Shown here one piece after another: positions 1 to 60,511 of a DNA stretch of 60,511 nt (positions are counted from its first letter, which is position 1; each line of letters begins with the position of its first letter). The DNA is taken from assembly GCA_027021785.1 (NCBI GenBank), contig JALUTR010000086.1, positions 1-60,511 on the forward strand. Reading direction: 5' to 3'. The notes beneath the pieces were generated by a model, which saw nothing but the letters and a program-made list of their open reading frames with translations, was not told the origin of the DNA and ran no database searches. Source of the stretch: Fidelibacterota bacterium. GTDB taxonomy: Bacteria; Fidelibacterota; Marinisomatia; Marinisomatales; JAADGP01. Position numbers and translations under genes: made by a program.

Positions 1-1
1 A

Positions 2-133
2 GATGATGATGACACGTCCACATTTGATGATGAAGCTGATTCCGAAGAAAAGCAGGCGGATGATACCGGTTCCGATGAGAGTGGGGAAAATAATAACAAC
101 GAAGAAAACGCCGCTTCTTCCGATACAAACTAA
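2..133 (+). CDS. 3' end of an unidentified CDS entering from the left edge (acidic D/E/N-rich tail)
   Basis: Frame 2 is open from the window edge to TAA at 131-133 (..DDDDTSTFDDEADSEEKQADDTGSDESGENNNNEENAASSDTN*). The sequence is low complexity and has no recognisable domain. Confidence 0.3.
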   Translation, partial: DDDDTSTFDDEADSEEKQADDTGSDESGENNNNEENAASSDTN

Positions 134-222
134 ACCGTAAATTATACCAAAATATAGCGCTGATAGATCTTCTATTTGTGCTTGTTTAGACTGAGATAAA
201 GCGGTACTTTTCCGGGCTAAAA

Positions 223-720
223 ATGAAGCTGTTACGTTCCGAATTAGCAGGGGGAATTCAACATAAGCTCTTTGACATTCCAACGAAATCCCTTGTGCTG
301 GAAGGTCTCAATTTCTACGAGAATTCGATCCGGTGTGAAATCACCTCCGAACCAATTCCGGATGGGTTCAAATTAATTGGGATAATTTCCATTCCGTTTA
401 TTGAAATTTGTGACCGCTGTCTGGAAGATTATCGGCGAGCCTGCAGCGCTGAATTCGAATTATGGCTTACCGCGAACGAACAGCTTATTAGCGCAACCGA
501 AGCGGACATTATCTGGTTTCCCTATTCAATGGAGGAAATCGATCTTAATCCTGTTTTTCACGATCTGGTTGCCCTGGAAGAACCTATGAAAAAATTGTGC
601 AAAGAAGATTGCCAGGGGCTTTGTCCTCACTGCGGTACCAATAAAAATAAACATACCTGTACCTGCGAGGTCCAACAAGGTAATAATCCTTGGGGAGCTC
701 TTGAAAAATTAATCAGATGA
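223..720 (+). CDS. yceD: YceD/DUF177 family protein (23S rRNA accumulation protein)
   Basis: 165-aa ORF immediately upstream of rpmF-plsX, which is classic synteny. The C-terminal Cys cluster CKEDCQGLCPHCGTNKN is typical of DUF177. Confidence 0.85.
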   Translation: MKLLRSELAGGIQHKLFDIPTKSLVLEGLNFYENSIRCEITSEPIPDGFKLIGIISIPFIEICDRCLEDYRRACSAEFELWLTANEQLISATEADIIWFPYSMEEIDLNPVFHDLVALEEPMKKLCKEDCQGLCPHCGTNKNKHTCTCEVQQGNNPWGALEKLIR

Positions 721-755
721 CGATTTTATCGGTATAAAGACTTTAAGGAGTATTA

Positions 756-938
756 ATGGCATTACCTAAGAAACGACAATCAAAAGCCCGTAGCAGGAAA
801 CGCCGGACACACTATAAAGCAGCCACAGTGGCATATATGACATGTCCTCAATGTGGGCAGACCAAGATGCCTCACCGTGCCTGCCCTAACTGCGGTTATT
901 ATCGCGGTCGACCAGTCATTTCCCCGACGGAGTCATAA
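756..938 (+). CDS. rpmF: 50S ribosomal protein L32
   Basis: 60 aa with N-terminus MALPKKRQSKARSRKRR and zinc ribbon CPQCG..CPNCG. AGGAG lies just upstream of the ATG. Confidence 0.95.
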   Translation: MALPKKRQSKARSRKRRTHYKAATVAYMTCPQCGQTKMPHRACPNCGYYRGRPVISPTES

Positions 939-945
939 CTCTCAA

Positions 946-1950
946 ATGATATTAGCCCTGGATGCCATGGGGGGTGATTTTGCCCCGGCGGCAATCGTTC
1001 AGGGAGCGTTGCAAGCGCTTTCAGAAACGCCCGACGATGTTAAATTGATTCTTGTCGGAGACAAGGAGGCTATTGACAAGGAATTGCCCCACCCGATCCC
1101 CAATCGTTTGTCCGTTTATCCCACTACCCAGGTTGTGAGCATGAGCGACCGGGCTTCGAAAGTAATTAAGTCGAAACCCGATTCTTCTCTGGTTCGGGGA
1201 ATAAAGCTCGTTAAAGAAGGCCGGGCCGACGGATTTATCAGCGCCGGTAATACGGGAGCCATGCTTGCCGCTTCGCTCCTGCTCCTGGGGCGCATTCCTA
1301 ACGTCCACCGACCGGCATTAAGCGTTTATATCCCCACCAACACCCGTGGTAAAATCCTGTGTGACGTCGGCGCCAATCCAGACGCCAAACCCCTCCACTT
1401 ATTGCAATTTGCCATCATGGCGGCCCATTACCTCGAACACGTGGAGGGGTGTAAAAACCCGCGAATCGGGCTTATCAACATCGGCGAAGAGCCAAATAAG
1501 GGTAGTGAACTATATCAGGAAACGTACCAACTTTTAAAATCGGAGCTTCCCAATTTTATCGGCAATATAGAAGGCCGACACCTGTTAAACAGCCAGGCCG
1601 ATGTCCTTGTGTGTGACGGTTTCGTGGGCAACACGCTGTTAAAATTCGGAGAAAGCTGGATAAGCATTTTCGAATCGGAAATAAAGGCCAAAATCAGGAA
1701 AAAAATATTTTACCAGTTGGGGGCCCTGATCCTCAAACCGGTTTTCAGGGAAATCCGGAAAAAATTTGATTATGAAGAACACGGGGGAACGCCCCTGCTG
1801 GGAGTAAACGGCGTTTCCATCGTCGCTCATGGAAGCTCCGGCCCCAAGTCGATAAAAAATTCCATACAAGTTGCAATAAAATGCATTGATTTTAATCTAA
1901 TTGAAGACACAAGAATAGGTTTAGCCGAACATATAGGAGTCAACCGGTGA
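946..1950 (+). CDS. plsX: phosphate acyltransferase PlsX
   Basis: The ORF-track start at 853 overlaps rpmF. The ATG at 946 gives MILALDAMGGDFAP.., the usual PlsX N-terminus, and the protein is full length. Confidence 0.94.
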   Translation: MILALDAMGGDFAPAAIVQGALQALSETPDDVKLILVGDKEAIDKELPHPIPNRLSVYPTTQVVSMSDRASKVIKSKPDSSLVRGIKLVKEGRADGFISAGNTGAMLAASLLLLGRIPNVHRPALSVYIPTNTRGKILCDVGANPDAKPLHLLQFAIMAAHYLEHVEGCKNPRIGLINIGEEPNKGSELYQETYQLLKSELPNFIGNIEGRHLLNSQADVLVCDGFVGNTLLKFGESWISIFESEIKAKIRKKIFYQLGALILKPVFREIRKKFDYEEHGGTPLLGVNGVSIVAHGSSGPKSIKNSIQVAIKCIDFNLIEDTRIGLAEHIGVNR

Positions 1951-2936
1951 AAGCAACCATCACAGCATCCGCGCGTTACCTACCAGAACGGATTTTAACG
2001 AATTCCGACTTAGAGAAAATGGTTGACACTTCCGACGAGTGGATTCGAACTCGCACAGGAATTGTTGAACGACACATTGTTGCCGAAGGGCAGGCATCAT
2101 CTCACATGGCGACTCACGTCGCCAATACATTATTGGAACGTTCCGGGAGCGATCCGACCGAAATCGAAATAATCATTGTCGCCACGGTCACCCCGGACAT
2201 GTTATTCCCCGCCACGGCGGCTTTGGTTCAAAGAAATATCGGCGCCGCCAACGCCTGGGGTTTTGATCTTTCAGGGGCCTGCACCGGCTTTTTATACGCT
2301 TTGGAAACCGGGTCAAGATTGATCGAATCGGGCGGGTACAAAAAAGTCATGGTTATCGGTGTTGACACGATGAGTTCCATCCTTGATTTTACCGATCGCA
2401 ATACCTGCGTTCTTTTTGGGGACGGCGCCGGGGGGGTTTTATTGGAACCATCTTCAAATTCTTACGGATTTATCGATTCCATTTTGCATACCGATGGATC
2501 GGGGGGAGAATATTTACTTATGCCCGGCGGTGGCAGCCTCCATCCACCCACACACGAAACCGTGGATAAACGTATGCACTATATCAGACAGGATGGAAAG
2601 ATCGTGTTCAAATTCGCGGTTAAAGGTATGGCGGAAGTCTGCGCCGAGATCCTGGACCGGAACGGAATTTCCGGGAAAGATGTAAAACTGTTTGTCCCTC
2701 ACCAGGCCAATAAGCGGATTATTGACGCGGCCGCCAAAAGATGCGGTTTGACCGACGATCAGGTATTGATTAACATTAACAAATACGGCAACACAACCGC
2801 CGCCACGATCCCCATTGGTTTGGACGAAGCCGTGGAAGAAAAACGTTTAAAAACAGGGGACTTGTTGCTCCTGGCCGCATTTGGCGCCGGGTTCACCTGG
2901 GGCAGTATGCTGTTCCGCTGGGGTTTTGACAGTTGA
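1947..2936 (+). CDS. fabH: 3-oxoacyl-ACP synthase III
   Basis: 329 aa with RYLPERILTNSDLEKMVDTSDEWIRTRTGI and an active-site Cys context (LSGACTGF). The GTG start overlaps the plsX stop (GTGA). Confidence 0.95.
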   Translation: MKATITASARYLPERILTNSDLEKMVDTSDEWIRTRTGIVERHIVAEGQASSHMATHVANTLLERSGSDPTEIEIIIVATVTPDMLFPATAALVQRNIGAANAWGFDLSGACTGFLYALETGSRLIESGGYKKVMVIGVDTMSSILDFTDRNTCVLFGDGAGGVLLEPSSNSYGFIDSILHTDGSGGEYLLMPGGGSLHPPTHETVDKRMHYIRQDGKIVFKFAVKGMAEVCAEILDRNGISGKDVKLFVPHQANKRIIDAAAKRCGLTDDQVLININKYGNTTAATIPIGLDEAVEEKRLKTGDLLLLAAFGAGFTWGSMLFRWGFDS

Positions 2937-3856
2937 GTCCGGCTTTTCTTTTCCCCGGTCAGGCTTCTCAAAAAATCGGGATGGGAGCCGATCTGTATTT
3001 AAAAACCGAGTTGGGGAAACACCATTTTGACCGGGCAAATGAGATCATGGGCTATAATCTCCGGGATATCATTTTTAACGGTCCCGAAGAAGAGTTGAAG
3101 CAAACCCGGAATACACAGCCTGCCATTTATATCGTAAGTGTAATCATCGGTCAACTTTTGCTGGAAGGAGGGGTAATCCCCACGGCGGCGGCCGGGCACA
3201 GTTTGGGTGAATATTCGGCCCTGACAATTGCCGGAGCCTTTGACTACGAGACCGGTCTGACCCTGGTAAAACTTCGTGCTGAAAGCATGCAACAAGCCGG
3301 TGAAATGAATCCCGGTACAATGGCGGCAATTATTGGTCTGGATGATAACCTGGTGACACAACTTTGTTCGGAAAATTATGACGGCGGAATTGTTGTGGCA
3401 GCTAATTACAATGCGCCCGGACAGGTGGTAATTTCCGGAGAGACCCGTGCTGTCCACGAGGCGATGAACCGTTCAAAAGACAGGGGAGCCCGGAAAGCAA
3501 TAGAACTAAACGTAAGCGGGGCTTTCCATTCACCGCTCATGGCGCCGGCCCGAGAAGCCCTTGCAGAGAAATTGAATTCCATCGAAATTCGGGACACTAA
3601 TTTGCCTGTATACTCAAACGTTACAGCCGAACCGATAACAAATAGTGAAGAAATACGCACAGCGTTGATTCAACAATTGGAAAATCCGGTTCGCTGGCAC
3701 GAGACCATTACAAGAATGCGCGGAAATGGAATTTCCGAATTTCTGGAAGTCGGTCCGGGGAAAGTATTACAGGGATTAAATCGTCGGATTGACCGCCGAT
3801 TAACGATAAAAGGTGTTGAAAATTTAAAAGATCTTCAGGAATTCGAACATGTTTGA
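2933..3856 (+). CDS. fabD: malonyl-CoA:ACP transacylase
   Basis: 307 aa with FLFPGQASQKIGMG and the GHSLGEYSAL active-site motif. The TTG start overlaps the fabH stop. Confidence 0.95.
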   Translation: MSPAFLFPGQASQKIGMGADLYLKTELGKHHFDRANEIMGYNLRDIIFNGPEEELKQTRNTQPAIYIVSVIIGQLLLEGGVIPTAAAGHSLGEYSALTIAGAFDYETGLTLVKLRAESMQQAGEMNPGTMAAIIGLDDNLVTQLCSENYDGGIVVAANYNAPGQVVISGETRAVHEAMNRSKDRGARKAIELNVSGAFHSPLMAPAREALAEKLNSIEIRDTNLPVYSNVTAEPITNSEEIRTALIQQLENPVRWHETITRMRGNGISEFLEVGPGKVLQGLNRRIDRRLTIKGVENLKDLQEFEHV

Positions 3857-4595
3857 TTTATCGGATAAAATTGCTCTCATTACCGGCGCTTCGCGCGGAA
3901 TCGGTCTGGCGATCGCACAACAATTGGCACAGGCGGGAGCGATGGTAGTATGTGTCAGCAGGACCTTATCCGCGGTTGAAAAAGTCGCCGCCGATATGCA
4001 GGCAGAAGGTCTTAAAGCGGAAGCGTTTGCCTGTGATGTATCGGACATACAAACGGTTGACAAATTAGTAAAGTCCCTGGTCGGCCGGCATGGTCGCATT
4101 GATATATTGGTGAATAACGCCGGTATAACGCGGGACACATTGCTCCTGCGCATGTCGGAAAACGATTGGGATACGGTATTAAATATTAACTTAAAGGGCG
4201 CTTTCAATTGTGTCAAATCGGTTACGCGCCCGATGATGAAACAACGATCCGGGAAAATAATCAATATTTCTTCCATAGTGGGATTAATCGGCAACGCCGG
4301 ACAGGTAAACTACGCCGCTTCGAAGGCCGGGATAATCGGTCTTACCAAGGCCGCCGCTAAGGAATTGGCAGCACGCGGTATTACCGTAAATTGCATCGCC
4401 CCTGGATACATTGAAACCGATATGACAACCGATTTGCCGGAAAAAAACCGGGAAATGCTGTTAAAACAAATACCTTTAGGCAGAATCGGCAAAGCAAAGG
4501 ACATAGCCGTAATGGTACACTTCCTTGCCTCCGATGAAGCAAATTATATCACCGGGCAAACCTTTACGGTTGACGGTGGAATGGTTATGAATTAA
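3849..4595 (+). CDS. fabG: 3-oxoacyl-ACP reductase (SDR)
   Basis: 248 aa with TGASRGIG Rossmann motif, NNAG and YAASKAG catalytic motifs. It sits at the expected position in the fab cluster. Confidence 0.93.
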
Positions 4596-4608
4596 TACGA
4601 AGGAGAAA

Positions 4609-4842
4609 ATGATGGACACATTTGAAAAAGTTAAAGAGGTCATCATGGATAAACTTGGTGTCGAAGAAGCCAAGATAGTGATGGAAGCCTCATTTGTGGA
4701 TGATTTAGGTGCCGATTCTTTGGACACCGTCGAATTGATCATGGAATTCGAAGAAGAATTCGGCATTGAGATTCCTGATGAAGATGCGGAAAAAATCACC
4801 ACTGTTGGGGCTGCCGTCGAATACATTGAAAGCAAAAAATAG
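4609..4842 (+). CDS. acpP: acyl carrier protein
   Basis: 77 aa with the [20 protein letters not shown] phosphopantetheine-attachment motif. GGAG lies upstream. Confidence 0.95.
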
Positions 4843-4857
4843 AGAAATTTTCCTGAT

Positions 4858-6102
4858 ATGAGCAAAAAACGGATAGTGATCACCGGACTGGGGGTATTGG
4901 CTCCCAATGGGAATAACGTTGATGAATACTGGTCAGCCTTATGTGCCGGGATGAGCGGAATTAATAATATCACAACATTTGATACTGAAAATTTCCCGGT
5001 TAAGTTCGCCGGCGAACTGACAGGTTTTGACCCGGAACAATTCCTTGAACCGCGTGAGATCCGGAAATTAGACCGCTTCTCGGTTTTGGCTTTGGTAGCA
5101 GCTCATGAAGCCATTACCCAGGCGGCCATTGATTGGGACACCATTGAAAAACACCGAATCGGTGTGACCCTGGGAACCGGTGTCGGAGGTATTCAAACTT
5201 TAGAGCAACAACATACCACAATATTAAATCGCGGGCCGCGCCGGGTATCTCCCCAGTTCGTTCCTAAAATGATTGCCAACATCGCCTCCGGTCAAATCGC
5301 TATTCGTTGGGGACTCCAGGGTCCCAACCAGACGGTAACTACAGCGTGCGCGTCGGCCACCGATGCCATCGGTGTCGCTACCCGACTCATTCAGGTTGGT
5401 GATGCGGATATGATTATTACCGGAGGGACGGAAGCCAGCATCACCCCCCTAACCATCGCCGGATTCGCCAATATGAAGGCTTTGTCAACCCGAAACGATT
5501 CCCCCACCGAAGCCAGTCGTCCTTTTGACAAGGATCGTGATGGTTTCGTTCTGGGAGAAGGAGCGGGCATTCTGGTCATCGAAACCGAAGAACATGCCCG
5601 CGCCCGAGGCGCGACAATTCTGGCGGAAATAGCCGGTTATGGTTCCACCAATGATGCTTTTCACATAACCCAGCCTGCCCCCGGAGGGGCGGGAGCCGTT
5701 ATGGCCATGAAAAGGGCAATCAGCGACGCGGGACTCACTCCGAAAGACGTCGATTACATCAATGCCCACGGGACTTCAACACCCTACAACGATAGGAATG
5801 AAACCGCGGCCATTAAGGAAGTGTTCGGTGAGTATGCGGCTTCCCTCAAAATCAGTTCCACCAAATCGATGACCGGGCATCTGCTTGGCGCCAGTGGGGC
5901 GATTGAGGCAATCGCCGCCATCAAGGCTATCGAAGACAACCTTGCTCCCCCTACCATTAATTATACCACCCCCGATCCGGAATGCGACCTGCATTACGTA
6001 CCCAATAAGGCGCAATCATTTCCAATTAACGTGGTAATGTCAAATACGTTCGGGTTCGGAGGACATAACGCGGTTGTATTAATTCGTCGCTGGAGTGCGT
6101 GA
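4858..6102 (+). CDS. fabF: 3-oxoacyl-ACP synthase II
   Basis: 414 aa with KAS I/II features: TACASATDAIG active-site Cys, INAHGTSTP, and the GHLLGASG and NTFGFGGHN C-terminal motifs. Confidence 0.95.
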   Translation: MSKKRIVITGLGVLAPNGNNVDEYWSALCAGMSGINNITTFDTENFPVKFAGELTGFDPEQFLEPREIRKLDRFSVLALVAAHEAITQAAIDWDTIEKHRIGVTLGTGVGGIQTLEQQHTTILNRGPRRVSPQFVPKMIANIASGQIAIRWGLQGPNQTVTTACASATDAIGVATRLIQVGDADMIITGGTEASITPLTIAGFANMKALSTRNDSPTEASRPFDKDRDGFVLGEGAGILVIETEEHARARGATILAEIAGYGSTNDAFHITQPAPGGAGAVMAMKRAISDAGLTPKDVDYINAHGTSTPYNDRNETAAIKEVFGEYAASLKISSTKSMTGHLLGASGAIEAIAAIKAIEDNLAPPTINYTTPDPECDLHYVPNKAQSFPINVVMSNTFGFGGHNAVVLIRRWSA

Positions 6103-6813
6103 GTGGGATCCTTTTTAAAATCGATCCGACATATATTAAGACCACAACACCGCTTCACTCCTCTTGAAAGACAGATAAACTATATATTCAAAGAGCCCCG
6201 TTTACTGTACCAGGCTTTTACCCACCGATCGGTTAACCCCCGCCCACGGGAAAATTACGAACGCCTGGAATTCCTGGGAGACGCCGTAATCGATATTGTG
6301 GTTACGAAAGCGTTGATGAAGGAATTTACCGAAGGTGACGAGGGGTTATTGACTCAAAAACGAGCGGCCTTGGTACAAAAACCGTATCTCGCATCCATGG
6401 GTAATCTTCTGAACCTCCTGGATTACCTGGAAATTGAGCCGACTGTAGACCTTAAGATGGAAAAAATAGCGGACCGACAGCTCGCAAATTTATTTGAGGC
6501 CTTACTGGGAGCCCTTTATTTGGATGGTGGATTAAAACCCTGTCTGAATTTAATCATGCAAACGGTCTGGACACATCGGGAAGAGGCCTGGCAGGCAACC
6601 AATTTTAAAGGTCGTTTAATTGAATTCTGCCACTCCCATTCGATCGGCAGTCCCCGGTTCCAGATTACCAATGTGACCGGACCTGATCACCATAAAATCT
6701 TTGAGGTACACGTCAAAATCGGGAATAATGTTTTTCCGGCCGGTTTAGGGTCGAATAAAAAAACCGCCGAACAGGCGGCCGCACAAAACGCCCTGGAAAT
6801 GCTTCAGAATTAA
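6103..6813 (+). CDS. rnc: ribonuclease III
   Basis: 236 aa with the ERLEFLGDAV signature and a C-terminal dsRBD (KKTAEQAAAQNALEML). The GTG start directly follows the fabF stop. Confidence 0.9.
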   Translation: MGSFLKSIRHILRPQHRFTPLERQINYIFKEPRLLYQAFTHRSVNPRPRENYERLEFLGDAVIDIVVTKALMKEFTEGDEGLLTQKRAALVQKPYLASMGNLLNLLDYLEIEPTVDLKMEKIADRQLANLFEALLGALYLDGGLKPCLNLIMQTVWTHREEAWQATNFKGRLIEFCHSHSIGSPRFQITNVTGPDHHKIFEVHVKIGNNVFPAGLGSNKKTAEQAAAQNALEMLQN

Positions 6814-6826
6814 TCTCCCGGGCGTG

Positions 6827-7387
6827 TTAAGATTTCAATTCTTTGTTCAATTCTTTTATTTTATCCCGTAGTATAGCTGCCTTTTCGTACTCTTCCGCTT
6901 CGATAGCCGCTTGTAATTGGCTTTCCAATTTTTCCCGCGTGGGTTCTTCTTTGCGCAGAGATTCGGCAAGGGTTTCTTTCGGTATTTCCTCTACAACACT
7001 CGCCTCATCCATAACCTGATCGGCGACCAAAATCGGAGTATTCATTCGCAACGCGACCGCGATTGCGTCGCTTGGCCGGGCATCAATCGAACGTTTACCG
7101 ATCAGTTTACCCCTCAGCTCCATACGGGAATAAAAAACACCGTCGATCAGTTCCGTAATCTTGACGGCGACAAGTTTTCCCTCAATTTGACGAATGATGG
7201 AGCCGATCAGATCATGGGTCAAAGGGCGCGGGGTCTCCATATACTCCAGAGCAAGCGCAATCGATTGCGCTTCATAAGCCCCCACAATGACCGGTAGCTT
7301 GCGAATGCCGCTGATTTCCTTCAAAATTACAGCGTAACTACGGCTTGGAGGGTGGAATGATATTTTATCAACTTTTACAGCTATCAT
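6827..7387 (-). CDS. bifunctional nuclease (BFN/DUF151) family protein with C-terminal UVR motif
   Basis: 186 aa. LPVIVGAYEAQSIALALEYMETPRPLTHDL matches the BFN domain pattern as I recall it, and the tail EEYEKAAILRDKIKELN is UVR-like. Confidence 0.75.
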   Translation of the reverse strand: MIAVKVDKISFHPPSRSYAVILKEISGIRKLPVIVGAYEAQSIALALEYMETPRPLTHDLIGSIIRQIEGKLVAVKITELIDGVFYSRMELRGKLIGKRSIDARPSDAIAVALRMNTPILVADQVMDEASVVEEIPKETLAESLRKEEPTREKLESQLQAAIEAEEYEKAAILRDKIKELNKELKS

Positions 7388-7439
7388 TGTGAGCTATCCT
7401 ACTTCTTAATATATAAAGTCAGACCCCTTCTCACAATCA

Positions 7440-8486
7440 TTATTCATGTTTTTTTAATTCGTTTTTCAAAAGATCGATCTTTTTTACCGGCGAGGGGTCG
7501 GTATTATGGGCCATTGCGCACCAGTAACTGACCCAATCACCAAAATGGATCTGATGGATTAATCTTTCGATCCGGTTATTACCGGTAAAGGACACGGTTT
7601 GTTGACGTGGAACCAAATCTTGCAAAATACTTTGCGTAACTTTTTGACGTAATGATACCCGCGGATGGTTTGATTCATCCACGAGCCAAATAACCGATAA
7701 ATCCGAGAACAGAGAAGCATTATTCTCCCAGCCGACAATCTCATTGTGGTTCATTTCCGGTAATTCATTGGCATACGCCAACATCTTGGCATTTTCACAA
7801 AACTGTCCTTTCCAGCGGCAGGCGATAATCGCGGTGGAATCCGCCTCACCGTATATGATCGGGATCGTATTGTATATTTTCCGGGCCAGCTTGTAGGTCG
7901 GGTTCTTTTCATCTTCAACAGAATACTTTTCCCGCTCCACCGATAATGTTTCAATTGCCGACTCCAGGCCGACACGAAAACCGTCACCGATTAATCCGAT
8001 TTTTTGCAGAAGGAAAAGCATGGGAATAAACGAGAATGCCAGGGCGGCGCGGGGTTGCAGTCCGGCAGGAATAGAAACCAGGTCCAGTCCTGCCGCATTC
8101 AATTTTTCAGATAAAACGCCACCGGTTGAAATACCGCAAATTTGTGCCTTTTTTGCTTGTGCTTCTTCGTAAGCGCTTAAGGTTTCTTCCGTATTCCCCG
8201 AATAGGATGAACAGATTACCAACGTATTTTCATTCACCCAGTTCGGAAGGGTATAATTTCGGCTGACGACAAAAGGAATATTCAGGTCGTCCTTTATTAA
8301 CATCCGTACCACGTCCCCCCCTATTGCCGATCCTCCCATTCCGGCGACGACGATATTCCGAATGTTTTCGTATGTATTGTTCAGTTCAATCCGTTCGCCT
8401 ATTTCAATGGCCTGCTGCATTTGTCCGGGAAAATCATAAATGGCTCCAAACATGTTTCCGGGATCTTTTCGTTGACTGCTAATCAT
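7440..8486 (-). CDS. bifunctional phosphoglucose/phosphomannose isomerase (SIS family)
   Basis: 348 aa with SIS-domain motifs GMGGSAIGG and SSYSGNTEETL. Size and architecture fit the PGI/PMI family. Confidence 0.78.
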   Translation of the reverse strand: MISSQRKDPGNMFGAIYDFPGQMQQAIEIGERIELNNTYENIRNIVVAGMGGSAIGGDVVRMLIKDDLNIPFVVSRNYTLPNWVNENTLVICSSYSGNTEETLSAYEEAQAKKAQICGISTGGVLSEKLNAAGLDLVSIPAGLQPRAALAFSFIPMLFLLQKIGLIGDGFRVGLESAIETLSVEREKYSVEDEKNPTYKLARKIYNTIPIIYGEADSTAIIACRWKGQFCENAKMLAYANELPEMNHNEIVGWENNASLFSDLSVIWLVDESNHPRVSLRQKVTQSILQDLVPRQQTVSFTGNNRIERLIHQIHFGDWVSYWCAMAHNTDPSPVKKIDLLKNELKKHE

Positions 8487-8573
8487 AGTTGCCTCTTCAG
8501 TAATTTATGTATGTGATTATGGTTTAAAGGTTTCCCCGAGAATTCCCGGGATGGTGCGATTTCTAAGAATACT

Positions 8574-9560
8574 TTACTTTTTCCTGTTTATGACCATATC
8601 GGTAAATTCCTTTAAAATATGCGGATACCCCCCAAATGCTGCATTCAGATCGTCACGTGCCCGTTTATCGTACGTATCCACCAATTCCCTTGCGCGTTGT
8701 AAAATATTCTTTTCCTCCAGGTACCCCCTTAATTCCGATAAAGCCTCATCGATCTCCAACTGTTGTATTTTCCTCCAATACCCGGCCCATTCCGCAGGAA
8801 ATAATTCTCTTGCCAAAACTGTCAGAACGGTTTGTTTCCCCGCCACCAAATCGCTGCCCAGGCTTTTACCCATCGATTTCTCATTACCGTAAATTTCCAG
8901 GATATCATCCTGGATCTGGAAAACCTTCCCCAGATTGATTCCATAAGATCTCAGGTGTGAACGTACTTCCTCGTCCTGATCCCCGAGTATACCGCCAACT
9001 TCCGCACACAAACCGATCAACCAACCGGTTTTCTTTTCAATCATGGTGAAATACTGTTCGAGTGATATGTTATGATTGTGTTCAAACTCCTTATCATAGG
9101 CCTGTCCTTCACAAACCATCAGGGTGGCGACATTAAAGGCCCGAATGGCCTGCAAGGTATTGATTTTAACCTGGGAAATCAATAATTGTCCCAGGGCGTA
9201 AATACCGTCGCCGGCCAGAATCGCCGTGGATTCATCCCATTTTTCATGGACGGTCGGTTGACCATGACGGGTGCTGTCGGCATCCATTATATCGTCGTGA
9301 ACGAGCGTAAAATTGTGCAACAATTCCACGGCCAGACCGGCATTCAGTAAATCCCCGGGATCGGCGGAGAAAGTTTCACCCACCAAATAAACGAGGATGG
9401 GCCGTAATCTTTTTCCCGTGCCTTTCAGAACATACTTTACGGGTGTGTATAAATAATCCGGTTGGTCGGCAAGCGATAGGGTCCGCAGACTTTCATTAAT
9501 CTCCGCCTGCAGATTCCGGATATGTCCCTGAAACGAATTCAAATCAGTGGCCGGCCTCAA
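8574..9560 (-). CDS. polyprenyl diphosphate synthase (trans-IPPS; chain length not assignable)
   Basis: 328 aa with first and second Asp-rich motifs LVHDDIMD and FQIQDDILE. Confidence 0.9.
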   Translation of the reverse strand: MRPATDLNSFQGHIRNLQAEINESLRTLSLADQPDYLYTPVKYVLKGTGKRLRPILVYLVGETFSADPGDLLNAGLAVELLHNFTLVHDDIMDADSTRHGQPTVHEKWDESTAILAGDGIYALGQLLISQVKINTLQAIRAFNVATLMVCEGQAYDKEFEHNHNISLEQYFTMIEKKTGWLIGLCAEVGGILGDQDEEVRSHLRSYGINLGKVFQIQDDILEIYGNEKSMGKSLGSDLVAGKQTVLTVLARELFPAEWAGYWRKIQQLEIDEALSELRGYLEEKNILQRARELVDTYDKRARDDLNAAFGGYPHILKEFTDMVINRKK

Positions 9561-10911
9561 TTTCCAGTTTTCCTATCGATTGCAATTTTGTTAATACAAG
9601 GGTTTTAATTTCTTCCATTCTTTCCGGCGTGGACGCTTCAAACCGGCAAACGATTACCGGCTGGGTATTGGAGGAACGAACCAAACCCCACCCATCCCCG
9701 AATTTAATCCGGACGCCGTCTACGGTAATGCACTCGTAATTCGCTTTGAAATATTCGGCCGCTTCTTTTGCGATCCTGAATTTTTCCTCATCACTTTCGC
9801 ACCCCATACGCATTTCCGGTGTCGAATAATACTTCGGGATTTCCGCTTTCATTTCGGAAAGGGTTTTTTTCGAACGGGAAACCATCTGCACCAGCCGGGC
9901 GGCTACGTAAATCGCGTCGTCATAGCCGAAATAATCGTCCGCAAAGAAGATATGCCCGCTCATCTCGCCCCCAAATTTGCACCCCAATTCGGACATCCGT
10001 TGTTTAATCAGGGAATGACCGGTTTTCCACATCACGGGTTTACCTCCATAGCGTAAAATCATATCCTCCAGAGCCTGGGAACACTTCACATCGAACAGAA
10101 CCTCATCGCCCGGTGAAATCACTTCCGGCAGGAACAACGCCATGAGTTGGTCGGCCCATATGATTTCCCCGGTCTCGTCGATAACACCAATCCGGTCGGC
10201 ATCCCCGTCAAAAGCCACGCCCACTTCATGTTCCCCTTTCTTCATCAAATCGATCAAATCCTTTAAATTTTCTTTTACCGTTGGATCCGGGTGATGATTG
10301 GGGAAAGAACCATCGACCTCACAATACAATTCGGTTAGCTCAACACCCATTTTTTTGAACAATTCCGGAGCCATAAGAGCACCGGCGGCATTCCCGCAAT
10401 CCATGGCCACTTTGACCGGACGGACAATATTGATCTTACCGAGAATCATTTCTTCATACTCGGTCCGGATATTATGCCGTACTTCACTACCCTCTCCGAT
10501 CTCGAAATCCTGCTTATCAATTAATTCGCGAATCTTTTGAATGTCATCACCGTAAACGGCCTTTTTAAATAACGACAGTTTAAACCCATTAAATTCAGGC
10601 GGATTATGACTTCCTGTAATCTGGACCGCGCCGGCAACATTCAATTTATACATACTGTAATAGTTTACCGGGGTTGGTATCAATCCCAGCTTAATTACAT
10701 CAACACCGGTGGAAAGAATCCCGTTTTTAAAGTGTTCAATCAGATCCGGCGTTGTTAAGCGAACATCACCGCTCAGGGAAATTTCTTGTCCGCTGTTCCG
10801 AAGAACAAACGTTCCGAAACCCTTCCCCAATAATTCGACAACTTCGGGAGGAAAGTCTTCGACCACTTTACCACGAATATCATATTCACGAAATATGTAT
10901 GGATTCATCAT
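9544..10911 (-). CDS. phosphomannomutase/phosphoglucomutase
   Basis: 455 aa with the TGSHNPPEFNG phosphoserine loop, the DGDADR metal loop and the GEMSGH sugar loop. Confidence 0.92.
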   Translation of the reverse strand: MMNPYIFREYDIRGKVVEDFPPEVVELLGKGFGTFVLRNSGQEISLSGDVRLTTPDLIEHFKNGILSTGVDVIKLGLIPTPVNYYSMYKLNVAGAVQITGSHNPPEFNGFKLSLFKKAVYGDDIQKIRELIDKQDFEIGEGSEVRHNIRTEYEEMILGKINIVRPVKVAMDCGNAAGALMAPELFKKMGVELTELYCEVDGSFPNHHPDPTVKENLKDLIDLMKKGEHEVGVAFDGDADRIGVIDETGEIIWADQLMALFLPEVISPGDEVLFDVKCSQALEDMILRYGGKPVMWKTGHSLIKQRMSELGCKFGGEMSGHIFFADDYFGYDDAIYVAARLVQMVSRSKKTLSEMKAEIPKYYSTPEMRMGCESDEEKFRIAKEAAEYFKANYECITVDGVRIKFGDGWGLVRSSNTQPVIVCRFEASTPERMEEIKTLVLTKLQSIGKLEIEAGH

Positions 10912-11181
10912 GACAATAAACCTTTCAATAAATGTTTACCGTACACAGCTTTTATGCGGCTGAGCGAAAACAACTCAGGACCGTCCGTTAAAAATGCTTA
11001 ATAACGATCGGTATCATTGATATTCTTTATTTCCGATTTAAGCAGATATATTCAGACTAAAAATTACGGCAGATACACTATAGAAGACATGGAAAAGCAT
11101 CCGGCCCAAGTAACACTTCATGAATGGGTAGGGAAATAGCACAAAATGCTCAAGAACCAGGAGCCAAGAACCAAAAAATAT

Positions 11182-12270
11182 ATTTTACCACACTATTGTA
11201 TTTTTGATGAACTCGTAAAAAGTATTGAACCTGTCATACTGAGAGAGCTTACAGTCCCGTACCGAAGGTCGGGGCGAAGCGAACGAAGTATCTCGAATGT
11301 ATTTTTTGGTATTTTAATATATTACGGGACTTACAGCCGTTTAAGATTCCCCGACATGCTTCGCAATCGGGATTATAAACTTCGTTTGTTCCTCGTTAAG
11401 AATGACAATTACGGTGTATTTACTGCTTTTTACGAAACCATCATTTTTTTACTTCACTGAACTCTATTGTATTTTATACTTTACCGGCATTAACTACCGG
11501 TTGGGGACTTGTCTGTTGGTCGGCGGATCGATGTTAACGTCCCCTCCTCAAGTGAGGAGGGGACCACAGGGGTGGTATGAAATATTTGAATACATCCTTA
11601 GATCAGAGTATCATTCGTAGATATAAAACCCTGGACTTGTTTCCGCGCGTTTGAACTATGAACCATCCTGTCACCAACAGACCAAAACAAAAACAAATCT
11701 GAAAGATACTCAGGAATAATCTCACCTCCTGAGAGCGAATCGAATCCGTAGGCTAGCGGACCGACGGATGTCGGGAGACCAATCCACCGGGCGGTCTGCA
11801 GAATCAGTGGAGAAAATGCCGTGAAAACAGAGATATTTACCGGCACTGATTGTCAGCTTCCAGACTTTTGTCCTGTTTTTCCTGCAAATGTTCTTTTGTT
11901 CATGGTCGGGAGACCATGAACGATCAGGTGAAAGTATAAACCAATCCTGCAACCAGCCTGCGGATTGGTTCTCCATTCATAATTGAGGCATTACAGATTA
12001 TGATAAATAAGACTTGCTTCACTTCCTTTAAGATTGAAAAATACAATAGTCAACTACTTTATTAGTCCGCGAGCCGGCGGATCAGTGTTAACCCCCATTT
12101 CTGATCCGACTTCGGGATAGGCAAGCGGGGGTGGAGCTCAGAAAAATTCGGATTACAATGTCGGAAAAGATATTGATTTCGCCTAATATACAACTCTTCG
12201 TTGCAACCAGCCAGATGGCGGATCATTTTGGGTAAGCGGAAATTTTAACCAGTATTGAAAAATACAATAG
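11182..12270. repeat. four copies of a 12-17-nt motif (CTATTGTATTTTT and its reverse complement) in a -> -> <- <- arrangement
   Basis: CTATTGTATTTTT is at 11182-11194 and CTATTGTATTTT at 11464-11475. ATTGAAAAATACAATAG is at 12033-12049 and identically at 12254-12270. The 11462-11475 copy and the 12257-12274 copy match as inverted AACTCTATTGTATTTT. Confidence 0.8.
11480..11564 (+). repeat. structured dispersed repeat, copy A (possible small RNA or repeat element)
   Basis: 49 nt (11480-11528) match 60429-60477 with a single mismatch. A perfect 10-bp hairpin follows: GTCCCCTCCT (11539-11548), CAAGTG, AGGAGGGGAC (11555-11564). Confidence 0.8.
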
Positions 12271-12280
12271 AGTTTTGTAA

Positions 12281-12586
12281 TTACGTCAGTAAATACTGCT
12301 CAGCCACCTCACCTTCCTCCAGTGCATCAAGAATCTCATCGATGGCGTTTTCGTCAACGCCGGCGTACCAATGCCCCTGGGGATAAACGATCATGACCGG
12401 TCCCTCGCGACAGATATTCAAACAACCCGTGCTGGAGATAACAGTGTTTTCCAGGTCGCGTTCCATTAATTCCTCTTCCAAATACTGAATAATCCCCACC
12501 GATTCCTTTTTGTGGCAAACTCCTTTTGGTTCACCTTTTACCCTATAGCTGCAACAAACAAAAAAATGATAATCAGGTTTTTCCAT
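12281..12586 (-). CDS. thioredoxin-like [2Fe-2S] ferredoxin (nif-associated)
   Basis: 101 aa with the Cys pattern FFVCC..GVCH..GCLNIC of the Clostridium pasteurianum/Aquifex-type 2Fe-2S ferredoxin. It is the last gene of the nif operon. Confidence 0.82.
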   Translation of the reverse strand: MEKPDYHFFVCCSYRVKGEPKGVCHKKESVGIIQYLEEELMERDLENTVISSTGCLNICREGPVMIVYPQGHWYAGVDENAIDEILDALEEGEVAEQYLLT

Positions 12587-12690
12587 TTCGTGCTCCTGTC
12601 TTTGACATTACTGTACCGACTTTCATCGCTTTTCACGGGAAATCGTTCTTCCACAACCCCGGGCGTTTTTTTCGGGACAATCCAACCGGA

Positions 12691-14082
12691 CTAACCACAT
12701 AATTGCGAATTGCCCCGGGTTGAACACGACCCCGGAGGGTTCCCGGGACTGCACCCACCGCTGCCGCAATCCTTTTCGGAGAGATATGCTTCGGGGATAT
12801 AGCCTTGGGGATCGGACACCGTTTTTCCTTTAAAAACCCGGTAAAAGGCCTGAATAAGCGAACATTGTTCTTCGTATACCTTTATACCATTGTTTTGCAG
12901 GACTTTCTTAGGTTTGCCCCCCACACGATTAACAAAGACCGCCTTACAATCCTTCAGGATTTCCGCCATATTTTTCCAGCGATCGTCTCCACACCCGGGA
13001 TCGGGCATTTTTCTCCTTTCGACGAATTCAAAACTATTCTTCGTTTCCTTATAAATACTCATTTCCCGGGCGGCCCCCAGATGTTGATCCACGAAAAAAT
13101 TATCCGTGGTAGCGGCGGCAATATACTGTTTGTCTTCCAGGAAAGGATCCAACGGCCCGGAGGCGAAACGTCGGAGACAATTTTTCAGTTCTTCGCTCAT
13201 CGGTTCATTCAACATGCCGACCGCATCCGCCCGGCACCGCCGGCAATGTGTCATCTGGCGAAGATATTTTCCGCATTGTTCGCGGATCGCGGATAAGGCC
13301 TCCGCGGCGGGCGATTCAACGTCCTCAAATTCGGTGCCGGCCAACGGATACAGCGGCATGGCATTGAAGGTATAAGCTCCCAGGGAACCGGCCTTTTTCG
13401 CTACGTCAACGACATGTTCATCGTTCACACCCGGTATAAGTACGGTATTCACTTTAACGGCGATTCCTTCCTTCCCGAGTGCCTCAACAACAGCCAATTG
13501 ACGTTCTATTAATATTTCCGCGGCCTCTCGTCCGCGATAGATTTTTCTTCCTTCCCTGGCCCAGGCATAAATTTTTTCCCCGATTTCCAGATCGACGGCA
13601 TTAACGGTAACCGTCATATGTGTTACGCCGATATTCTTCAACATTCCGATGTAAGGCCAAACATTGAAACCGTTGGTGGCTATGCAAAACTGTATTGAAG
13701 GGCATTTCCTCCTGATTAACCGCAATGTCTCAATGGTTTTCCCCGGGGTCGCGAAGGCATCTCCCGGTCCGGCAATACCGACAACCGAAATATTTACCAA
13801 TCGTTCGGTAAGGGCATCGAAATAAGCAAGCGCCTGCCGGGGAGAGAGAACTTCCGTGGATACACCGGGTCGGTTTTCGTTAAGACAACTATACCGCCGG
13901 TCACAAAATTTGCACTTAATATTGCATTTAGCCGCAACCGGGAGGTGAACCCGGGCATATTGATGTCTGGCTTCGAAGTCAAAACAGGGATGAGTGGATT
14001 TATTTCTTACTATTTCCGCTTTCACATTCCATTCCTCTCTTACATATACGAATGTCCCACGGACGATTTGGCCTGGGTGCAT
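12691..14082 (-). CDS. nifB: nitrogenase cofactor biosynthesis radical-SAM protein NifB with C-terminal NifX/NafY-like domain
   Basis: Contains HPCF..ARVHLPVAAKCNIKCKFCDRRY (CxxxCxxC) and a C-terminal dinitrogenase-cofactor-binding-like domain. The longest ORF overlaps nifN by 43 nt. The GTG at 14025, preceded by GAGAGGA, is a likelier start. Confidence 0.92.
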   Translation of the reverse strand: MHPGQIVRGTFVYVREEWNVKAEIVRNKSTHPCFDFEARHQYARVHLPVAAKCNIKCKFCDRRYSCLNENRPGVSTEVLSPRQALAYFDALTERLVNISVVGIAGPGDAFATPGKTIETLRLIRRKCPSIQFCIATNGFNVWPYIGMLKNIGVTHMTVTVNAVDLEIGEKIYAWAREGRKIYRGREAAEILIERQLAVVEALGKEGIAVKVNTVLIPGVNDEHVVDVAKKAGSLGAYTFNAMPLYPLAGTEFEDVESPAAEALSAIREQCGKYLRQMTHCRRCRADAVGMLNEPMSEELKNCLRRFASGPLDPFLEDKQYIAAATTDNFFVDQHLGAAREMSIYKETKNSFEFVERRKMPDPGCGDDRWKNMAEILKDCKAVFVNRVGGKPKKVLQNNGIKVYEEQCSLIQAFYRVFKGKTVSDPQGYIPEAYLSEKDCGSGGCSPGNPPGSCSTRGNSQLCG

Positions 14083-15392
14083 TCGATGATGGTGTTGACG
14101 ATACGATCAAAAAGTTCCTGGCTGCCCCGATATCCCAAATGCAACAGTCTCCCGCCGCCGATACGGTCGTGCACCGGGAAACCGATACGAATCAGGGGGA
14201 TGTCCAGTTCGCGGGCAATGGCATATCCCTTGCTGTTCCCTACCAGAAAGTCGGGGGCCAAATTCTTTGCTTCATCCAAAATATCGGAAAAGTCGGCGTT
14301 TCCCCGAACCGAAATTGTCCGTCCGTACCGGGCTCCCATTTCCGATAATATTTTTTCCATGGCACCACTTTTGGAACCGGAGGCGCAAAGTACCGGGACG
14401 ACGCCTATTTCAAACAGGAATGAAGCCATTGCTATGACAAGGTCCTCCTCCCCGAACAGAATTGCTTTTTTTTCAAATATGTATTTATGCGCATCGGCGT
14501 AGCTGTCGATGAGCCTCCCGCGTTCTTCGGCATATCTTGCCGGCATTTTCCTCCCACTGAGTTGCTCCAACACACCGAAGAATTCATCACTAAGGGTTAT
14601 GCCGATGGGCAATCCAAGCGTGTATCGATGCACGGAATATTCTTCAAGAGGGAGGCCCGCGCTCCGGCCTGTTTTCAGGGTATGGCCAAACTCGATGACC
14701 GCTTGTGAGCGTCCCAGGGAAACAATCTCGTCGTACGTCGTTCCCCCCTTCGGAATTCTCTGATATTCTTTCCACAGGGGACCATCCAGTGTCTCCGAAT
14801 AATCGGGGAGCATCACCCGGGGCAACCCGAAATCCGACACTATTTCCTTCAGATATCGCATGTCCGCGGGGGAAACAAAACCGGGAAACAAAGCAATCTG
14901 ATCGGTACGGTCGCCCGCGCGCGCCAGGGACACTACCAGGGCCTTCACGGAGTCATAAAACCCATCCATGTGCGTCCCCCGGTAACTCGGGGTGGAAATA
15001 TGAACGATCTCCGGCAAATCCGTCCGGGAATTCGCCTTTTTGAATTCGCTTATATACATCGGCACATTATCCCCGATGGTTTCGCTGAGGCAGGTGGTGG
15101 CAACACCGATGATTTTGGGATGATACTGACTGCAAACGTTCGTCAGGGCGTTTTTAAGGTTATCGCCACCGCCGAACACGGCGGCAGCCTCCGCAAAACT
15201 GGATGACGCAATATCAACCGGTTCCCGGAAGTGGCTGATAAGATACCTTCGAATGTAGGTTGCGCATCCCTGCGAACCGTGCAGAAGGCACAGTGCATCG
15301 CGAACACCTTTAAACACCAGAGAAGCGCCCAGGGGAGCACATAATTTGCAGGGATTGGTCGTCGCCGTAAAATTTTTCTCAGTCGACGCCAT
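14040..15392 (-). CDS. nifN: nitrogenase FeMo-cofactor scaffold subunit NifN
   Basis: 450 aa. NPCKLCAPLGASLVFKGVRDALCLLHGSQGCATYIRR is a NifN/NifK-like N-terminus. The gene follows nifE with a 14-nt overlap. Confidence 0.9.
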   Translation of the reverse strand: MASTEKNFTATTNPCKLCAPLGASLVFKGVRDALCLLHGSQGCATYIRRYLISHFREPVDIASSSFAEAAAVFGGGDNLKNALTNVCSQYHPKIIGVATTCLSETIGDNVPMYISEFKKANSRTDLPEIVHISTPSYRGTHMDGFYDSVKALVVSLARAGDRTDQIALFPGFVSPADMRYLKEIVSDFGLPRVMLPDYSETLDGPLWKEYQRIPKGGTTYDEIVSLGRSQAVIEFGHTLKTGRSAGLPLEEYSVHRYTLGLPIGITLSDEFFGVLEQLSGRKMPARYAEERGRLIDSYADAHKYIFEKKAILFGEEDLVIAMASFLFEIGVVPVLCASGSKSGAMEKILSEMGARYGRTISVRGNADFSDILDEAKNLAPDFLVGNSKGYAIARELDIPLIRIGFPVHDRIGGGRLLHLGYRGSQELFDRIVNTIIECTQAKSSVGHSYM

Positions 15393-16746
15393 TGCCCGCT
15401 CCTACTGTTTTGCGCGGAGAGAATCTCCAAACGGGACTCATCACCGAAGAATACACCTCTTTCGCAAAGTTCACCATTCCTTCGTAACCGGCCAGTACCT
15501 GCTTCCGCTCATGGTTGTGATCACAAAATCCCATTCCCAGTTTGTAAGCCAGGGGTCTTTCCTTCACACCGCCGATAAAAAGGTCGACTTCCTTTTCGAT
15601 CGAAAAATTCGCCAGTTCAACCGGATTGGAATCATCGACGATGATCGTCCCCGGAAGACACATATCCTTAAGCCGCGTGTAGTCATCCTTATTGCCGGTC
15701 TGGGACCCGACAACCGCAACTTCCATTCCCAACAAATGCAAAGCCTTGATCAAAGAAAAGGCCTTGAACGCGCCGCCGACATAAATCGCGGCTTTTTTCC
15801 CTTTCAGTTTTTCCCGGTAATATCGGATCCGGCGGTTGACCCGTTCAACTTCCGACTCAACGAGCAGACCGGTACGTTCCAAAAGCCCCACATCATTAAA
15901 GAAACGGGCGACCGCAAACAGCGCCTCCGAGGTATCTTCGATCCCGAAATAGGAAACCCTGATAAACGGGATACCGTATTTTTCCTTCATCTGTTTCGCA
16001 AGATACATCATGGAGCCGGAACATTGGACTACATTTAATGAAGCCCCGTGTGAGCGACCGATATCTTCGACTCTCCCGTCTCCGGTTATGGCGGAAACGA
16101 CTTCAACCCCTATTCTACGGTAATACTCCCGGATGACCCACGTCTCACCGGCGATATTAAAATCACCAAGGATATTAATGCTGAATTTGGAAATTTTGTC
16201 GGTCGCAACACGACCGATGATTTTCAAAAGGGCTTCGCAAGCAGCCCTGTACCCGTCTTTTTTAGTTCCTTTAAATCCTTCGGAATGGACGGGCAACACC
16301 GGTATTCCTTTCTCCCCGGCAACCTGTTTACATACCGCGTCCACATCATCTCCGATAATCCCCACAATGCATGTTGCGTAGACAAACGCCGCCTTGGGAT
16401 GGTGGGTGTCGATTAATTCGATGAGGGAATTGTACAGTTTTTTTTCACCGCCGTAAATAACGTTATTCTCCTGAATATCCGTTGAGAAACTCAACCGGTG
16501 CAGCTCGGGTCCGGAGGAGAGAGCGCCCCGAATGTCCCAGGTGTACGCAGCGCATCCGATGGGCCCATGGATAAGATGCAAAGCATCGGCAATCGGGTAA
16601 AGCACCACCCGCGATCCGCAAAACACACAGGCCCGTTGACTCACGGATCCGGCAACGCTGTTTCGTTCACAGCCGATATTGAACGTATCCTCACCCTTGC
16701 GAAAAACCTGTCTTTCGCGCTGTGCTAAAACATCAACCATTTTCAC
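15379..16746 (-). CDS. nifE: nitrogenase FeMo-cofactor scaffold subunit NifE
   Basis: 455 aa, NifD-like (ACVFCGSRVVL..HGPIGCAAYTWDIRG) but shorter. It sits at the expected position after nifK. Confidence 0.92.
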   Translation of the reverse strand: MKMVDVLAQRERQVFRKGEDTFNIGCERNSVAGSVSQRACVFCGSRVVLYPIADALHLIHGPIGCAAYTWDIRGALSSGPELHRLSFSTDIQENNVIYGGEKKLYNSLIELIDTHHPKAAFVYATCIVGIIGDDVDAVCKQVAGEKGIPVLPVHSEGFKGTKKDGYRAACEALLKIIGRVATDKISKFSINILGDFNIAGETWVIREYYRRIGVEVVSAITGDGRVEDIGRSHGASLNVVQCSGSMMYLAKQMKEKYGIPFIRVSYFGIEDTSEALFAVARFFNDVGLLERTGLLVESEVERVNRRIRYYREKLKGKKAAIYVGGAFKAFSLIKALHLLGMEVAVVGSQTGNKDDYTRLKDMCLPGTIIVDDSNPVELANFSIEKEVDLFIGGVKERPLAYKLGMGFCDHNHERKQVLAGYEGMVNFAKEVYSSVMSPVWRFSPRKTVGAGNGVD

Positions 16747-16875
16747 ACCGGTGTATATTTCGGAGAACGGCGGAATTCCACCGGCGTGACGGATTTAGGC
16801 GGGACCCCGCGATCTTATTTCGTTTCATTAAATTTCTCATGGATTAATAATCGGATTGATCCGGCAGGCAACCGG

Positions 16876-18258
16876 TCACATTACAAGTTCAAAACTTTCT
16901 TCCGGAGCATCCCTGTCCTGCCGATCCAGAAGGGCCGACAACATTATTTCCAGCAAACGCATCACCCCCGCATATCCGACCGTGGGAAAATAGCTATGGC
17001 CGATCCTGTCCATGATCGGGAAACCCATGCGCACAAAAGGAATATCTTCATCCCTCGCGATGTACTTACCGTACGTGTTCCCGATGAGAAGATCTACCGG
17101 TTCGTTTTTTATGAGCTGGTGCAACAGAAATAAATCGGCATTGGCGCCATTCCTGACGTTCGCATTGGGGACCTTGTCTTTCAGAATGTTTCTGATCCTT
17201 GGCTCAAACTGTTTACCGGGCGTCCCGCTTATGATATGGATGGGTTTCATCTCGAGATCCACAAGAAATTCGGTAAGAGCCGTCAATTGGTCCGGATCGC
17301 CGAACAAGGCGACCTTTTTATTATAAAAGTATTGTTGCATATCGGTAATAATATCGACCGCCCTTCCTCTTTCGGCGGTAATCGACGTCGGCACTTCCAC
17401 GCATGCCGCCCGGCTCAAACCGCTGATAAACCTGTCGGTGGCGGAAATCCCGATGGGAAGATCAAGCAATTCATATTTCACTTTGCATTTGCTGTCCAAC
17501 AGGGCGGCCGCGCTTTCGGTGCCGAAGGGCCCAAGAGCAATCGTCAGTTTGCTGTCTCCCGTACTTTTCAGATCCGGTATCGTTACGCCCCCCTCGGGAT
17601 AAAACATGTGTTTTCCCCTTTGGGGGGCGTCGAGAACATCGGAAGTATCAGGAAAAAGAACGGCTTTCACTCCCATTTCTTTTGCGATTCTTTTTATTTC
17701 CCTCATATCCGACGGCTCGACCCAGCCCGGGATAATATTAATCTGATCCCGGTACCTTCCCGTTGATTCGGAAAAGTATTTCACCATTCCGGCAACCATA
17801 TTCGCGTACCCGGTAACGTGAGACCCCACATAACTGGGAGTATTGCAGTGAATCACATGTTTTCCTTCGGGGACTTTTCCATCGTCATAGGCCTTGCGGA
17901 TGATCTGGTTTATGTCGTCCCCGATCGTTTCCGAAAGGCACGTGGTATGAATCGCAATCACTTCGGGGGCATACACGGTAAACATATTGTTGATAGCCTG
18001 TAGCAGGTTGGCCTGACCTCCAAAAACCGATGCTCCTTCCGTAAACGAACTGGTGGCGGCCATAATTGGTTCTTTATAGTGCCTGGTAAGGGTACTTCTA
18101 TGGTAAGCGCAGCAGCCCTGGGAACCATGGCTGTGCGGCAAACAACCATGGATTCCCAGTGCGGCATACATCGCTCCAATGGGCTGGCAGGTTTTCGCAG
18201 GATTTATTGTGAGCGCTTTTCTTTCTTTAATTTCCGAAGGTGTGTGTCGTAAGAGCAT
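16876..18258 (-). CDS. nifK: nitrogenase MoFe protein beta chain
   Basis: 460 aa with a short N-terminus of the anaerobe type and P-cluster Cys contexts HGSQGCCAY and TTCLSETIGDD. Confidence 0.95.
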   Translation of the reverse strand: MLLRHTPSEIKERKALTINPAKTCQPIGAMYAALGIHGCLPHSHGSQGCCAYHRSTLTRHYKEPIMAATSSFTEGASVFGGQANLLQAINNMFTVYAPEVIAIHTTCLSETIGDDINQIIRKAYDDGKVPEGKHVIHCNTPSYVGSHVTGYANMVAGMVKYFSESTGRYRDQINIIPGWVEPSDMREIKRIAKEMGVKAVLFPDTSDVLDAPQRGKHMFYPEGGVTIPDLKSTGDSKLTIALGPFGTESAAALLDSKCKVKYELLDLPIGISATDRFISGLSRAACVEVPTSITAERGRAVDIITDMQQYFYNKKVALFGDPDQLTALTEFLVDLEMKPIHIISGTPGKQFEPRIRNILKDKVPNANVRNGANADLFLLHQLIKNEPVDLLIGNTYGKYIARDEDIPFVRMGFPIMDRIGHSYFPTVGYAGVMRLLEIMLSALLDRQDRDAPEESFELVM

Positions 18259-18283
18259 AAATTTCTCCTTTTATTGAAAAGGT

Positions 18284-19909
18284 CTACAAAGAGACATATT
18301 CAGCCGTGATTTCCGCCCCGTTCTTTTCCCAGGGAGGTATGATCAAATCCCAAATGCGAGTGTTAACCATGCGATCGATTTCCAGGTAAAAGTTAATCGC
18401 CCCCCGGAAGCCGGCATAGGGACCGCCGTAATCGTAACTGTGTAATTGTTTCAGGGGAACACCCATTTTCTGCACGACATATTTTTCCTTGATCCCGGCA
18501 CAAAAAATGTGCGGCTTGTAGAATTCAATCAATTTTTCCGTTTCGTAGTGGGAAATATCATCGACAACCAGGGACTGTTTGCCCATTTCCGCCATTAATC
18601 CGTCATATTCACCGATTTCGAGTCCTTTCTTCTTAAGCGACCGGATTTCCTCGGCGCTTTTCCGCGGACGGTAGCGCTTGTCGTCCTTTTCCACAAACAG
18701 CTCTTCGATGTTGCGACTGTCGGCGTCGATTTTTATGTCGGGTAATACTTCTCTGCCTTCATAATCATCCCGATGGCCGAACTCATAGCCGGCGCAGACC
18801 GTTTTCATTCCCAGTTCATTAAACAGCTCCTGGTAATGGTGTGCCCGTGAACCACCGACGAAGAGCATGGCCAGTTTCCCTTCGCACCGCGGCTTTGTTT
18901 CACGTAAGACTTCATTAACCGCCGCCATTTCATCCTTAATAAGTTTTTCCACACGGTTAATAAGTTTCTTATCGCCGAAATACCGGGCCATCTTCCGCAG
19001 GGATTTGGCCGTCGCTTTCGCGCCGGTGAAATTCACCTTCAACCAGGGAATACCGAATTTTGTCTCCATCATCTCGGCCATGTAATTGATCGACCGGTGA
19101 CACATGATCACGTTAAGATCCGCCGTGTGTGAATTCGCGAAGCGTCCCATATCCGAGTTCCCGCTAAAGGTGGAAATCAGCGTAAAGCCCGCCAATTCAA
19201 GAATACGCTCCAACTCGAACGCGTCTCCGCCGATGTTGTATTCACCAAGCATGTTGATCTTGAAATCACCCTCCTTCACCGTGTCATCAAGGCCTACTAC
19301 ATGTTTAAAGAGGCCGTTGTTGGCGATGTGGTGACCGGCGGATTGACTTACCCCTTTGTACCCCTCACAACTGAATGCAAAAACATTGATACCCAGTTTC
19401 TCTTTCATTTCCCTGGCCACGGCGTGGACGTCATCACCGATCAAACCGATGGGACAGGTTGAAAAGACGCTTATTGCCCGGGGTTTAAAGAGATCGTAGG
19501 CTTCCTGAATGGCCTCCCTCAATTTCTTTTCGCCGCCAAACACAATGTTTGAATCCTGCATATCCGTTGAAAAACAGTAGGTCATGAAATTTTCATCTTC
19601 ATTGCCTGGAGGTTTGGTTTGGTTCCTTCTTGTCAACCAACTGTAAAATCCACAACCGATCGGGCCGTGGGTAATGTTAATGATGTCCCTGGTGGGACCA
19701 AGGACTACTCCCTTGCAACCGGCATAGGCACACCCGCGCTGCGTAATAATGCCGGGAATGGTTCTGACATTGGCCTGAATTTTTTGCTCGTTTTCGGGAT
19801 CCCTGACAACAATGGATTTACTCCTTTTCCGCGCGACTTTCGGCGGGTACTTTGACAGAATTTCCTCCTTAATGGCCAAGGGATCTTGCAATGTGTCGTG
19901 ATCCATCAT
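18284..19909 (-). CDS. nifD: nitrogenase MoFe protein alpha chain
   Basis: 541 aa with P-cluster Cys contexts (RGCAYAGCKG, HGPIGCGF, STCPIGLIGDD). The FeMo-co ligand contexts are MCHRS (Cys270) and LHSYDYGGPY (His490). Confidence 0.95.
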   Translation of the reverse strand: MMDHDTLQDPLAIKEEILSKYPPKVARKRSKSIVVRDPENEQKIQANVRTIPGIITQRGCAYAGCKGVVLGPTRDIINITHGPIGCGFYSWLTRRNQTKPPGNEDENFMTYCFSTDMQDSNIVFGGEKKLREAIQEAYDLFKPRAISVFSTCPIGLIGDDVHAVAREMKEKLGINVFAFSCEGYKGVSQSAGHHIANNGLFKHVVGLDDTVKEGDFKINMLGEYNIGGDAFELERILELAGFTLISTFSGNSDMGRFANSHTADLNVIMCHRSINYMAEMMETKFGIPWLKVNFTGAKATAKSLRKMARYFGDKKLINRVEKLIKDEMAAVNEVLRETKPRCEGKLAMLFVGGSRAHHYQELFNELGMKTVCAGYEFGHRDDYEGREVLPDIKIDADSRNIEELFVEKDDKRYRPRKSAEEIRSLKKKGLEIGEYDGLMAEMGKQSLVVDDISHYETEKLIEFYKPHIFCAGIKEKYVVQKMGVPLKQLHSYDYGGPYAGFRGAINFYLEIDRMVNTRIWDLIIPPWEKNGAEITAEYVSL

Positions 19910-20316
19910 TATAGTCCCCCCGAAGAATCAAGAACGGTTCCGCCCGATGCCCCCCGTACCGTTTCTCCCGTTCTGACGCGCGTAGCCTCCAGAATGGGTA
20001 AAACGAATATTTTCCCGTCACCGGCATTCCCGGTGTGATTCGCCTTGATTATCGCCTTCACCGTCCGTTCGACAAAATTGTCCGATACGATTACCGTTAT
20101 CAGCCTTTTGGGGACGAGCCGGGGGCCATCCCCTAACAAGGAGATGGCCTCCTGACGCCCCTCTTTGGCGCCTTCCAAAATCCGGAAATCAACCAATCCT
20201 TTCCCCCGTCCGAGAACCTTCCCGGTGGCGGTAAAAGAGGTGATCCCAACCTCATTAAGGGCCCTTTTGGTCGCATTTATTCTATTGATGCGAATCATTG
20301 CCATAACTTCTTTCAC
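19909..20316 (-). CDS. nifI2: PII-like nitrogenase regulator NifI2
   Basis: 135 aa with a GlnB-like fold pattern (GDGKIFVLPI) and a longer T-loop region. It is located between nifH and nifD. Confidence 0.85.
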   Translation of the reverse strand: MKEVMAMIRINRINATKRALNEVGITSFTATGKVLGRGKGLVDFRILEGAKEGRQEAISLLGDGPRLVPKRLITVIVSDNFVERTVKAIIKANHTGNAGDGKIFVLPILEATRVRTGETVRGASGGTVLDSSGGL

Positions 20317-20319
20317 GGT

Positions 20320-20658
20320 TTACTCCTTGGTTGCTTCTTCTTTGACGCCGGAACTGATGGTATAGGCCTCGAGTACGGGGGAAACGAATATTTTCCCGTC
20401 GCCATAAGCTCCTATATCCCCTGTTTTCGCCGCCTCTATAATCGTTTTGACCACAAAATCCTTATCCTTCTCCTTTATAACCGTGAGAAGCAATTCCTTG
20501 GGAAGTTCATCATAGGTAATGCTTCCGACTTTCAAACCCCTCTGTTTCCCACGTCCATACACGGAAATTCTTGTTACGGCAGGATATCCCGCTTCCAAAA
20601 GTCCGGCAAGCACCGCGTCGGCTTTTTCCGTCCTGACAATTGATCTAATCATTAACAT
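20320..20658 (-). CDS. nifI1: PII-like nitrogenase regulator NifI1
   Basis: 112 aa, PII family (YGRGKQRG T-loop, GDGKIFVSPV). It lies directly downstream of nifH. Confidence 0.87.
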   Translation of the reverse strand: MLMIRSIVRTEKADAVLAGLLEAGYPAVTRISVYGRGKQRGLKVGSITYDELPKELLLTVIKEKDKDFVVKTIIEAAKTGDIGAYGDGKIFVSPVLEAYTISSGVKEEATKE

Positions 20659-20712
20659 GACTTATCCTTTGTTTTTATTGAAAATTTATGAGTACCAATT
20701 CCACCGGAAGGA

Positions 20713-21549
<837 letters not shown>

Positions 21550-21628
21550 TTATTATCTTATCGTTTATTACCGATTGACTAAACTTATATTTTTACCATT
21601 TCGTATAACTGTTACGTTTGTACCACTT

Positions 21629-21644
21629 GGCAATAAACGGGCCA
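21629..21644 (-). promoter_or_regulatory. sigma-54 (-24/-12) promoter of the nifH operon
   Basis: The minus strand reads TGGCCCGTTTATTGCC versus consensus TGGCACG-N4-TTGC. The GG/GC spacing is exact and there is one mismatch. It lies about 95 nt upstream of the nifH ATG. Confidence 0.6.
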
Positions 21645-22305
21645 ATTTGTAACCGCAAAATTTTGTGTCCGACGTAGCGTATTTGTAACCGATTGATACT
21701 CAACCGCATACGCGTTTAATAATTTTTTTTATTTCGGACCGACAATTTGTTTTTGGTCATTCTTTCCCTGAAGAAATCCTACCATAATGTTGTCTTTACG
21801 GATCAATACATGGAGAGAAATACAAAAATGTAGGTAAGAATAGACTTCAATTTTTCACCTGAAATTCTGTTCTTTCCCGCTGGCGGACAGGCTCGCGATT
21901 TTGTTTATCCGGACAAAATAATTCGCAAAAATTCAGAAAATCAATATGGCTGTTTTATTCACCGCAAAGGCGGAAAGAGCGCGAAGGTTATTGAAAATAA
22001 AATATATATTTACGAGCGATGGAAAACAATTGACATAATCTCATAAGGTATTCAGTATCCCTGATCGATTGATATTCCTATCCTTATCTCTGTGAGCCCG
22101 GTCGCTGATGAATAACTCGGGTAAGGTATCCATGCCGTGAACCGATGGATAATGTTGATAATATAAGCGTTAGGGGGTGTAGCCCGGTTTTCCGGGATAA
22201 TCCATTATCGTATAGTAATTAAAAACCAGACGGTAATCAGGTAAACAAACGCGGGATCATTGATTTGCGTTTTGTTTATTCAGGGTGGATATGAGGTCGG
22301 TCGGT

Positions 22306-23865
22306 CTAATCGCGATAATCTTTTGGATTTATCCCGTATTTTTTTACCCGTAATCCCATTATTCGTTCACTTACCCCCAGAATCCTGGTAGCCTTTGACA
22401 TGTTCCCTTTTGTGGATTTCAGGGCATCGATGATTAAGTCCCGCTCCACATTCGACAGAATTGTCGCCAGCGTGCTCCGGCATGCTGTTCCGCTGGTTTC
22501 AGCCGTCTGCAGGCTGGGTGGCATGTGATAGGCATGGATAACACCGTCGGTACTGAGCAGCACGGCCCTTTCCATGGCGTTTTCAAGCTCACGAACGTTT
22601 CCGGGCCAATGATAAGACATCATCATATCGATGGCGGAAGTCGTGATTCGTTTTACGCTATGTCCCAGTTTTTTGCTGTATTTCTCCACAAAATGATCGG
22701 CCAGCAACATAATATCGGATTTACGCTGTCTCAACGGCGGCACATGGATGGGAAAAACATTAAGACGATAGAACAAATCCTGGCGAAACAATCTTTTCGA
22801 TATCAGTTCCTCAATATTCCGGTTTGTGGCCGCGATAATGCGCACGTCTGTTTTAATGGTGGTGTTGCTGCCGATGCGTTCGAATTCCTTTTCCTGAAGG
22901 ACGCGCAATAGTTTTACCTGCGTAACCAGCGACAAGTCACCTATTTCGTCCAGCAGGAGGGTTCCGCCGTTTGCCGATTCAAACCGTCCTTTGCGAGTGG
23001 CAACAGCCCCCGTAAAGGATCCTTTCTCGTGCCCGAAAAGTTCACTTTCCACAAGGCTGTCGGGGAAAGCGGCACAATTGACTTTTATAAACGGTTTATC
23101 CGCCCGGTTACTGTTGTAGTGAATGGCAGCGGCAACCAGTTCCTTTCCGACTCCGCTTTCTCCATAAATGAATACGGTCGTATCCGTTGAAGAAACACGG
23201 TCGATAAGGGCATACATCTCCTTCATGCGTTTGGCGTTCCCGATAATATTTGCCGGCCGGAACACGTCCTTTACTTCATTCTGCAAACGCTGGTTTTCTT
23301 CCTGGAGAAACAACTGTTCCTCCTGAAGGGATTGGTAAACCCGCACCGACTGGGCAATCATTGATGCGATAATGGAGAGTAAACGCACGTCATCTTCAAG
23401 AGAAAAGCTGTCATCGAACAGCCGATCAACGCTGAAGGCGCCGATCACTTCTCCCGATAGTTTTATGGGAACACAAATAAACGAAATGTCACTTTTATTG
23501 AGATTTTTCCGGGCTTCAGTCCGATCAAGAAACTGTGGTTCCTCGGAAATCTTCGGTATGATCATGGGTCTTCCCGAAGCGACAACTTTGCCGGTTATGC
23601 CTTCACCGATTTTGTACCGCCCCCGGGCACGCTCCTCTATGGAAAGCCCATAGGCGTCTTCGATAAATATCTCATTGGTCGTGCGATTCAGAATAGTCAA
23701 TGCCGCTCGCGACAAACCCATGTGCTCGGCAACCACTTTCAGTACCGGTCTTACAATCTCCTTTATATTTTTACTTCGATTTAACGTCTGGCTTATTTCG
23801 AACAACAGGGACAATTCCTTAACTTCGCGCTGCAAGTGTTTATAACGGGTTACCATAATGTCCAT
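22306..23865 (-). CDS. nifA: nif-specific sigma-54-dependent transcriptional activator (NifA-like: GAF, AAA+, Fis-type HTH)
   Basis: 519 aa with an N-terminal GAF domain (LLFEISQTLN..GEGITGKVVASGRPMIIPKISEEPQFLDR). The AAA+ core has GESGVGKE and the GSFTGA sigma-54 contact loop. The C-terminal HTH is ATRILGVSERIMGLRVKKYGI. The gene is adjacent to nifH. Confidence 0.87.
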   Translation of the reverse strand: MDIMVTRYKHLQREVKELSLLFEISQTLNRSKNIKEIVRPVLKVVAEHMGLSRAALTILNRTTNEIFIEDAYGLSIEERARGRYKIGEGITGKVVASGRPMIIPKISEEPQFLDRTEARKNLNKSDISFICVPIKLSGEVIGAFSVDRLFDDSFSLEDDVRLLSIIASMIAQSVRVYQSLQEEQLFLQEENQRLQNEVKDVFRPANIIGNAKRMKEMYALIDRVSSTDTTVFIYGESGVGKELVAAAIHYNSNRADKPFIKVNCAAFPDSLVESELFGHEKGSFTGAVATRKGRFESANGGTLLLDEIGDLSLVTQVKLLRVLQEKEFERIGSNTTIKTDVRIIAATNRNIEELISKRLFRQDLFYRLNVFPIHVPPLRQRKSDIMLLADHFVEKYSKKLGHSVKRITTSAIDMMMSYHWPGNVRELENAMERAVLLSTDGVIHAYHMPPSLQTAETSGTACRSTLATILSNVERDLIIDALKSTKGNMSKATRILGVSERIMGLRVKKYGINPKDYRD

Positions 23866-24608
23866 TCCTTTACGTAAAAACAGGTTCTTTCTTTGTCGAG
23901 TTATTCAACATTGCGGCTATAGTCCTTTTAACCCATCATCATTAATAAAAGAAACGTATTCCGATTACGAAACACGGAATACGGCGGTATTACATGTTAC
24001 ATTAACGAGTATGGAGAAAAACTTTGTCGGAGAAGAATGGCCAATTGATACGCATCACGGTTATACCAGAGGGAATACGATGACACCTGGGGTCGGAACC
24101 GGGAAAATGTAGTGACTTTACCCGGTTTCTTTGGTTCTCCTTTTCCCCGGTACGAATCCGGATGTCCGCTTCAATTAGTTGATCCAAGACCGTCCTTCGT
24201 CCTTCTTCCCGGCCACAGTACAGATGGTTACGACCGTAAGTTCGACGAACTCATTCCGTACGGCAATCTTAGGACAAACCTTTTTCTAACGGGGAAGACA
24301 ATAAAATGAATAAGTCATACGAATCAAGAAATATTTAGGTGTTATAATAGAAATACTTAAATTATTTATGCTATTAAATCATTTTGCTTTTTATTATTAG
24401 TTTATACCGTACATAAAGAATTAAAAACATCCGTGCGGTTTTCCCCGCTCTGGTATATAATGCCATAGTGACGGAGTATATTTGAAGAGCTCCCGACGAA
24501 AGTCGGGAAGCGAACCGACGATGGATCGACGTTTGTCGGGAAGCGGAGCAGAATCCGAATTCTTCTGCGTTCTGACCGCTCCTTAAAAGATAGACGATAT
24601 TGCTATTT

Positions 24609-24638
24609 CGCCGGGCGGACAAGCAGAACCGCCCGGCG
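24609..24638. other. perfect 10-bp GC-rich stem-loop (weak terminator candidate for the cysteine-synthase operon)
   Basis: CGCCGGGCGG, a 10-nt loop, then CCGCCCGGCG. No clear U-tract follows on either strand. Confidence 0.3.
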
Positions 24639-24777
24639 GGTTGAAAAAATGATTTTATAGTACCCTGTTACTCCGAAGCCGATTCCTGTAAAGAACGTAC
24701 CATGCTTCGCCCCGATCAATGGGAAATCATTCGATCGGAGCCATTACCGTCAATCCGTTAATTCTTCACAAGGGAAT

Positions 24778-25983
24778 TTACCCCTCATTCACAACCGTTA
24801 AAATGAATCCGTCATCCGGTTTCCGATCAATACCGGGCTTAAGTCCCCGGGTTTTCACTTCCCGGATGACGTTTTTAAGAGAATCAATATCGCCTAATTT
24901 GATCTTAATGGTCTCACCTACATTTAAATCCTCGATTACTTCCAGTGATTTTATTTTTGATATGGGACAAACATAGTCGCTCAGATCATATTCTTTTACC
25001 ACGGGTTCATCTTGCATCGTTTCCAGGACTTCTTTGTAAAAACCGGCATATTTGAAGGCGTCGTCCGGCGATATCACAACGGATAACCCTTTATTTGATT
25101 TTGCATATTGTAAAGCGGCATACAGTATGGCGCCGGTCGTAGGACCAACAAGCACCCCGTCTTTCCGGGCTAAATTCACGGCCGTCATAAAGGCATCTCT
25201 ATCCGTGACCTCGATGATATCGTCAACTACCGATTTATCAAGTATTTTTGGTACCAGATCTTCCGACAATCCGGTAATTCTCTTCATTCCCGGCAATTTA
25301 TGATTTATGGATGTCGGCTCAATGCCAATGATCTTAATATTCGGATTTTTCTCCTTCAGATATTTCCCGACCCCGGTTATCGTCCCGCAAGTACCAAATC
25401 CGGCGAAGAAATAATCGATTTTCCCTTCCGTCTGTTTCCATATCTCCGGTCCTGTCGTACGGTAATGGGCTTGTACATTCAACTCATTTTCATATTGGTT
25501 CGGGCTGACATATTTATCTCTTGTTGCCGGACTGTTAACGAGGGCATTGACCAATCCCCGGGCGCCTTCCGATGGAAATAAAGGACACAGTTCATCATCG
25601 GCTTCGTTTACCTTGGCGCCCATAAAATTCAACATCACCTTTTTCTCTTCCGGGATGCCCTCCGGGACAGCGATTTCGATCGGTATTCCCAGGGCATTGG
25701 CAATGCTTACCAAAGCAATCCCCGTATTCCCGGAAGACGGCTCGACAACGGTCTTTTCCCCGATTTCCAGGGCGCTCAACATTTCGTAAGCAATCCTGTC
25801 CTTAATCGAACCGAAAGGATTATATCGTTCCAGCTTCAGGAAAATATCAAAGTCGCTGTTTGGGTTAATCCGGTTTAATCTTACCAGCGGAGTCGGATTA
25901 TCCACATCGGCAATTAGTTGGATAATATTGGAATAAACCCTTAATTGATGATCAAATTCTATTTTCTTATTGTTACGTTCCAT
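24778..25983 (-). CDS. PLP-dependent cysteine synthase (CysK/CysM family) fused to a C-terminal TusA/SirA-like sulfur-carrier domain
   Basis: 401 aa with the PLP-Lys motif FGSIKDR and GFGTCGTITG. An extra approximately 80-aa C-terminus has LSDYVCPISKIKSLEVIEDLNVGETIKI, resembling the TusA CPxP-type motif. Confidence 0.85.
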   Translation of the reverse strand: MERNNKKIEFDHQLRVYSNIIQLIADVDNPTPLVRLNRINPNSDFDIFLKLERYNPFGSIKDRIAYEMLSALEIGEKTVVEPSSGNTGIALVSIANALGIPIEIAVPEGIPEEKKVMLNFMGAKVNEADDELCPLFPSEGARGLVNALVNSPATRDKYVSPNQYENELNVQAHYRTTGPEIWKQTEGKIDYFFAGFGTCGTITGVGKYLKEKNPNIKIIGIEPTSINHKLPGMKRITGLSEDLVPKILDKSVVDDIIEVTDRDAFMTAVNLARKDGVLVGPTTGAILYAALQYAKSNKGLSVVISPDDAFKYAGFYKEVLETMQDEPVVKEYDLSDYVCPISKIKSLEVIEDLNVGETIKIKLGDIDSLKNVIREVKTRGLKPGIDRKPDDGFILTVVNEG

Positions 25984-25998
25984 TGATTCCCCCTTACT

Positions 25999-26724
25999 CT
26001 ACTTTAATATTTGTGTATGGATACCGCATTCGCCGCCGCATTTACTCGTATTTATCCATCGTCCGTCTCTTTCAAGCTCGCCACCGATATGCGAACAAGT
26101 CTCACAACCAAGGGACCGGTACCCCAATCCATACCAGGGATGGGGGTCGATTCCGCGCGTTGAGATGTATCGCCAAATCTCAGCTTCAGTGAAAGTCAGA
26201 ATCGGATTTATTTTGACAAGGCCACCCTTGCTTTCGATCTCCCGGTAATCTTTTCTGGTCCGCCCCTCCGTATTTCTTAACCCGCAAATCCAGGCGTCCA
26301 ATTCGCTGACGGCTAATTTTGTGGGGTAGACTTTCAACAACCGGCAACACTCATCCGGATCCGCTTCATAAATCTCCTTTCCCGTTTCGGCTTTGACCTG
26401 TAAAGATTTATTGTCAAACTCATCCGTCGGTAATAAAATCACGTTTAGGGAGCTATCCCGAAGAGCCTCCGGAACACGATCGGCTACGATGTAAACGGTT
26501 GTATTCAGATTCCATTTTGAGTTCATCAGCCGGAGATACAGGAAGGTTACCCGCGGTTTATACACCGTCATTACGGCAAAGACTTTTATTTCCGGATCCA
26601 CCTCTCTTGCCAGATGGAGAGTCACCATGCTGTCTTTTCCGAAAGAACAAGCTACCGCCACTCTTTCGTAGGTATTTATCGCCGACTCAATCAGCTCTTT
26701 CGCGCGTTTAATTTTTTCTTCCAC
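25999..26724 (-). CDS. cysH: adenylylsulfate/phosphoadenylylsulfate reductase (CysH family, Fe-S type)
   Basis: 241 aa with the SFGKDSMV PP-loop-like motif, the CC..CETC cysteine pattern (ECCRLL, GCETCS) and the C-terminal ECGIH motif. Confidence 0.87.
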   Translation of the reverse strand: MEEKIKRAKELIESAINTYERVAVACSFGKDSMVTLHLAREVDPEIKVFAVMTVYKPRVTFLYLRLMNSKWNLNTTVYIVADRVPEALRDSSLNVILLPTDEFDNKSLQVKAETGKEIYEADPDECCRLLKVYPTKLAVSELDAWICGLRNTEGRTRKDYREIESKGGLVKINPILTFTEAEIWRYISTRGIDPHPWYGLGYRSLGCETCSHIGGELERDGRWINTSKCGGECGIHTQILK

Positions 26725-26727
26725 TTT

Positions 26728-28332
26728 TCACCATTTATTATCACAAAATGCGAATTGTTCACTGGGGAGAATCATTTCTTTTAATCCCTCGACGCCGATT
26801 TCATCCAGAATAGTGGCAACATTCACGCCTCTCTCTTTCACAATGCGCAAGCATCTTTCCGTAACTTCGAGCGTTTCCTCGTCCGTCAGAAATTCGGCGA
26901 TCACTTCTCCCAACCGCGTGTCCTCACCTTCTTTGCCCCCTACCAATATGGAGAATCCTTTTTGTTCTTCCAGGATCGCGTCAAAGGGGCAGACCGCGAT
27001 GCATTGACCGCAATGTCGGCATTCATTTTCATTGATCACGGCAATATCGGCGATCATATCGATCGCTTCCCTCTTACACACATCCAAACAAAGTTCACAA
27101 CCAACACAATCGCTCTCGCTCACCGCCGGTTTTGCCACCCCGATATAACCAATATCATTAATATGGGAAATCCCACAGGAATTCGGACAGCCGGAACCCG
27201 ATATTTTTATGTTCAAATTATTTAAACCCAACTCCTCCACCTTACGTTCGACTTTTCGCAGGAAGGGTTGGGTACTGGCATTGCTTTCGGTACAATATTC
27301 ACCGAAACAGGATTGCAAATTGTCAATTCCCCTGTCCAGTATCTGCAGGCCCGCCGCCGCCAATCTTTCCCGTATGATTTCCAGATATTGCGTATCCACA
27401 TAAGGGATTTCAGGAGCGCCCCGTACCGCGAAATGAACAAATCCATGTCCATACTTTTCGGAAATATCGGCGATTTCCCTTAACTGGTTTGAAGTTATTT
27501 CCCCGCACGTGGCGCGAATTTTCAAAATCATTTTATTGGTTGCGATTTCTTTCGTGCCGGTTGCGCAGGGAACCGGTTCAACAGGCGGTCGTTGATGCAA
27601 ATCCGTGTTCAGGACCTGCTTCACGTATTCCACACCAAGCCTCTTAATCAGGTGTGAACCCCTTTCTCCCTTTTTTCCTTCATGACGGATTAATTCGAAG
27701 TAATTCTGAACAAAACGCACCGCTTCATCTTCGGAAATCCCACCGGCCATTTTCACACCCACAGAGGGGTTTACCCCTAACATTCCGCCGACATATACGT
27801 CGTAATAACCTTGCTTGCCCTCTTGCGCCACACCAATAAAGCTGATATCATTCAATACCCGGGAAATGATGCAGTCATTCTTACAACCGGCCACACCGAT
27901 TTTTATCTTGTGGAGAATAGGGTCGCGGAAATAGTTCTCAAGTTTCTCAGCCAGGGATATGGAATCGGTAACGGCATCGGGACAGATCGTGTTGCTGTAG
28001 CAAACATTGATATTTCTCACGCGGGGTCCGCACCGGTCCAATTCCAAATAAACCCGACTCAGTTCTTTTTTAACCTGCTCGACATCATTTAAATGAATAT
28101 GGGGAATAATCGGTATTTGCCTGGTACTGAATAAAAGATATCCCCGGGCGTATTGATCGGTAATGTCCGCGATTTTAACCAATTGCTCGGAATTCAGATT
28201 ACAGCAAGCGGTTTTTATCCATACCGAATACATATCGGGGTCTTTCAGCTTTACCACCCCGCCCTTTCTTAAAGCTTCCACATCTATCTTCGGTTTACGA
28301 GTCTTATTGTTTGTATCCATCTTCTTTTTCAT
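26728..28332 (-). CDS. sulfite reductase-like protein: two fused nitrite/sulfite-reductase modules with an inserted 2x[4Fe-4S] ferredoxin domain
   Basis: 534 aa. Siroheme/Fe-S Cys motifs occur in both halves (CYSNTIC..CKNDC and CFGEYC..CPNSC). The ferredoxin motifs are CVGCELCLDVC and CRHCGQCIAVCP. It is the first gene of the operon with cysH and cysteine synthase. Confidence 0.8.
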   Translation of the reverse strand: MKKKMDTNNKTRKPKIDVEALRKGGVVKLKDPDMYSVWIKTACCNLNSEQLVKIADITDQYARGYLLFSTRQIPIIPHIHLNDVEQVKKELSRVYLELDRCGPRVRNINVCYSNTICPDAVTDSISLAEKLENYFRDPILHKIKIGVAGCKNDCIISRVLNDISFIGVAQEGKQGYYDVYVGGMLGVNPSVGVKMAGGISEDEAVRFVQNYFELIRHEGKKGERGSHLIKRLGVEYVKQVLNTDLHQRPPVEPVPCATGTKEIATNKMILKIRATCGEITSNQLREIADISEKYGHGFVHFAVRGAPEIPYVDTQYLEIIRERLAAAGLQILDRGIDNLQSCFGEYCTESNASTQPFLRKVERKVEELGLNNLNIKISGSGCPNSCGISHINDIGYIGVAKPAVSESDCVGCELCLDVCKREAIDMIADIAVINENECRHCGQCIAVCPFDAILEEQKGFSILVGGKEGEDTRLGEVIAEFLTDEETLEVTERCLRIVKERGVNVATILDEIGVEGLKEMILPSEQFAFCDNKW

Positions 28333-28344
28333 CTGTTACGTTAT

Positions 28345-28378
28345 AAAAAAGCCCCTTCATTTGTGCTGGTGAAGGGGC
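28345..28378 (-). terminator. intrinsic terminator/attenuator 1, ending 12 nt before the sulfite-reductase ATG
   Basis: Minus strand: GCCCCUUCA-CCAGCACAAA-UGAAGGGGC followed by UUUUUU. Confidence 0.65.
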
Positions 28379-28450
28379 TTGATTGATCAAATTTTGATTG
28401 TACGGTTACACCGGCACAAGTCCCCTTGCTTTTATCATACAACAACAACC
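28345..28450 (-). promoter_or_regulatory. leader element unit 1 (candidate riboswitch/attenuator)
   Basis: It is paralogous to unit 2. It has the conserved 5' UUGUUGUUGUAUG, a GGA-loop hairpin, the 17-nt block GGACUUGUGCCGGUGUA, and a terminator. Confidence 0.55.
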
Positions 28451-28534
28451 GGGCTTTCCGTTAATCATCATTTTATGATTGTTTCGCACTTTATTATGTT
28501 CTCTTATTCTTTTTCTGATCCAATATCTTTTAAT

Positions 28535-28566
28535 AAAAAACCCTCTCACTTGTGCTGATGAAAGGG
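28535..28566 (-). terminator. intrinsic terminator/attenuator 2
   Basis: Minus strand: CCCUUUCA-UCAGCACAAG-UGAGAGGG followed by UUUUUU. Confidence 0.6.
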
Positions 28567-28637
28567 TTTTTAACAATCATATTTTGTATACCTCTACACC
28601 GGCACAAGTCCGCTTGTGTCTACCATACAACAACAAT
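28535..28637 (-). promoter_or_regulatory. leader element unit 2 (candidate riboswitch/attenuator)
   Basis: It has the same architecture as unit 1 and lies about 190 nt further upstream. Confidence 0.55.
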
Positions 28638-28762
28638 TTTTTCTCTTGCAGATCATTATTTTTTTATTCATTAAAATTTCGTGGTGGAAAGTTAATATCC
28701 TTTTTACCGGGGTTACAAATATTTTTACAAATAATGGAATTTTGCAGCTCACACATCACGTT

Positions 28763-29680
28763 TCATTCCACATCACCGATTACCCGCCTTAGCAAACCGT
28801 CATTTTTTTCAAGGAAAGATTTCGCCTTATTCAAACCGCAATTTTTCCGTGCCATCACGATAGCGGTTTTCACCGACCCTTCGGCCCGGTAAAGATATTC
28901 CTGTGCTTCGTCGTAATCCAGACCGGTTAATTGTTCGATGATGCGCGTTCCGCGATCGACCAACTTATTATTCACAACCTGCAAATCCACCATCAGATTC
29001 CCATATACTTTGCCGATTCGAATCATGGTCGTTGTGGATATCATATTCAACACCATCTTGGTCGCGGTTCCCGATTTCATCCGCGTCGAACCGGTAATGA
29101 TTTCCGGGCCCACATCCACTGCGATCAATACGTCAACCTCCACCGGCACCAACGGTTTGGGATTGCAGATCATGTAAACCGTAGACGTCCCGACAGAGCG
29201 ACCGTATTCCAACGCCGCTACTACATAAGGGGTAGCGCTGCTGCTGGCGATGCCGAATACCAGGTCACCGGCCTCCACCCCGGCGGCCTTCAAATCCCGT
29301 ATGGCGTCTTCCGGTTTATCTTCGGCGCCTTCGATGGAACGAACAAGCGCTTCCCGCCCCCCGGCGATGATTCCCTGAAACCAGTCCCGCGGCGCGGAAT
29401 ATGTGGGCGGCATTTCCGTGGCATCCAGGACCCCTAACCGTCCGCTGGTCCCGGCGCCGACATAAAATATACGGTGACCATTCCTGATGGTCTTAACAGC
29501 CAGTTCGACGGCCCGCGCTATTTCCGGGATGACTTTATTAATCGCCCCGGCGATGGACTGATCCTCCCCGTTAATAATGGTCAATATTTCCGGTATTGAT
29601 CGCTTGTCGATTTGATGAGAATTCGGGTTCTGCTGTTCGGTGGTCAGATCTTTGCGGTTTCTCATTTGTTGTTCATCCAT
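28763..29680 (-). CDS. murQ: N-acetylmuramic acid 6-phosphate etherase
   Basis: 305 aa SIS-domain protein. LTTEQQNPNSHQID..GRIFYVGAGTSGRLGVLDATEMPPTY is typical of MurQ. Confidence 0.9.
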   Translation of the reverse strand: MDEQQMRNRKDLTTEQQNPNSHQIDKRSIPEILTIINGEDQSIAGAINKVIPEIARAVELAVKTIRNGHRIFYVGAGTSGRLGVLDATEMPPTYSAPRDWFQGIIAGGREALVRSIEGAEDKPEDAIRDLKAAGVEAGDLVFGIASSSATPYVVAALEYGRSVGTSTVYMICNPKPLVPVEVDVLIAVDVGPEIITGSTRMKSGTATKMVLNMISTTTMIRIGKVYGNLMVDLQVVNNKLVDRGTRIIEQLTGLDYDEAQEYLYRAEGSVKTAIVMARKNCGLNKAKSFLEKNDGLLRRVIGDVE

Positions 29681-29823
29681 AGCTTAATTTAAAGCAAATT
29701 CGTTTGGAGGTATTAATACTTATTCCGTTATATTTCCGTCATTATCTATTCCATATCCGGTTATTAAAGAGGAATGAAAATGAATTGTTCTCATTGGAAA
29801 CCTGCTCCGGGTAGGAAACAATT

Positions 29824-30762
29824 ATGGTAAACCATTATCCAATGTCAGAGGATTCTCAAATCAATCGACCCCGCAAATGGATGAATCTCACCCTCCGGCT
29901 TGAGGATTCAGACCCCATGGAATTATGCGACCTGGCATTGGAATTGGGCGCCTTATCGGCGACAATTCAGGATTCCTCTCCCAATGATATCGCGTCCGAA
30001 ATATGGTTTGATGAACCGGGACAACAAAACTATTCCGCCTGGAATCAATTGACGGTAACGATATTATTGGATGAACGGACAGACATCGATGGATTCATAA
30101 AGCAGGTTCAAGAGCGCTTCGCTTTCGAAAAGCCGCCCGAATTCCGGGTAAACTTCATTGAAGACCGGGACTGGGTCGAATACACGCAACGCCGACACAA
30201 ACCATTTCAAATAAACCGGCGATTATGGGTGGTACCGACCTGGCATGCCCCACCCGATCCGACAGCCGTGAATGTATTTATCAATCCGGGATCGGCTTTC
30301 GGAACGGGTGGTCATCCCACTACGCAATTATGCCTGGAGTGGCTGGCGGAAAATATCGCGGGTGGTGAAACCGTTCTGGATTATGGTTGCGGGTCGGGAA
30401 TCCTGGGGATCGCCGCGAAAAGGTTGGGCGCGAAGTCGGTCACCTGCGTCGACATCGACGAAAGAGCGTTAGATGTTACTCATCAGAACGCAAAATTAAA
30501 TCATTGCGATCTGGTGGTTGGTTTCCCTCATCAAATCGAATCAAGACCCTTCGATGTGCTGGTGGCAAACATACTGGCAAATCCGCTCCGGGTATTGGCG
30601 CCGACTTTGTCCGGTCATGTCAGAACCGGCGGTCACCTGGTTTTATCCGGGATTCTTGAGGACCAGGTTTCGTCCGTCGAATCCGCTTACAAACCATTCT
30701 TCGCATTTCGCCACCCCACGATCAATACCGGCTGGGTGCGGCTGGAAGGGATAAAACAGTAA
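29824..30762 (+). CDS. prmA: ribosomal protein L11 methyltransferase
   Basis: Contains the SAM motif VLDYGCGSGILGIAA and a PrmA-like N-terminus (KWMNLTLRL..). The start is uncertain, with ATGs at 29824 and 29842. Confidence 0.87.
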   Translation: MVNHYPMSEDSQINRPRKWMNLTLRLEDSDPMELCDLALELGALSATIQDSSPNDIASEIWFDEPGQQNYSAWNQLTVTILLDERTDIDGFIKQVQERFAFEKPPEFRVNFIEDRDWVEYTQRRHKPFQINRRLWVVPTWHAPPDPTAVNVFINPGSAFGTGGHPTTQLCLEWLAENIAGGETVLDYGCGSGILGIAAKRLGAKSVTCVDIDERALDVTHQNAKLNHCDLVVGFPHQIESRPFDVLVANILANPLRVLAPTLSGHVRTGGHLVLSGILEDQVSSVESAYKPFFAFRHPTINTGWVRLEGIKQ

Positions 30763-30775
30763 CCGATTATCCGGA

Positions 30776-32158
30776 CTACGCCTTCAACCTGGAAAAATAT
30801 CGTCTGGCTTCAGCCATGACCTTTGGTGATAGGAGAATTGTTGAAGTCATGGTCGGGATGGCCATTATGGCGAACATACCGTCCAATACGTTGACTACAA
30901 TATCAATCGAAACCACGGCGCCGATAATCAAAGATATTACATAGAAACCGTTATAGGTTTGTTTCCAACGCGTTCCGAATAAATAACCGGCGCATTTGCA
31001 TCCATAATACGAATAACCGATCATGGTGGAAATACTGAAAGTCAATACGGAAACAAGCAGCAGGAGTTGACCCCATTTCCCCAATTCCCGGGAAAAGGCC
31101 TGGGTCGTCAGAGTTACCCCATTGGCTTCATTCCCTTGCCATATACCCGATGTGAGAATGACGATTGCCGTGACGGTACACACCACAATCGTATCAACAA
31201 AAGGTCCCATCATGGCGACCAGGCCTTCGCGGACGGGCTCCTTGGTTTTCGCGGCTCCATGCGCCAATGCTTCGGTACCGATACCGGCCTCGTTGGAAAA
31301 CGCGGCCCTACGAACACCGGTTATAATTACCGTGCCAACCGCTCCGCCGGCGACGGCATCGCCGGTAAAGGCATCCCGAAAGATTAACATAAACAGTGAG
31401 GGTATTTCGGTAAAGTTTTTCAACAAAATAAAGAGCCCGGCAAGCATATACAGCGCTACCATGACAGGAACCAATCTGGATGCGACGAGACCTATCCGTT
31501 TGATCCCGCCGAAAATGACGCTGGCAACGAGGACCGCTATTATTATTCCAACGATGAGATTACCGTAAACGGGGGTGATTATAAACAAACCATAAGGCAC
31601 AAATATTTCATCGCGGATAATCTGTGTAAGCTGATTGGCCTGAAACAAAGAAAGGCAACCGATCAACCCCGCAATGCTGAAAACAACTCCCAGCGGGCGA
31701 TATTTCGGCCCCAGGCCGGCTTCGATATAATACATCGGTCCTCCCTGGATATCGCCACGATCATCTTTCCCACGATAAAGGATACTTAAGGTACACGTAA
31801 AAAACTTCGTCGACATCCCCACAATAGCGCTGACCCACAACCAAAACAAAGCGCCGGGCCCGCCGGTATAGATCGCAATCGCCACGCCACTGATATTCCC
31901 CATTCCCACCGTACTGGCCAGGGCGCTGGAAAGAGCCTGGAAGTGGGTAATGTCACCGGGATCATCAGTACGGTCATACTTTCCACGCAAAATATTGATG
32001 GCATGTCTAAAATAGCGAAAGGGAATAAAACGACAATAAAACGTAAAATACAAACCGCCCCCGATCATTAACACCAGCAGCGGCATACCCCACATAAAAT
32101 TAGCAAAATCAGCAGCTAATTTATCCAAAAGTTCTATGAACGCGGATTGATCATTCAT
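30776..32158 (-). CDS. alanine/glycine:cation symporter (AGCS family)
   Basis: 460 aa and polytopic. FQALSSALASTVGMGNISGVAIAIYTGGPGALFWLW is the AGCS signature region. Confidence 0.9.
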   Translation of the reverse strand: MNDQSAFIELLDKLAADFANFMWGMPLLVLMIGGGLYFTFYCRFIPFRYFRHAINILRGKYDRTDDPGDITHFQALSSALASTVGMGNISGVAIAIYTGGPGALFWLWVSAIVGMSTKFFTCTLSILYRGKDDRGDIQGGPMYYIEAGLGPKYRPLGVVFSIAGLIGCLSLFQANQLTQIIRDEIFVPYGLFIITPVYGNLIVGIIIAVLVASVIFGGIKRIGLVASRLVPVMVALYMLAGLFILLKNFTEIPSLFMLIFRDAFTGDAVAGGAVGTVIITGVRRAAFSNEAGIGTEALAHGAAKTKEPVREGLVAMMGPFVDTIVVCTVTAIVILTSGIWQGNEANGVTLTTQAFSRELGKWGQLLLLVSVLTFSISTMIGYSYYGCKCAGYLFGTRWKQTYNGFYVISLIIGAVVSIDIVVNVLDGMFAIMAIPTMTSTILLSPKVMAEARRYFSRLKA

Positions 32159-32232
32159 CTGTATTATTACCTTTGAATCATTTTTATAATATACGCATTA
32201 TATGGAAATTACCGTTTGGAAAAACTACGTTT

Positions 32233-33339
32233 ATGCTCGTGAAAATAATAGACCGGTACTTAATCAGACAATTCCTGAGTATCCTCGCCATGGCGCTGGT
32301 TGGATTCATCGCGGTATTCATTATCGTCGACCTGATTGAGAACCTGGACCAGTTTATCGATAATTCCGTTCCGGTCAGGACGGTACTCCGTTATTATTTT
32401 TACACCTTACCCTGGTTTTTAAGTATCTGTTTGCCCATGTCCATGCTGATTGCAACCGTGTTTAGTGTCGGCCTCATGGTTAAAAGGAATGAATGGACGG
32501 CAATGAAATCATCGGGAATCAGTCTTTACCGCCTTGCCACTCCACTTATTTTAATCGGTTTCATAATGAGCGCTGTCGCTTACGACCTGGATAATGTTCT
32601 TGTCAGTTGGGGAAATGAAAAACGTTTCGTTATCGAGAGAAAGTATATGAAAAAAAAATCCCGGCGACGCCTGATAAGACACAAAAGTATTTTGAACGAC
32701 GTATTTCTGCAGAAACAGGAAACCATTCATATTGCCCTTAGCAAATACCGGATTAACAAGCGCTCCGCTCAGGGAGCAACAATTATTTTTCTGGACAATG
32801 GTATGATCGATAAGCGGATTGACGCTAAATCCATCACCTGGGTTGATTCACTGGAAGGTTGGGCGGTTTCCGAATTCTCGATCCGTTCCTTTGGCCCCGA
32901 TCGAACCGAAGATAAGGTTGTAATCTCCAAGCATGATTCGGTAATGGCATTGGGCTTTGTTCCGGATGATATCACCAAGCAATTCAAGTCCCCGGACGAA
33001 TTGAATTTTACCGAATTGACGGAACGCATTGCCTTGTTAAAGGAAAACGGTGTTGACACGCGACGCTGGGAAGTCGCCCGTTATTTCAAAATCTCTTTTG
33101 CCTTCACGAATTTAATCGTCGTTTTATTCGGCCTACCCTTAGTGGTTATGCGGCAGAAAGGAGGGTTGTCATTCGGCGCCGGAATGAGTGTCTTCGTAAT
33201 TTTCGGTTATTACGTTTTTATTAAGTTCGGACAATCCCTGGGATATAAAGCGGTATTGGACCCGTTATTGGCGGCCTGGATCGGAAATATTGTTTTTTCC
33301 ACCGGTGGGTTACTGCTGTTGTTCTTCGCCCGGAAATGA
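32233..33339 (+). CDS. LptF/LptG family LPS export permease
   Basis: The ATG at 32233 gives MLVKIIDRYLIRQFL.., the typical YjgP/YjgQ N-terminus. The topology is TM, periplasmic domain, TM. The ORF-track start at 32173 is probably too early. Confidence 0.85.
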   Translation: MLVKIIDRYLIRQFLSILAMALVGFIAVFIIVDLIENLDQFIDNSVPVRTVLRYYFYTLPWFLSICLPMSMLIATVFSVGLMVKRNEWTAMKSSGISLYRLATPLILIGFIMSAVAYDLDNVLVSWGNEKRFVIERKYMKKKSRRRLIRHKSILNDVFLQKQETIHIALSKYRINKRSAQGATIIFLDNGMIDKRIDAKSITWVDSLEGWAVSEFSIRSFGPDRTEDKVVISKHDSVMALGFVPDDITKQFKSPDELNFTELTERIALLKENGVDTRRWEVARYFKISFAFTNLIVVLFGLPLVVMRQKGGLSFGAGMSVFVIFGYYVFIKFGQSLGYKAVLDPLLAAWIGNIVFSTGGLLLLFFARK

Positions 33340-34809
33340 CCGTAGTTCCGATTCCGGTTGTTTTTCGGGTTCCGTTTCCCGCCCGTTTTGATCAAGAGGG
33401 ACAGGCGCCGGTCCCGCGTTTGTTCCTTCCGTCTGCTTGCTCTTTCTGCTCCTGAAGCTGGTAATCGTCAGCGCCGTCGACAGATTCAACCCCTTCATGG
33501 TATGAATCCAAATTCCGTTGCGGAAGGCGAAACCGAAATCGAATATAATCGGTCCTTTATGAAAACCAAAACCCAGTGACAATTCCTTGAAATCGGCGCC
33601 CCCCCACCCATAACCGATGCGCAGGGGAACACTTGGGAACTTCCGCAATTCCACCCCAATGGACCATCGCCAACGCGCGCGGGCAAAGAATCGATCCTCG
33701 AATCCGGTGACCAGATCGGAACTGATTAAATAATCAGGCAGGGATTTGGAAATCCCGATCCGGAAGATCGCCGGGTAGTTGATTGAAAATTCTTTCAGTT
33801 TCCCGTTTTCATCCACATTTCGCACAATCACCTGTTTGCTGGTAAATAATGAATCGCTGGAAAGCGTTTGGGCATTCACCGAATCGATCTGGTAAGTATA
33901 CCGGATTGCCATGGAGTCGTTCAGAACGGTACCGCCCCAGGAATAATGCCAAAGGTCGTCTTTATTCCCGTAGATTTTATCGGGTCCGGCCAGGATATCC
34001 TTGATAAAACTGGGACGATTCCAGGTTATTTTCCCCAGGGCGTTAATCATGGAAAAACCAACCCGCCAGCCATTCACTTCTTTCGTGGCAAACCCGATAT
34101 CCAGGCCCAACCCGGATCCTCCTATTCCCTGGCGTAACAGGTACGAACCCCGGCCGTACAACGCGTCTTCCGTCGTTTCCAGGTCCGCTTTGCTGGAATC
34201 CGGATCAATACCGACGTAGAAAAGTCCCTGCAAATACTTGAGCGTTATACCCCAGGCAAATGACTCATAAGGAACGGCAAAAGAAAACCCCAATTCATTG
34301 ACGCCCAGGATTTCGTAATTCAGGGTCAAATCAATGTCCGGATAATCGGCATTTCCGTATAATATCAAACGCAGCAAACCCAGGGGGATTTTTGTATTGG
34401 AGAGGATAATGGTATTGCTCGTGAAAGCCATGTTCCCGGAGGCATAGTTTAACACCGGTGTCGGAATGTGCAGATCCTGGAAGAGCGTTAGCCCCCCACT
34501 GTCTTCGAAATTCCGGAATAGAGCATCTTTTCTCGCGCCTATTAAGGTATCCCCGCTGATATCGCTCAAATTTTTCAACGAAAGAAAATTCCCGACAATA
34601 CCGAAATCCATTCCGAACAATTGCATCATGAACGGTTTGTCCCGTTGGTAGGCCAACAGCGCCGGGTTAAATCCAATCGCGAAAATACCGTCGGCTACGG
34701 TCGTGTAGGCACCCGCCAACGCGACCGATCGCGGATCGCGCTTGGATTGCCCGTACACGAAAAACGCGGTCAGAACAAAACAGGCCGTGAACGTGATTAT
34801 ACGCTTCAC
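33310..34809 (-). CDS. outer-membrane beta-barrel protein, FadL/PorV-like (function unknown)
   Basis: 499 aa with a signal peptide. RSVALAGAYTTVADGIFAIGFNPALLA resembles the FadL/PorV N-terminal motif, and alternating beta-strand patterns are present. The tail is low complexity. A 4-nt overlap couples it to the upstream lipoprotein gene. Confidence 0.65.
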   Translation of the reverse strand: MKRIITFTACFVLTAFFVYGQSKRDPRSVALAGAYTTVADGIFAIGFNPALLAYQRDKPFMMQLFGMDFGIVGNFLSLKNLSDISGDTLIGARKDALFRNFEDSGGLTLFQDLHIPTPVLNYASGNMAFTSNTIILSNTKIPLGLLRLILYGNADYPDIDLTLNYEILGVNELGFSFAVPYESFAWGITLKYLQGLFYVGIDPDSSKADLETTEDALYGRGSYLLRQGIGGSGLGLDIGFATKEVNGWRVGFSMINALGKITWNRPSFIKDILAGPDKIYGNKDDLWHYSWGGTVLNDSMAIRYTYQIDSVNAQTLSSDSLFTSKQVIVRNVDENGKLKEFSINYPAIFRIGISKSLPDYLISSDLVTGFEDRFFARARWRWSIGVELRKFPSVPLRIGYGWGGADFKELSLGFGFHKGPIIFDFGFAFRNGIWIHTMKGLNLSTALTITSFRSRKSKQTEGTNAGPAPVPLDQNGRETEPEKQPESELRSFPGEEQQQ

Positions 34810-37757
34810 CGTTTTCCGAACCGTTTTTTATTATTTTCGACGGGTAAAATGTCGTTCAATAAAATTCGGCTGCGCTGCGAATTATCCGTCAGTTTAAAGA
34901 ACCAACCACTGGCATCGCCGACATCGGAGTCGGAATCGGAAACCCGGATTTTTACGCTGTCACGTTGGGACTGTGTCAGTTCGCCGATTCCGGCGGTATT
35001 CCCCGGAATCCATAAAAACGAATCGACGTTGACTATTTCGGTGGCAATGGGCGACCAGTCTTCATCCGTATCGACATCCAGGCCCGCTCCGGTTCCGTAG
35101 TAGAGATTGACTTTCTCAATGGATCCATATGTTTTCCAGCGAACGACGTATTCCGTATTTATATTCAGAGTTTCCCCTCCGTTGGGATAAACCACAACCA
35201 GTTCATTCGGCGCCGGGGCAAACATTCCGGTGCTGCTGATCCGGAAGGTAATGGTTGATTGGATATCAATATAATCGGACAGAGAAAGGAAAACCCGGGC
35301 GCCGTTGGTCCCATTCAAATGAAACCGTGGTACAATGAAATGATCGCCGTAATCGGTCATCAGAAAGATACGATTGGTATCGATCACACTGGCAAATTTG
35401 ATTTCCCCGGGGACTGCCACCGCGCCGGGACGCCCGGAAGTGGAAGTATCGGCATACAATTCAACCGGATCGGGCAAGATGACCTGGGCCAGTGTATCCA
35501 CGTAGGAGATAACAGTATCGACTCCCGATCCGGTGCTGCGCACCAGATACACCATTCCGTCCACACAATTATCATAATCAGTCATTACGTCGAAAATATA
35601 CGGTCCCCCCAGATTCGGATCGAGACGCGAACAATCGGTAATGATATAAAGACTATCGGTAGGTGACCACCCCTCGCTCACAACCATCGAATCACGAAAA
35701 GCCCGAAGCATGGCGTTGGTTGTATCGAGTGGGAAATAATTCCTGTTCGACTGCAGAATGGATATTTCTCCTCCCACGGGAACCCGGTTGATGACATGCG
35801 TTCCCAACTCGGCCAGGTAGAGAGAACTGCGAATCCGGTTCCGGGTATCATTGTCCATTTCCTGCAGCGGTGTTTTTGTCGCCGGAATGAAAGTCATTTC
35901 ATCCATGCGTACTTCAAACGGCGCGACCAATCGATATGATCCGCCGATGGAAGCCCCGACCACGATTTGCCCCCGTCCGTCAATTTTCGCCGCGGCATCC
36001 ACCTGCATCTGCGCCGGGTTAAAGGACATCAATTCGACAATCGTCGATTCTCCGGGACCCGGCGGGACCGTGGTGCTGTCCGACCAGGTATCAGCGGATG
36101 GGGAACTGTAAATCAATGTGGTCGTCCCCTCGCGGCTCAGGCGTATAATGGTTTTGGTGGTATCCTCGGCGTTATCGGGACTGCCGACCGATCCCCTGAC
36201 GGCGACAATCGACGAATCACCAAAGGTATTAATTCCGATCATGTTGATATCCAGGGTAACCGGCAACTGAATTTGGTTTAGCATGATAAATTCAATTCTG
36301 ACATCCGTGAATGCCATTCCGGTAAATCCCTGGGGCAGTCCGGTTATATCCTGTTGTGTCGGCGGAAATTCCTGAATGATATTCGCTTGCAGCGATTCGA
36401 AATGCAGTTCCTCCACCTGGACCCGCATGGTAAAACGACCCAGTTCGGAGCCGTCCAACGAGATGGTTGTTTGTTGGGCCGTTAAAATCGCAGCCATGTC
36501 AATTACCAGCGCCCGCAACGCGCTATCGGCCCCCCCCGGATTGGAAAAGGTGTAACCGTCAATGTCAAAGGTTTTGGCGTAAGACGGCGTACTTTCCCCC
36601 AAAACGGTCTGGATTTTTACGGAATCCTGTCCTTCCGGCGGGATAAAATTCCTGAAATTCATTGTAAAATCAATATCGAACGGGAACGTACTCCGCAAAT
36701 TGGAAACGGTTATTTCATTTACTCCCATTTTGGTATTATTGGCAAAAACACCGGAATATATTTCAATATCCGAAGGAAATGTAATCGCCGGAAGGTCCGG
36801 CGAAATATCCGTTTCCGCGATCGTTACAACGGCTTGATCAATACCGGCAATCCGGATTCGGATTCCCAGGTTGATTTGGACCGAGTCCCCGGCATTGATT
36901 GTAAGCGTATCCAACACCGTTTCCTGCTCCAACCCGAAACCAAACTCCATCCGCAGGGCCGTGCCCAACGAATCCCTTCCCAGAAGAGTATATTCACTGT
37001 AAGTGGAATCCTTCGCCAGGGTGTTTCGCGTATGATTCGCCAACGTGTCGAAGGGGCTCTGGGTATCCGTGAGAAGCCGGAACCGAATATCCTTAATGGC
37101 CGTGGGCAGGCCGTTGTTGGTAATATCCGTGGAAAACATACTGGAATCGGAATCCGTATCTTCACTGATGACAAAGGCGTCAACGGAGGTAATAAACACG
37201 GGTAAATCACTCGAACTAATCTGCGGAAGGGCGATGTCCACTTGTATCAGGGTGTCAAAAGCCGCCGCCACCTTATTCCAGACGGAAGCGAATATTTCCC
37301 GATCAACGGAAGGTGGAACGGAGAATTGGTCTCCGTTCACATCAACCATTCCCTGCGGAGCAAGGGGAATAACCATTGAAATGACCGTGTCTATTTCAAC
37401 CGTGAGGGCCGGAGTCATCACCGGATCCTGCGCGGCCTGAATATCCTGATTCACGGCCACCTGCAGATACGAGGGATCGATTGAAGTATCCGGCAATTCT
37501 CCTTCAAAGATGATTTGCATGCCCAGGGAATCAGGCGTGGGAGTAATGAGTTCACCATCAACGAGATCGCTCAGGAGGTACCGTTCATGAACGAGGGGAA
37601 ACTTGATATCGACAAACCAGGTAGGGGTTTCAAAGTCCGCCGGACTCTCGAAATCGCAGGCATTTATGATAAACAGCAGTGCCCCTAACAGCAGCAAGGC
37701 CCCTGCTTGTCGGAATATTTTTCTTTTTATCTGTCGGATCATGCCGTTTCTTTTCAC
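34806..37757 (-). CDS. large predicted lipoprotein, function unknown
   Basis: 983 aa with a signal peptide and lipobox (LFIINAC). I recognise no catalytic motif. The C-terminal approximately 110 aa look like an Ig/beta-sandwich module (VVYPNGGETL..VVRWKTYG). Confidence 0.72.
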   Translation of the reverse strand: MKRNGMIRQIKRKIFRQAGALLLLGALLFIINACDFESPADFETPTWFVDIKFPLVHERYLLSDLVDGELITPTPDSLGMQIIFEGELPDTSIDPSYLQVAVNQDIQAAQDPVMTPALTVEIDTVISMVIPLAPQGMVDVNGDQFSVPPSVDREIFASVWNKVAAAFDTLIQVDIALPQISSSDLPVFITSVDAFVISEDTDSDSSMFSTDITNNGLPTAIKDIRFRLLTDTQSPFDTLANHTRNTLAKDSTYSEYTLLGRDSLGTALRMEFGFGLEQETVLDTLTINAGDSVQINLGIRIRIAGIDQAVVTIAETDISPDLPAITFPSDIEIYSGVFANNTKMGVNEITVSNLRSTFPFDIDFTMNFRNFIPPEGQDSVKIQTVLGESTPSYAKTFDIDGYTFSNPGGADSALRALVIDMAAILTAQQTTISLDGSELGRFTMRVQVEELHFESLQANIIQEFPPTQQDITGLPQGFTGMAFTDVRIEFIMLNQIQLPVTLDINMIGINTFGDSSIVAVRGSVGSPDNAEDTTKTIIRLSREGTTTLIYSSPSADTWSDSTTVPPGPGESTIVELMSFNPAQMQVDAAAKIDGRGQIVVGASIGGSYRLVAPFEVRMDEMTFIPATKTPLQEMDNDTRNRIRSSLYLAELGTHVINRVPVGGEISILQSNRNYFPLDTTNAMLRAFRDSMVVSEGWSPTDSLYIITDCSRLDPNLGGPYIFDVMTDYDNCVDGMVYLVRSTGSGVDTVISYVDTLAQVILPDPVELYADTSTSGRPGAVAVPGEIKFASVIDTNRIFLMTDYGDHFIVPRFHLNGTNGARVFLSLSDYIDIQSTITFRISSTGMFAPAPNELVVVYPNGGETLNINTEYVVRWKTYGSIEKVNLYYGTGAGLDVDTDEDWSPIATEIVNVDSFLWIPGNTAGIGELTQSQRDSVKIRVSDSDSDVGDASGWFFKLTDNSQRSRILLNDILPVENNKKRFGKR

Positions 37758-37847
37758 GATCTAAACAGGACAGGCAGCCTAAAATTCACCCATTTTGAGG
37801 AGCATTGCCACAAATATTTACGTTTGCCGGAATATATCCGGCACATT

Positions 37848-37884
37848 AAAAGGCGATAGGGGATGGTTCCCAACTATTGTCGCC
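37848..37884 (-). terminator. candidate intrinsic terminator after ahcY
   Basis: Minus strand: GGCGACAAUAGUUGGGAACCAUCCCCUAUCGCC followed by UUUU. The stem is imperfect. Confidence 0.45.
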
Positions 37885-37898
37885 CGGTTTTCCGTATT

Positions 37899-39344
37899 CT
37901 AATAACGGTAATGATCAGGCTTGTACGGTCCTCCTTTAGGTACCCCGATATATTGTGCCTGTTCTTCGGTCAATTCCGTTAAGGTTACTCCCAATTTATC
38001 CAAATGGAGACGGGCGACCTCCTCATCCAGCTTTTTCGGAAGCCGATACACACCGATTTCCGGTTTTTCCTTGGCCAGGGCCATTTGCGCCAGGACCTGG
38101 TTCGTAAAAGAATTAGACATAACGAAGCTGGGATGACCGGTGGCGCAGCCTAAATTGACCAGCCGTCCTTCCGCCAATAAAAAGATTTGATGACCGTCCG
38201 CGAACGTGTACCGGTCAACCTGAGGCTTTATATTCTCCCTGGTAACATCCTCGGCATTATTGAGTTGCGACACCTGAATTTCGTTATCGAAATGACCGAT
38301 ATTGCAGACGATAGCCTGATCTTTCATTTTCCGCATGTGTTCCAGGGTTATCACATCCTTGTTGCCGGTGGCCGTTACAAAGATATTCGCCTCGCATAAG
38401 GCCTGTTCCACGGTAACAACTTCATACCCTTCCATCACCGCCTGCAGGGCGCAGATCGGATCGATCTCGGTCACCAGGACCCGGGCGCCGTAACCGCGCA
38501 TCGATTGGGCGCAACCACGCCCCACATCACCGTAACCACAAATCAATACGGTTTTCCCCGCGATCATTACATCCGTCGCGCGCTTTATTCCGTCGGCCAG
38601 TGATTCCCGGCAACCGTACACATTATCAAATTTCGATTTGGTTACCGAGTCATTCACGTTATAGGCGGCGACCAGCAGAGATTCTTCCTTTTCCATTCGA
38701 ATCAGGCGGTTGACACCGGTGGTTGTTTCTTCGGAAACACCGATCAGTTCTTTCACCACCTTGTGCCAATGCAGGGGATCTTTCCGTAACACATCTCTTA
38801 ATAACGTATCAATTATTCGTTCCTCTTCGATACCGGTGGTAATCTCAGGCACAGCGCCGTTCTTCAGGTAATGCTCTTCCAACTCGTAACCCTTGTGAAT
38901 CAGCAAGGTGGCGTCACCGCCGTCATCAACGATAAGATTGGGTCCCTGATTGCCTGGAAAGGTCAACGCTTCCAGCGTGCACCACCAGTATTCTTCCAGC
39001 GATTCCCCCTTCCAGGCGAAAACCGGTGTGCCGGTGGCAGCGATCGCGGCGGCGGCGTGATCCTGTGTTGAAAAGATATTGCAACTGGCCCAGCGAACAT
39101 CCGCCCCCAACGCCTTTAAGGTTTCGATTAATACCGCTGTTTCCACCGTCATGTGCAGGGAACCACTTAACCGAAATCCGGCCAATGGTTTTTGCGGGCT
39201 GTACTTTTCACGCACAGCCATCAGGCCCGGCATTTCCTTTTCGGCAATTCCGATCGCTTTTCGGCCGGAATCCGCCAATCCGATATCCTTAACTTTATTG
39301 GGCAGGGATTCGACGATTGGTTCAGTCTTAATAGTTGTTTCCAT
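37899..39344 (-). CDS. ahcY: adenosylhomocysteinase
   Basis: 481 aa, full-length SAHH pattern with the NAD-binding [10 protein letters not shown] motif and a C-terminal PDHYRY. Confidence 0.96.
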
Positions 39345-39353
39345 CAGACACCT

Positions 39354-40529
39354 CTATAAATACGATTTCAATTTATCCACCATGTCCGTCTTTTCCCATG
39401 AGAAGTTGTTGCCGTTACGGCCGAAGTGCCCGTAAGCGGCGGTGGGACGATAGCGTGGCTTTTTCAGGTCCAAATGTTTGATAATTTCCGCCGGTTTCAA
39501 GGGGAATACTTCGCGGACTATTTCCGTTAATTGTTCATCGCTGAAGGGACCGGTATTGAACGATTGAACGTATAACGAAATGGGTTCGGCAATGCCGATA
39601 CTGTAAGATAATTGAACTTCGCATTTATCGGCCAACCCGGCGGCAACGATATTCTTGGCAATGTAGCGCGCCATGTAGGTAGCCGATCGATCGACTTTCG
39701 AAGGGTCTTTCCCGGAGAAGGCCCCGCCGCCGTGGGGGGCATATCCGCCATAGGTATCCACAATAATTTTCCGTCCGGTCAATCCGGTATCCGCCTGTGG
39801 GCCACCCTCTACGAACCGGCCGGTACCGTTTACAATAAAATCACGGTCATAAGCAATTTGCTGTGCTTCCAGGACCGGAATAATCACATGTTCGACCACT
39901 TCCCGCTGTACAAAGTCGTGTTCTTTTTCCTCGGTGCCAAAACGGGGCAGCATATCGGCATGTTGGGTGGCGATAACTACTTTCGCGACTTTTGTCGGCC
40001 GGCCGTTCTCATAGATCACACTAACCTGCGATTTACCATCCGGCCCCAACCAGGATAATTCCCCGTTCTTGCGCAACGTGGCCAGGCGTTCCGTCAGGCG
40101 ATGCGCCAGTTGAATCGGCAGGGGCATTAATTCCGGGGTTTCGCGACAGGCGAAACCGAACATCAGACCCTGATCTCCGGCGCCCTGTTCACGATCGTCT
40201 CCGGCATCGACGCCCTGGGCGATCTGGGGACTTTGTTCATGAATGGAAGTGATGACTTTAACCGATTCGTCTTCCATGCCATAGGCAACATCGGTATAAC
40301 CAATTTGTCGCAAAGTATCCTTTACGACGCGCTCAACTTCCACGAACCCATTCGTGGAAATTTCACCACTCACCACAACCAATCCTTTGGTAGCCAAAGT
40401 TTCACAGGCAACCCGCGAATCCGGATCCTGTGCGATCAATTCATCAAGAACCGCATCCGATATGGCATCGCACACCTTATCGGGGTGTCCTTCCGTTACC
40501 GATTCTGAGGTAAAAAGAAATCGACTCAT
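39354..40529 (-). CDS. metK: S-adenosylmethionine synthetase
   Basis: 391 aa with [23 protein letters not shown] and the [16 protein letters not shown] motifs. Confidence 0.97.
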
Positions 40530-40645
40530 TCTAACTCCGTGTGTTTTAATTATACAAGAAAGGAAAGTTAATGTCTTTTGGCGCTATACTCCAATATTAT
40601 TGCCACCCACCATCCCGGATTATTTTCCGGCTTAACCGATCCAAT

Positions 40646-41560
40646 CTAACAGTATTCCGAACCGTCACCGGCTACGATCCGGTGTGAGAATTGCTGTCGC
40701 TTCAGCGTTGCGCCCTCCAGGACGATGCTGTCGCTTACCCGGCAATCAATCAGTGTGCAATTATCCATAATCGTTACAAACGGACCGATAACGGAATGTT
40801 CAATCGTACAGCCTTTACCGATATAAACCGGTTCGTTAATTGTTACACCGGGATACTCATCATGGACAGGTTTCAACAATTTCCGGTTGGTCTCCAGATA
40901 CGTGTCGGGAACACCGGTATCGTACCATTCATCCATTAAATAGGCTTCGAACAATTCTCCCTGTTCAAGCATGATTGAGAAGGCATCGGTTATTTGATAT
41001 TCCCCTTTGGTGCGAATGTCCCGGGAGATTAATTGTTCAATGGCTTGTTTCAATTTCCGCTGACTGTAGAAATAATACAGACCCGTAATCGCCAAATTGC
41101 TGGGTGGGTCCTTCACCTTTTCGTGAAACCGGATTATCCGTTTTCCCTGCAATTCCACGATTCCGAAACGCGATGGTTCGTCCACTTCCCCCACGGAAAT
41201 TATATTTTTCCCCGGGGTCATTATAGTATCCGGATTAATGTCAAAAATTGTATCGCCCAGTTGAACCAACACCGGTTCATCTTCGTCGGACAATCCGTGG
41301 AGCACGGCGTGGCCTAATCCGAGGCGTTCCTTTTGCTTAATATAAACAAAATTGCCCGTATGTTTTTTCATATGGGCAATGACCTGCTCCCCCAGGTGAC
41401 CAATAATGAATGTAATGTCATTCACACCGCAGGCCAATAGTGGTTCCACGATATGATCCAGGGTCGTTTTACCCGCAACGGGTAATAACGTCTTATGAGT
41501 TTTTTCGGTATGGGGACGTAATCGGGTCCCACAACCCGCTACAGGTAATATCGCTTTCAT
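40646..41560 (-). CDS. sugar-1-phosphate nucleotidyltransferase with C-terminal left-handed beta-helix
   Basis: 304 aa with the N-terminal LPVAGCGTRLRP..LLPV NTP-transferase motif and hexapeptide-like repeats at the C-terminus. Sugar specificity is not assignable. Confidence 0.82.
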   Translation of the reverse strand: MKAILPVAGCGTRLRPHTEKTHKTLLPVAGKTTLDHIVEPLLACGVNDITFIIGHLGEQVIAHMKKHTGNFVYIKQKERLGLGHAVLHGLSDEDEPVLVQLGDTIFDINPDTIMTPGKNIISVGEVDEPSRFGIVELQGKRIIRFHEKVKDPPSNLAITGLYYFYSQRKLKQAIEQLISRDIRTKGEYQITDAFSIMLEQGELFEAYLMDEWYDTGVPDTYLETNRKLLKPVHDEYPGVTINEPVYIGKGCTIEHSVIGPFVTIMDNCTLIDCRVSDSIVLEGATLKRQQFSHRIVAGDGSEYC

Positions 41561-41589
41561 CTATATGTCACAAATGATAGGTCGGTTGT

Positions 41590-41877
41590 TTAATATTTAT
41601 TCATCTTTTCCTTAATTTTGGAAACACGGGCAATCATTTTATCCACCGCATGATCAATGGATTTGGTAACATTATCAGTGGTTTCTTTGACGTTGAGTTT
41701 CCGCTGGGGAACCGAAAGATTGATCTCCGTAGTGTAGTGATTGTTATCGCGGTATAGAATCACCTGGCATTGGATGGCACGGTTGTAAAACTTGGTAATC
41801 CGTTGTACTTCTTTTTCGGCATATTCCCTGAGATTGTCCGGGGCATGGAAATGTCGGGCTGTGAATTCAACGTTCAA
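41590..41877 (-). CDS. hpf: ribosome hibernation promoting factor (short HPF/RaiA family)
   Basis: 95 aa. The N-terminus MNVEFTARHFHAPDNLREYAEKEVQRITKFY is typical of sigma-54 modulation protein/HPF. Confidence 0.87.
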   Translation of the reverse strand: MNVEFTARHFHAPDNLREYAEKEVQRITKFYNRAIQCQVILYRDNNHYTTEINLSVPQRKLNVKETTDNVTKSIDHAVDKMIARVSKIKEKMNKY

Positions 41878-41901
41878 GGCTACCTCCCTTTCTTGGGTTT
41901 T

Positions 41902-43503
41902 TCAGTTTGAAATTGGTCCTGCGTTTCTGATAATTGGATCGCCCAGATCATATTTCTCAAAATTCTTCCGGAACTTGGCAACCAATTCTTTCGCGGTAGC
42001 ATGGTACTCCGACTCATCTTTCCAGGCTTCGAGCGGAATGAGCAGATCGGAACCGATGTTTTGCAGCGCTGTAGGAACTTGCACACCAAAATAAGGATCT
42101 GTCTGAAATTCCGCTTTTTCAATGCTACCGTTTAATATCGCGCGTATTATCTGCCTGGTAATTGGTAACTTGATTCTTTTCGCACCGGAACCGGCATTGG
42201 CTCCCACCCATCCGGTGTTTACCAAATAGGCAGACACATTATGTTTATTCATCAGTTCCCTTAAAAGTTCCGCATATTTCAAGGGATGAAGAGTCAAAAA
42301 CGGCCCCCCATAACAGGGCGAAAAAGTCGCGACCGGTTCGGTCACACCGCGTTCGGTTCCCGCCACTTTGGCGGTATAGCCGCTGATAAAGTGGTACATG
42401 GCCTGCTCCGGTGAAAGTTTTGCCACCGGTGGCAATACGCCGTAAGCATCACAGGCCAAAAAGATAATCGTATTGGGATGACCGGCCACACTGGGTTGTC
42501 CCTTGGCCGCCAATGAATTGTCTATGAACTCAATGGGGTAACAAAGCCGGGTATTCTCGGTCTTGGTCTTGTCGGAGAAGTCAATTATCCGTGTTTCAGG
42601 ATCAAAGACGACATTTTCAGCTAAGGTGCCGTGTTTGATGGTGTTGTATATTTCCGGTTCCTGTTCCGGGTCCAGATCAATCGCCTTCGCATAGCATCCC
42701 CCCTCGAAATTGAAGATACCATCGTCGGACCATCCATGTTCGTCGTCCCCGATTAAGGGCCGTTCGGGATCGGTGCTTAAGGTGGTTTTCCCGGTTCCCG
42801 AAAGACCGAAAAAGAGAGCCGGTCTTCCTCCGTTCTGATCGACATTGGCCGAGCAATGCATGGATAAAACACCCTTCCGGGGCAAATAATAATGCATCAC
42901 CGAGAAGATCCCCTTCTTCATTTCACCGCCGTATTCCGTTCCACCAATAATCGCCAGGCGTTTCTTTAGGTTAAAGATGATAAACGTTTCGGAATTATGC
43001 CCGTGTTTTTCCCAATCTTCATCGATAACATCGGAAGCGTTGATAATTGTAAAATCGGGAACAAAGTTTTTCAGTTCCGCCCGTTCGGGTCGGATAAACA
43101 TATTATTCGCGAAGATGTTCTGCCAGGCTTTTTTAGCGATTATTCGCACATTGATCCGATAATCCGGATTGGCGCCGCAATAACCGTTAAATACATACGC
43201 TCCCCTGTTATCTCTGTTTTCGTTGTAATAATCGACAACTTTCGCGAATAATTCATCAAAGATTTTTTCATCCGTCGGACGGTTAACAGCTCCCCACCAA
43301 AGATTATCTTTTGAATAATCTTCTTCAACAAAATATTTATCCTGCGGACTGCGCCCCGTATACCTGCCGGTATCCACCATTAATACTCCCCGCATACCTA
43401 ATTTACCCTCATTCCAACGAATCGCATCCTCGATCAGTTGTTCGGGAGTTTGGTTCACTTTTATTTCGCCAATATCTGTTAATCCAAGTTTCTCTAAAGT
43501 CAT
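41902..43503 (-). CDS. pckA: phosphoenolpyruvate carboxykinase (ATP)
   Basis: 533 aa with the kinase-1a motif GLSGTGKTTLS, IGDDEHGW and overall PckA length. Confidence 0.96.
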   Translation of the reverse strand: MTLEKLGLTDIGEIKVNQTPEQLIEDAIRWNEGKLGMRGVLMVDTGRYTGRSPQDKYFVEEDYSKDNLWWGAVNRPTDEKIFDELFAKVVDYYNENRDNRGAYVFNGYCGANPDYRINVRIIAKKAWQNIFANNMFIRPERAELKNFVPDFTIINASDVIDEDWEKHGHNSETFIIFNLKKRLAIIGGTEYGGEMKKGIFSVMHYYLPRKGVLSMHCSANVDQNGGRPALFFGLSGTGKTTLSTDPERPLIGDDEHGWSDDGIFNFEGGCYAKAIDLDPEQEPEIYNTIKHGTLAENVVFDPETRIIDFSDKTKTENTRLCYPIEFIDNSLAAKGQPSVAGHPNTIIFLACDAYGVLPPVAKLSPEQAMYHFISGYTAKVAGTERGVTEPVATFSPCYGGPFLTLHPLKYAELLRELMNKHNVSAYLVNTGWVGANAGSGAKRIKLPITRQIIRAILNGSIEKAEFQTDPYFGVQVPTALQNIGSDLLIPLEAWKDESEYHATAKELVAKFRKNFEKYDLGDPIIRNAGPISN

Positions 43504-43511
43504 GGTTTCCT

Positions 43512-44438
43512 CTATTTTGTTCCATGTGGATGGGCTTGTTCATGTATTTTCTTCATCCGGTCGGGTTGGATATGCGTATAGACCTGAGTGGATGAAAGGC
43601 TGCTGTGACCCAGCAGATCCTTTACCGCGCGAATATCCGCCCCGTGATCCATTAGGTGTGTTGCAAAGGTGTGGCGCAATGTGTGTGGTCCCATCCGTTC
43701 CCCTTCGGCCACCAATCGCAAATATTTTCTGATATTTTTCTGTATAGCGCTGGGAGTCAGTCGCCGCTCTCTTGTATTTACAAACAGTGGTATCTCGGCC
43801 TGAGCGGTATTAAAATAGATACCTCGTTTATGAAAATAATTATTTAAAGCAACCTGAGCACGATCACCGTAGGGAATCAGCCGCTCCTTATCGCCTTTTC
43901 CCCTTACTTTCACTAACCGATCGTTAATATTAAAGTCACCAACGTTTAAATTTACCAGTTCACTCAATCGCATACCAGTGCTATAAAACAATTCCAGAAT
44001 GGCGCGGTCACGAAGACCGATAAATGTATTTCCCTTCGGTGCGGTCATAATCGCCTCAATAATTTTTTCACTGAAATAAACAGGTAGTGTTTTCGGGGTC
44101 TTCGGCGTCTTCACATGGATCGCCGGGTTTTCGGGAATCGCCTCGGATCGTACCAGATATTTAAATAAGGATTTAATCGAGGCCAAACGACGCGCAACCG
44201 TGCGGCTGGACAACCCGGCTTCAAATTCGTGACCTAAAAACATACGGATATCGCCTTTGTTAATATCGTTAAAATCCGATTGTTCCCTGACGGTTCGCAT
44301 AAATTTTATAAAACGGCTTAAATCCAGTTTATATGCTGTTAATGTATGGGTTGAAAATCCGCGCTCTTTTTCCAGATATCGTAAAAAATCCGCTATTATT
44401 TCCTCTTGGTGATCAGTCATAAGATGAAAGTTCATCAA
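43512..44438 (-). CDS. tyrosine recombinase, XerC/XerD family
   Basis: 308 aa with an N-terminal SAM-like core-binding domain and the catalytic pattern ..HTLRHTFATHL..LGHSSLSSTQVYTH. The start may be a few codons downstream because the ORF overlaps the rluD end. Confidence 0.9.
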   Translation of the reverse strand: MMNFHLMTDHQEEIIADFLRYLEKERGFSTHTLTAYKLDLSRFIKFMRTVREQSDFNDINKGDIRMFLGHEFEAGLSSRTVARRLASIKSLFKYLVRSEAIPENPAIHVKTPKTPKTLPVYFSEKIIEAIMTAPKGNTFIGLRDRAILELFYSTGMRLSELVNLNVGDFNINDRLVKVRGKGDKERLIPYGDRAQVALNNYFHKRGIYFNTAQAEIPLFVNTRERRLTPSAIQKNIRKYLRLVAEGERMGPHTLRHTFATHLMDHGADIRAVKDLLGHSSLSSTQVYTHIQPDRMKKIHEQAHPHGTK

Positions 44439-45375
44439 TAACCAACATCATATCATCCGGTATATCCGAATGAAATAATAATCGTTCACCGGATACGGGA
44501 TGGTTCAGGGACAACTCCGCCGCATGCAACGCGTGACGCCCCAGCGAATTTATCAATTTTTGCAATTTTTTTGAAACTTCAGGAATAAATCCCTTAATCC
44601 TTGTTTTCCCCCCTCCATATTTTTCATCCCCAAATATGGGATGACCCAAAAATGCCGAATGCACCCTTATTTGATGAGTCCTTCCTGTCTTCGGGGTAAA
44701 TATTACCTCGCTGACATATCGTAAACTTCGTTTAACGGCAAACCCCGTCTGGGCGGACCGTCCCCACTCGGCCACTGTGAAAATTGTGGGGTCGCTTCTT
44801 TTCCGCGCAATCGGCTCATCGATCCGTCCCGAATCCTCTTTCCATGTTCCCCAGGTGATGCCGATGTAGGATTTCCCGATCGTTCGATTGCGAAATTGAT
44901 CGGAGAGGTTCACATGAGCGGCATTGTTTTTTGCGACGACCATCAAACCGGAAGTATCCCGGTCCAGGCGATGAACAATGCCCGGTCTTAACGGTCCATA
45001 GACGCTGGATAAGGAACGGAAATGATAAACCAAGGCGTTCACCAAAGTACCGTCGGGATTGCCGGTTCCGGGATGAACGACCAATCCGGCAGGCTTATTT
45101 ATAATGACGATATCTTCGTCTTCATAAACAACCGAAAGAGGAATATCCTGCGGTTCGACCCGAATCGGTGTTTGCGGAAATTCGGGAAGCTCAACCTGGA
45201 TCCATTCACCACCCTCAAGCCGGTAACCGGGGCGCTTAATAACGCCGTCAACGGTTACATGATTTGTTTTGATAAGTTTTTGTAATTGGGTGCGTGAATA
45301 TGCGGTTAAACACTTCGACAGGTACAGGTCAAGCCTTGTACCGGGTTCTTCCACATGGAACAATACTTTACTCAA
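44413..45375 (-). CDS. rluD: 23S rRNA pseudouridine synthase, RluD subfamily
   Basis: 320 aa with an S4-like N-terminus and the HRLDRDTSGLMV catalytic motif. Confidence 0.9.
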   Translation of the reverse strand: MSKVLFHVEEPGTRLDLYLSKCLTAYSRTQLQKLIKTNHVTVDGVIKRPGYRLEGGEWIQVELPEFPQTPIRVEPQDIPLSVVYEDEDIVIINKPAGLVVHPGTGNPDGTLVNALVYHFRSLSSVYGPLRPGIVHRLDRDTSGLMVVAKNNAAHVNLSDQFRNRTIGKSYIGITWGTWKEDSGRIDEPIARKRSDPTIFTVAEWGRSAQTGFAVKRSLRYVSEVIFTPKTGRTHQIRVHSAFLGHPIFGDEKYGGGKTRIKGFIPEVSKKLQKLINSLGRHALHAAELSLNHPVSGERLLFHSDIPDDMMLVIDELSSYD

Positions 45376-45902
45376 CTATCCCCGGAAGACACTTCGGTTT
45401 TCGGTTGAATGAAAAAGGAATAAATTAAAAAAATTATCATCCCTATGGTGACGGATGCATCAGCCAGGTTAAATATATACCAATGATAACTACCAAACAT
45501 GAAATCCATGAAATCGGTCACTTCGCCTAAAAATAAGCGATCGATCAAATTCCCGATCGCGCCGGCTAAAATCATCGCCAATGACAATCGCAATAAAAAA
45601 TCCCCTTTACGTTCAAGCCAGATATACCAGATCAACACGACCGTCATTATCGCGGATGCGGTAGTAAAAAAATAAATTCCTCCCGGAAAATCAATCCCAA
45701 AGGCCATTCCCTTATTGGTGACATAGGTCAGATGGAAAAAATTATTTATCACCGGAACGGATTCATAAAGATCCATATAGGTCCGGGTCAAATATTTAGT
45801 AAACTGGTCAATTACCAGGATAATTCCGGTGACGAATAATACTCTCATTGGATACAGCGAGGATAGCCCTCCCTTCCTTATACGTTCAACATAAACGGAC
45901 AT
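45372..45902 (-). CDS. lspA: lipoprotein signal peptidase II
   Basis: 176 aa with four TM segments and the NKGMAFG and FNLADASV motifs. The start may be the internal Met at 45848. Confidence 0.88.
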   Translation of the reverse strand: MSVYVERIRKGGLSSLYPMRVLFVTGIILVIDQFTKYLTRTYMDLYESVPVINNFFHLTYVTNKGMAFGIDFPGGIYFFTTASAIMTVVLIWYIWLERKGDFLLRLSLAMILAGAIGNLIDRLFLGEVTDFMDFMFGSYHWYIFNLADASVTIGMIIFLIYSFFIQPKTEVSSGDS

Positions 45903-46049
45903 ACCGGTCTTTTCCTACCACAAAAAAGGCGGAGCCATTTGTTGCCGGTTGTTACCGACATGATTTGATTCGAAATACAATGGAAGAATTTAATTCGACT
46001 GCTTACGTTTTTTACTGGAGGATCTGGTCCGCCCGGTTATGGCAATAAT

Positions 46050-46454
46050 CTATATCAGGTTTAATTTCTCTTTGGTTTTACAATCCACACATTTCGTCGC
46101 ATTCGGCACTTCCAGTATCCTTTCGTAGGGAATCAAATCACCACAAATCTGACAAACGCCGAAATCCTCCTGTTCAATTCTTTCCAGGGCCATTTCCAGA
46201 TTCCGGTAATAGCTGTTTTCCCGCGTCATTAACAAATAATTTTTCTCCCGTTCATGAGAATCGGTTCCGGCATCGGCCATATGCAAGCTGTAAATTGAAT
46301 CCGGTGATAAACTGGTATTCGTCGGACCGGTATCACTGATGCCATCCTTGATCTCGCCCATTTCATAAGCCACCTGATCCATGCGGTTCAATATGGCCTT
46401 TCTGATTTTATCCAATTCCGATTTTGTATAACGTTTTTTCTTTGTCATATTCAC
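46050..46454 (-). CDS. DksA/TraR-family C4 zinc-finger protein
   Basis: 134 aa with the CQICGDLIPYERILEVPNATKCVDCK zinc finger. It lies between ileS and lspA. Confidence 0.82.
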   Translation of the reverse strand: MNMTKKKRYTKSELDKIRKAILNRMDQVAYEMGEIKDGISDTGPTNTSLSPDSIYSLHMADAGTDSHEREKNYLLMTRENSYYRNLEMALERIEQEDFGVCQICGDLIPYERILEVPNATKCVDCKTKEKLNLI

Positions 46455-46457
46455 CTC

Positions 46458-49400
46458 TCAAGCCTTTGTTGCTCTCTGAATTCCCAAGGTAATTGTCTCT
46501 TCCCGTATTTTAAAGGTAGATTGGTATTCACCCGGTTTAAACTGGTTTTCCATTGAAACCGTCAATGTTTCGTTGCAAAAATATTCCTGAAATTCCTTCA
46601 TCGCCTTACCAATCTGTCCGTCAAACGAACCATATACGATGATACGATCTTCAACCGCGAAACCTGCATTTTTACGCATGATTTGAACTTGTCGAATTAT
46701 ATCGCGGACAATTCCTTCCTTTATCAGGGATTCATCTAATCGCGTGGAGAGTCCGACAGTAAGACCTTCGCTGGTAGCGGATGTAAACCCTTCTGCCGAT
46801 TCAACTTCAACAATTATATCATCGGACGTAAGATTGAATTTACCGGCGGGCGTATCCAGGGAGACTTCTCCCTGCTTTTGAAGTTGATTAACGACTTCCA
46901 TAGGGGATTCTTCAGAAAGAGCTTTTTGAATGACGGGAAGCGCTTTCCCATAGGTTTTTCCCATAACGGCAAGGTTTGGTCTGATACGATATATTATCAA
47001 TTCCTCAATATTATCAAACCGTTCAATATACTTAACATTTAATTCATCCAGAACAACTGATTGCTGTTCCAGGATAAAGTCGGCCAGATGATCGTCCTGT
47101 ACTACAAAACACAATTTAGCCAATGGTTGCCGTATTTTGATATTGGCTTTATTCCTGGCAGAACGACCCAACTCCACCAACTTTTTCAGCGCGTCGACGC
47201 GCTGCATTAATTGATCATCAATGTATCCGGTATTCGCGACCGGATATTCACACAGATGAACACTTTCGGGTACGGTTTCGTCCACCCCTACCGCCAGGTT
47301 CTGATATATTTCCTCTGTAACGAAGGGGATGATCGGAGCCAGTAATTTACTGGTGGTAAGCAATACATCGTACAATGTGTGGTACGCTGTCTGCTTGTCC
47401 ATATCGTCTTCACTCTTCCAAAAACGGCGGCGGTTACGCCGAATGTACCAGTTAGACAAATCCTCCAGGAAACGTTCCACTTTGCGCATGAATTTATCCA
47501 CCTGGTACTCGCTGAACGCCTTATGAGCCTCCTGAATCAACAAATGCAGCTTCGACCTAATCCACCGATCAAGGACTGTTAAATCACTATCGGAAACAGA
47601 GGATTTCGTCGGATCAAAGCCGTCCACGGCGGCATAAGTCGCAAAAAATGAATAGGTGTTCCATAAGGTAATTAATTTTTTGCGCACATCGTTGGCTGTT
47701 CCATATCCGAACAGGAGGTTATGTTCCACATTTTGTGATCCATAAATCCAGCGCATTACATCGACGCCCATTTTCTCAGCCGCATCGTCGAACCAGATAG
47801 CGTTTCCCCATGATTTATGCATATCACGACCGGTTTCGTCTTTCACCATGGCATGTCCCAATAAGGTCTTGAAGGGGGGTTCGTTTTCCATGATGGTTGA
47901 CATTGCCAACAAAGAATAAAACCAATTTCGGAATTGTCCCGGGAACGATTCCGTCACAAAATCAGCCGGAAACCATTGTCGCCAATATTCCCGGTCAGTT
48001 GTGTATTTCAGGGTTGAGTAAGGCACGATACCGGCATCCAACCAGGGATTCCCCACATCGGGAATACGATTGCCGATCAGTCCCGTTTGCGGATGCCTGA
48101 TTTTCACTTTATCAATCCAGGGTCGGTGGGGAGTATGTCCTTCGAACGCTTCCCAACCTTCGACCGCCAGTTTTTTCAACTCTTCTTTGGAACCGACTAC
48201 ATAAAAGGAACCGTCTTCAAAGGTCCAGATCGGTAATGCCAATCCCCAGAACCGCTTCTTGGAAATCATCCAATCGCCCATATTGTCCAGCCATTCATGT
48301 TCCCGGTCCCGGCCCCACTCGGGGATCCACTTTATCTTATCCACAATGGCCTTGATCTGATCGCGCCAGTCCATCCGGATGTACCATTCCTCCACGATCC
48401 GGAACACCAGTTCCTCACCGGATCTCCAACAATGCGGATAGATATGGGGATATTTTTCCACCTGAACCAATAACCCGCGTTTTTTCAAATCGGCGATAAT
48501 TTGTTGCCTGGTTTCGTCCACCGTGGCGCTCATTCCTTTAAGCCACCCGAATCCTTCGATAAAACGAGCCTCCTCGTCAAGAGGAGCAATGTCCACCAGC
48601 CCAAGTTTTTTTCCGATCTGGTGGTCAATATCGCCACAGCCGGGAGCGATATGGACAATACCGGTCCCCTCTCCCCCAACCACCACATCATTTCCTTCCT
48701 TGTCTTTGCCTCCATCGATAACCTTGTGGCAATCGATACCGCGAACACCCTGCTCCTGCAAATCTTTCTTTACGAACGGATACCCACCGGCGATGGACTG
48801 CGCTTCCAGATAATCAAAAGGACCTTCGTATTCCCATCCGATCATCTCCTCGCCCATAACCGATCCTTCGATCGTATATCCGCCGCGTTCCTTAAAAATC
48901 TGGGCAATGGTTTTTAGTTTCGGGACACCTTTTACCCACTGTTTCTGTTCCTTGAATTGTTTTTCCAGACGTTGATATTCCAGGTTATCAGCGGCAAAAT
49001 AATAAGTCGCCCCATCGGCTGCCCGTAATTTCACGTATTCCAAATTCCTGTTAACCGCAGCGGCGACGTTGGACGTGAGCGTCCAGGGCGTTGTTGTCCA
49101 AACCAGGAGATATTCGTTCTCACGATGTTTCAAGGGAAAACGTACGAACAGGGCATCGTGGGCAACCAACTTTCTCCCTTCGATTATCTCCATCTGGGAA
49201 TAGGAAGTGCCCGATCTGCCCGACCAGGGGACCACATCCGTTCCGCGATAAATTTTCCCCCTTTGATACAGTTTATTCAAAAACATCCAGATCGTATAAT
49301 TGTTCTCGTCGGACATGGTGTAATAGGAATTGTCCCAATCCATCCAGTAACCCAATCGGATCGATTGTTCTGTTTGTACGCCCGAATATTTAATTACCCT

Positions 49401-49769
49401 CTTCCGACAAAGGTCGATGAACTTTTCAACCCCGAATTCTTCGATATCACGCTTGGATTTAAATCCAAGTTCTTTCTCCACTTCGACTTCAACCCACAGC
49501 CCCTGACAATCAAAACCGTTTTGATAACGCAATTCATGACCGGTCATGGCTTTGTACCGCTGGTACAGGTCCTTCAGTGTCCTTCCCCAGGCATGGTGCA
49601 CACCCATCGGGTTATTGGCGGTTATGGGACCGTCAATAAAACTCCATCTGGGTTTGCCCTTGTTAAGTTGAACACGTTTCTCAAATATCCGGTTTTTCGC
49701 CCAGAAGTCTAGGACACGGTGTTCCAGGGCGATAAAATCAACTTTCGGATTTACTTTCTTTATTACCAT
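46458..49769 (-). CDS. ileS: isoleucyl-tRNA synthetase (long, type-2-like form)
   Basis: 1103 aa with the HIGH-region variant PMGVHHAWGRTLKD, a KMSKS-region variant (DMHKSWGN) and a CP1 editing domain. Confidence 0.96.
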   Translation of the reverse strand: MVIKKVNPKVDFIALEHRVLDFWAKNRIFEKRVQLNKGKPRWSFIDGPITANNPMGVHHAWGRTLKDLYQRYKAMTGHELRYQNGFDCQGLWVEVEVEKELGFKSKRDIEEFGVEKFIDLCRKRVIKYSGVQTEQSIRLGYWMDWDNSYYTMSDENNYTIWMFLNKLYQRGKIYRGTDVVPWSGRSGTSYSQMEIIEGRKLVAHDALFVRFPLKHRENEYLLVWTTTPWTLTSNVAAAVNRNLEYVKLRAADGATYYFAADNLEYQRLEKQFKEQKQWVKGVPKLKTIAQIFKERGGYTIEGSVMGEEMIGWEYEGPFDYLEAQSIAGGYPFVKKDLQEQGVRGIDCHKVIDGGKDKEGNDVVVGGEGTGIVHIAPGCGDIDHQIGKKLGLVDIAPLDEEARFIEGFGWLKGMSATVDETRQQIIADLKKRGLLVQVEKYPHIYPHCWRSGEELVFRIVEEWYIRMDWRDQIKAIVDKIKWIPEWGRDREHEWLDNMGDWMISKKRFWGLALPIWTFEDGSFYVVGSKEELKKLAVEGWEAFEGHTPHRPWIDKVKIRHPQTGLIGNRIPDVGNPWLDAGIVPYSTLKYTTDREYWRQWFPADFVTESFPGQFRNWFYSLLAMSTIMENEPPFKTLLGHAMVKDETGRDMHKSWGNAIWFDDAAEKMGVDVMRWIYGSQNVEHNLLFGYGTANDVRKKLITLWNTYSFFATYAAVDGFDPTKSSVSDSDLTVLDRWIRSKLHLLIQEAHKAFSEYQVDKFMRKVERFLEDLSNWYIRRNRRRFWKSEDDMDKQTAYHTLYDVLLTTSKLLAPIIPFVTEEIYQNLAVGVDETVPESVHLCEYPVANTGYIDDQLMQRVDALKKLVELGRSARNKANIKIRQPLAKLCFVVQDDHLADFILEQQSVVLDELNVKYIERFDNIEELIIYRIRPNLAVMGKTYGKALPVIQKALSEESPMEVVNQLQKQGEVSLDTPAGKFNLTSDDIIVEVESAEGFTSATSEGLTVGLSTRLDESLIKEGIVRDIIRQVQIMRKNAGFAVEDRIIVYGSFDGQIGKAMKEFQEYFCNETLTVSMENQFKPGEYQSTFKIREETITLGIQRATKA

Positions 49770-49985
49770 CTTCGCTTAAAATATATTGTGTAAAATTGGG
49801 ATGATACAGTTTGTAAAGTTAGTCAGATAAACCCATCTGTGCCAACCTATATAGGATGAGAATTTTACAGTTCCGGGAAAAGATTGAAACCGGCCGGGAA
49901 TAATAATCGATACGGGACAGGTCCGGCTGGCGCCGTTAAACGATTGCTACCGGCCAACAATTACCTGGTAACCACCCGGGTTAAT

Positions 49986-50014
49986 AAAAAAGCTCCCGGT
50001 CAAGGGAGCTTTTT
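49986..50014 (-). terminator. intrinsic terminator after htrA (bidirectional-looking)
   Basis: AGCTCCC-GGTCAA-GGGAGCT is flanked by A6 on one side and T5 on the other. On the minus strand it begins 22 nt after the htrA stop codon. Confidence 0.7.
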
Positions 50015-50035
50015 CTCAGACGGGACTTATGGGCG

Positions 50036-51442
50036 TTAATCTTCAATATCCAACGCATAAAAGCGGGATACACCATTTCTTTTTACCAGCAATAAAATGG
50101 TACCCTGTTTCTTTGCCGTTTTGATCATTTTCTTAAATTCTCTTTTGGAAGATATATTCTTTTTCCCCACCCGGGTGATCAAATCGCCGACTCTTATCCC
50201 GGCTTTATAGGCGGCGCTGCTCGCCTCCACGTTGGTTACGATCACACCTTCCTGTTCGGAATCAAGGCCAAACTGCTTTGCCAATGCCGGTGTCAAATCC
50301 TGCACCTGCAATCCGAAATTACGGTCATCGTGGTTTGTATTCGCGGCAAACTGTTCCTTGTCCTGTTGTAGTTCTTCCAGAACCACTTTCAGCGTTTTCT
50401 CTTTACCGTCCCGGACTATTATCACTTCACTTTTGGTCCCCGGAGACGTGGAGGAAACGATGTTTTTCAAATGGGAGGGGTCTTTAACCAGCTCACCATT
50501 AAAACGAATGATAACATCGCCTTCTTTTATGCCGGCTTTCTCGGCCGGGCTGTCTTCTACGACCTTCGTCACCAAAGCCCCGTCGCGCGTGTTCAAGTCC
50601 AATGCCCGTGCTAATTTATCTTCCACCTCCTGAATATATACACCCAACCAGGCGCGCACCACATATCCCTTGGTAATCAAGTCATTCATTACTTTTTTGG
50701 CCATGTTGGACGGTATTGCAAACCCGACTCCACGATTTGCTTTCTCAATACCACCGCTGACAATCGCGGTGTTTATACCAATCAACTCACCTTTCAGGTT
50801 CAGCAAGGCTCCACCGCTGTTCCCGGGGTTGATCGCGGCGTCGGTCTGAATGAAGTCCTCGTAATTATTTACCCCCGATATAATATTGCTCCGGCCAAGG
50901 GCGCTTACAATACCCGCCGTCACAGTATGACTTAAATTAGCGGAAAACGGACTTCCTACCGCCAATACCCATTCACCGACCCGTAATTTACCCGAATCGC
51001 CCAATTTCAATTCGGACAGGTTCTTACCGTCAATCTGCAGTACGGCAATATCGGATTTGGGATCGGACCCCACGATCTTTGCTTTAAACACCCGTTTGTC
51101 CATCAGTTTTACATCGATTTCATCGGCATCGGCAATCACGTGATGATTCGTCAATATATACCCCTTCTTGCCATCAACGATCACTCCGGAACCTAAGGCA
51201 TGCCCGTAAAATTCCTGTTCAGGAAAATTCTTGGGGAAAAACTGGAAGAAATCATTAAATGGTGTGCGGGGAGCATGCATTTGATTAACTTTGTATACTT
51301 TTTGTGTCATGATTGTCACAACGGCCGGATTGGCTTTTTCAGCGACATTCGCGAAAGCCTGACTGAATTGACTGACTACCGAATTTTGAGCGTAGATGTA
51401 ACCGGTAAACAGTATAACAATCCACAATATCGATTTTCGCAT
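50036..51442 (-). CDS. htrA: periplasmic serine endoprotease, DegP/HtrA family, two PDZ domains
   Basis: Contains the catalytic motifs TNHHV, DIAVL and GNSGGAL plus two PDZ regions. The ATG at 51442 gives the signal peptide MRKSILWIVILFTGYIYAQ. The ORF-track start at 51523 is probably too early. Confidence 0.92.
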   Translation of the reverse strand: MRKSILWIVILFTGYIYAQNSVVSQFSQAFANVAEKANPAVVTIMTQKVYKVNQMHAPRTPFNDFFQFFPKNFPEQEFYGHALGSGVIVDGKKGYILTNHHVIADADEIDVKLMDKRVFKAKIVGSDPKSDIAVLQIDGKNLSELKLGDSGKLRVGEWVLAVGSPFSANLSHTVTAGIVSALGRSNIISGVNNYEDFIQTDAAINPGNSGGALLNLKGELIGINTAIVSGGIEKANRGVGFAIPSNMAKKVMNDLITKGYVVRAWLGVYIQEVEDKLARALDLNTRDGALVTKVVEDSPAEKAGIKEGDVIIRFNGELVKDPSHLKNIVSSTSPGTKSEVIIVRDGKEKTLKVVLEELQQDKEQFAANTNHDDRNFGLQVQDLTPALAKQFGLDSEQEGVIVTNVEASSAAYKAGIRVGDLITRVGKKNISSKREFKKMIKTAKKQGTILLLVKRNGVSRFYALDIED

Positions 51443-51589
51443 TGGTTGGTAGCTCCTATAATTTTCGTCCTTTCTATGCGATTTGGACAGAAAGGTTCCT
51501 AAGCAAAAACAGTCCCCTAACAATTCGGCTTTGACAGATCGAAGCCTGGTTCCTGCTTAAAGTATACGCCAACGGGATGATCTATTTTT

Positions 51590-54538
51590 TCATATTCCCT
51601 TTTCAAAACTGATTATCCAGCGGGTGAAATCAATGCTGTTCTCACCCTGCCCCGGTCTGCTGATCCAGAAGGGGAAATCGATTCGCAGGTAGAATCGCTT
51701 TTTCATGATTTCTTTTGAGAAACGAAATCCGACACCGGCATCCGCAAGAAAGTCCCCCTTGAAACCGTTATCGTTTTGAGCAAATTCACTGCCCCACAAG
51801 AAACCTCCATCAAAAAACCCGGCGACCTCCACACTGAGAAAGGAAGTATTCGGGCTGTAATAAGCTTCAATACTATTGGCGATAACTTTTTCGGCACCAA
51901 CATATCCCTTCCCGATATATCCCCGGAGATTCACATCGCCCGCGAGGTGATAGCGATTCCGCAATTCGGTAAATCCATACAGACTGGACTCATCACGCAA
52001 ATAGGGACGCTCATACCGGTCGCCGGACCCGGCGCCTTCGATAGTATACCTTTCCTGGCCGGGGACACCAAGCGAATCGGACCACATGAATCCGGCCACG
52101 AAGCGGTTACGGATTCCTATCCTATCCTGTGAAACATCGGTATTCACCGTTGCCGTTAATCTGCTGAACGTCCAATCGGACCAACCTCCGGGGGCCGCAG
52201 ACACTTCCACCACCAGGTCATTGGACATAATTTCCATGCCGTATTTACCGTAAAGAACGGTCACCATCCCGGGATCATATAAGTCCGTCCGGCTTGTATC
52301 CTTGGCATTACTGAAATAGAACCCCGCCGTCCAGCGGTGAAAAGGCGGAATCCCGTATTTCCGTGACCAACGCCGGACGATACTGCCGCCGAATCCGGCA
52401 ACACCACCATTGTCATGGGCGTAATATTTTATGCGGACATTAAGTGGATTATGGACCGGTCTCCGATAACCGTCAACCGACCAGTAAAACCTTTGTGACA
52501 CAAGGGCGTAATTCACCCTGATATCGGTATGTTCCCACTGTCCGTAATCTTTCGAAACATAGAGCCCCGGCATAAAACCGTCTTTCTCATGATAAGGCAT
52601 TGAAGGTGACCAACGAAACACATAACGGTCGCGGGGATTGTAATACATGCCCGGCCAACGGAAAACATACTCTCTTTTCAACCTCCCGGTAACATTATTC
52701 CGATAATCGATATCCAGCGTTCGAATGTCCGGATCCAGTACCACCTGCACCGGTTTCGACGGGACCGTATAACTGAACGTATCCTTAAAACGCCATAAAT
52801 GATTCTTCCAGGAATTACGCACGACCGTACCATCTTTTAATTTCGTTTCGATTTCCAAGGGTAAGAATCGTTGTCCAAGGTTTCGAAGGGTCAAAGTCAC
52901 CTTCCAATTATCATCGGATATTTTTTCTTTTTTCCAGGACTGTATTCCATAATCCAGCACCTGAGTATCATGCAACCAGCCGTTAAAGAACCAATCCAAT
53001 TCCTGTCCGGAGACTTCCTCCATTACGGACACAAACCGCTGTTCATTCACGTGTTTCAACATCCAGCGGTTAAAATAAGTCTGCATGCCCCTGAGAAACA
53101 AGGAATCGCCCAGCACGTATCGCAATTCATTCAACATTAACGCCGGTTTAGTATACGCATTCATCCGATACGCAGTACTGTTATCGAACAGGTAAGAAGA
53201 CCGACTTATGGGTTCATCCCGCCCACTGGTAATGAACCGAATGGCATACCATTGATTGTTTTCCGTCATGGAAGCAAAACGCCAGAATTTTCGTTGATAA
53301 GGTTTATAATCGCTTGAAATGAAATCGATGCCCTTGGGATATCGATTCTCAAGATACCATCTTGTTTGGAAGGAGGTAAAGCCTTCGTCCAACCAGGCTT
53401 CGTCAACTTCGTTGTTGGCCAATATTCCATAAAACCAGATATGTCCGATTTCATGCACAATAAGTCCTTCACGTTCGCTGCCGTTCATAACCAACATCGG
53501 ATATTCCATTCCGCCGCCGCGCAGGCGATCGGTCACCGTCACCTGGGGATAAGGATACATCCCGAATTTATTCGACAACCATTCCAATGCCCGTTCCGAT
53601 CGTTCCCGTACAACCCGGAACCATTTCTCCCCATTGGAGCGATTGTACAGGACATGGACATCGATGCCGTTCCACGATCCGTGCTCGTACAGGAAGGTGG
53701 GGGAGGCAATCCAGGCAAAATCATGGACGTTCTCGGCGTGAAAACTCACAACTCGTCGGGCGGATGAGTCCGGTTCCGAACGATCGGCTTCGAATTCCTT
53801 CAGCCATTCGGAAAAATCCCGCGAGGTATCCACCGCCACTTCCCGCCATCCGGGGTCACCGTAAGAAACGACACCTGTGGCGCCCACGATATACCGGGCG
53901 GGCAGATCCAGAGTGACGTCAAAGGTTCCGAATTCACCGTAGAATTCGCCTTCGGCGTGGAAGGGGTCGGGATGCCAACCTTTTTCATCGTAGACAACCA
54001 GTTTGGGATACCATTGCGCCATATTGTATTGCTCTCCGACATACCCGGCCCGTTCAAATTGTTCTCCAACCGTATGAGTCCAGTCAATATAGATCACCAA
54101 CGAATCCCCCGGCAACAACTCACCCGGCAAACGGGATTCCAGGATGGTGTCATCGATTTGATAATCGGTGGTGGATTTCCCGTCCCCTAAAACTATCAGG
54201 AATGAGTCGACAACGAAGTCATTCCAAAGTGTTTCCCCATCTTCGATAAACCGGGCGGCGCGACCCCGGCGCCCGTAATTTTGCGAGTATTCACGATACT
54301 TAACCGATCCTTTTTTAAACGCCAGGGGATACAGATGCATGTATATACGATCCAGTTGATCCGGTGAATTGTTCACATAAACGATTCGTGATTTCCCTGT
54401 CACCTGATGTTCATCCGGATTTAATTGAATATCCATGGTATAATGTACAAATTGCTGCCAATAAGATTCGGCCGTCGCACCGCTCGAAAGCAGAACGACA
54501 ATCAAACCTCGTAAAAAGAATGAATATCTAATTTTCAA
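51590..54538 (-). CDS. M1-family (gluzincin) metallopeptidase with a long C-terminal beta-barrel-like extension
   Basis: 982 aa with a signal peptide, GGMEYP (GAMEN-like) and HEIGH-X18-E (WLDEGF). The C-terminal approximately 380 aa are rich in alternating aromatic/Gly beta-strand patterns (NLRGY, AGFFDGG, DAGVGFRF, LRIDFPF). Confidence 0.85.
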   Translation of the reverse strand: MKIRYSFFLRGLIVVLLSSGATAESYWQQFVHYTMDIQLNPDEHQVTGKSRIVYVNNSPDQLDRIYMHLYPLAFKKGSVKYREYSQNYGRRGRAARFIEDGETLWNDFVVDSFLIVLGDGKSTTDYQIDDTILESRLPGELLPGDSLVIYIDWTHTVGEQFERAGYVGEQYNMAQWYPKLVVYDEKGWHPDPFHAEGEFYGEFGTFDVTLDLPARYIVGATGVVSYGDPGWREVAVDTSRDFSEWLKEFEADRSEPDSSARRVVSFHAENVHDFAWIASPTFLYEHGSWNGIDVHVLYNRSNGEKWFRVVRERSERALEWLSNKFGMYPYPQVTVTDRLRGGGMEYPMLVMNGSEREGLIVHEIGHIWFYGILANNEVDEAWLDEGFTSFQTRWYLENRYPKGIDFISSDYKPYQRKFWRFASMTENNQWYAIRFITSGRDEPISRSSYLFDNSTAYRMNAYTKPALMLNELRYVLGDSLFLRGMQTYFNRWMLKHVNEQRFVSVMEEVSGQELDWFFNGWLHDTQVLDYGIQSWKKEKISDDNWKVTLTLRNLGQRFLPLEIETKLKDGTVVRNSWKNHLWRFKDTFSYTVPSKPVQVVLDPDIRTLDIDYRNNVTGRLKREYVFRWPGMYYNPRDRYVFRWSPSMPYHEKDGFMPGLYVSKDYGQWEHTDIRVNYALVSQRFYWSVDGYRRPVHNPLNVRIKYYAHDNGGVAGFGGSIVRRWSRKYGIPPFHRWTAGFYFSNAKDTSRTDLYDPGMVTVLYGKYGMEIMSNDLVVEVSAAPGGWSDWTFSRLTATVNTDVSQDRIGIRNRFVAGFMWSDSLGVPGQERYTIEGAGSGDRYERPYLRDESSLYGFTELRNRYHLAGDVNLRGYIGKGYVGAEKVIANSIEAYYSPNTSFLSVEVAGFFDGGFLWGSEFAQNDNGFKGDFLADAGVGFRFSKEIMKKRFYLRIDFPFWISRPGQGENSIDFTRWIISFEKGI

Positions 54539-54550
54539 TTCGGAGGTGAT

Positions 54551-55141
54551 TTAAGGATAGAGATACGGTTTTAAATCGTTATAAAATATTTCCTCCGTAC
54601 GGGGACCGATATAGCTTTTCACGATATATCCTTCACGATCGATAATGAAAGTGGTTGGGATCCCATTAATGGGCCGACCGGTAGCCTTGCCATATAACTG
54701 GGTAACCATTTGGGTTTCGTTGCCTTTAATATCGGTCAACACAATATAATTCATCTTCCATTCTTCCATGAATTTTTTGATATCGGCCGGGGAACCCGAG
54801 GAAAGCGTGATTCCCACAATTTCCAGTCCGTCGCCATTATATTTATCGTATAACTGATTGAGATCGGGAATTTCCTTTCGACAGGGAGCACACCAGGTGC
54901 CCCAAAAATTTAACAGGATGACTTTACCCTTCAGGCTTTTTAGCGTGACCCAATTCCCATCTACCGTTGCCAGGGTAAAATCCGGCGCTTTAACGGCATT
55001 GTCGGGCCGGACGGATTTCAACCTGCCCGCCGACGCCGATGCTTTTTCGGTTGTGGCGGCGGATTTTTCTTTCTGCCCCTGCCCGCAACTGATAAAAATA
55101 AACATGCTGAAAAATACCATTACCGGTAACGACAATTTCAT
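54551..55141 (-). CDS. TlpA/ResA-like thiol:disulfide oxidoreductase lipoprotein
   Basis: 196 aa with a lipobox (FISCG) and the thioredoxin motif WGTWCAPCRKEIP. Confidence 0.87.
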   Translation of the reverse strand: MKLSLPVMVFFSMFIFISCGQGQKEKSAATTEKASASAGRLKSVRPDNAVKAPDFTLATVDGNWVTLKSLKGKVILLNFWGTWCAPCRKEIPDLNQLYDKYNGDGLEIVGITLSSGSPADIKKFMEEWKMNYIVLTDIKGNETQMVTQLYGKATGRPINGIPTTFIIDREGYIVKSYIGPRTEEIFYNDLKPYLYP

Positions 55142-55157
55142 TATTACTCCTTTTTAA

Positions 55158-57059
55158 TTAGCGGGTTAAACCTTTGTCCAGAAAATCCAGAAATTCATTA
55201 ACATCCCGGGTCATCCCGGGGAAACGGGCAATTTCCTGGTCGTCCGGGCTTAAAATAACATAAAACGGTAAGGCGGCGGTTCCAAAACGATCGATTTCAT
55301 ACTGCCGTTTTTCGCGATAATTCTCACCACCGTCCGTATACAATCTCACCAACACAAACTCATTGAACCGCGCCTGCACTTCCTTCCGGGTAAAAATATT
55401 GGCTTCCATCCAACGGCAGTTGGTACACGTATATCCGGTAAAATCAACGAAAACAGGTCTTTGTACTCGTTTCGCTTCCTTTAACCCTTCCTCCAGATCC
55501 GTAAACCAAAATAATTCCTCGGCAATCTCTTCATGCCTGGTTAATCCTGTTTCCGACTCCACTTTCGGGGGTAAATATGAATATATCAGGCCATGAATCG
55601 GTCTCCCGAATAAACCCGTGCTCATGTATAACCCGAAGGCGATAAAAAACAGGCTCAACAGCATTCTTACCGCTCCGATATGTTCGATTTTCGAATCGTG
55701 TGGTAACCGGATTTTACCCAACAGGTAGAAACCCGTGAAAAACATAATCACCGTCCAAGCAGTCAAAACCAGGGTATGAGTAAACAGTCCCCACTGCCAG
55801 ACCAGGTCGGTATTGCTGATGAATTTAAAAGCGGCCGCCAATTCCAGGAAGCCCATAACCACCTTCACGGCATTTAACCAGCCTCCTGATTTAGGCATCT
55901 TGGCCAGATACTGAGGAAACAAGGCCAGGAAAAAGAACGGCGTGGCAAAGGCCGCACTAAAAACAATCATCCCCAGCGCCGGCCAGAACCATTGTCCCTG
56001 AGCAGCCGCCACCAACAATAATCCGACAAACTGGACGGTACAGGTAAAGGAGGTGACGGTAAACGTAATGGCCATGAATATCGTGCCCATGAACCCGGAA
56101 CGACGTTCCTGTTTTAAGGAAAATCGACGGAAGCTCTCGGGCAACTGGATTTCATACATTCCGAACAGTGAAAGCGCGAAATAGACAAACAAGGCAGCCA
56201 GGAATAGATTCACCCAGGGATTTGCCGCTAATTGGTTGGCGCCCGAGGCGCCGAGAAACACGGCCAATAACAATCCCAAGATACTGAAAGCGGAAATGAT
56301 CCCCAGGGTATAGACAGCGGCTTGTTTTACGGGGTTTCGCCCCTCGATTTCCCCCTGTTGGGTAAAATAAGAAACGGTAATCGGTATCATGGGGAATACA
56401 CAGGGGGTCAGTAAGGATAAAAAGCCCATCGTCAGGGCTAATAAAATAAAGTGGAAAAGACCGGCTTCGATAGCGGCATCCAGATCAATATTTCCACCGG
56501 CGTCCACCGTTGCTGCGGCAATGAATTCCTGCCGGTCATCACGAGGTGGACCTGATTCGATGACAATGGGGGTCCTTATCTCAATTTCATTGGGCGGGTA
56601 ACAAATAAAATCATTACAAACCTGGTATAGAACGGTAACATTCAATTCATAAGAACCGGGAGACACATCGGTCTTTAATTTTACCGGGGCAATAAACGTG
56701 GTTGTGCCCTGGTGGTGGCTGGTCTCCGTATTGAACCCCTCGTCAAATTCAACAATCGGTTCGGGTTCAACAACTCTCCCCTGTTGCCCAACGATGTCAC
56801 CGGTAATGGTGATTTTTGTGGGGATCGGACCTTTGGCCACGTTGTGAACAGCATAAATTTTCCATTCCGGTTCCATTTCGGCCTTAACAAATACGTTTAC
56901 GACTTCCCCGGCTCGGGCAGGACCTTCAACCCAGGCCGAAATCGTAGCCGGATTCTCAAACTGGGCTCTCAGGCCGTTCGGAAGGAAACCGGCCAAAAAG
57001 GCAACCAGGAAAATTATTCGGTTATGGTTTTTCAGGTTCAAGATGGTTTTTGGATGCAA
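55158..57059 (-). CDS. dsbD: thiol:disulfide interchange protein DsbD
   Basis: 633 aa with an N-terminal periplasmic Ig-like domain, a polytopic core (LTPCVFPMIP) and a C-terminal thioredoxin domain (YTCTNCRWME). Confidence 0.9.
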   Translation of the reverse strand: MHPKTILNLKNHNRIIFLVAFLAGFLPNGLRAQFENPATISAWVEGPARAGEVVNVFVKAEMEPEWKIYAVHNVAKGPIPTKITITGDIVGQQGRVVEPEPIVEFDEGFNTETSHHQGTTTFIAPVKLKTDVSPGSYELNVTVLYQVCNDFICYPPNEIEIRTPIVIESGPPRDDRQEFIAAATVDAGGNIDLDAAIEAGLFHFILLALTMGFLSLLTPCVFPMIPITVSYFTQQGEIEGRNPVKQAAVYTLGIISAFSILGLLLAVFLGASGANQLAANPWVNLFLAALFVYFALSLFGMYEIQLPESFRRFSLKQERRSGFMGTIFMAITFTVTSFTCTVQFVGLLLVAAAQGQWFWPALGMIVFSAAFATPFFFLALFPQYLAKMPKSGGWLNAVKVVMGFLELAAAFKFISNTDLVWQWGLFTHTLVLTAWTVIMFFTGFYLLGKIRLPHDSKIEHIGAVRMLLSLFFIAFGLYMSTGLFGRPIHGLIYSYLPPKVESETGLTRHEEIAEELFWFTDLEEGLKEAKRVQRPVFVDFTGYTCTNCRWMEANIFTRKEVQARFNEFVLVRLYTDGGENYREKRQYEIDRFGTAALPFYVILSPDDQEIARFPGMTRDVNEFLDFLDKGLTR

Positions 57060-57081
57060 ATAAAGGTTAAAAGTAACAGAA

Positions 57082-57993
57082 TTACTCCCTTATCCCCAAC
57101 CATTGTTTTAAACGGTAAAACCAGCTTTTTCTTCTTCTCAATTCATGGGCAAGGTCCGGTACCCGCTCTTCAGCCGCTTTAATCCCATTATTCAACAGGG
57201 TATCAAAAGCATCGAACTGTGACCAATGCAGCCCCAGCACGTCCGGCCGAATAACAAAATCCGCCTGTTTTACCAGATAGTTAGTTAAGTGAAAAGATGT
57301 AATCCGTTCGGACCGCGTCATAATCTCCAGCATATTGATTTTTTTCATCGGCGACGGTTGACCGCGTGAAATATCCACGGCAATGACAAAATCGGTTTCC
57401 TGCTTCAATTTCATTACCGGTATCGGCGTACTGATGCCGCCGTCCATAAACACCTGTCCGTTTTTCATGGTCGGGGGCACGTATCCGGGAACCGAAGAAC
57501 TCTGGACAATAGCTTCGATCAGATCTCCGCGACTATGGCAAACGGACTGACCGGTTTGAATATCGGTAACAAAGACATCCATAGGGATTTGCAATTCTTC
57601 AAACGTATTAACCGGCAAAAGAAATTTTATCACCGCCTCGAGTCTTTCTCTCTTTACTACCGAAATACGATTCATTGCCATTACGATTACAAACTGGTCC
57701 TGGATAAACTTGGCGAGCTGGCCAAAAACCGAATCGGGGTCCCGGTCGCTTCTCAGAGTTTTTGTCCCCAACTGCTCAAAGACACTGCTTTCCAGAAATT
57801 CGCGAAAACGTTTTTCGATCCACTCCGGGTTTTTCGTGGCGGCGTACATGGCGCCGATTACCGACCCGGCGCTGGTACCGGCTATTTTATCAATGGAAAT
57901 CCCGGCCCGGTCTAATACCTGCAGCACCCCGATATGAGCCGCGCCGCGGGCGCCGCCTCCTCCTAAAGCCAATCCGACCGAAAATTTACGCAA
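57082..57993 (-). CDS. patatin-like phospholipase
   Basis: 303 aa with the GGGGARG oxyanion motif, the GTSAGS nucleophile elbow and the DGG motif. Confidence 0.88.
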   Translation of the reverse strand: MRKFSVGLALGGGGARGAAHIGVLQVLDRAGISIDKIAGTSAGSVIGAMYAATKNPEWIEKRFREFLESSVFEQLGTKTLRSDRDPDSVFGQLAKFIQDQFVIVMAMNRISVVKRERLEAVIKFLLPVNTFEELQIPMDVFVTDIQTGQSVCHSRGDLIEAIVQSSSVPGYVPPTMKNGQVFMDGGISTPIPVMKLKQETDFVIAVDISRGQPSPMKKINMLEIMTRSERITSFHLTNYLVKQADFVIRPDVLGLHWSQFDAFDTLLNNGIKAAEERVPDLAHELRRRKSWFYRLKQWLGIRE

Positions 57994-57994
57994 T

Positions 57995-58591
57995 TTATTT
58001 AATCACCTGGTTTTTAGGAACAATTCGAACCGTCATATCCACCCGTTCCCGGGGGTTGTCGTTCCTGTCCCGCGGAAGATTTACAATTCGATCAACCACA
58101 TCCATCCCCTGGATCACCTGTCCGAAAACGGTATATTTATGGTCCAGTTGCGGTACCTTATTCACACAGATAAAGAATTGACTGGTAGCGCTGTTTATTT
58201 GGTTGGTGCGGGCCATCGACAAAGCGCCGCGGACATGGGGTCGGGCGCTGAATTCAGCGGGAACCGTCCAGGTGTCCGGGTTGTCCGGATCACCCAGGCC
58301 AAAATACTTTCCCGCACGTCCGCCCTGACCATCGTTTCGTCGATCATCATCTTTGGAATTGGGGTCGCCTCCCTGAATAACAAAACCCGGAATTACCCGG
58401 TGAAAGGTTGTCCCGTCAAAATACCCTTCACGGGCAAGTATTTTAAAGTTTTCCACGTGCATGGGGGCCACATCATCATATAATTCGACAATTATATCCC
58501 CATACTTTGTGGATATAACACCGACTTCCTCAGGTTTATTACAACAAGAAGACATTAACCCTACTAACAATACGATTAGAAATATTTTCAT
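57995..58591 (-). CDS. cyclophilin-type peptidyl-prolyl cis-trans isomerase (lipoprotein)
   Basis: 198 aa with a lipobox (LMSSCC) and the FHRVIPGFVIQGGDP and SQFFIC motifs. Confidence 0.92.
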   Translation of the reverse strand: MKIFLIVLLVGLMSSCCNKPEEVGVISTKYGDIIVELYDDVAPMHVENFKILAREGYFDGTTFHRVIPGFVIQGGDPNSKDDDRRNDGQGGRAGKYFGLGDPDNPDTWTVPAEFSARPHVRGALSMARTNQINSATSQFFICVNKVPQLDHKYTVFGQVIQGMDVVDRIVNLPRDRNDNPRERVDMTVRIVPKNQVIK

Positions 58592-58796
58592 TGCGTATCA
58601 CCTTTCAAGTCACTTCGTTTTTTAATGTTCCTGGGATTATTCTGATTAAAAGAGAATCACTTGCCAAGTTATCGTGTTTTTCGTTTTTGGATATCCATCA
58701 GGACGGAGGCACTGTCGACCGGGGATTGACACGTATCGGAACGGCGGAGCATGGCAACGGTGGGGGAAACAAGACAAGCTGTGTGCGAAACCCGGG

Positions 58797-58827
58797 GGAC
58801 AGGCCGCTGGCGGTGTCCGTATTTTTT
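58797..58827 (+). terminator. candidate + strand intrinsic terminator (end of a possible small RNA)
   Basis: GGACA..(GCC-GCT-GGC)..TGTCC is followed by GTATTTTTT. The stem is imperfect and there is no + strand CDS nearby. Confidence 0.35.
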
Positions 58828-58897
58828 AAAGAGGAGTAATAACGCGCGATAATTACCGGATATAATTTTATGCGTAATCGCTGATTTCCTATTTTAT

Positions 58898-59476
58898 TCA
58901 GACCGAAAGACCCCGGCTCCCCGGTTTTACCGCGGGAATGGCTTTCAATTCGGCGGGAATTTCCCCTTCATCGTAGCTCTTTACGGTTAAAGTTATAATG
59001 GCATATTGGTTGGGATGCAATTTCCGTTCCCCACCGCTTCGGTCCACGACGACACCAACGCCGACAATGTCTCCCCCCGACTGTTCGACCACGTCGATCA
59101 CTTCCCTGACGGAACCACCGGTTGTGATGACATCCTCGACAATCAATATTTTATCCCCGGGGTTGATTTCAAAACCCCGGCGCAACATCATTTTACCGTC
59201 CTTACGTTCCGTAAAAATGGATTTCACACCTAATTGACGACCGACTTCGGTTCCAATGACAATTCCACCGATTGCCGGTGAAATGACCAAATCAATTGTT
59301 TCGTTTTTAAAATGTTCCGAAATCATTTTACCGAACCGGGTAAGATATTGCGGATACTGCAAAACTTTCGCGCACTGAAAATAGGTATTGCTGTGCCGAC
59401 CGGAGGTCAGGATAAAATGGCCTTCCAACAAAGCGCCGGTGGATTTAAAAATTTCTATTACGTCTTCCTTAGTCAT
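58898..59476 (-). CDS. pyrE: orotate phosphoribosyltransferase
   Basis: 192 aa with the PRPP-binding motif [13 protein letters not shown]. Confidence 0.95.
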
Positions 59477-60269
59477 GGTTCAACTCACGCATTTTATCCC
59501 GATAATCGCGGGCGGTACGTCGAATCGAAGAGCGGCTCAGGTCTCCCGCGAAACTGATTGCCCGTGACACATTAATAATCGCCTGGCCGTTCCGGTTTCC
59601 GGCATTAAACGCTTCTGCCAGATCACCTCCCTGGGCGCCGATTCCCGGAATCAGGAACGGCAGACCGGGCGCAATTTTCCGTATCGTTTCAATTTCGTCC
59701 GGCGCCGTGGCGCCGACGACCAATCCGACATTATCATTTTGATTTAAATCCAGCGCCATCCCGGCGACCCGGGCATACAACGGGCCGTCTTTGGTTACCT
59801 GGTCCTGCAAATCGCCGGCCGAAGGATTTGAAGTCCGGCAAAGGATGAAAATTCCCTTCGTTTGATCTTCGATAAACGGCAGAATCGAATCCCGCCCTAA
59901 ATAGGGATTTATGGTCACGGCATCAAAGCCGAAATGGTCAAATAAACTTGCCCGGTATTGCCGGGCCGTGTTCCCGATATCGCCCCGCTTGGCGTCCCCA
60001 ATAACAATCGCGTCGGAACCCAGGTATTCCATGGTTTCTTCCAACCATCTGAATCCTTCGCTCCCCCAGCGCTCGAAAAACGCCAGGTTCGGTTTGAAAG
60101 CGACCGCCAGATCGCGGGTTGCGTCAATAACCAATTTGGTATGATTTATCAACGCTTCCAGGTTGGTGTTTGAAATTCCAAGTTTTTCGGGACTTATATC
60201 CAATCCTACGCAAAGATGCGAATCGGCCGCGGTAATTTTCGCGATCAGACGTGAATTAAAGGATTGCAT
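59469..60269 (-). CDS. pyrF: orotidine 5'-phosphate decarboxylase (type 2)
   Basis: Contains the [13 protein letters not shown] and [12 protein letters not shown] motifs. I prefer the ATG at 60269 over the TTG at 60278. The gene overlaps pyrE by 8 nt. Confidence 0.93.
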
Positions 60270-60428
60270 AGGGGGCAAATTTACCGCTGTCCTTCATTCA
60301 ACACAAAGTGGATTGAATACTAATCCGTAATCCCACACCTGTCCAAAATAAATGGTTTGGAGAATTATCTGGACAGCATATATAAATATTCGGTAATCGG
60401 ACGAGTTCTGTAAACATGGATTTTCCGT

Positions 60429-60511
60429 TTTACCGGCATTAACTACCGGTTGGGGACTTGTCTGTTGATCGGCGGATTGGGCGTTGTAACATCCCCTCCT
60501 GTAATAGGAGG
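60429..60511 (+). repeat. structured dispersed repeat, copy B (truncated by the window edge)
   Basis: 60429-60477 match 11480-11528 with one mismatch. The following segment carries the same TCCCCTCCT..AGGAGG hairpin arms with a different loop (GTAAT). Confidence 0.8.

Follow-up and report, generated by a model that had tools for sequence, protein, structure and literature searches.

On the minus strand of the window (by which we mean the whole 60,511-nucleotide stretch of DNA that was analysed) lies a sulfite reductase-cysH-cysteine synthase/TusA operon (Table 1), whose proteins score in NCBIfam at the level of families, short of the equivalog cut-offs. Directly upstream on the same strand, two tandem units built of the same ordered parts were found, a distal one at 28637-28535 and a proximal one at 28450-28345. 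Both start with UUGUUGUUGUAUG(G/A)UA, followed by a short hairpin with GGA in its loop (CACAAG-CGGA-CUUGUG at 28618-28603 in the distal unit, GCAAG-GGGA-CUUGU at 28429-28416 in the proximal unit), by a 17-nt block, GGACUUGUGCCGGUGUA, which is letter-for-letter the same in the two units, and by a GC-rich hairpin running into U6, the terminator loops being CAGCACAA and CCAGCACAAA. As only 12 nt separate the end of the proximal U-run from the ATG at 28332, transcription of the operon must cross the terminator. A repeat search recovered the pair as a direct repeat of 42 nt with 88% identity and 188-nt spacing, and by our rough estimate the chance expectation of a 17-nt exact repeat within about 550 nt is ~1e-5. 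The statements that the original prediction made about the sequence were all borne out on the minus strand in every detail, including its description of the units as paralogous leader or attenuator elements.

Table 1. Positions in the window of the operon, the leader ORFs and the predicted RNA elements of the two tandem units (peptides are written up to the stop codon)
Feature	Position	Strand	Basis
Sulfite reductase-cysH-cysteine synthase/TusA operon	24778..28332	-	Pfam, NCBIfam
Sulfite/nitrite-reductase-family hemoprotein with ferredoxin domain	28332-26728	-	Pfam, NCBIfam
PAPS/APS reductase CysH	26724-25999	-	Pfam, NCBIfam
Cysteine synthase fused to TusA	25983-24778	-	Pfam, NCBIfam
Distal leader ORF, MNKKIMICKRKNCCCMVDTSGLVPV-stop	28594..28671 (ATG 28671, TAG 28596-28594)	-	Frame analysis
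Distal regulatory codons UGU UGU UGU	28627..28635	-	Frame analysis
Distal region 1 (CACAAG), 5' arm of 1:2 hairpin	28613..28618	-	Alignment, dG -6.0 kcal/mol
Distal region 2 (CUUGUGCCGGUG), last four sense codons of leader ORF	28597..28608	-	Pairs with region 1 or 3
Distal region 3 (CAUCAGCACAAG)	28549..28560	-	Alignment columns 88-99 vs 37-48; RNAalifold
Distal terminator	28535..28567 (hairpin 28567-28540, U-run 28540-28535)	-	RNAfold -13.2 kcal/mol
Proximal leader ORF, MMINGKPGCCCMIKARGLVPV-stop	28406..28471 (ATG 28471 or 28468, TAA 28408-28406)	-	Frame analysis
Proximal regulatory codons UGU UGU UGU	28439..28447	-	Frame analysis
Proximal region 1 (GCAAG)	28425..28429	-	Alignment, dG -4.5 kcal/mol
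Proximal region 2 (CUUGUGCCGGUG), runs up to stop codon	28409..28420	-	Alignment, energy evaluation
Proximal region 3 (CACCAGCACAAA)	28360..28371	-	Alignment, RNAalifold
Proximal terminator	28345..28378 (hairpin 28378-28351, U-run 28350-28345)	-	RNAfold -16.3 kcal/mol

The conserved 5' start of the units was found to consist of three in-frame cysteine codons of a short ORF, overlooked by the original prediction with its emphasis on a new riboswitch. Read in frame, UUGUUGUUGUAUG is U-UGU-UGU-UGU-AUG (Cys-Cys-Cys-Met), and each window unit has an ATG-started ORF for a putative leader peptide of 20-25 amino acids with the three consecutive UGU codons at codons 8-10 or 9-11 (13-15 counting from the first ATG of the distal unit), outside the stem. 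The distal peptide can be written M(NKKIM)ICKRKNCCCMVDTSGLVPV-stop with an optional N-terminus, the alternative ATG at 28656 giving MICKRKN..., and it holds one more Cys codon (UGC) at 28650-28648. Cysteine makes up 20% of the distal peptide and 15-30% of leader residues across units, versus 1.2% in the 35 long ORFs of the window (binomial P per peptide 2e-3 to 1e-7). When all sequence assembled for the analysis was scanned for short ORFs in which a Cys run precedes a terminator, only these units and one further candidate Cys leader came up; the latter, at window position 5213(-), lies antisense within a 414-aa ORF (4858-6102(+)) and was rejected as chance.

Between the distal and proximal units of the window, all synonymous sites in the last five codons are the same and earlier codons differ, which points to constraint at the RNA level rather than on the peptide. 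Conservation of the frame and the stop codon suggests that the short ORFs are translated. Their ATGs lie well within the intergenic region, with conserved sequence 5' of them, and a simple promoter/terminator scan found no Shine-Dalgarno sequence or recognisable promoter at the locus. A block at about 28730-28700 (TTTGTAACCCCGGTAAAAAG..TATTAAC), conserved with the related locus L001, is at most a candidate promoter.

Eight homologous loci were identified in FCB-group/Marinimicrobia genomes, all uncultured MAGs, each with two units upstream of a sulfite reductase-cysH-cysK/TusA operon. Seven loci (14 units) were aligned, falling into two clades between which the sulfite reductases are 61% identical, and the layout was the same in 14/14 units, each with a short ATG-started ORF: a CC or CCC run, 9-10 codons, a stop codon and 52-57 nt to the U-run, with the stop directly 3' of region 2 (CUUGUGCCGGUG in the window) every time. 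The eighth locus, L038, has this layout too. Extra cysteines are common in the leaders (CxCC or CICNICCC, for example) and the rest of the peptide diverges; the L001 orthologues of the distal and proximal leaders are MNCKRKNCCCMVDSRGLVPV-stop and MINGNAGCCCMMKARGLVLV-stop. A search with a covariance model had been proposed. Built from the 10 units of the L003 clade only, and so from the other clade alone, such a model gave 65.0 bits (E 6e-12) and 64.3 bits (E 9e-12, about 1e-11) for the two units of the window and also matched the two L001 units, the next match in 126 kb scoring 23.7 bits.

The expectation that the motif would stand upstream of homologous operons was realised in the eight FCB-group/Marinimicrobia loci but not in the sir homologues of 56-66% identity from other lineages (L002, L004, L005, L007-L009 and L033-L037), which were without this element. 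Next to several of these element-lacking operons there is an Rrf2 gene, or the intergenic region is short. In one of them, from a Planctomycetota MAG (L002), an unrelated-looking Cys/Met-rich leader (MAMCPCMMMKSPAFLWRGVV-stop) is followed by a 14-bp antiterminator and a terminator. A metagenome scan with the terminator-only pattern AYCRGYAYAARTRARRGGGNTTTT gave 20 matches, of which only L026 was a true member and the others look like chance; the element is rare in the metagenome collection scanned.

Three alternative helices were evaluated by counting pairs in alignment A1 (14 units), with slid pairings as controls. The candidate antiterminator helix 2:3 (columns 37-48 against 88-99) was paired in 88.7% of cells with double changes in 4 pairs, the 1:2 hairpin (columns 27-32 against 37-42) in 85.7% with double changes in 3 pairs, and the terminator 3:4 in 97.1%, also with double changes in 3 pairs; slid controls were paired in 25-66% of cells. 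This covariation is consistent but modest, coming from a small and related sample of ~4 independent unit lineages, and the shuffle controls are not to be read as probabilities. The covariation check proposed for the pairings was positive for 1:2, 2:3 and 3:4, and the mutually exclusive structures originally suggested are matched by compensatory changes in all three helices. The complementarity claimed between the identical block and the terminator loop was likewise recovered, CUUGUGCCGGUG forming 10-11/12 pairs with the loop and adjacent stem bases (-12 kcal/mol by energy evaluation) and covarying with them in relatives. It is this pairing with the 17-nt block that explains why the terminator loop is conserved, which had rightly been thought unlike a plain terminator.

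The terminator hairpins range from -13 to -21 kcal/mol across units and run into U6-U9. Neither window hairpin was flagged by a simple terminator scan, and the calling of an intrinsic terminator in each unit, in agreement with the original prediction, rests on RNAfold (Table 1) and conservation. In the window units, the dG values of the three helices were -4.5 (proximal) and -6.0 (distal) kcal/mol for 1:2, -12 for 2:3 and -13.6/-15.4 for 3:4. Region 2 of the L001 proximal unit carries a C-to-U change that puts a U-A pair in place of an internal C.A mismatch, taking the dG of its 2:3 helix from -12.0 to -16.7 kcal/mol. RNAalifold run without a given structure predicted the terminator for full units and, for transcripts ending before the 3' arm, the 2:3 helix de novo (8 pairs, 4 compensatory). 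In single-sequence folds of shortened transcripts, 2:3 was the minimum free energy structure in most units; full-length minimum free energy folds gave the terminator every time, the antiterminator being seen only in the shortened, co-transcriptional folds, as is expected of a kinetic switch.

The bases engaged by the antiterminator are chiefly those of the terminator loop and upper stem, and the 5' arm is not covered as a whole: in the distal unit, region 3 spans the loop together with the top of the terminator 5' arm on one side and a single base, the first, of the 3' arm on the other, and the 2:3 helix has a partial 3-bp extension into the terminator 5' arm. The antiterminator would presumably block the lower terminator stem sterically. 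At -4.5 to -6 kcal/mol the 1:2 hairpin is a weak one, and it begins 9 nt past the last Cys codon; among distal L003-clade units the common register is unfavourable for it, and it adopts a shifted register instead.

The arrangement is most likely a serial pair of transcription attenuators of the leader-peptide, ribosome-mediated kind, sensing cysteine and controlling the sulfite reductase-cysH-cysK/TusA operon. The original prediction had left open a riboswitch or a protein- or ribosome-dependent attenuator; the in-frame Cys codons and the stop codon abutting region 2 favour the ribosome, acting via Cys-tRNA(Cys), as the likely sensor, and the emphasis on a riboswitch and on CsrA was not upheld. 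The sensor would be the speed of the ribosome over the three UGU codons, reporting the supply of Cys-tRNA(Cys). When this is plentiful, the ribosome would pass the Cys codons and reach the stop directly after region 2, where, on our own estimate from the standard dimensions of a bacterial ribosome footprint, it would mask region 2 (columns 37-48) plus a few bases beyond, leaving region 3 free for region 4, so that the terminator would form and transcription stop at the U-run. When Cys-tRNA(Cys) is scarce, the ribosome would stall within the Cys run, which precedes the stop by 9-10 codons, and get no further than the edge of region 1; on the same footprint estimate it would touch region 1 only from the last Cys codon and not from the first. 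Region 2 would then be left exposed and the 2:3 helix would form before the 3' arm is made, the terminator could not form and RNA polymerase would read on. After ribosome release the 1:2 hairpin would sequester region 2, and it may also serve as a pause hairpin. Ribosome stalling and the direction and size of the regulation are what we infer from this arrangement, and both units presumably lie on one transcript.

The short ORFs might instead encode functional Cys-rich peptides (metal- or sulfur-binding, or modified-peptide precursors) with terminators of their own, being neighbours of the operon by chance. What speaks for this comes from the L003 clade, whose proximal ORF is about 55 aa long, is annotated by gene callers and has, in its N-terminal part, an excess of changes at third codon positions (68/61/108). 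A protein search with this 55-aa ORF, however, recovered besides the query just one near-identical relative (L038), and thus no homologues outside this locus type. The 20-25 aa peptides of the window clade diverge except for the Cys run and the C-terminal codons, which are conserved at synonymous sites too, and the terminator loop covaries with the 3' end of the ORF, for which a plain gene terminator would give no reason. The 12 nt from terminator to operon, moreover, leave no room for a promoter, so that read-through is needed, and we consider chance neighbours of this kind very unlikely.

If anything slightly less probable is a protein-dependent attenuator, in which a CsrA-like or TRAP-like protein bound to the GGA loops would stabilise 1:2 and promote termination. 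GGA or AGG does occur in or beside the 1:2 loop in 14/14 units, but there is a single GGA site per unit, the purine-rich stretch belongs to Gly, Arg or Glu codons, no locus has a linked candidate gene for a binding protein, and the Cys codons and the conserved frame would be left unexplained. The GGA also lies inside the leader ORF, at least about 75 nt away from the start of sir, unlike a CsrA/Rsm-type site, and the reading of the GGA loops as a CsrA-type sensor lost ground as no other part of the element was seen to covary specifically with them. Pairing of the purine-rich GGA stretch with the terminator 5' arm as a second antiterminator was also tried, and rejected as no better than slid controls and without covariation.

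The chances of a metabolite-binding riboswitch, with an aptamer in each unit for cysteine, sulfide, O-acetylserine or a related ligand, appear slimmer again. Covarying alternative pairings with a terminator, a location upstream of a cysteine-synthesis operon and the lack of a matching known family would all suit such a device. An Rfam scan of the whole window at gathering thresholds found no family, and in a permissive scan of 27800-29200 the best matches align the terminators only (Yfr10 at E = 0.13, for example; Trp_leader at E = 5.2), so that no known family, the SAM/SAH and other riboswitch classes and the T-box included, matched in the kind of scan that the original prediction had proposed. 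What is conserved at the nucleotide level is, however, already explained by the Cys codons, by the reading frame with its stop and by helices 2:3 and 3:4; RNAalifold predicted no multi-helix junction or conserved unpaired pocket, the 37-nt spacer is without conservation, and the in-frame stop after region 2 and the 9-10 codon spacing, kept in 14/14 units, would have no role. It is scarcely credible that the units serve simply as terminators or insulators, in tandem, to close off murQ transcription, with short ORFs that arose by chance: both hairpins are indeed located 3' of murQ on its strand, but the units stay with the sir operon where the upstream neighbour is an aminotransferase gene (L030) or a divergent gene (L031), and therefore belong to the downstream operon, the geometry of ORF, Cys run and stop is kept in 14/14 units, and the antiterminator covaries.

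The mechanism behind the two putative cysteine-sensing attenuators is most likely the already well-known attenuation of the trp-operon type, in a new lineage, and not a new riboswitch. Classical amino-acid attenuators, explained by the Yanofsky model, include trpL, hisL, pheL, thrL, leuL and ilvL of E. coli. As in trpL, each unit has a short leader ORF rich in codons for the end product, a terminator before the first structural gene and a mutually exclusive antiterminator at the 3' end of the ORF; four segments give 1:2, the 2:3 antiterminator and the 3:4 terminator with its U-run, and the leader stop is placed so that a terminating ribosome would mask region 2, at a comparable distance from the U-run. 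Unlike trpL, the units described here would sense cysteine, occur in the uncultured FCB group/Marinimicrobia and have no sequence or Rfam relationship to it; the regulatory codons stand shortly before region 1 instead of being part of it, the antiterminator acts mainly on the terminator loop and upper stem, and there are two complete tandem units. Regulatory elements in tandem exist also among T-boxes and riboswitches.

Cysteine-codon leader ORFs have been described before, contrary to the implication of the original prediction that no Cys-responsive RNA regulator is known. They were predicted early in Actinobacteria, there with no conserved intrinsic terminators (Seliverstov et al. 2005, PMC1262725), and polycysteine sORFs lie upstream of mycobacterial cysteine-metabolism operons (Canestrari et al. 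2020, bioRxiv 10.1101/834739), where Ms5788A is leaderless and translational, unmasking a downstream ribosome-binding site (10.1101/834739). Consecutive Cys codons, and ribosome pausing as a sensor of Cys-tRNA supply, are common to those sORFs and to the present units, but here each unit has a strong intrinsic terminator and an antiterminator, the ATGs are well inside the intergenic region rather than leaderless, and the sequences are unrelated, a comparison made by published descriptions. For cysS in Rhodobacterales, an upstream motif named uORFC-8-2 has been predicted to attenuate transcription in a ribosome-mediated manner (Brewer et al. 2021, PMC8632094); its uORF holds two Cys codons in tandem, and the motif ends in a U-run or terminator stem. 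No model of this motif matched in the Rfam scans. By its published description it is set apart as a single, alphaproteobacterial unit controlling a cysteinyl-tRNA synthetase, with its Cys codons within the first stem at peptide positions 14-15, whereas here they lie outside the stem, in a sir-cysH-cysK context and an FCB-group lineage. Two leader units in series before one operon, with short ORFs in both, are found in the Salmonella mgtCBR leader, where mgtM and mgtP sense ATP and proline-charged tRNA (PMC3641672); those ORFs sense different signals, whereas paralogues with the same Cys codons would multiply one signal.

What is notable about these predicted attenuators is their conserved tandem layout. 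With two units in series the read-through probabilities would multiply, giving a lower basal level and a sharper response. A bolder reading, that the conserved paralogous pair is a two-stage multiplicative switch and the first classical terminator/antiterminator attenuator known for a biosynthetic operon of cysteine or sulfate assimilation, in a lineage of phylum rank that has no cultured model, perhaps with extra layers, is possible but rather unlikely. Among such layers, the Met codons beside the Cys run may integrate both sulfur amino acids, to which the Cys/Met leader of L002 points likewise, and the proximal leader of the sister clade may have expanded to a conserved Cys-rich micro-protein (~55 aa) that serves its own function.

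A simpler and testable leader-peptide reading thus replaces that of a new cysteine riboswitch, and operons for cysteine and assimilatory sulfate reduction are added to those with textbook terminator/antiterminator leader peptides. No description of gene regulation in uncultured FCB-group/Marinimicrobia was found in the literature searched. Since a gene for an Rrf2-family regulator adjoins several homologous operons in the other lineages sampled, the same operon has acquired different regulatory solutions. The tandem layout kept in two clades offers a natural case for the effect of serial attenuators on dose-response, and, for annotation, a short Cys-rich ORF called as a 'hypothetical protein' ahead of a sir gene is probably a regulatory leader.

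Read on the minus strand of the window, every sequence feature listed in the original prediction was found in both units, which open with UUGUUGUUGUAUG(G/A)UA and continue with a small hairpin carrying a GGA-containing loop, an identical block (GGACUUGUGCCGGUGUA), a spacer that is not conserved and, at the 3' end, a GC-rich hairpin followed by U6. A direct-repeat search returned a 42 nt repeat (88% identity, spacing 188 nt). What that prediction overlooked is that the frame U UGU UGU UGU AUG makes the conserved 5' motif Cys-Cys-Cys-Met, and that this frame is open in both units, with an ATG start and a stop codon directly 3' of the conserved block. Such an arrangement, with a terminator after a short ORF that is rich in codons for the end product, is the hallmark of ribosome-mediated attenuation, and we consider it quite likely, judging from sequence, that the units are ribosome-sensed Cys leader-peptide attenuators.

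Coordinates of the leader elements and associated features (columns refer to A1, the alignment of 14 units from seven loci)
Feature	Locus	Position	Strand	Remarks
Distal unit	window	28637-28535	minus	~105 nt
Proximal unit	window	28450-28345	minus	~105 nt
Distal leader ORF, MNKKIMICKRKNCCCMVDTSGLVPV then stop	window	28671-28594	minus	alternative start 28656
Proximal leader ORF, MMINGKPGCCCMIKARGLVPV then stop	window	28471-28406	minus	ATG start, frame analysis
Met codons after Cys run	window	28626-28624, 28438-28436	minus	
1:2 hairpin	A1	columns 27-32 / 37-42		85.7% cells paired; 3 pairs changed on both sides
2:3 antiterminator	A1	columns 37-48 / 88-99		88.7% cells paired; 4 pairs changed on both sides
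3:4 terminator	A1	columns 81-90 / 99-108		97.1% cells paired; 3 pairs changed on both sides
Block 5' of distal leader ORF	window	~28745-28690	minus	conserved with L001:3595-3650
Sister-clade proximal leader ORFs	L003, L006, L030, L031, L038	3779-3946, 3587-3757, 2740-2907, 2721-2903, 1401-1598		
Rrf2-family regulator genes	L007, L008, L036	2379-2885, 1461-1904, 1-249		in place of leader
Leader candidate	L002	918-1055	plus	Planctomycetota MAG
~185-nt segment	L026 (reverse complement), L006	~6986-7170, ~3820-4002		84% identical

Cys made up 15-30% of leader residues compared with 1.2% in the 35 long ORFs of the window. The leader Cys codons, counted over 14 units that are not independent, comprised 44 UGU and 15 UGC against 88 TGT and 98 TGC in the long ORFs, so the leaders prefer the wobble-read Cys codon. 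A Met codon directly followed the Cys run (CCCM or CCM) in 8/14 units, and most of the remainder had Met two and four codons past the run, with 0-2 internal Met per ~20 leader residues; this Met codon may be a second regulatory codon, for the other sulfur amino acid. Elsewhere in the window, a short ORF ending VVCCCSKV before a hairpin and T-run (5125-5300, minus strand) was rejected as a chance match, lying antisense inside a 414-aa ORF (4858-6102, plus strand).

Relatives were sought by a sulfite reductase homologue search of genome contigs, with protein-database matches traced to contigs, and by one metagenome scan whose pattern was confined to the loop and 3' arm of the terminator and for that reason could not favour Cys codons. 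As predicted, the motif recurred upstream of homologous operons, with two units upstream of sir-cysH-cysK at each of eight loci, window included. The sulfite reductase of L001 ('FCB group bacterium' MAG) is 92% identical to that of the window; the second, sister clade (61% identity) comprises L003, L006 (Candidatus Marinimicrobia MAG), L026, L030, L031/L032 and L038. In all 14 units analysed, 9-10 codons separated a CC or CCC run from the stop and 52-57 nt separated the stop from the U-run; extra Cys was common beside the run (e.g. CxCC or CICNICCC), and the remaining leader-peptide sequence was divergent. A covariance model built solely from the ten units of the L003 clade recovered the window pair (65.0 and 64.3 bits, rough E ~1e-11) as well as the L001 pair, and the best of the remaining matches in 126 kb reached 23.7 bits; both clades therefore belong to a single family.

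The element was absent from homologous operons of the other lineages examined. An Rrf2-family regulator gene lay directly upstream in place of the leader at three loci, which is another way of regulating the same operon. In a Planctomycetota MAG (L002), a different-looking leader candidate ~330 nt 5' of the sulfite reductase gene encodes MAMCPCMMMKSPAFLWRGVV (20 aa, then stop), rich in Cys and Met codons, and the 3' portion of this ORF, UCUCUGGAGGGGU, pairs over 14 bp with the 5' arm of a strong terminator to give an antiterminator. Covariance model R1 returned the candidate as a weak fifth match (E = 0.011), and it may be an independent sulfur-amino-acid attenuator with the same operon downstream; the contig of its relative L033 begins inside the terminator. 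The ~185-nt segment common to L026 and L006 lies between the two units in the former and between the proximal unit and sir in the latter, contains a conserved small opposite-strand ORF (MCE(K/E)KR.KICLIKAGNAVNS...) and may represent a small gene that is mobile or was transposed.

Three mutually exclusive helices between RNA regions 1-4, region 2 being the conserved block, were counted on A1, and the covariation expected of the proposed pairings was seen in each, while sliding the partner by 1-3 columns, as a control, left just 25-66% of cells paired. RNAalifold predicted the terminator on full-length units without input structure and, on transcripts truncated to lack region 1 at one end and the terminator 3' arm at the other, the 2:3 helix (8 pairs, 4 with compensatory changes), which was also the MFE structure of most units in single-sequence folds of these transcripts. 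Energies of the window units were ~-5 (1:2), -12 (2:3) and -14 to -15 (3:4) kcal/mol. A C-to-U change in region 2 of L001 replaces the internal C.A mismatch with a U-A pair, and in most units the antiterminator is longer by 3 pairs, in which the stop codon region meets the 5' arm of the terminator; the 1:2 helix is weak and its register is shifted in some units. RNAfold recovered the two terminal hairpins (-13.2 and -16.3 kcal/mol), and as a simple consensus terminator scan flagged neither, the terminators are assigned on the strength of folding energy and conservation. The terminator loops, already noted as conserved, are so because the loop is region 3 of the 2:3 pairing.

By our own estimate from standard bacterial ribosome dimensions, ~columns 34-61, all of region 2 plus the extension, would lie under a ribosome whose A site holds the stop codon, so that region 3 would be available for terminator formation. 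With the ribosome halted at the Cys run instead, region 2 would stay free (on the last Cys codon the ribosome would also reach the first bases of region 1) and could pair with region 3 during the brief time before region 4 is transcribed; the 12-bp helix on the loop and upper stem would sterically prevent lower-stem closure. With two units in series, read-through probabilities would be multiplied.

That the leader ORFs encode functional small peptides has some support, in the sister clade only, where the ~55 aa proximal ORF shows a third-position excess of substitutions (68/61/108 by codon position), which suggests translation as a longer Cys-rich micro-protein. In the window clade, however, earlier codons vary but the final five do not, not even at synonymous sites, which points to RNA-level constraint. 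The sister-clade ORF stays open over ~55-65 codons, is conserved in its N-terminal part (..IGFN..PG..IVLTGEIRHDMKMND..), is labelled hypothetical protein by gene callers and had no homologues past this locus type in a protein search. Of the original interpretation, the attenuator stands, but the new riboswitch is disfavoured: in-frame Cys codons point to ribosome sensing, codons, frame, stop and helices fully explain the conservation, which spares the spacer, no aptamer-like junction is predicted, and the scan of the whole 60.5-kb window (1-60511) found no Rfam family at its gathering score. Recognition of the hairpin loops by a GGA-binding protein is unsupported, the single GGA per unit lying within codons and pairing with the terminator arm no better than in slid controls. 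Plain terminators of murQ, the gene upstream in the window, are excluded by the changing upstream neighbour (murQ, an aminotransferase gene or a divergently transcribed gene), and the units accordingly belong to the downstream operon.

The products of that operon are a hemoprotein of the sulfite/nitrite-reductase family that carries a ferredoxin domain, the PAPS/APS reductase CysH and a cysteine synthase-TusA fusion. The ATG at 28332 lies 12 nt beyond the end of the proximal U-run and is GTG in L001; a second ATG at 28320 (minus strand, MDTN...) is conserved, and the sulfite reductase tblastn match begins at residue 5. Translation of sir may in fact begin at 28320, with the U-run 24 nt upstream. 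The conserved block 5' of the distal leader ORF reads (A/G)TTTGTAACCCCGGTAAAAAG..TATTAACTT.CC.CCACGA, contains, in the window, the motif ATTTGTAA twice (15 nt start to start) and is a candidate promoter or operator; a sigma-70 consensus scan that included it found no promoter.

Leader ORFs with Cys codons have been predicted, without terminators, in Mycobacterium, Propionibacterium and Bifidobacterium (PMC1262725); those of M. smegmatis were shown to be translational attenuators acting via RBS unmasking (bioRxiv 10.1101/834739), work cited as translational attenuation in PMC13236596. In Rhodobacterales, the uORFC-8-2 motif 5' of cysS is a predicted attenuator of the terminator type (PMC8632094), and Salmonella mgtCBR has tandem attenuators with two short ORFs (PMC3641672). 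Compared with these Cys-leader systems and mgtCBR, the units here are unrelated in sequence, differ in gene context and lineage, and have a conserved paralogous tandem layout. The literature searched described neither a Cys attenuator for a sulfite-reductase/cysteine-synthase operon nor such an element in Marinimicrobia or the FCB group. The logic is common with trpL, hisL and pheL, and the units are the same kind of device as known leader-peptide attenuators: unsurprising in mechanism, and a clean, well-conserved example of a predicted attenuator from an uncultured lineage.
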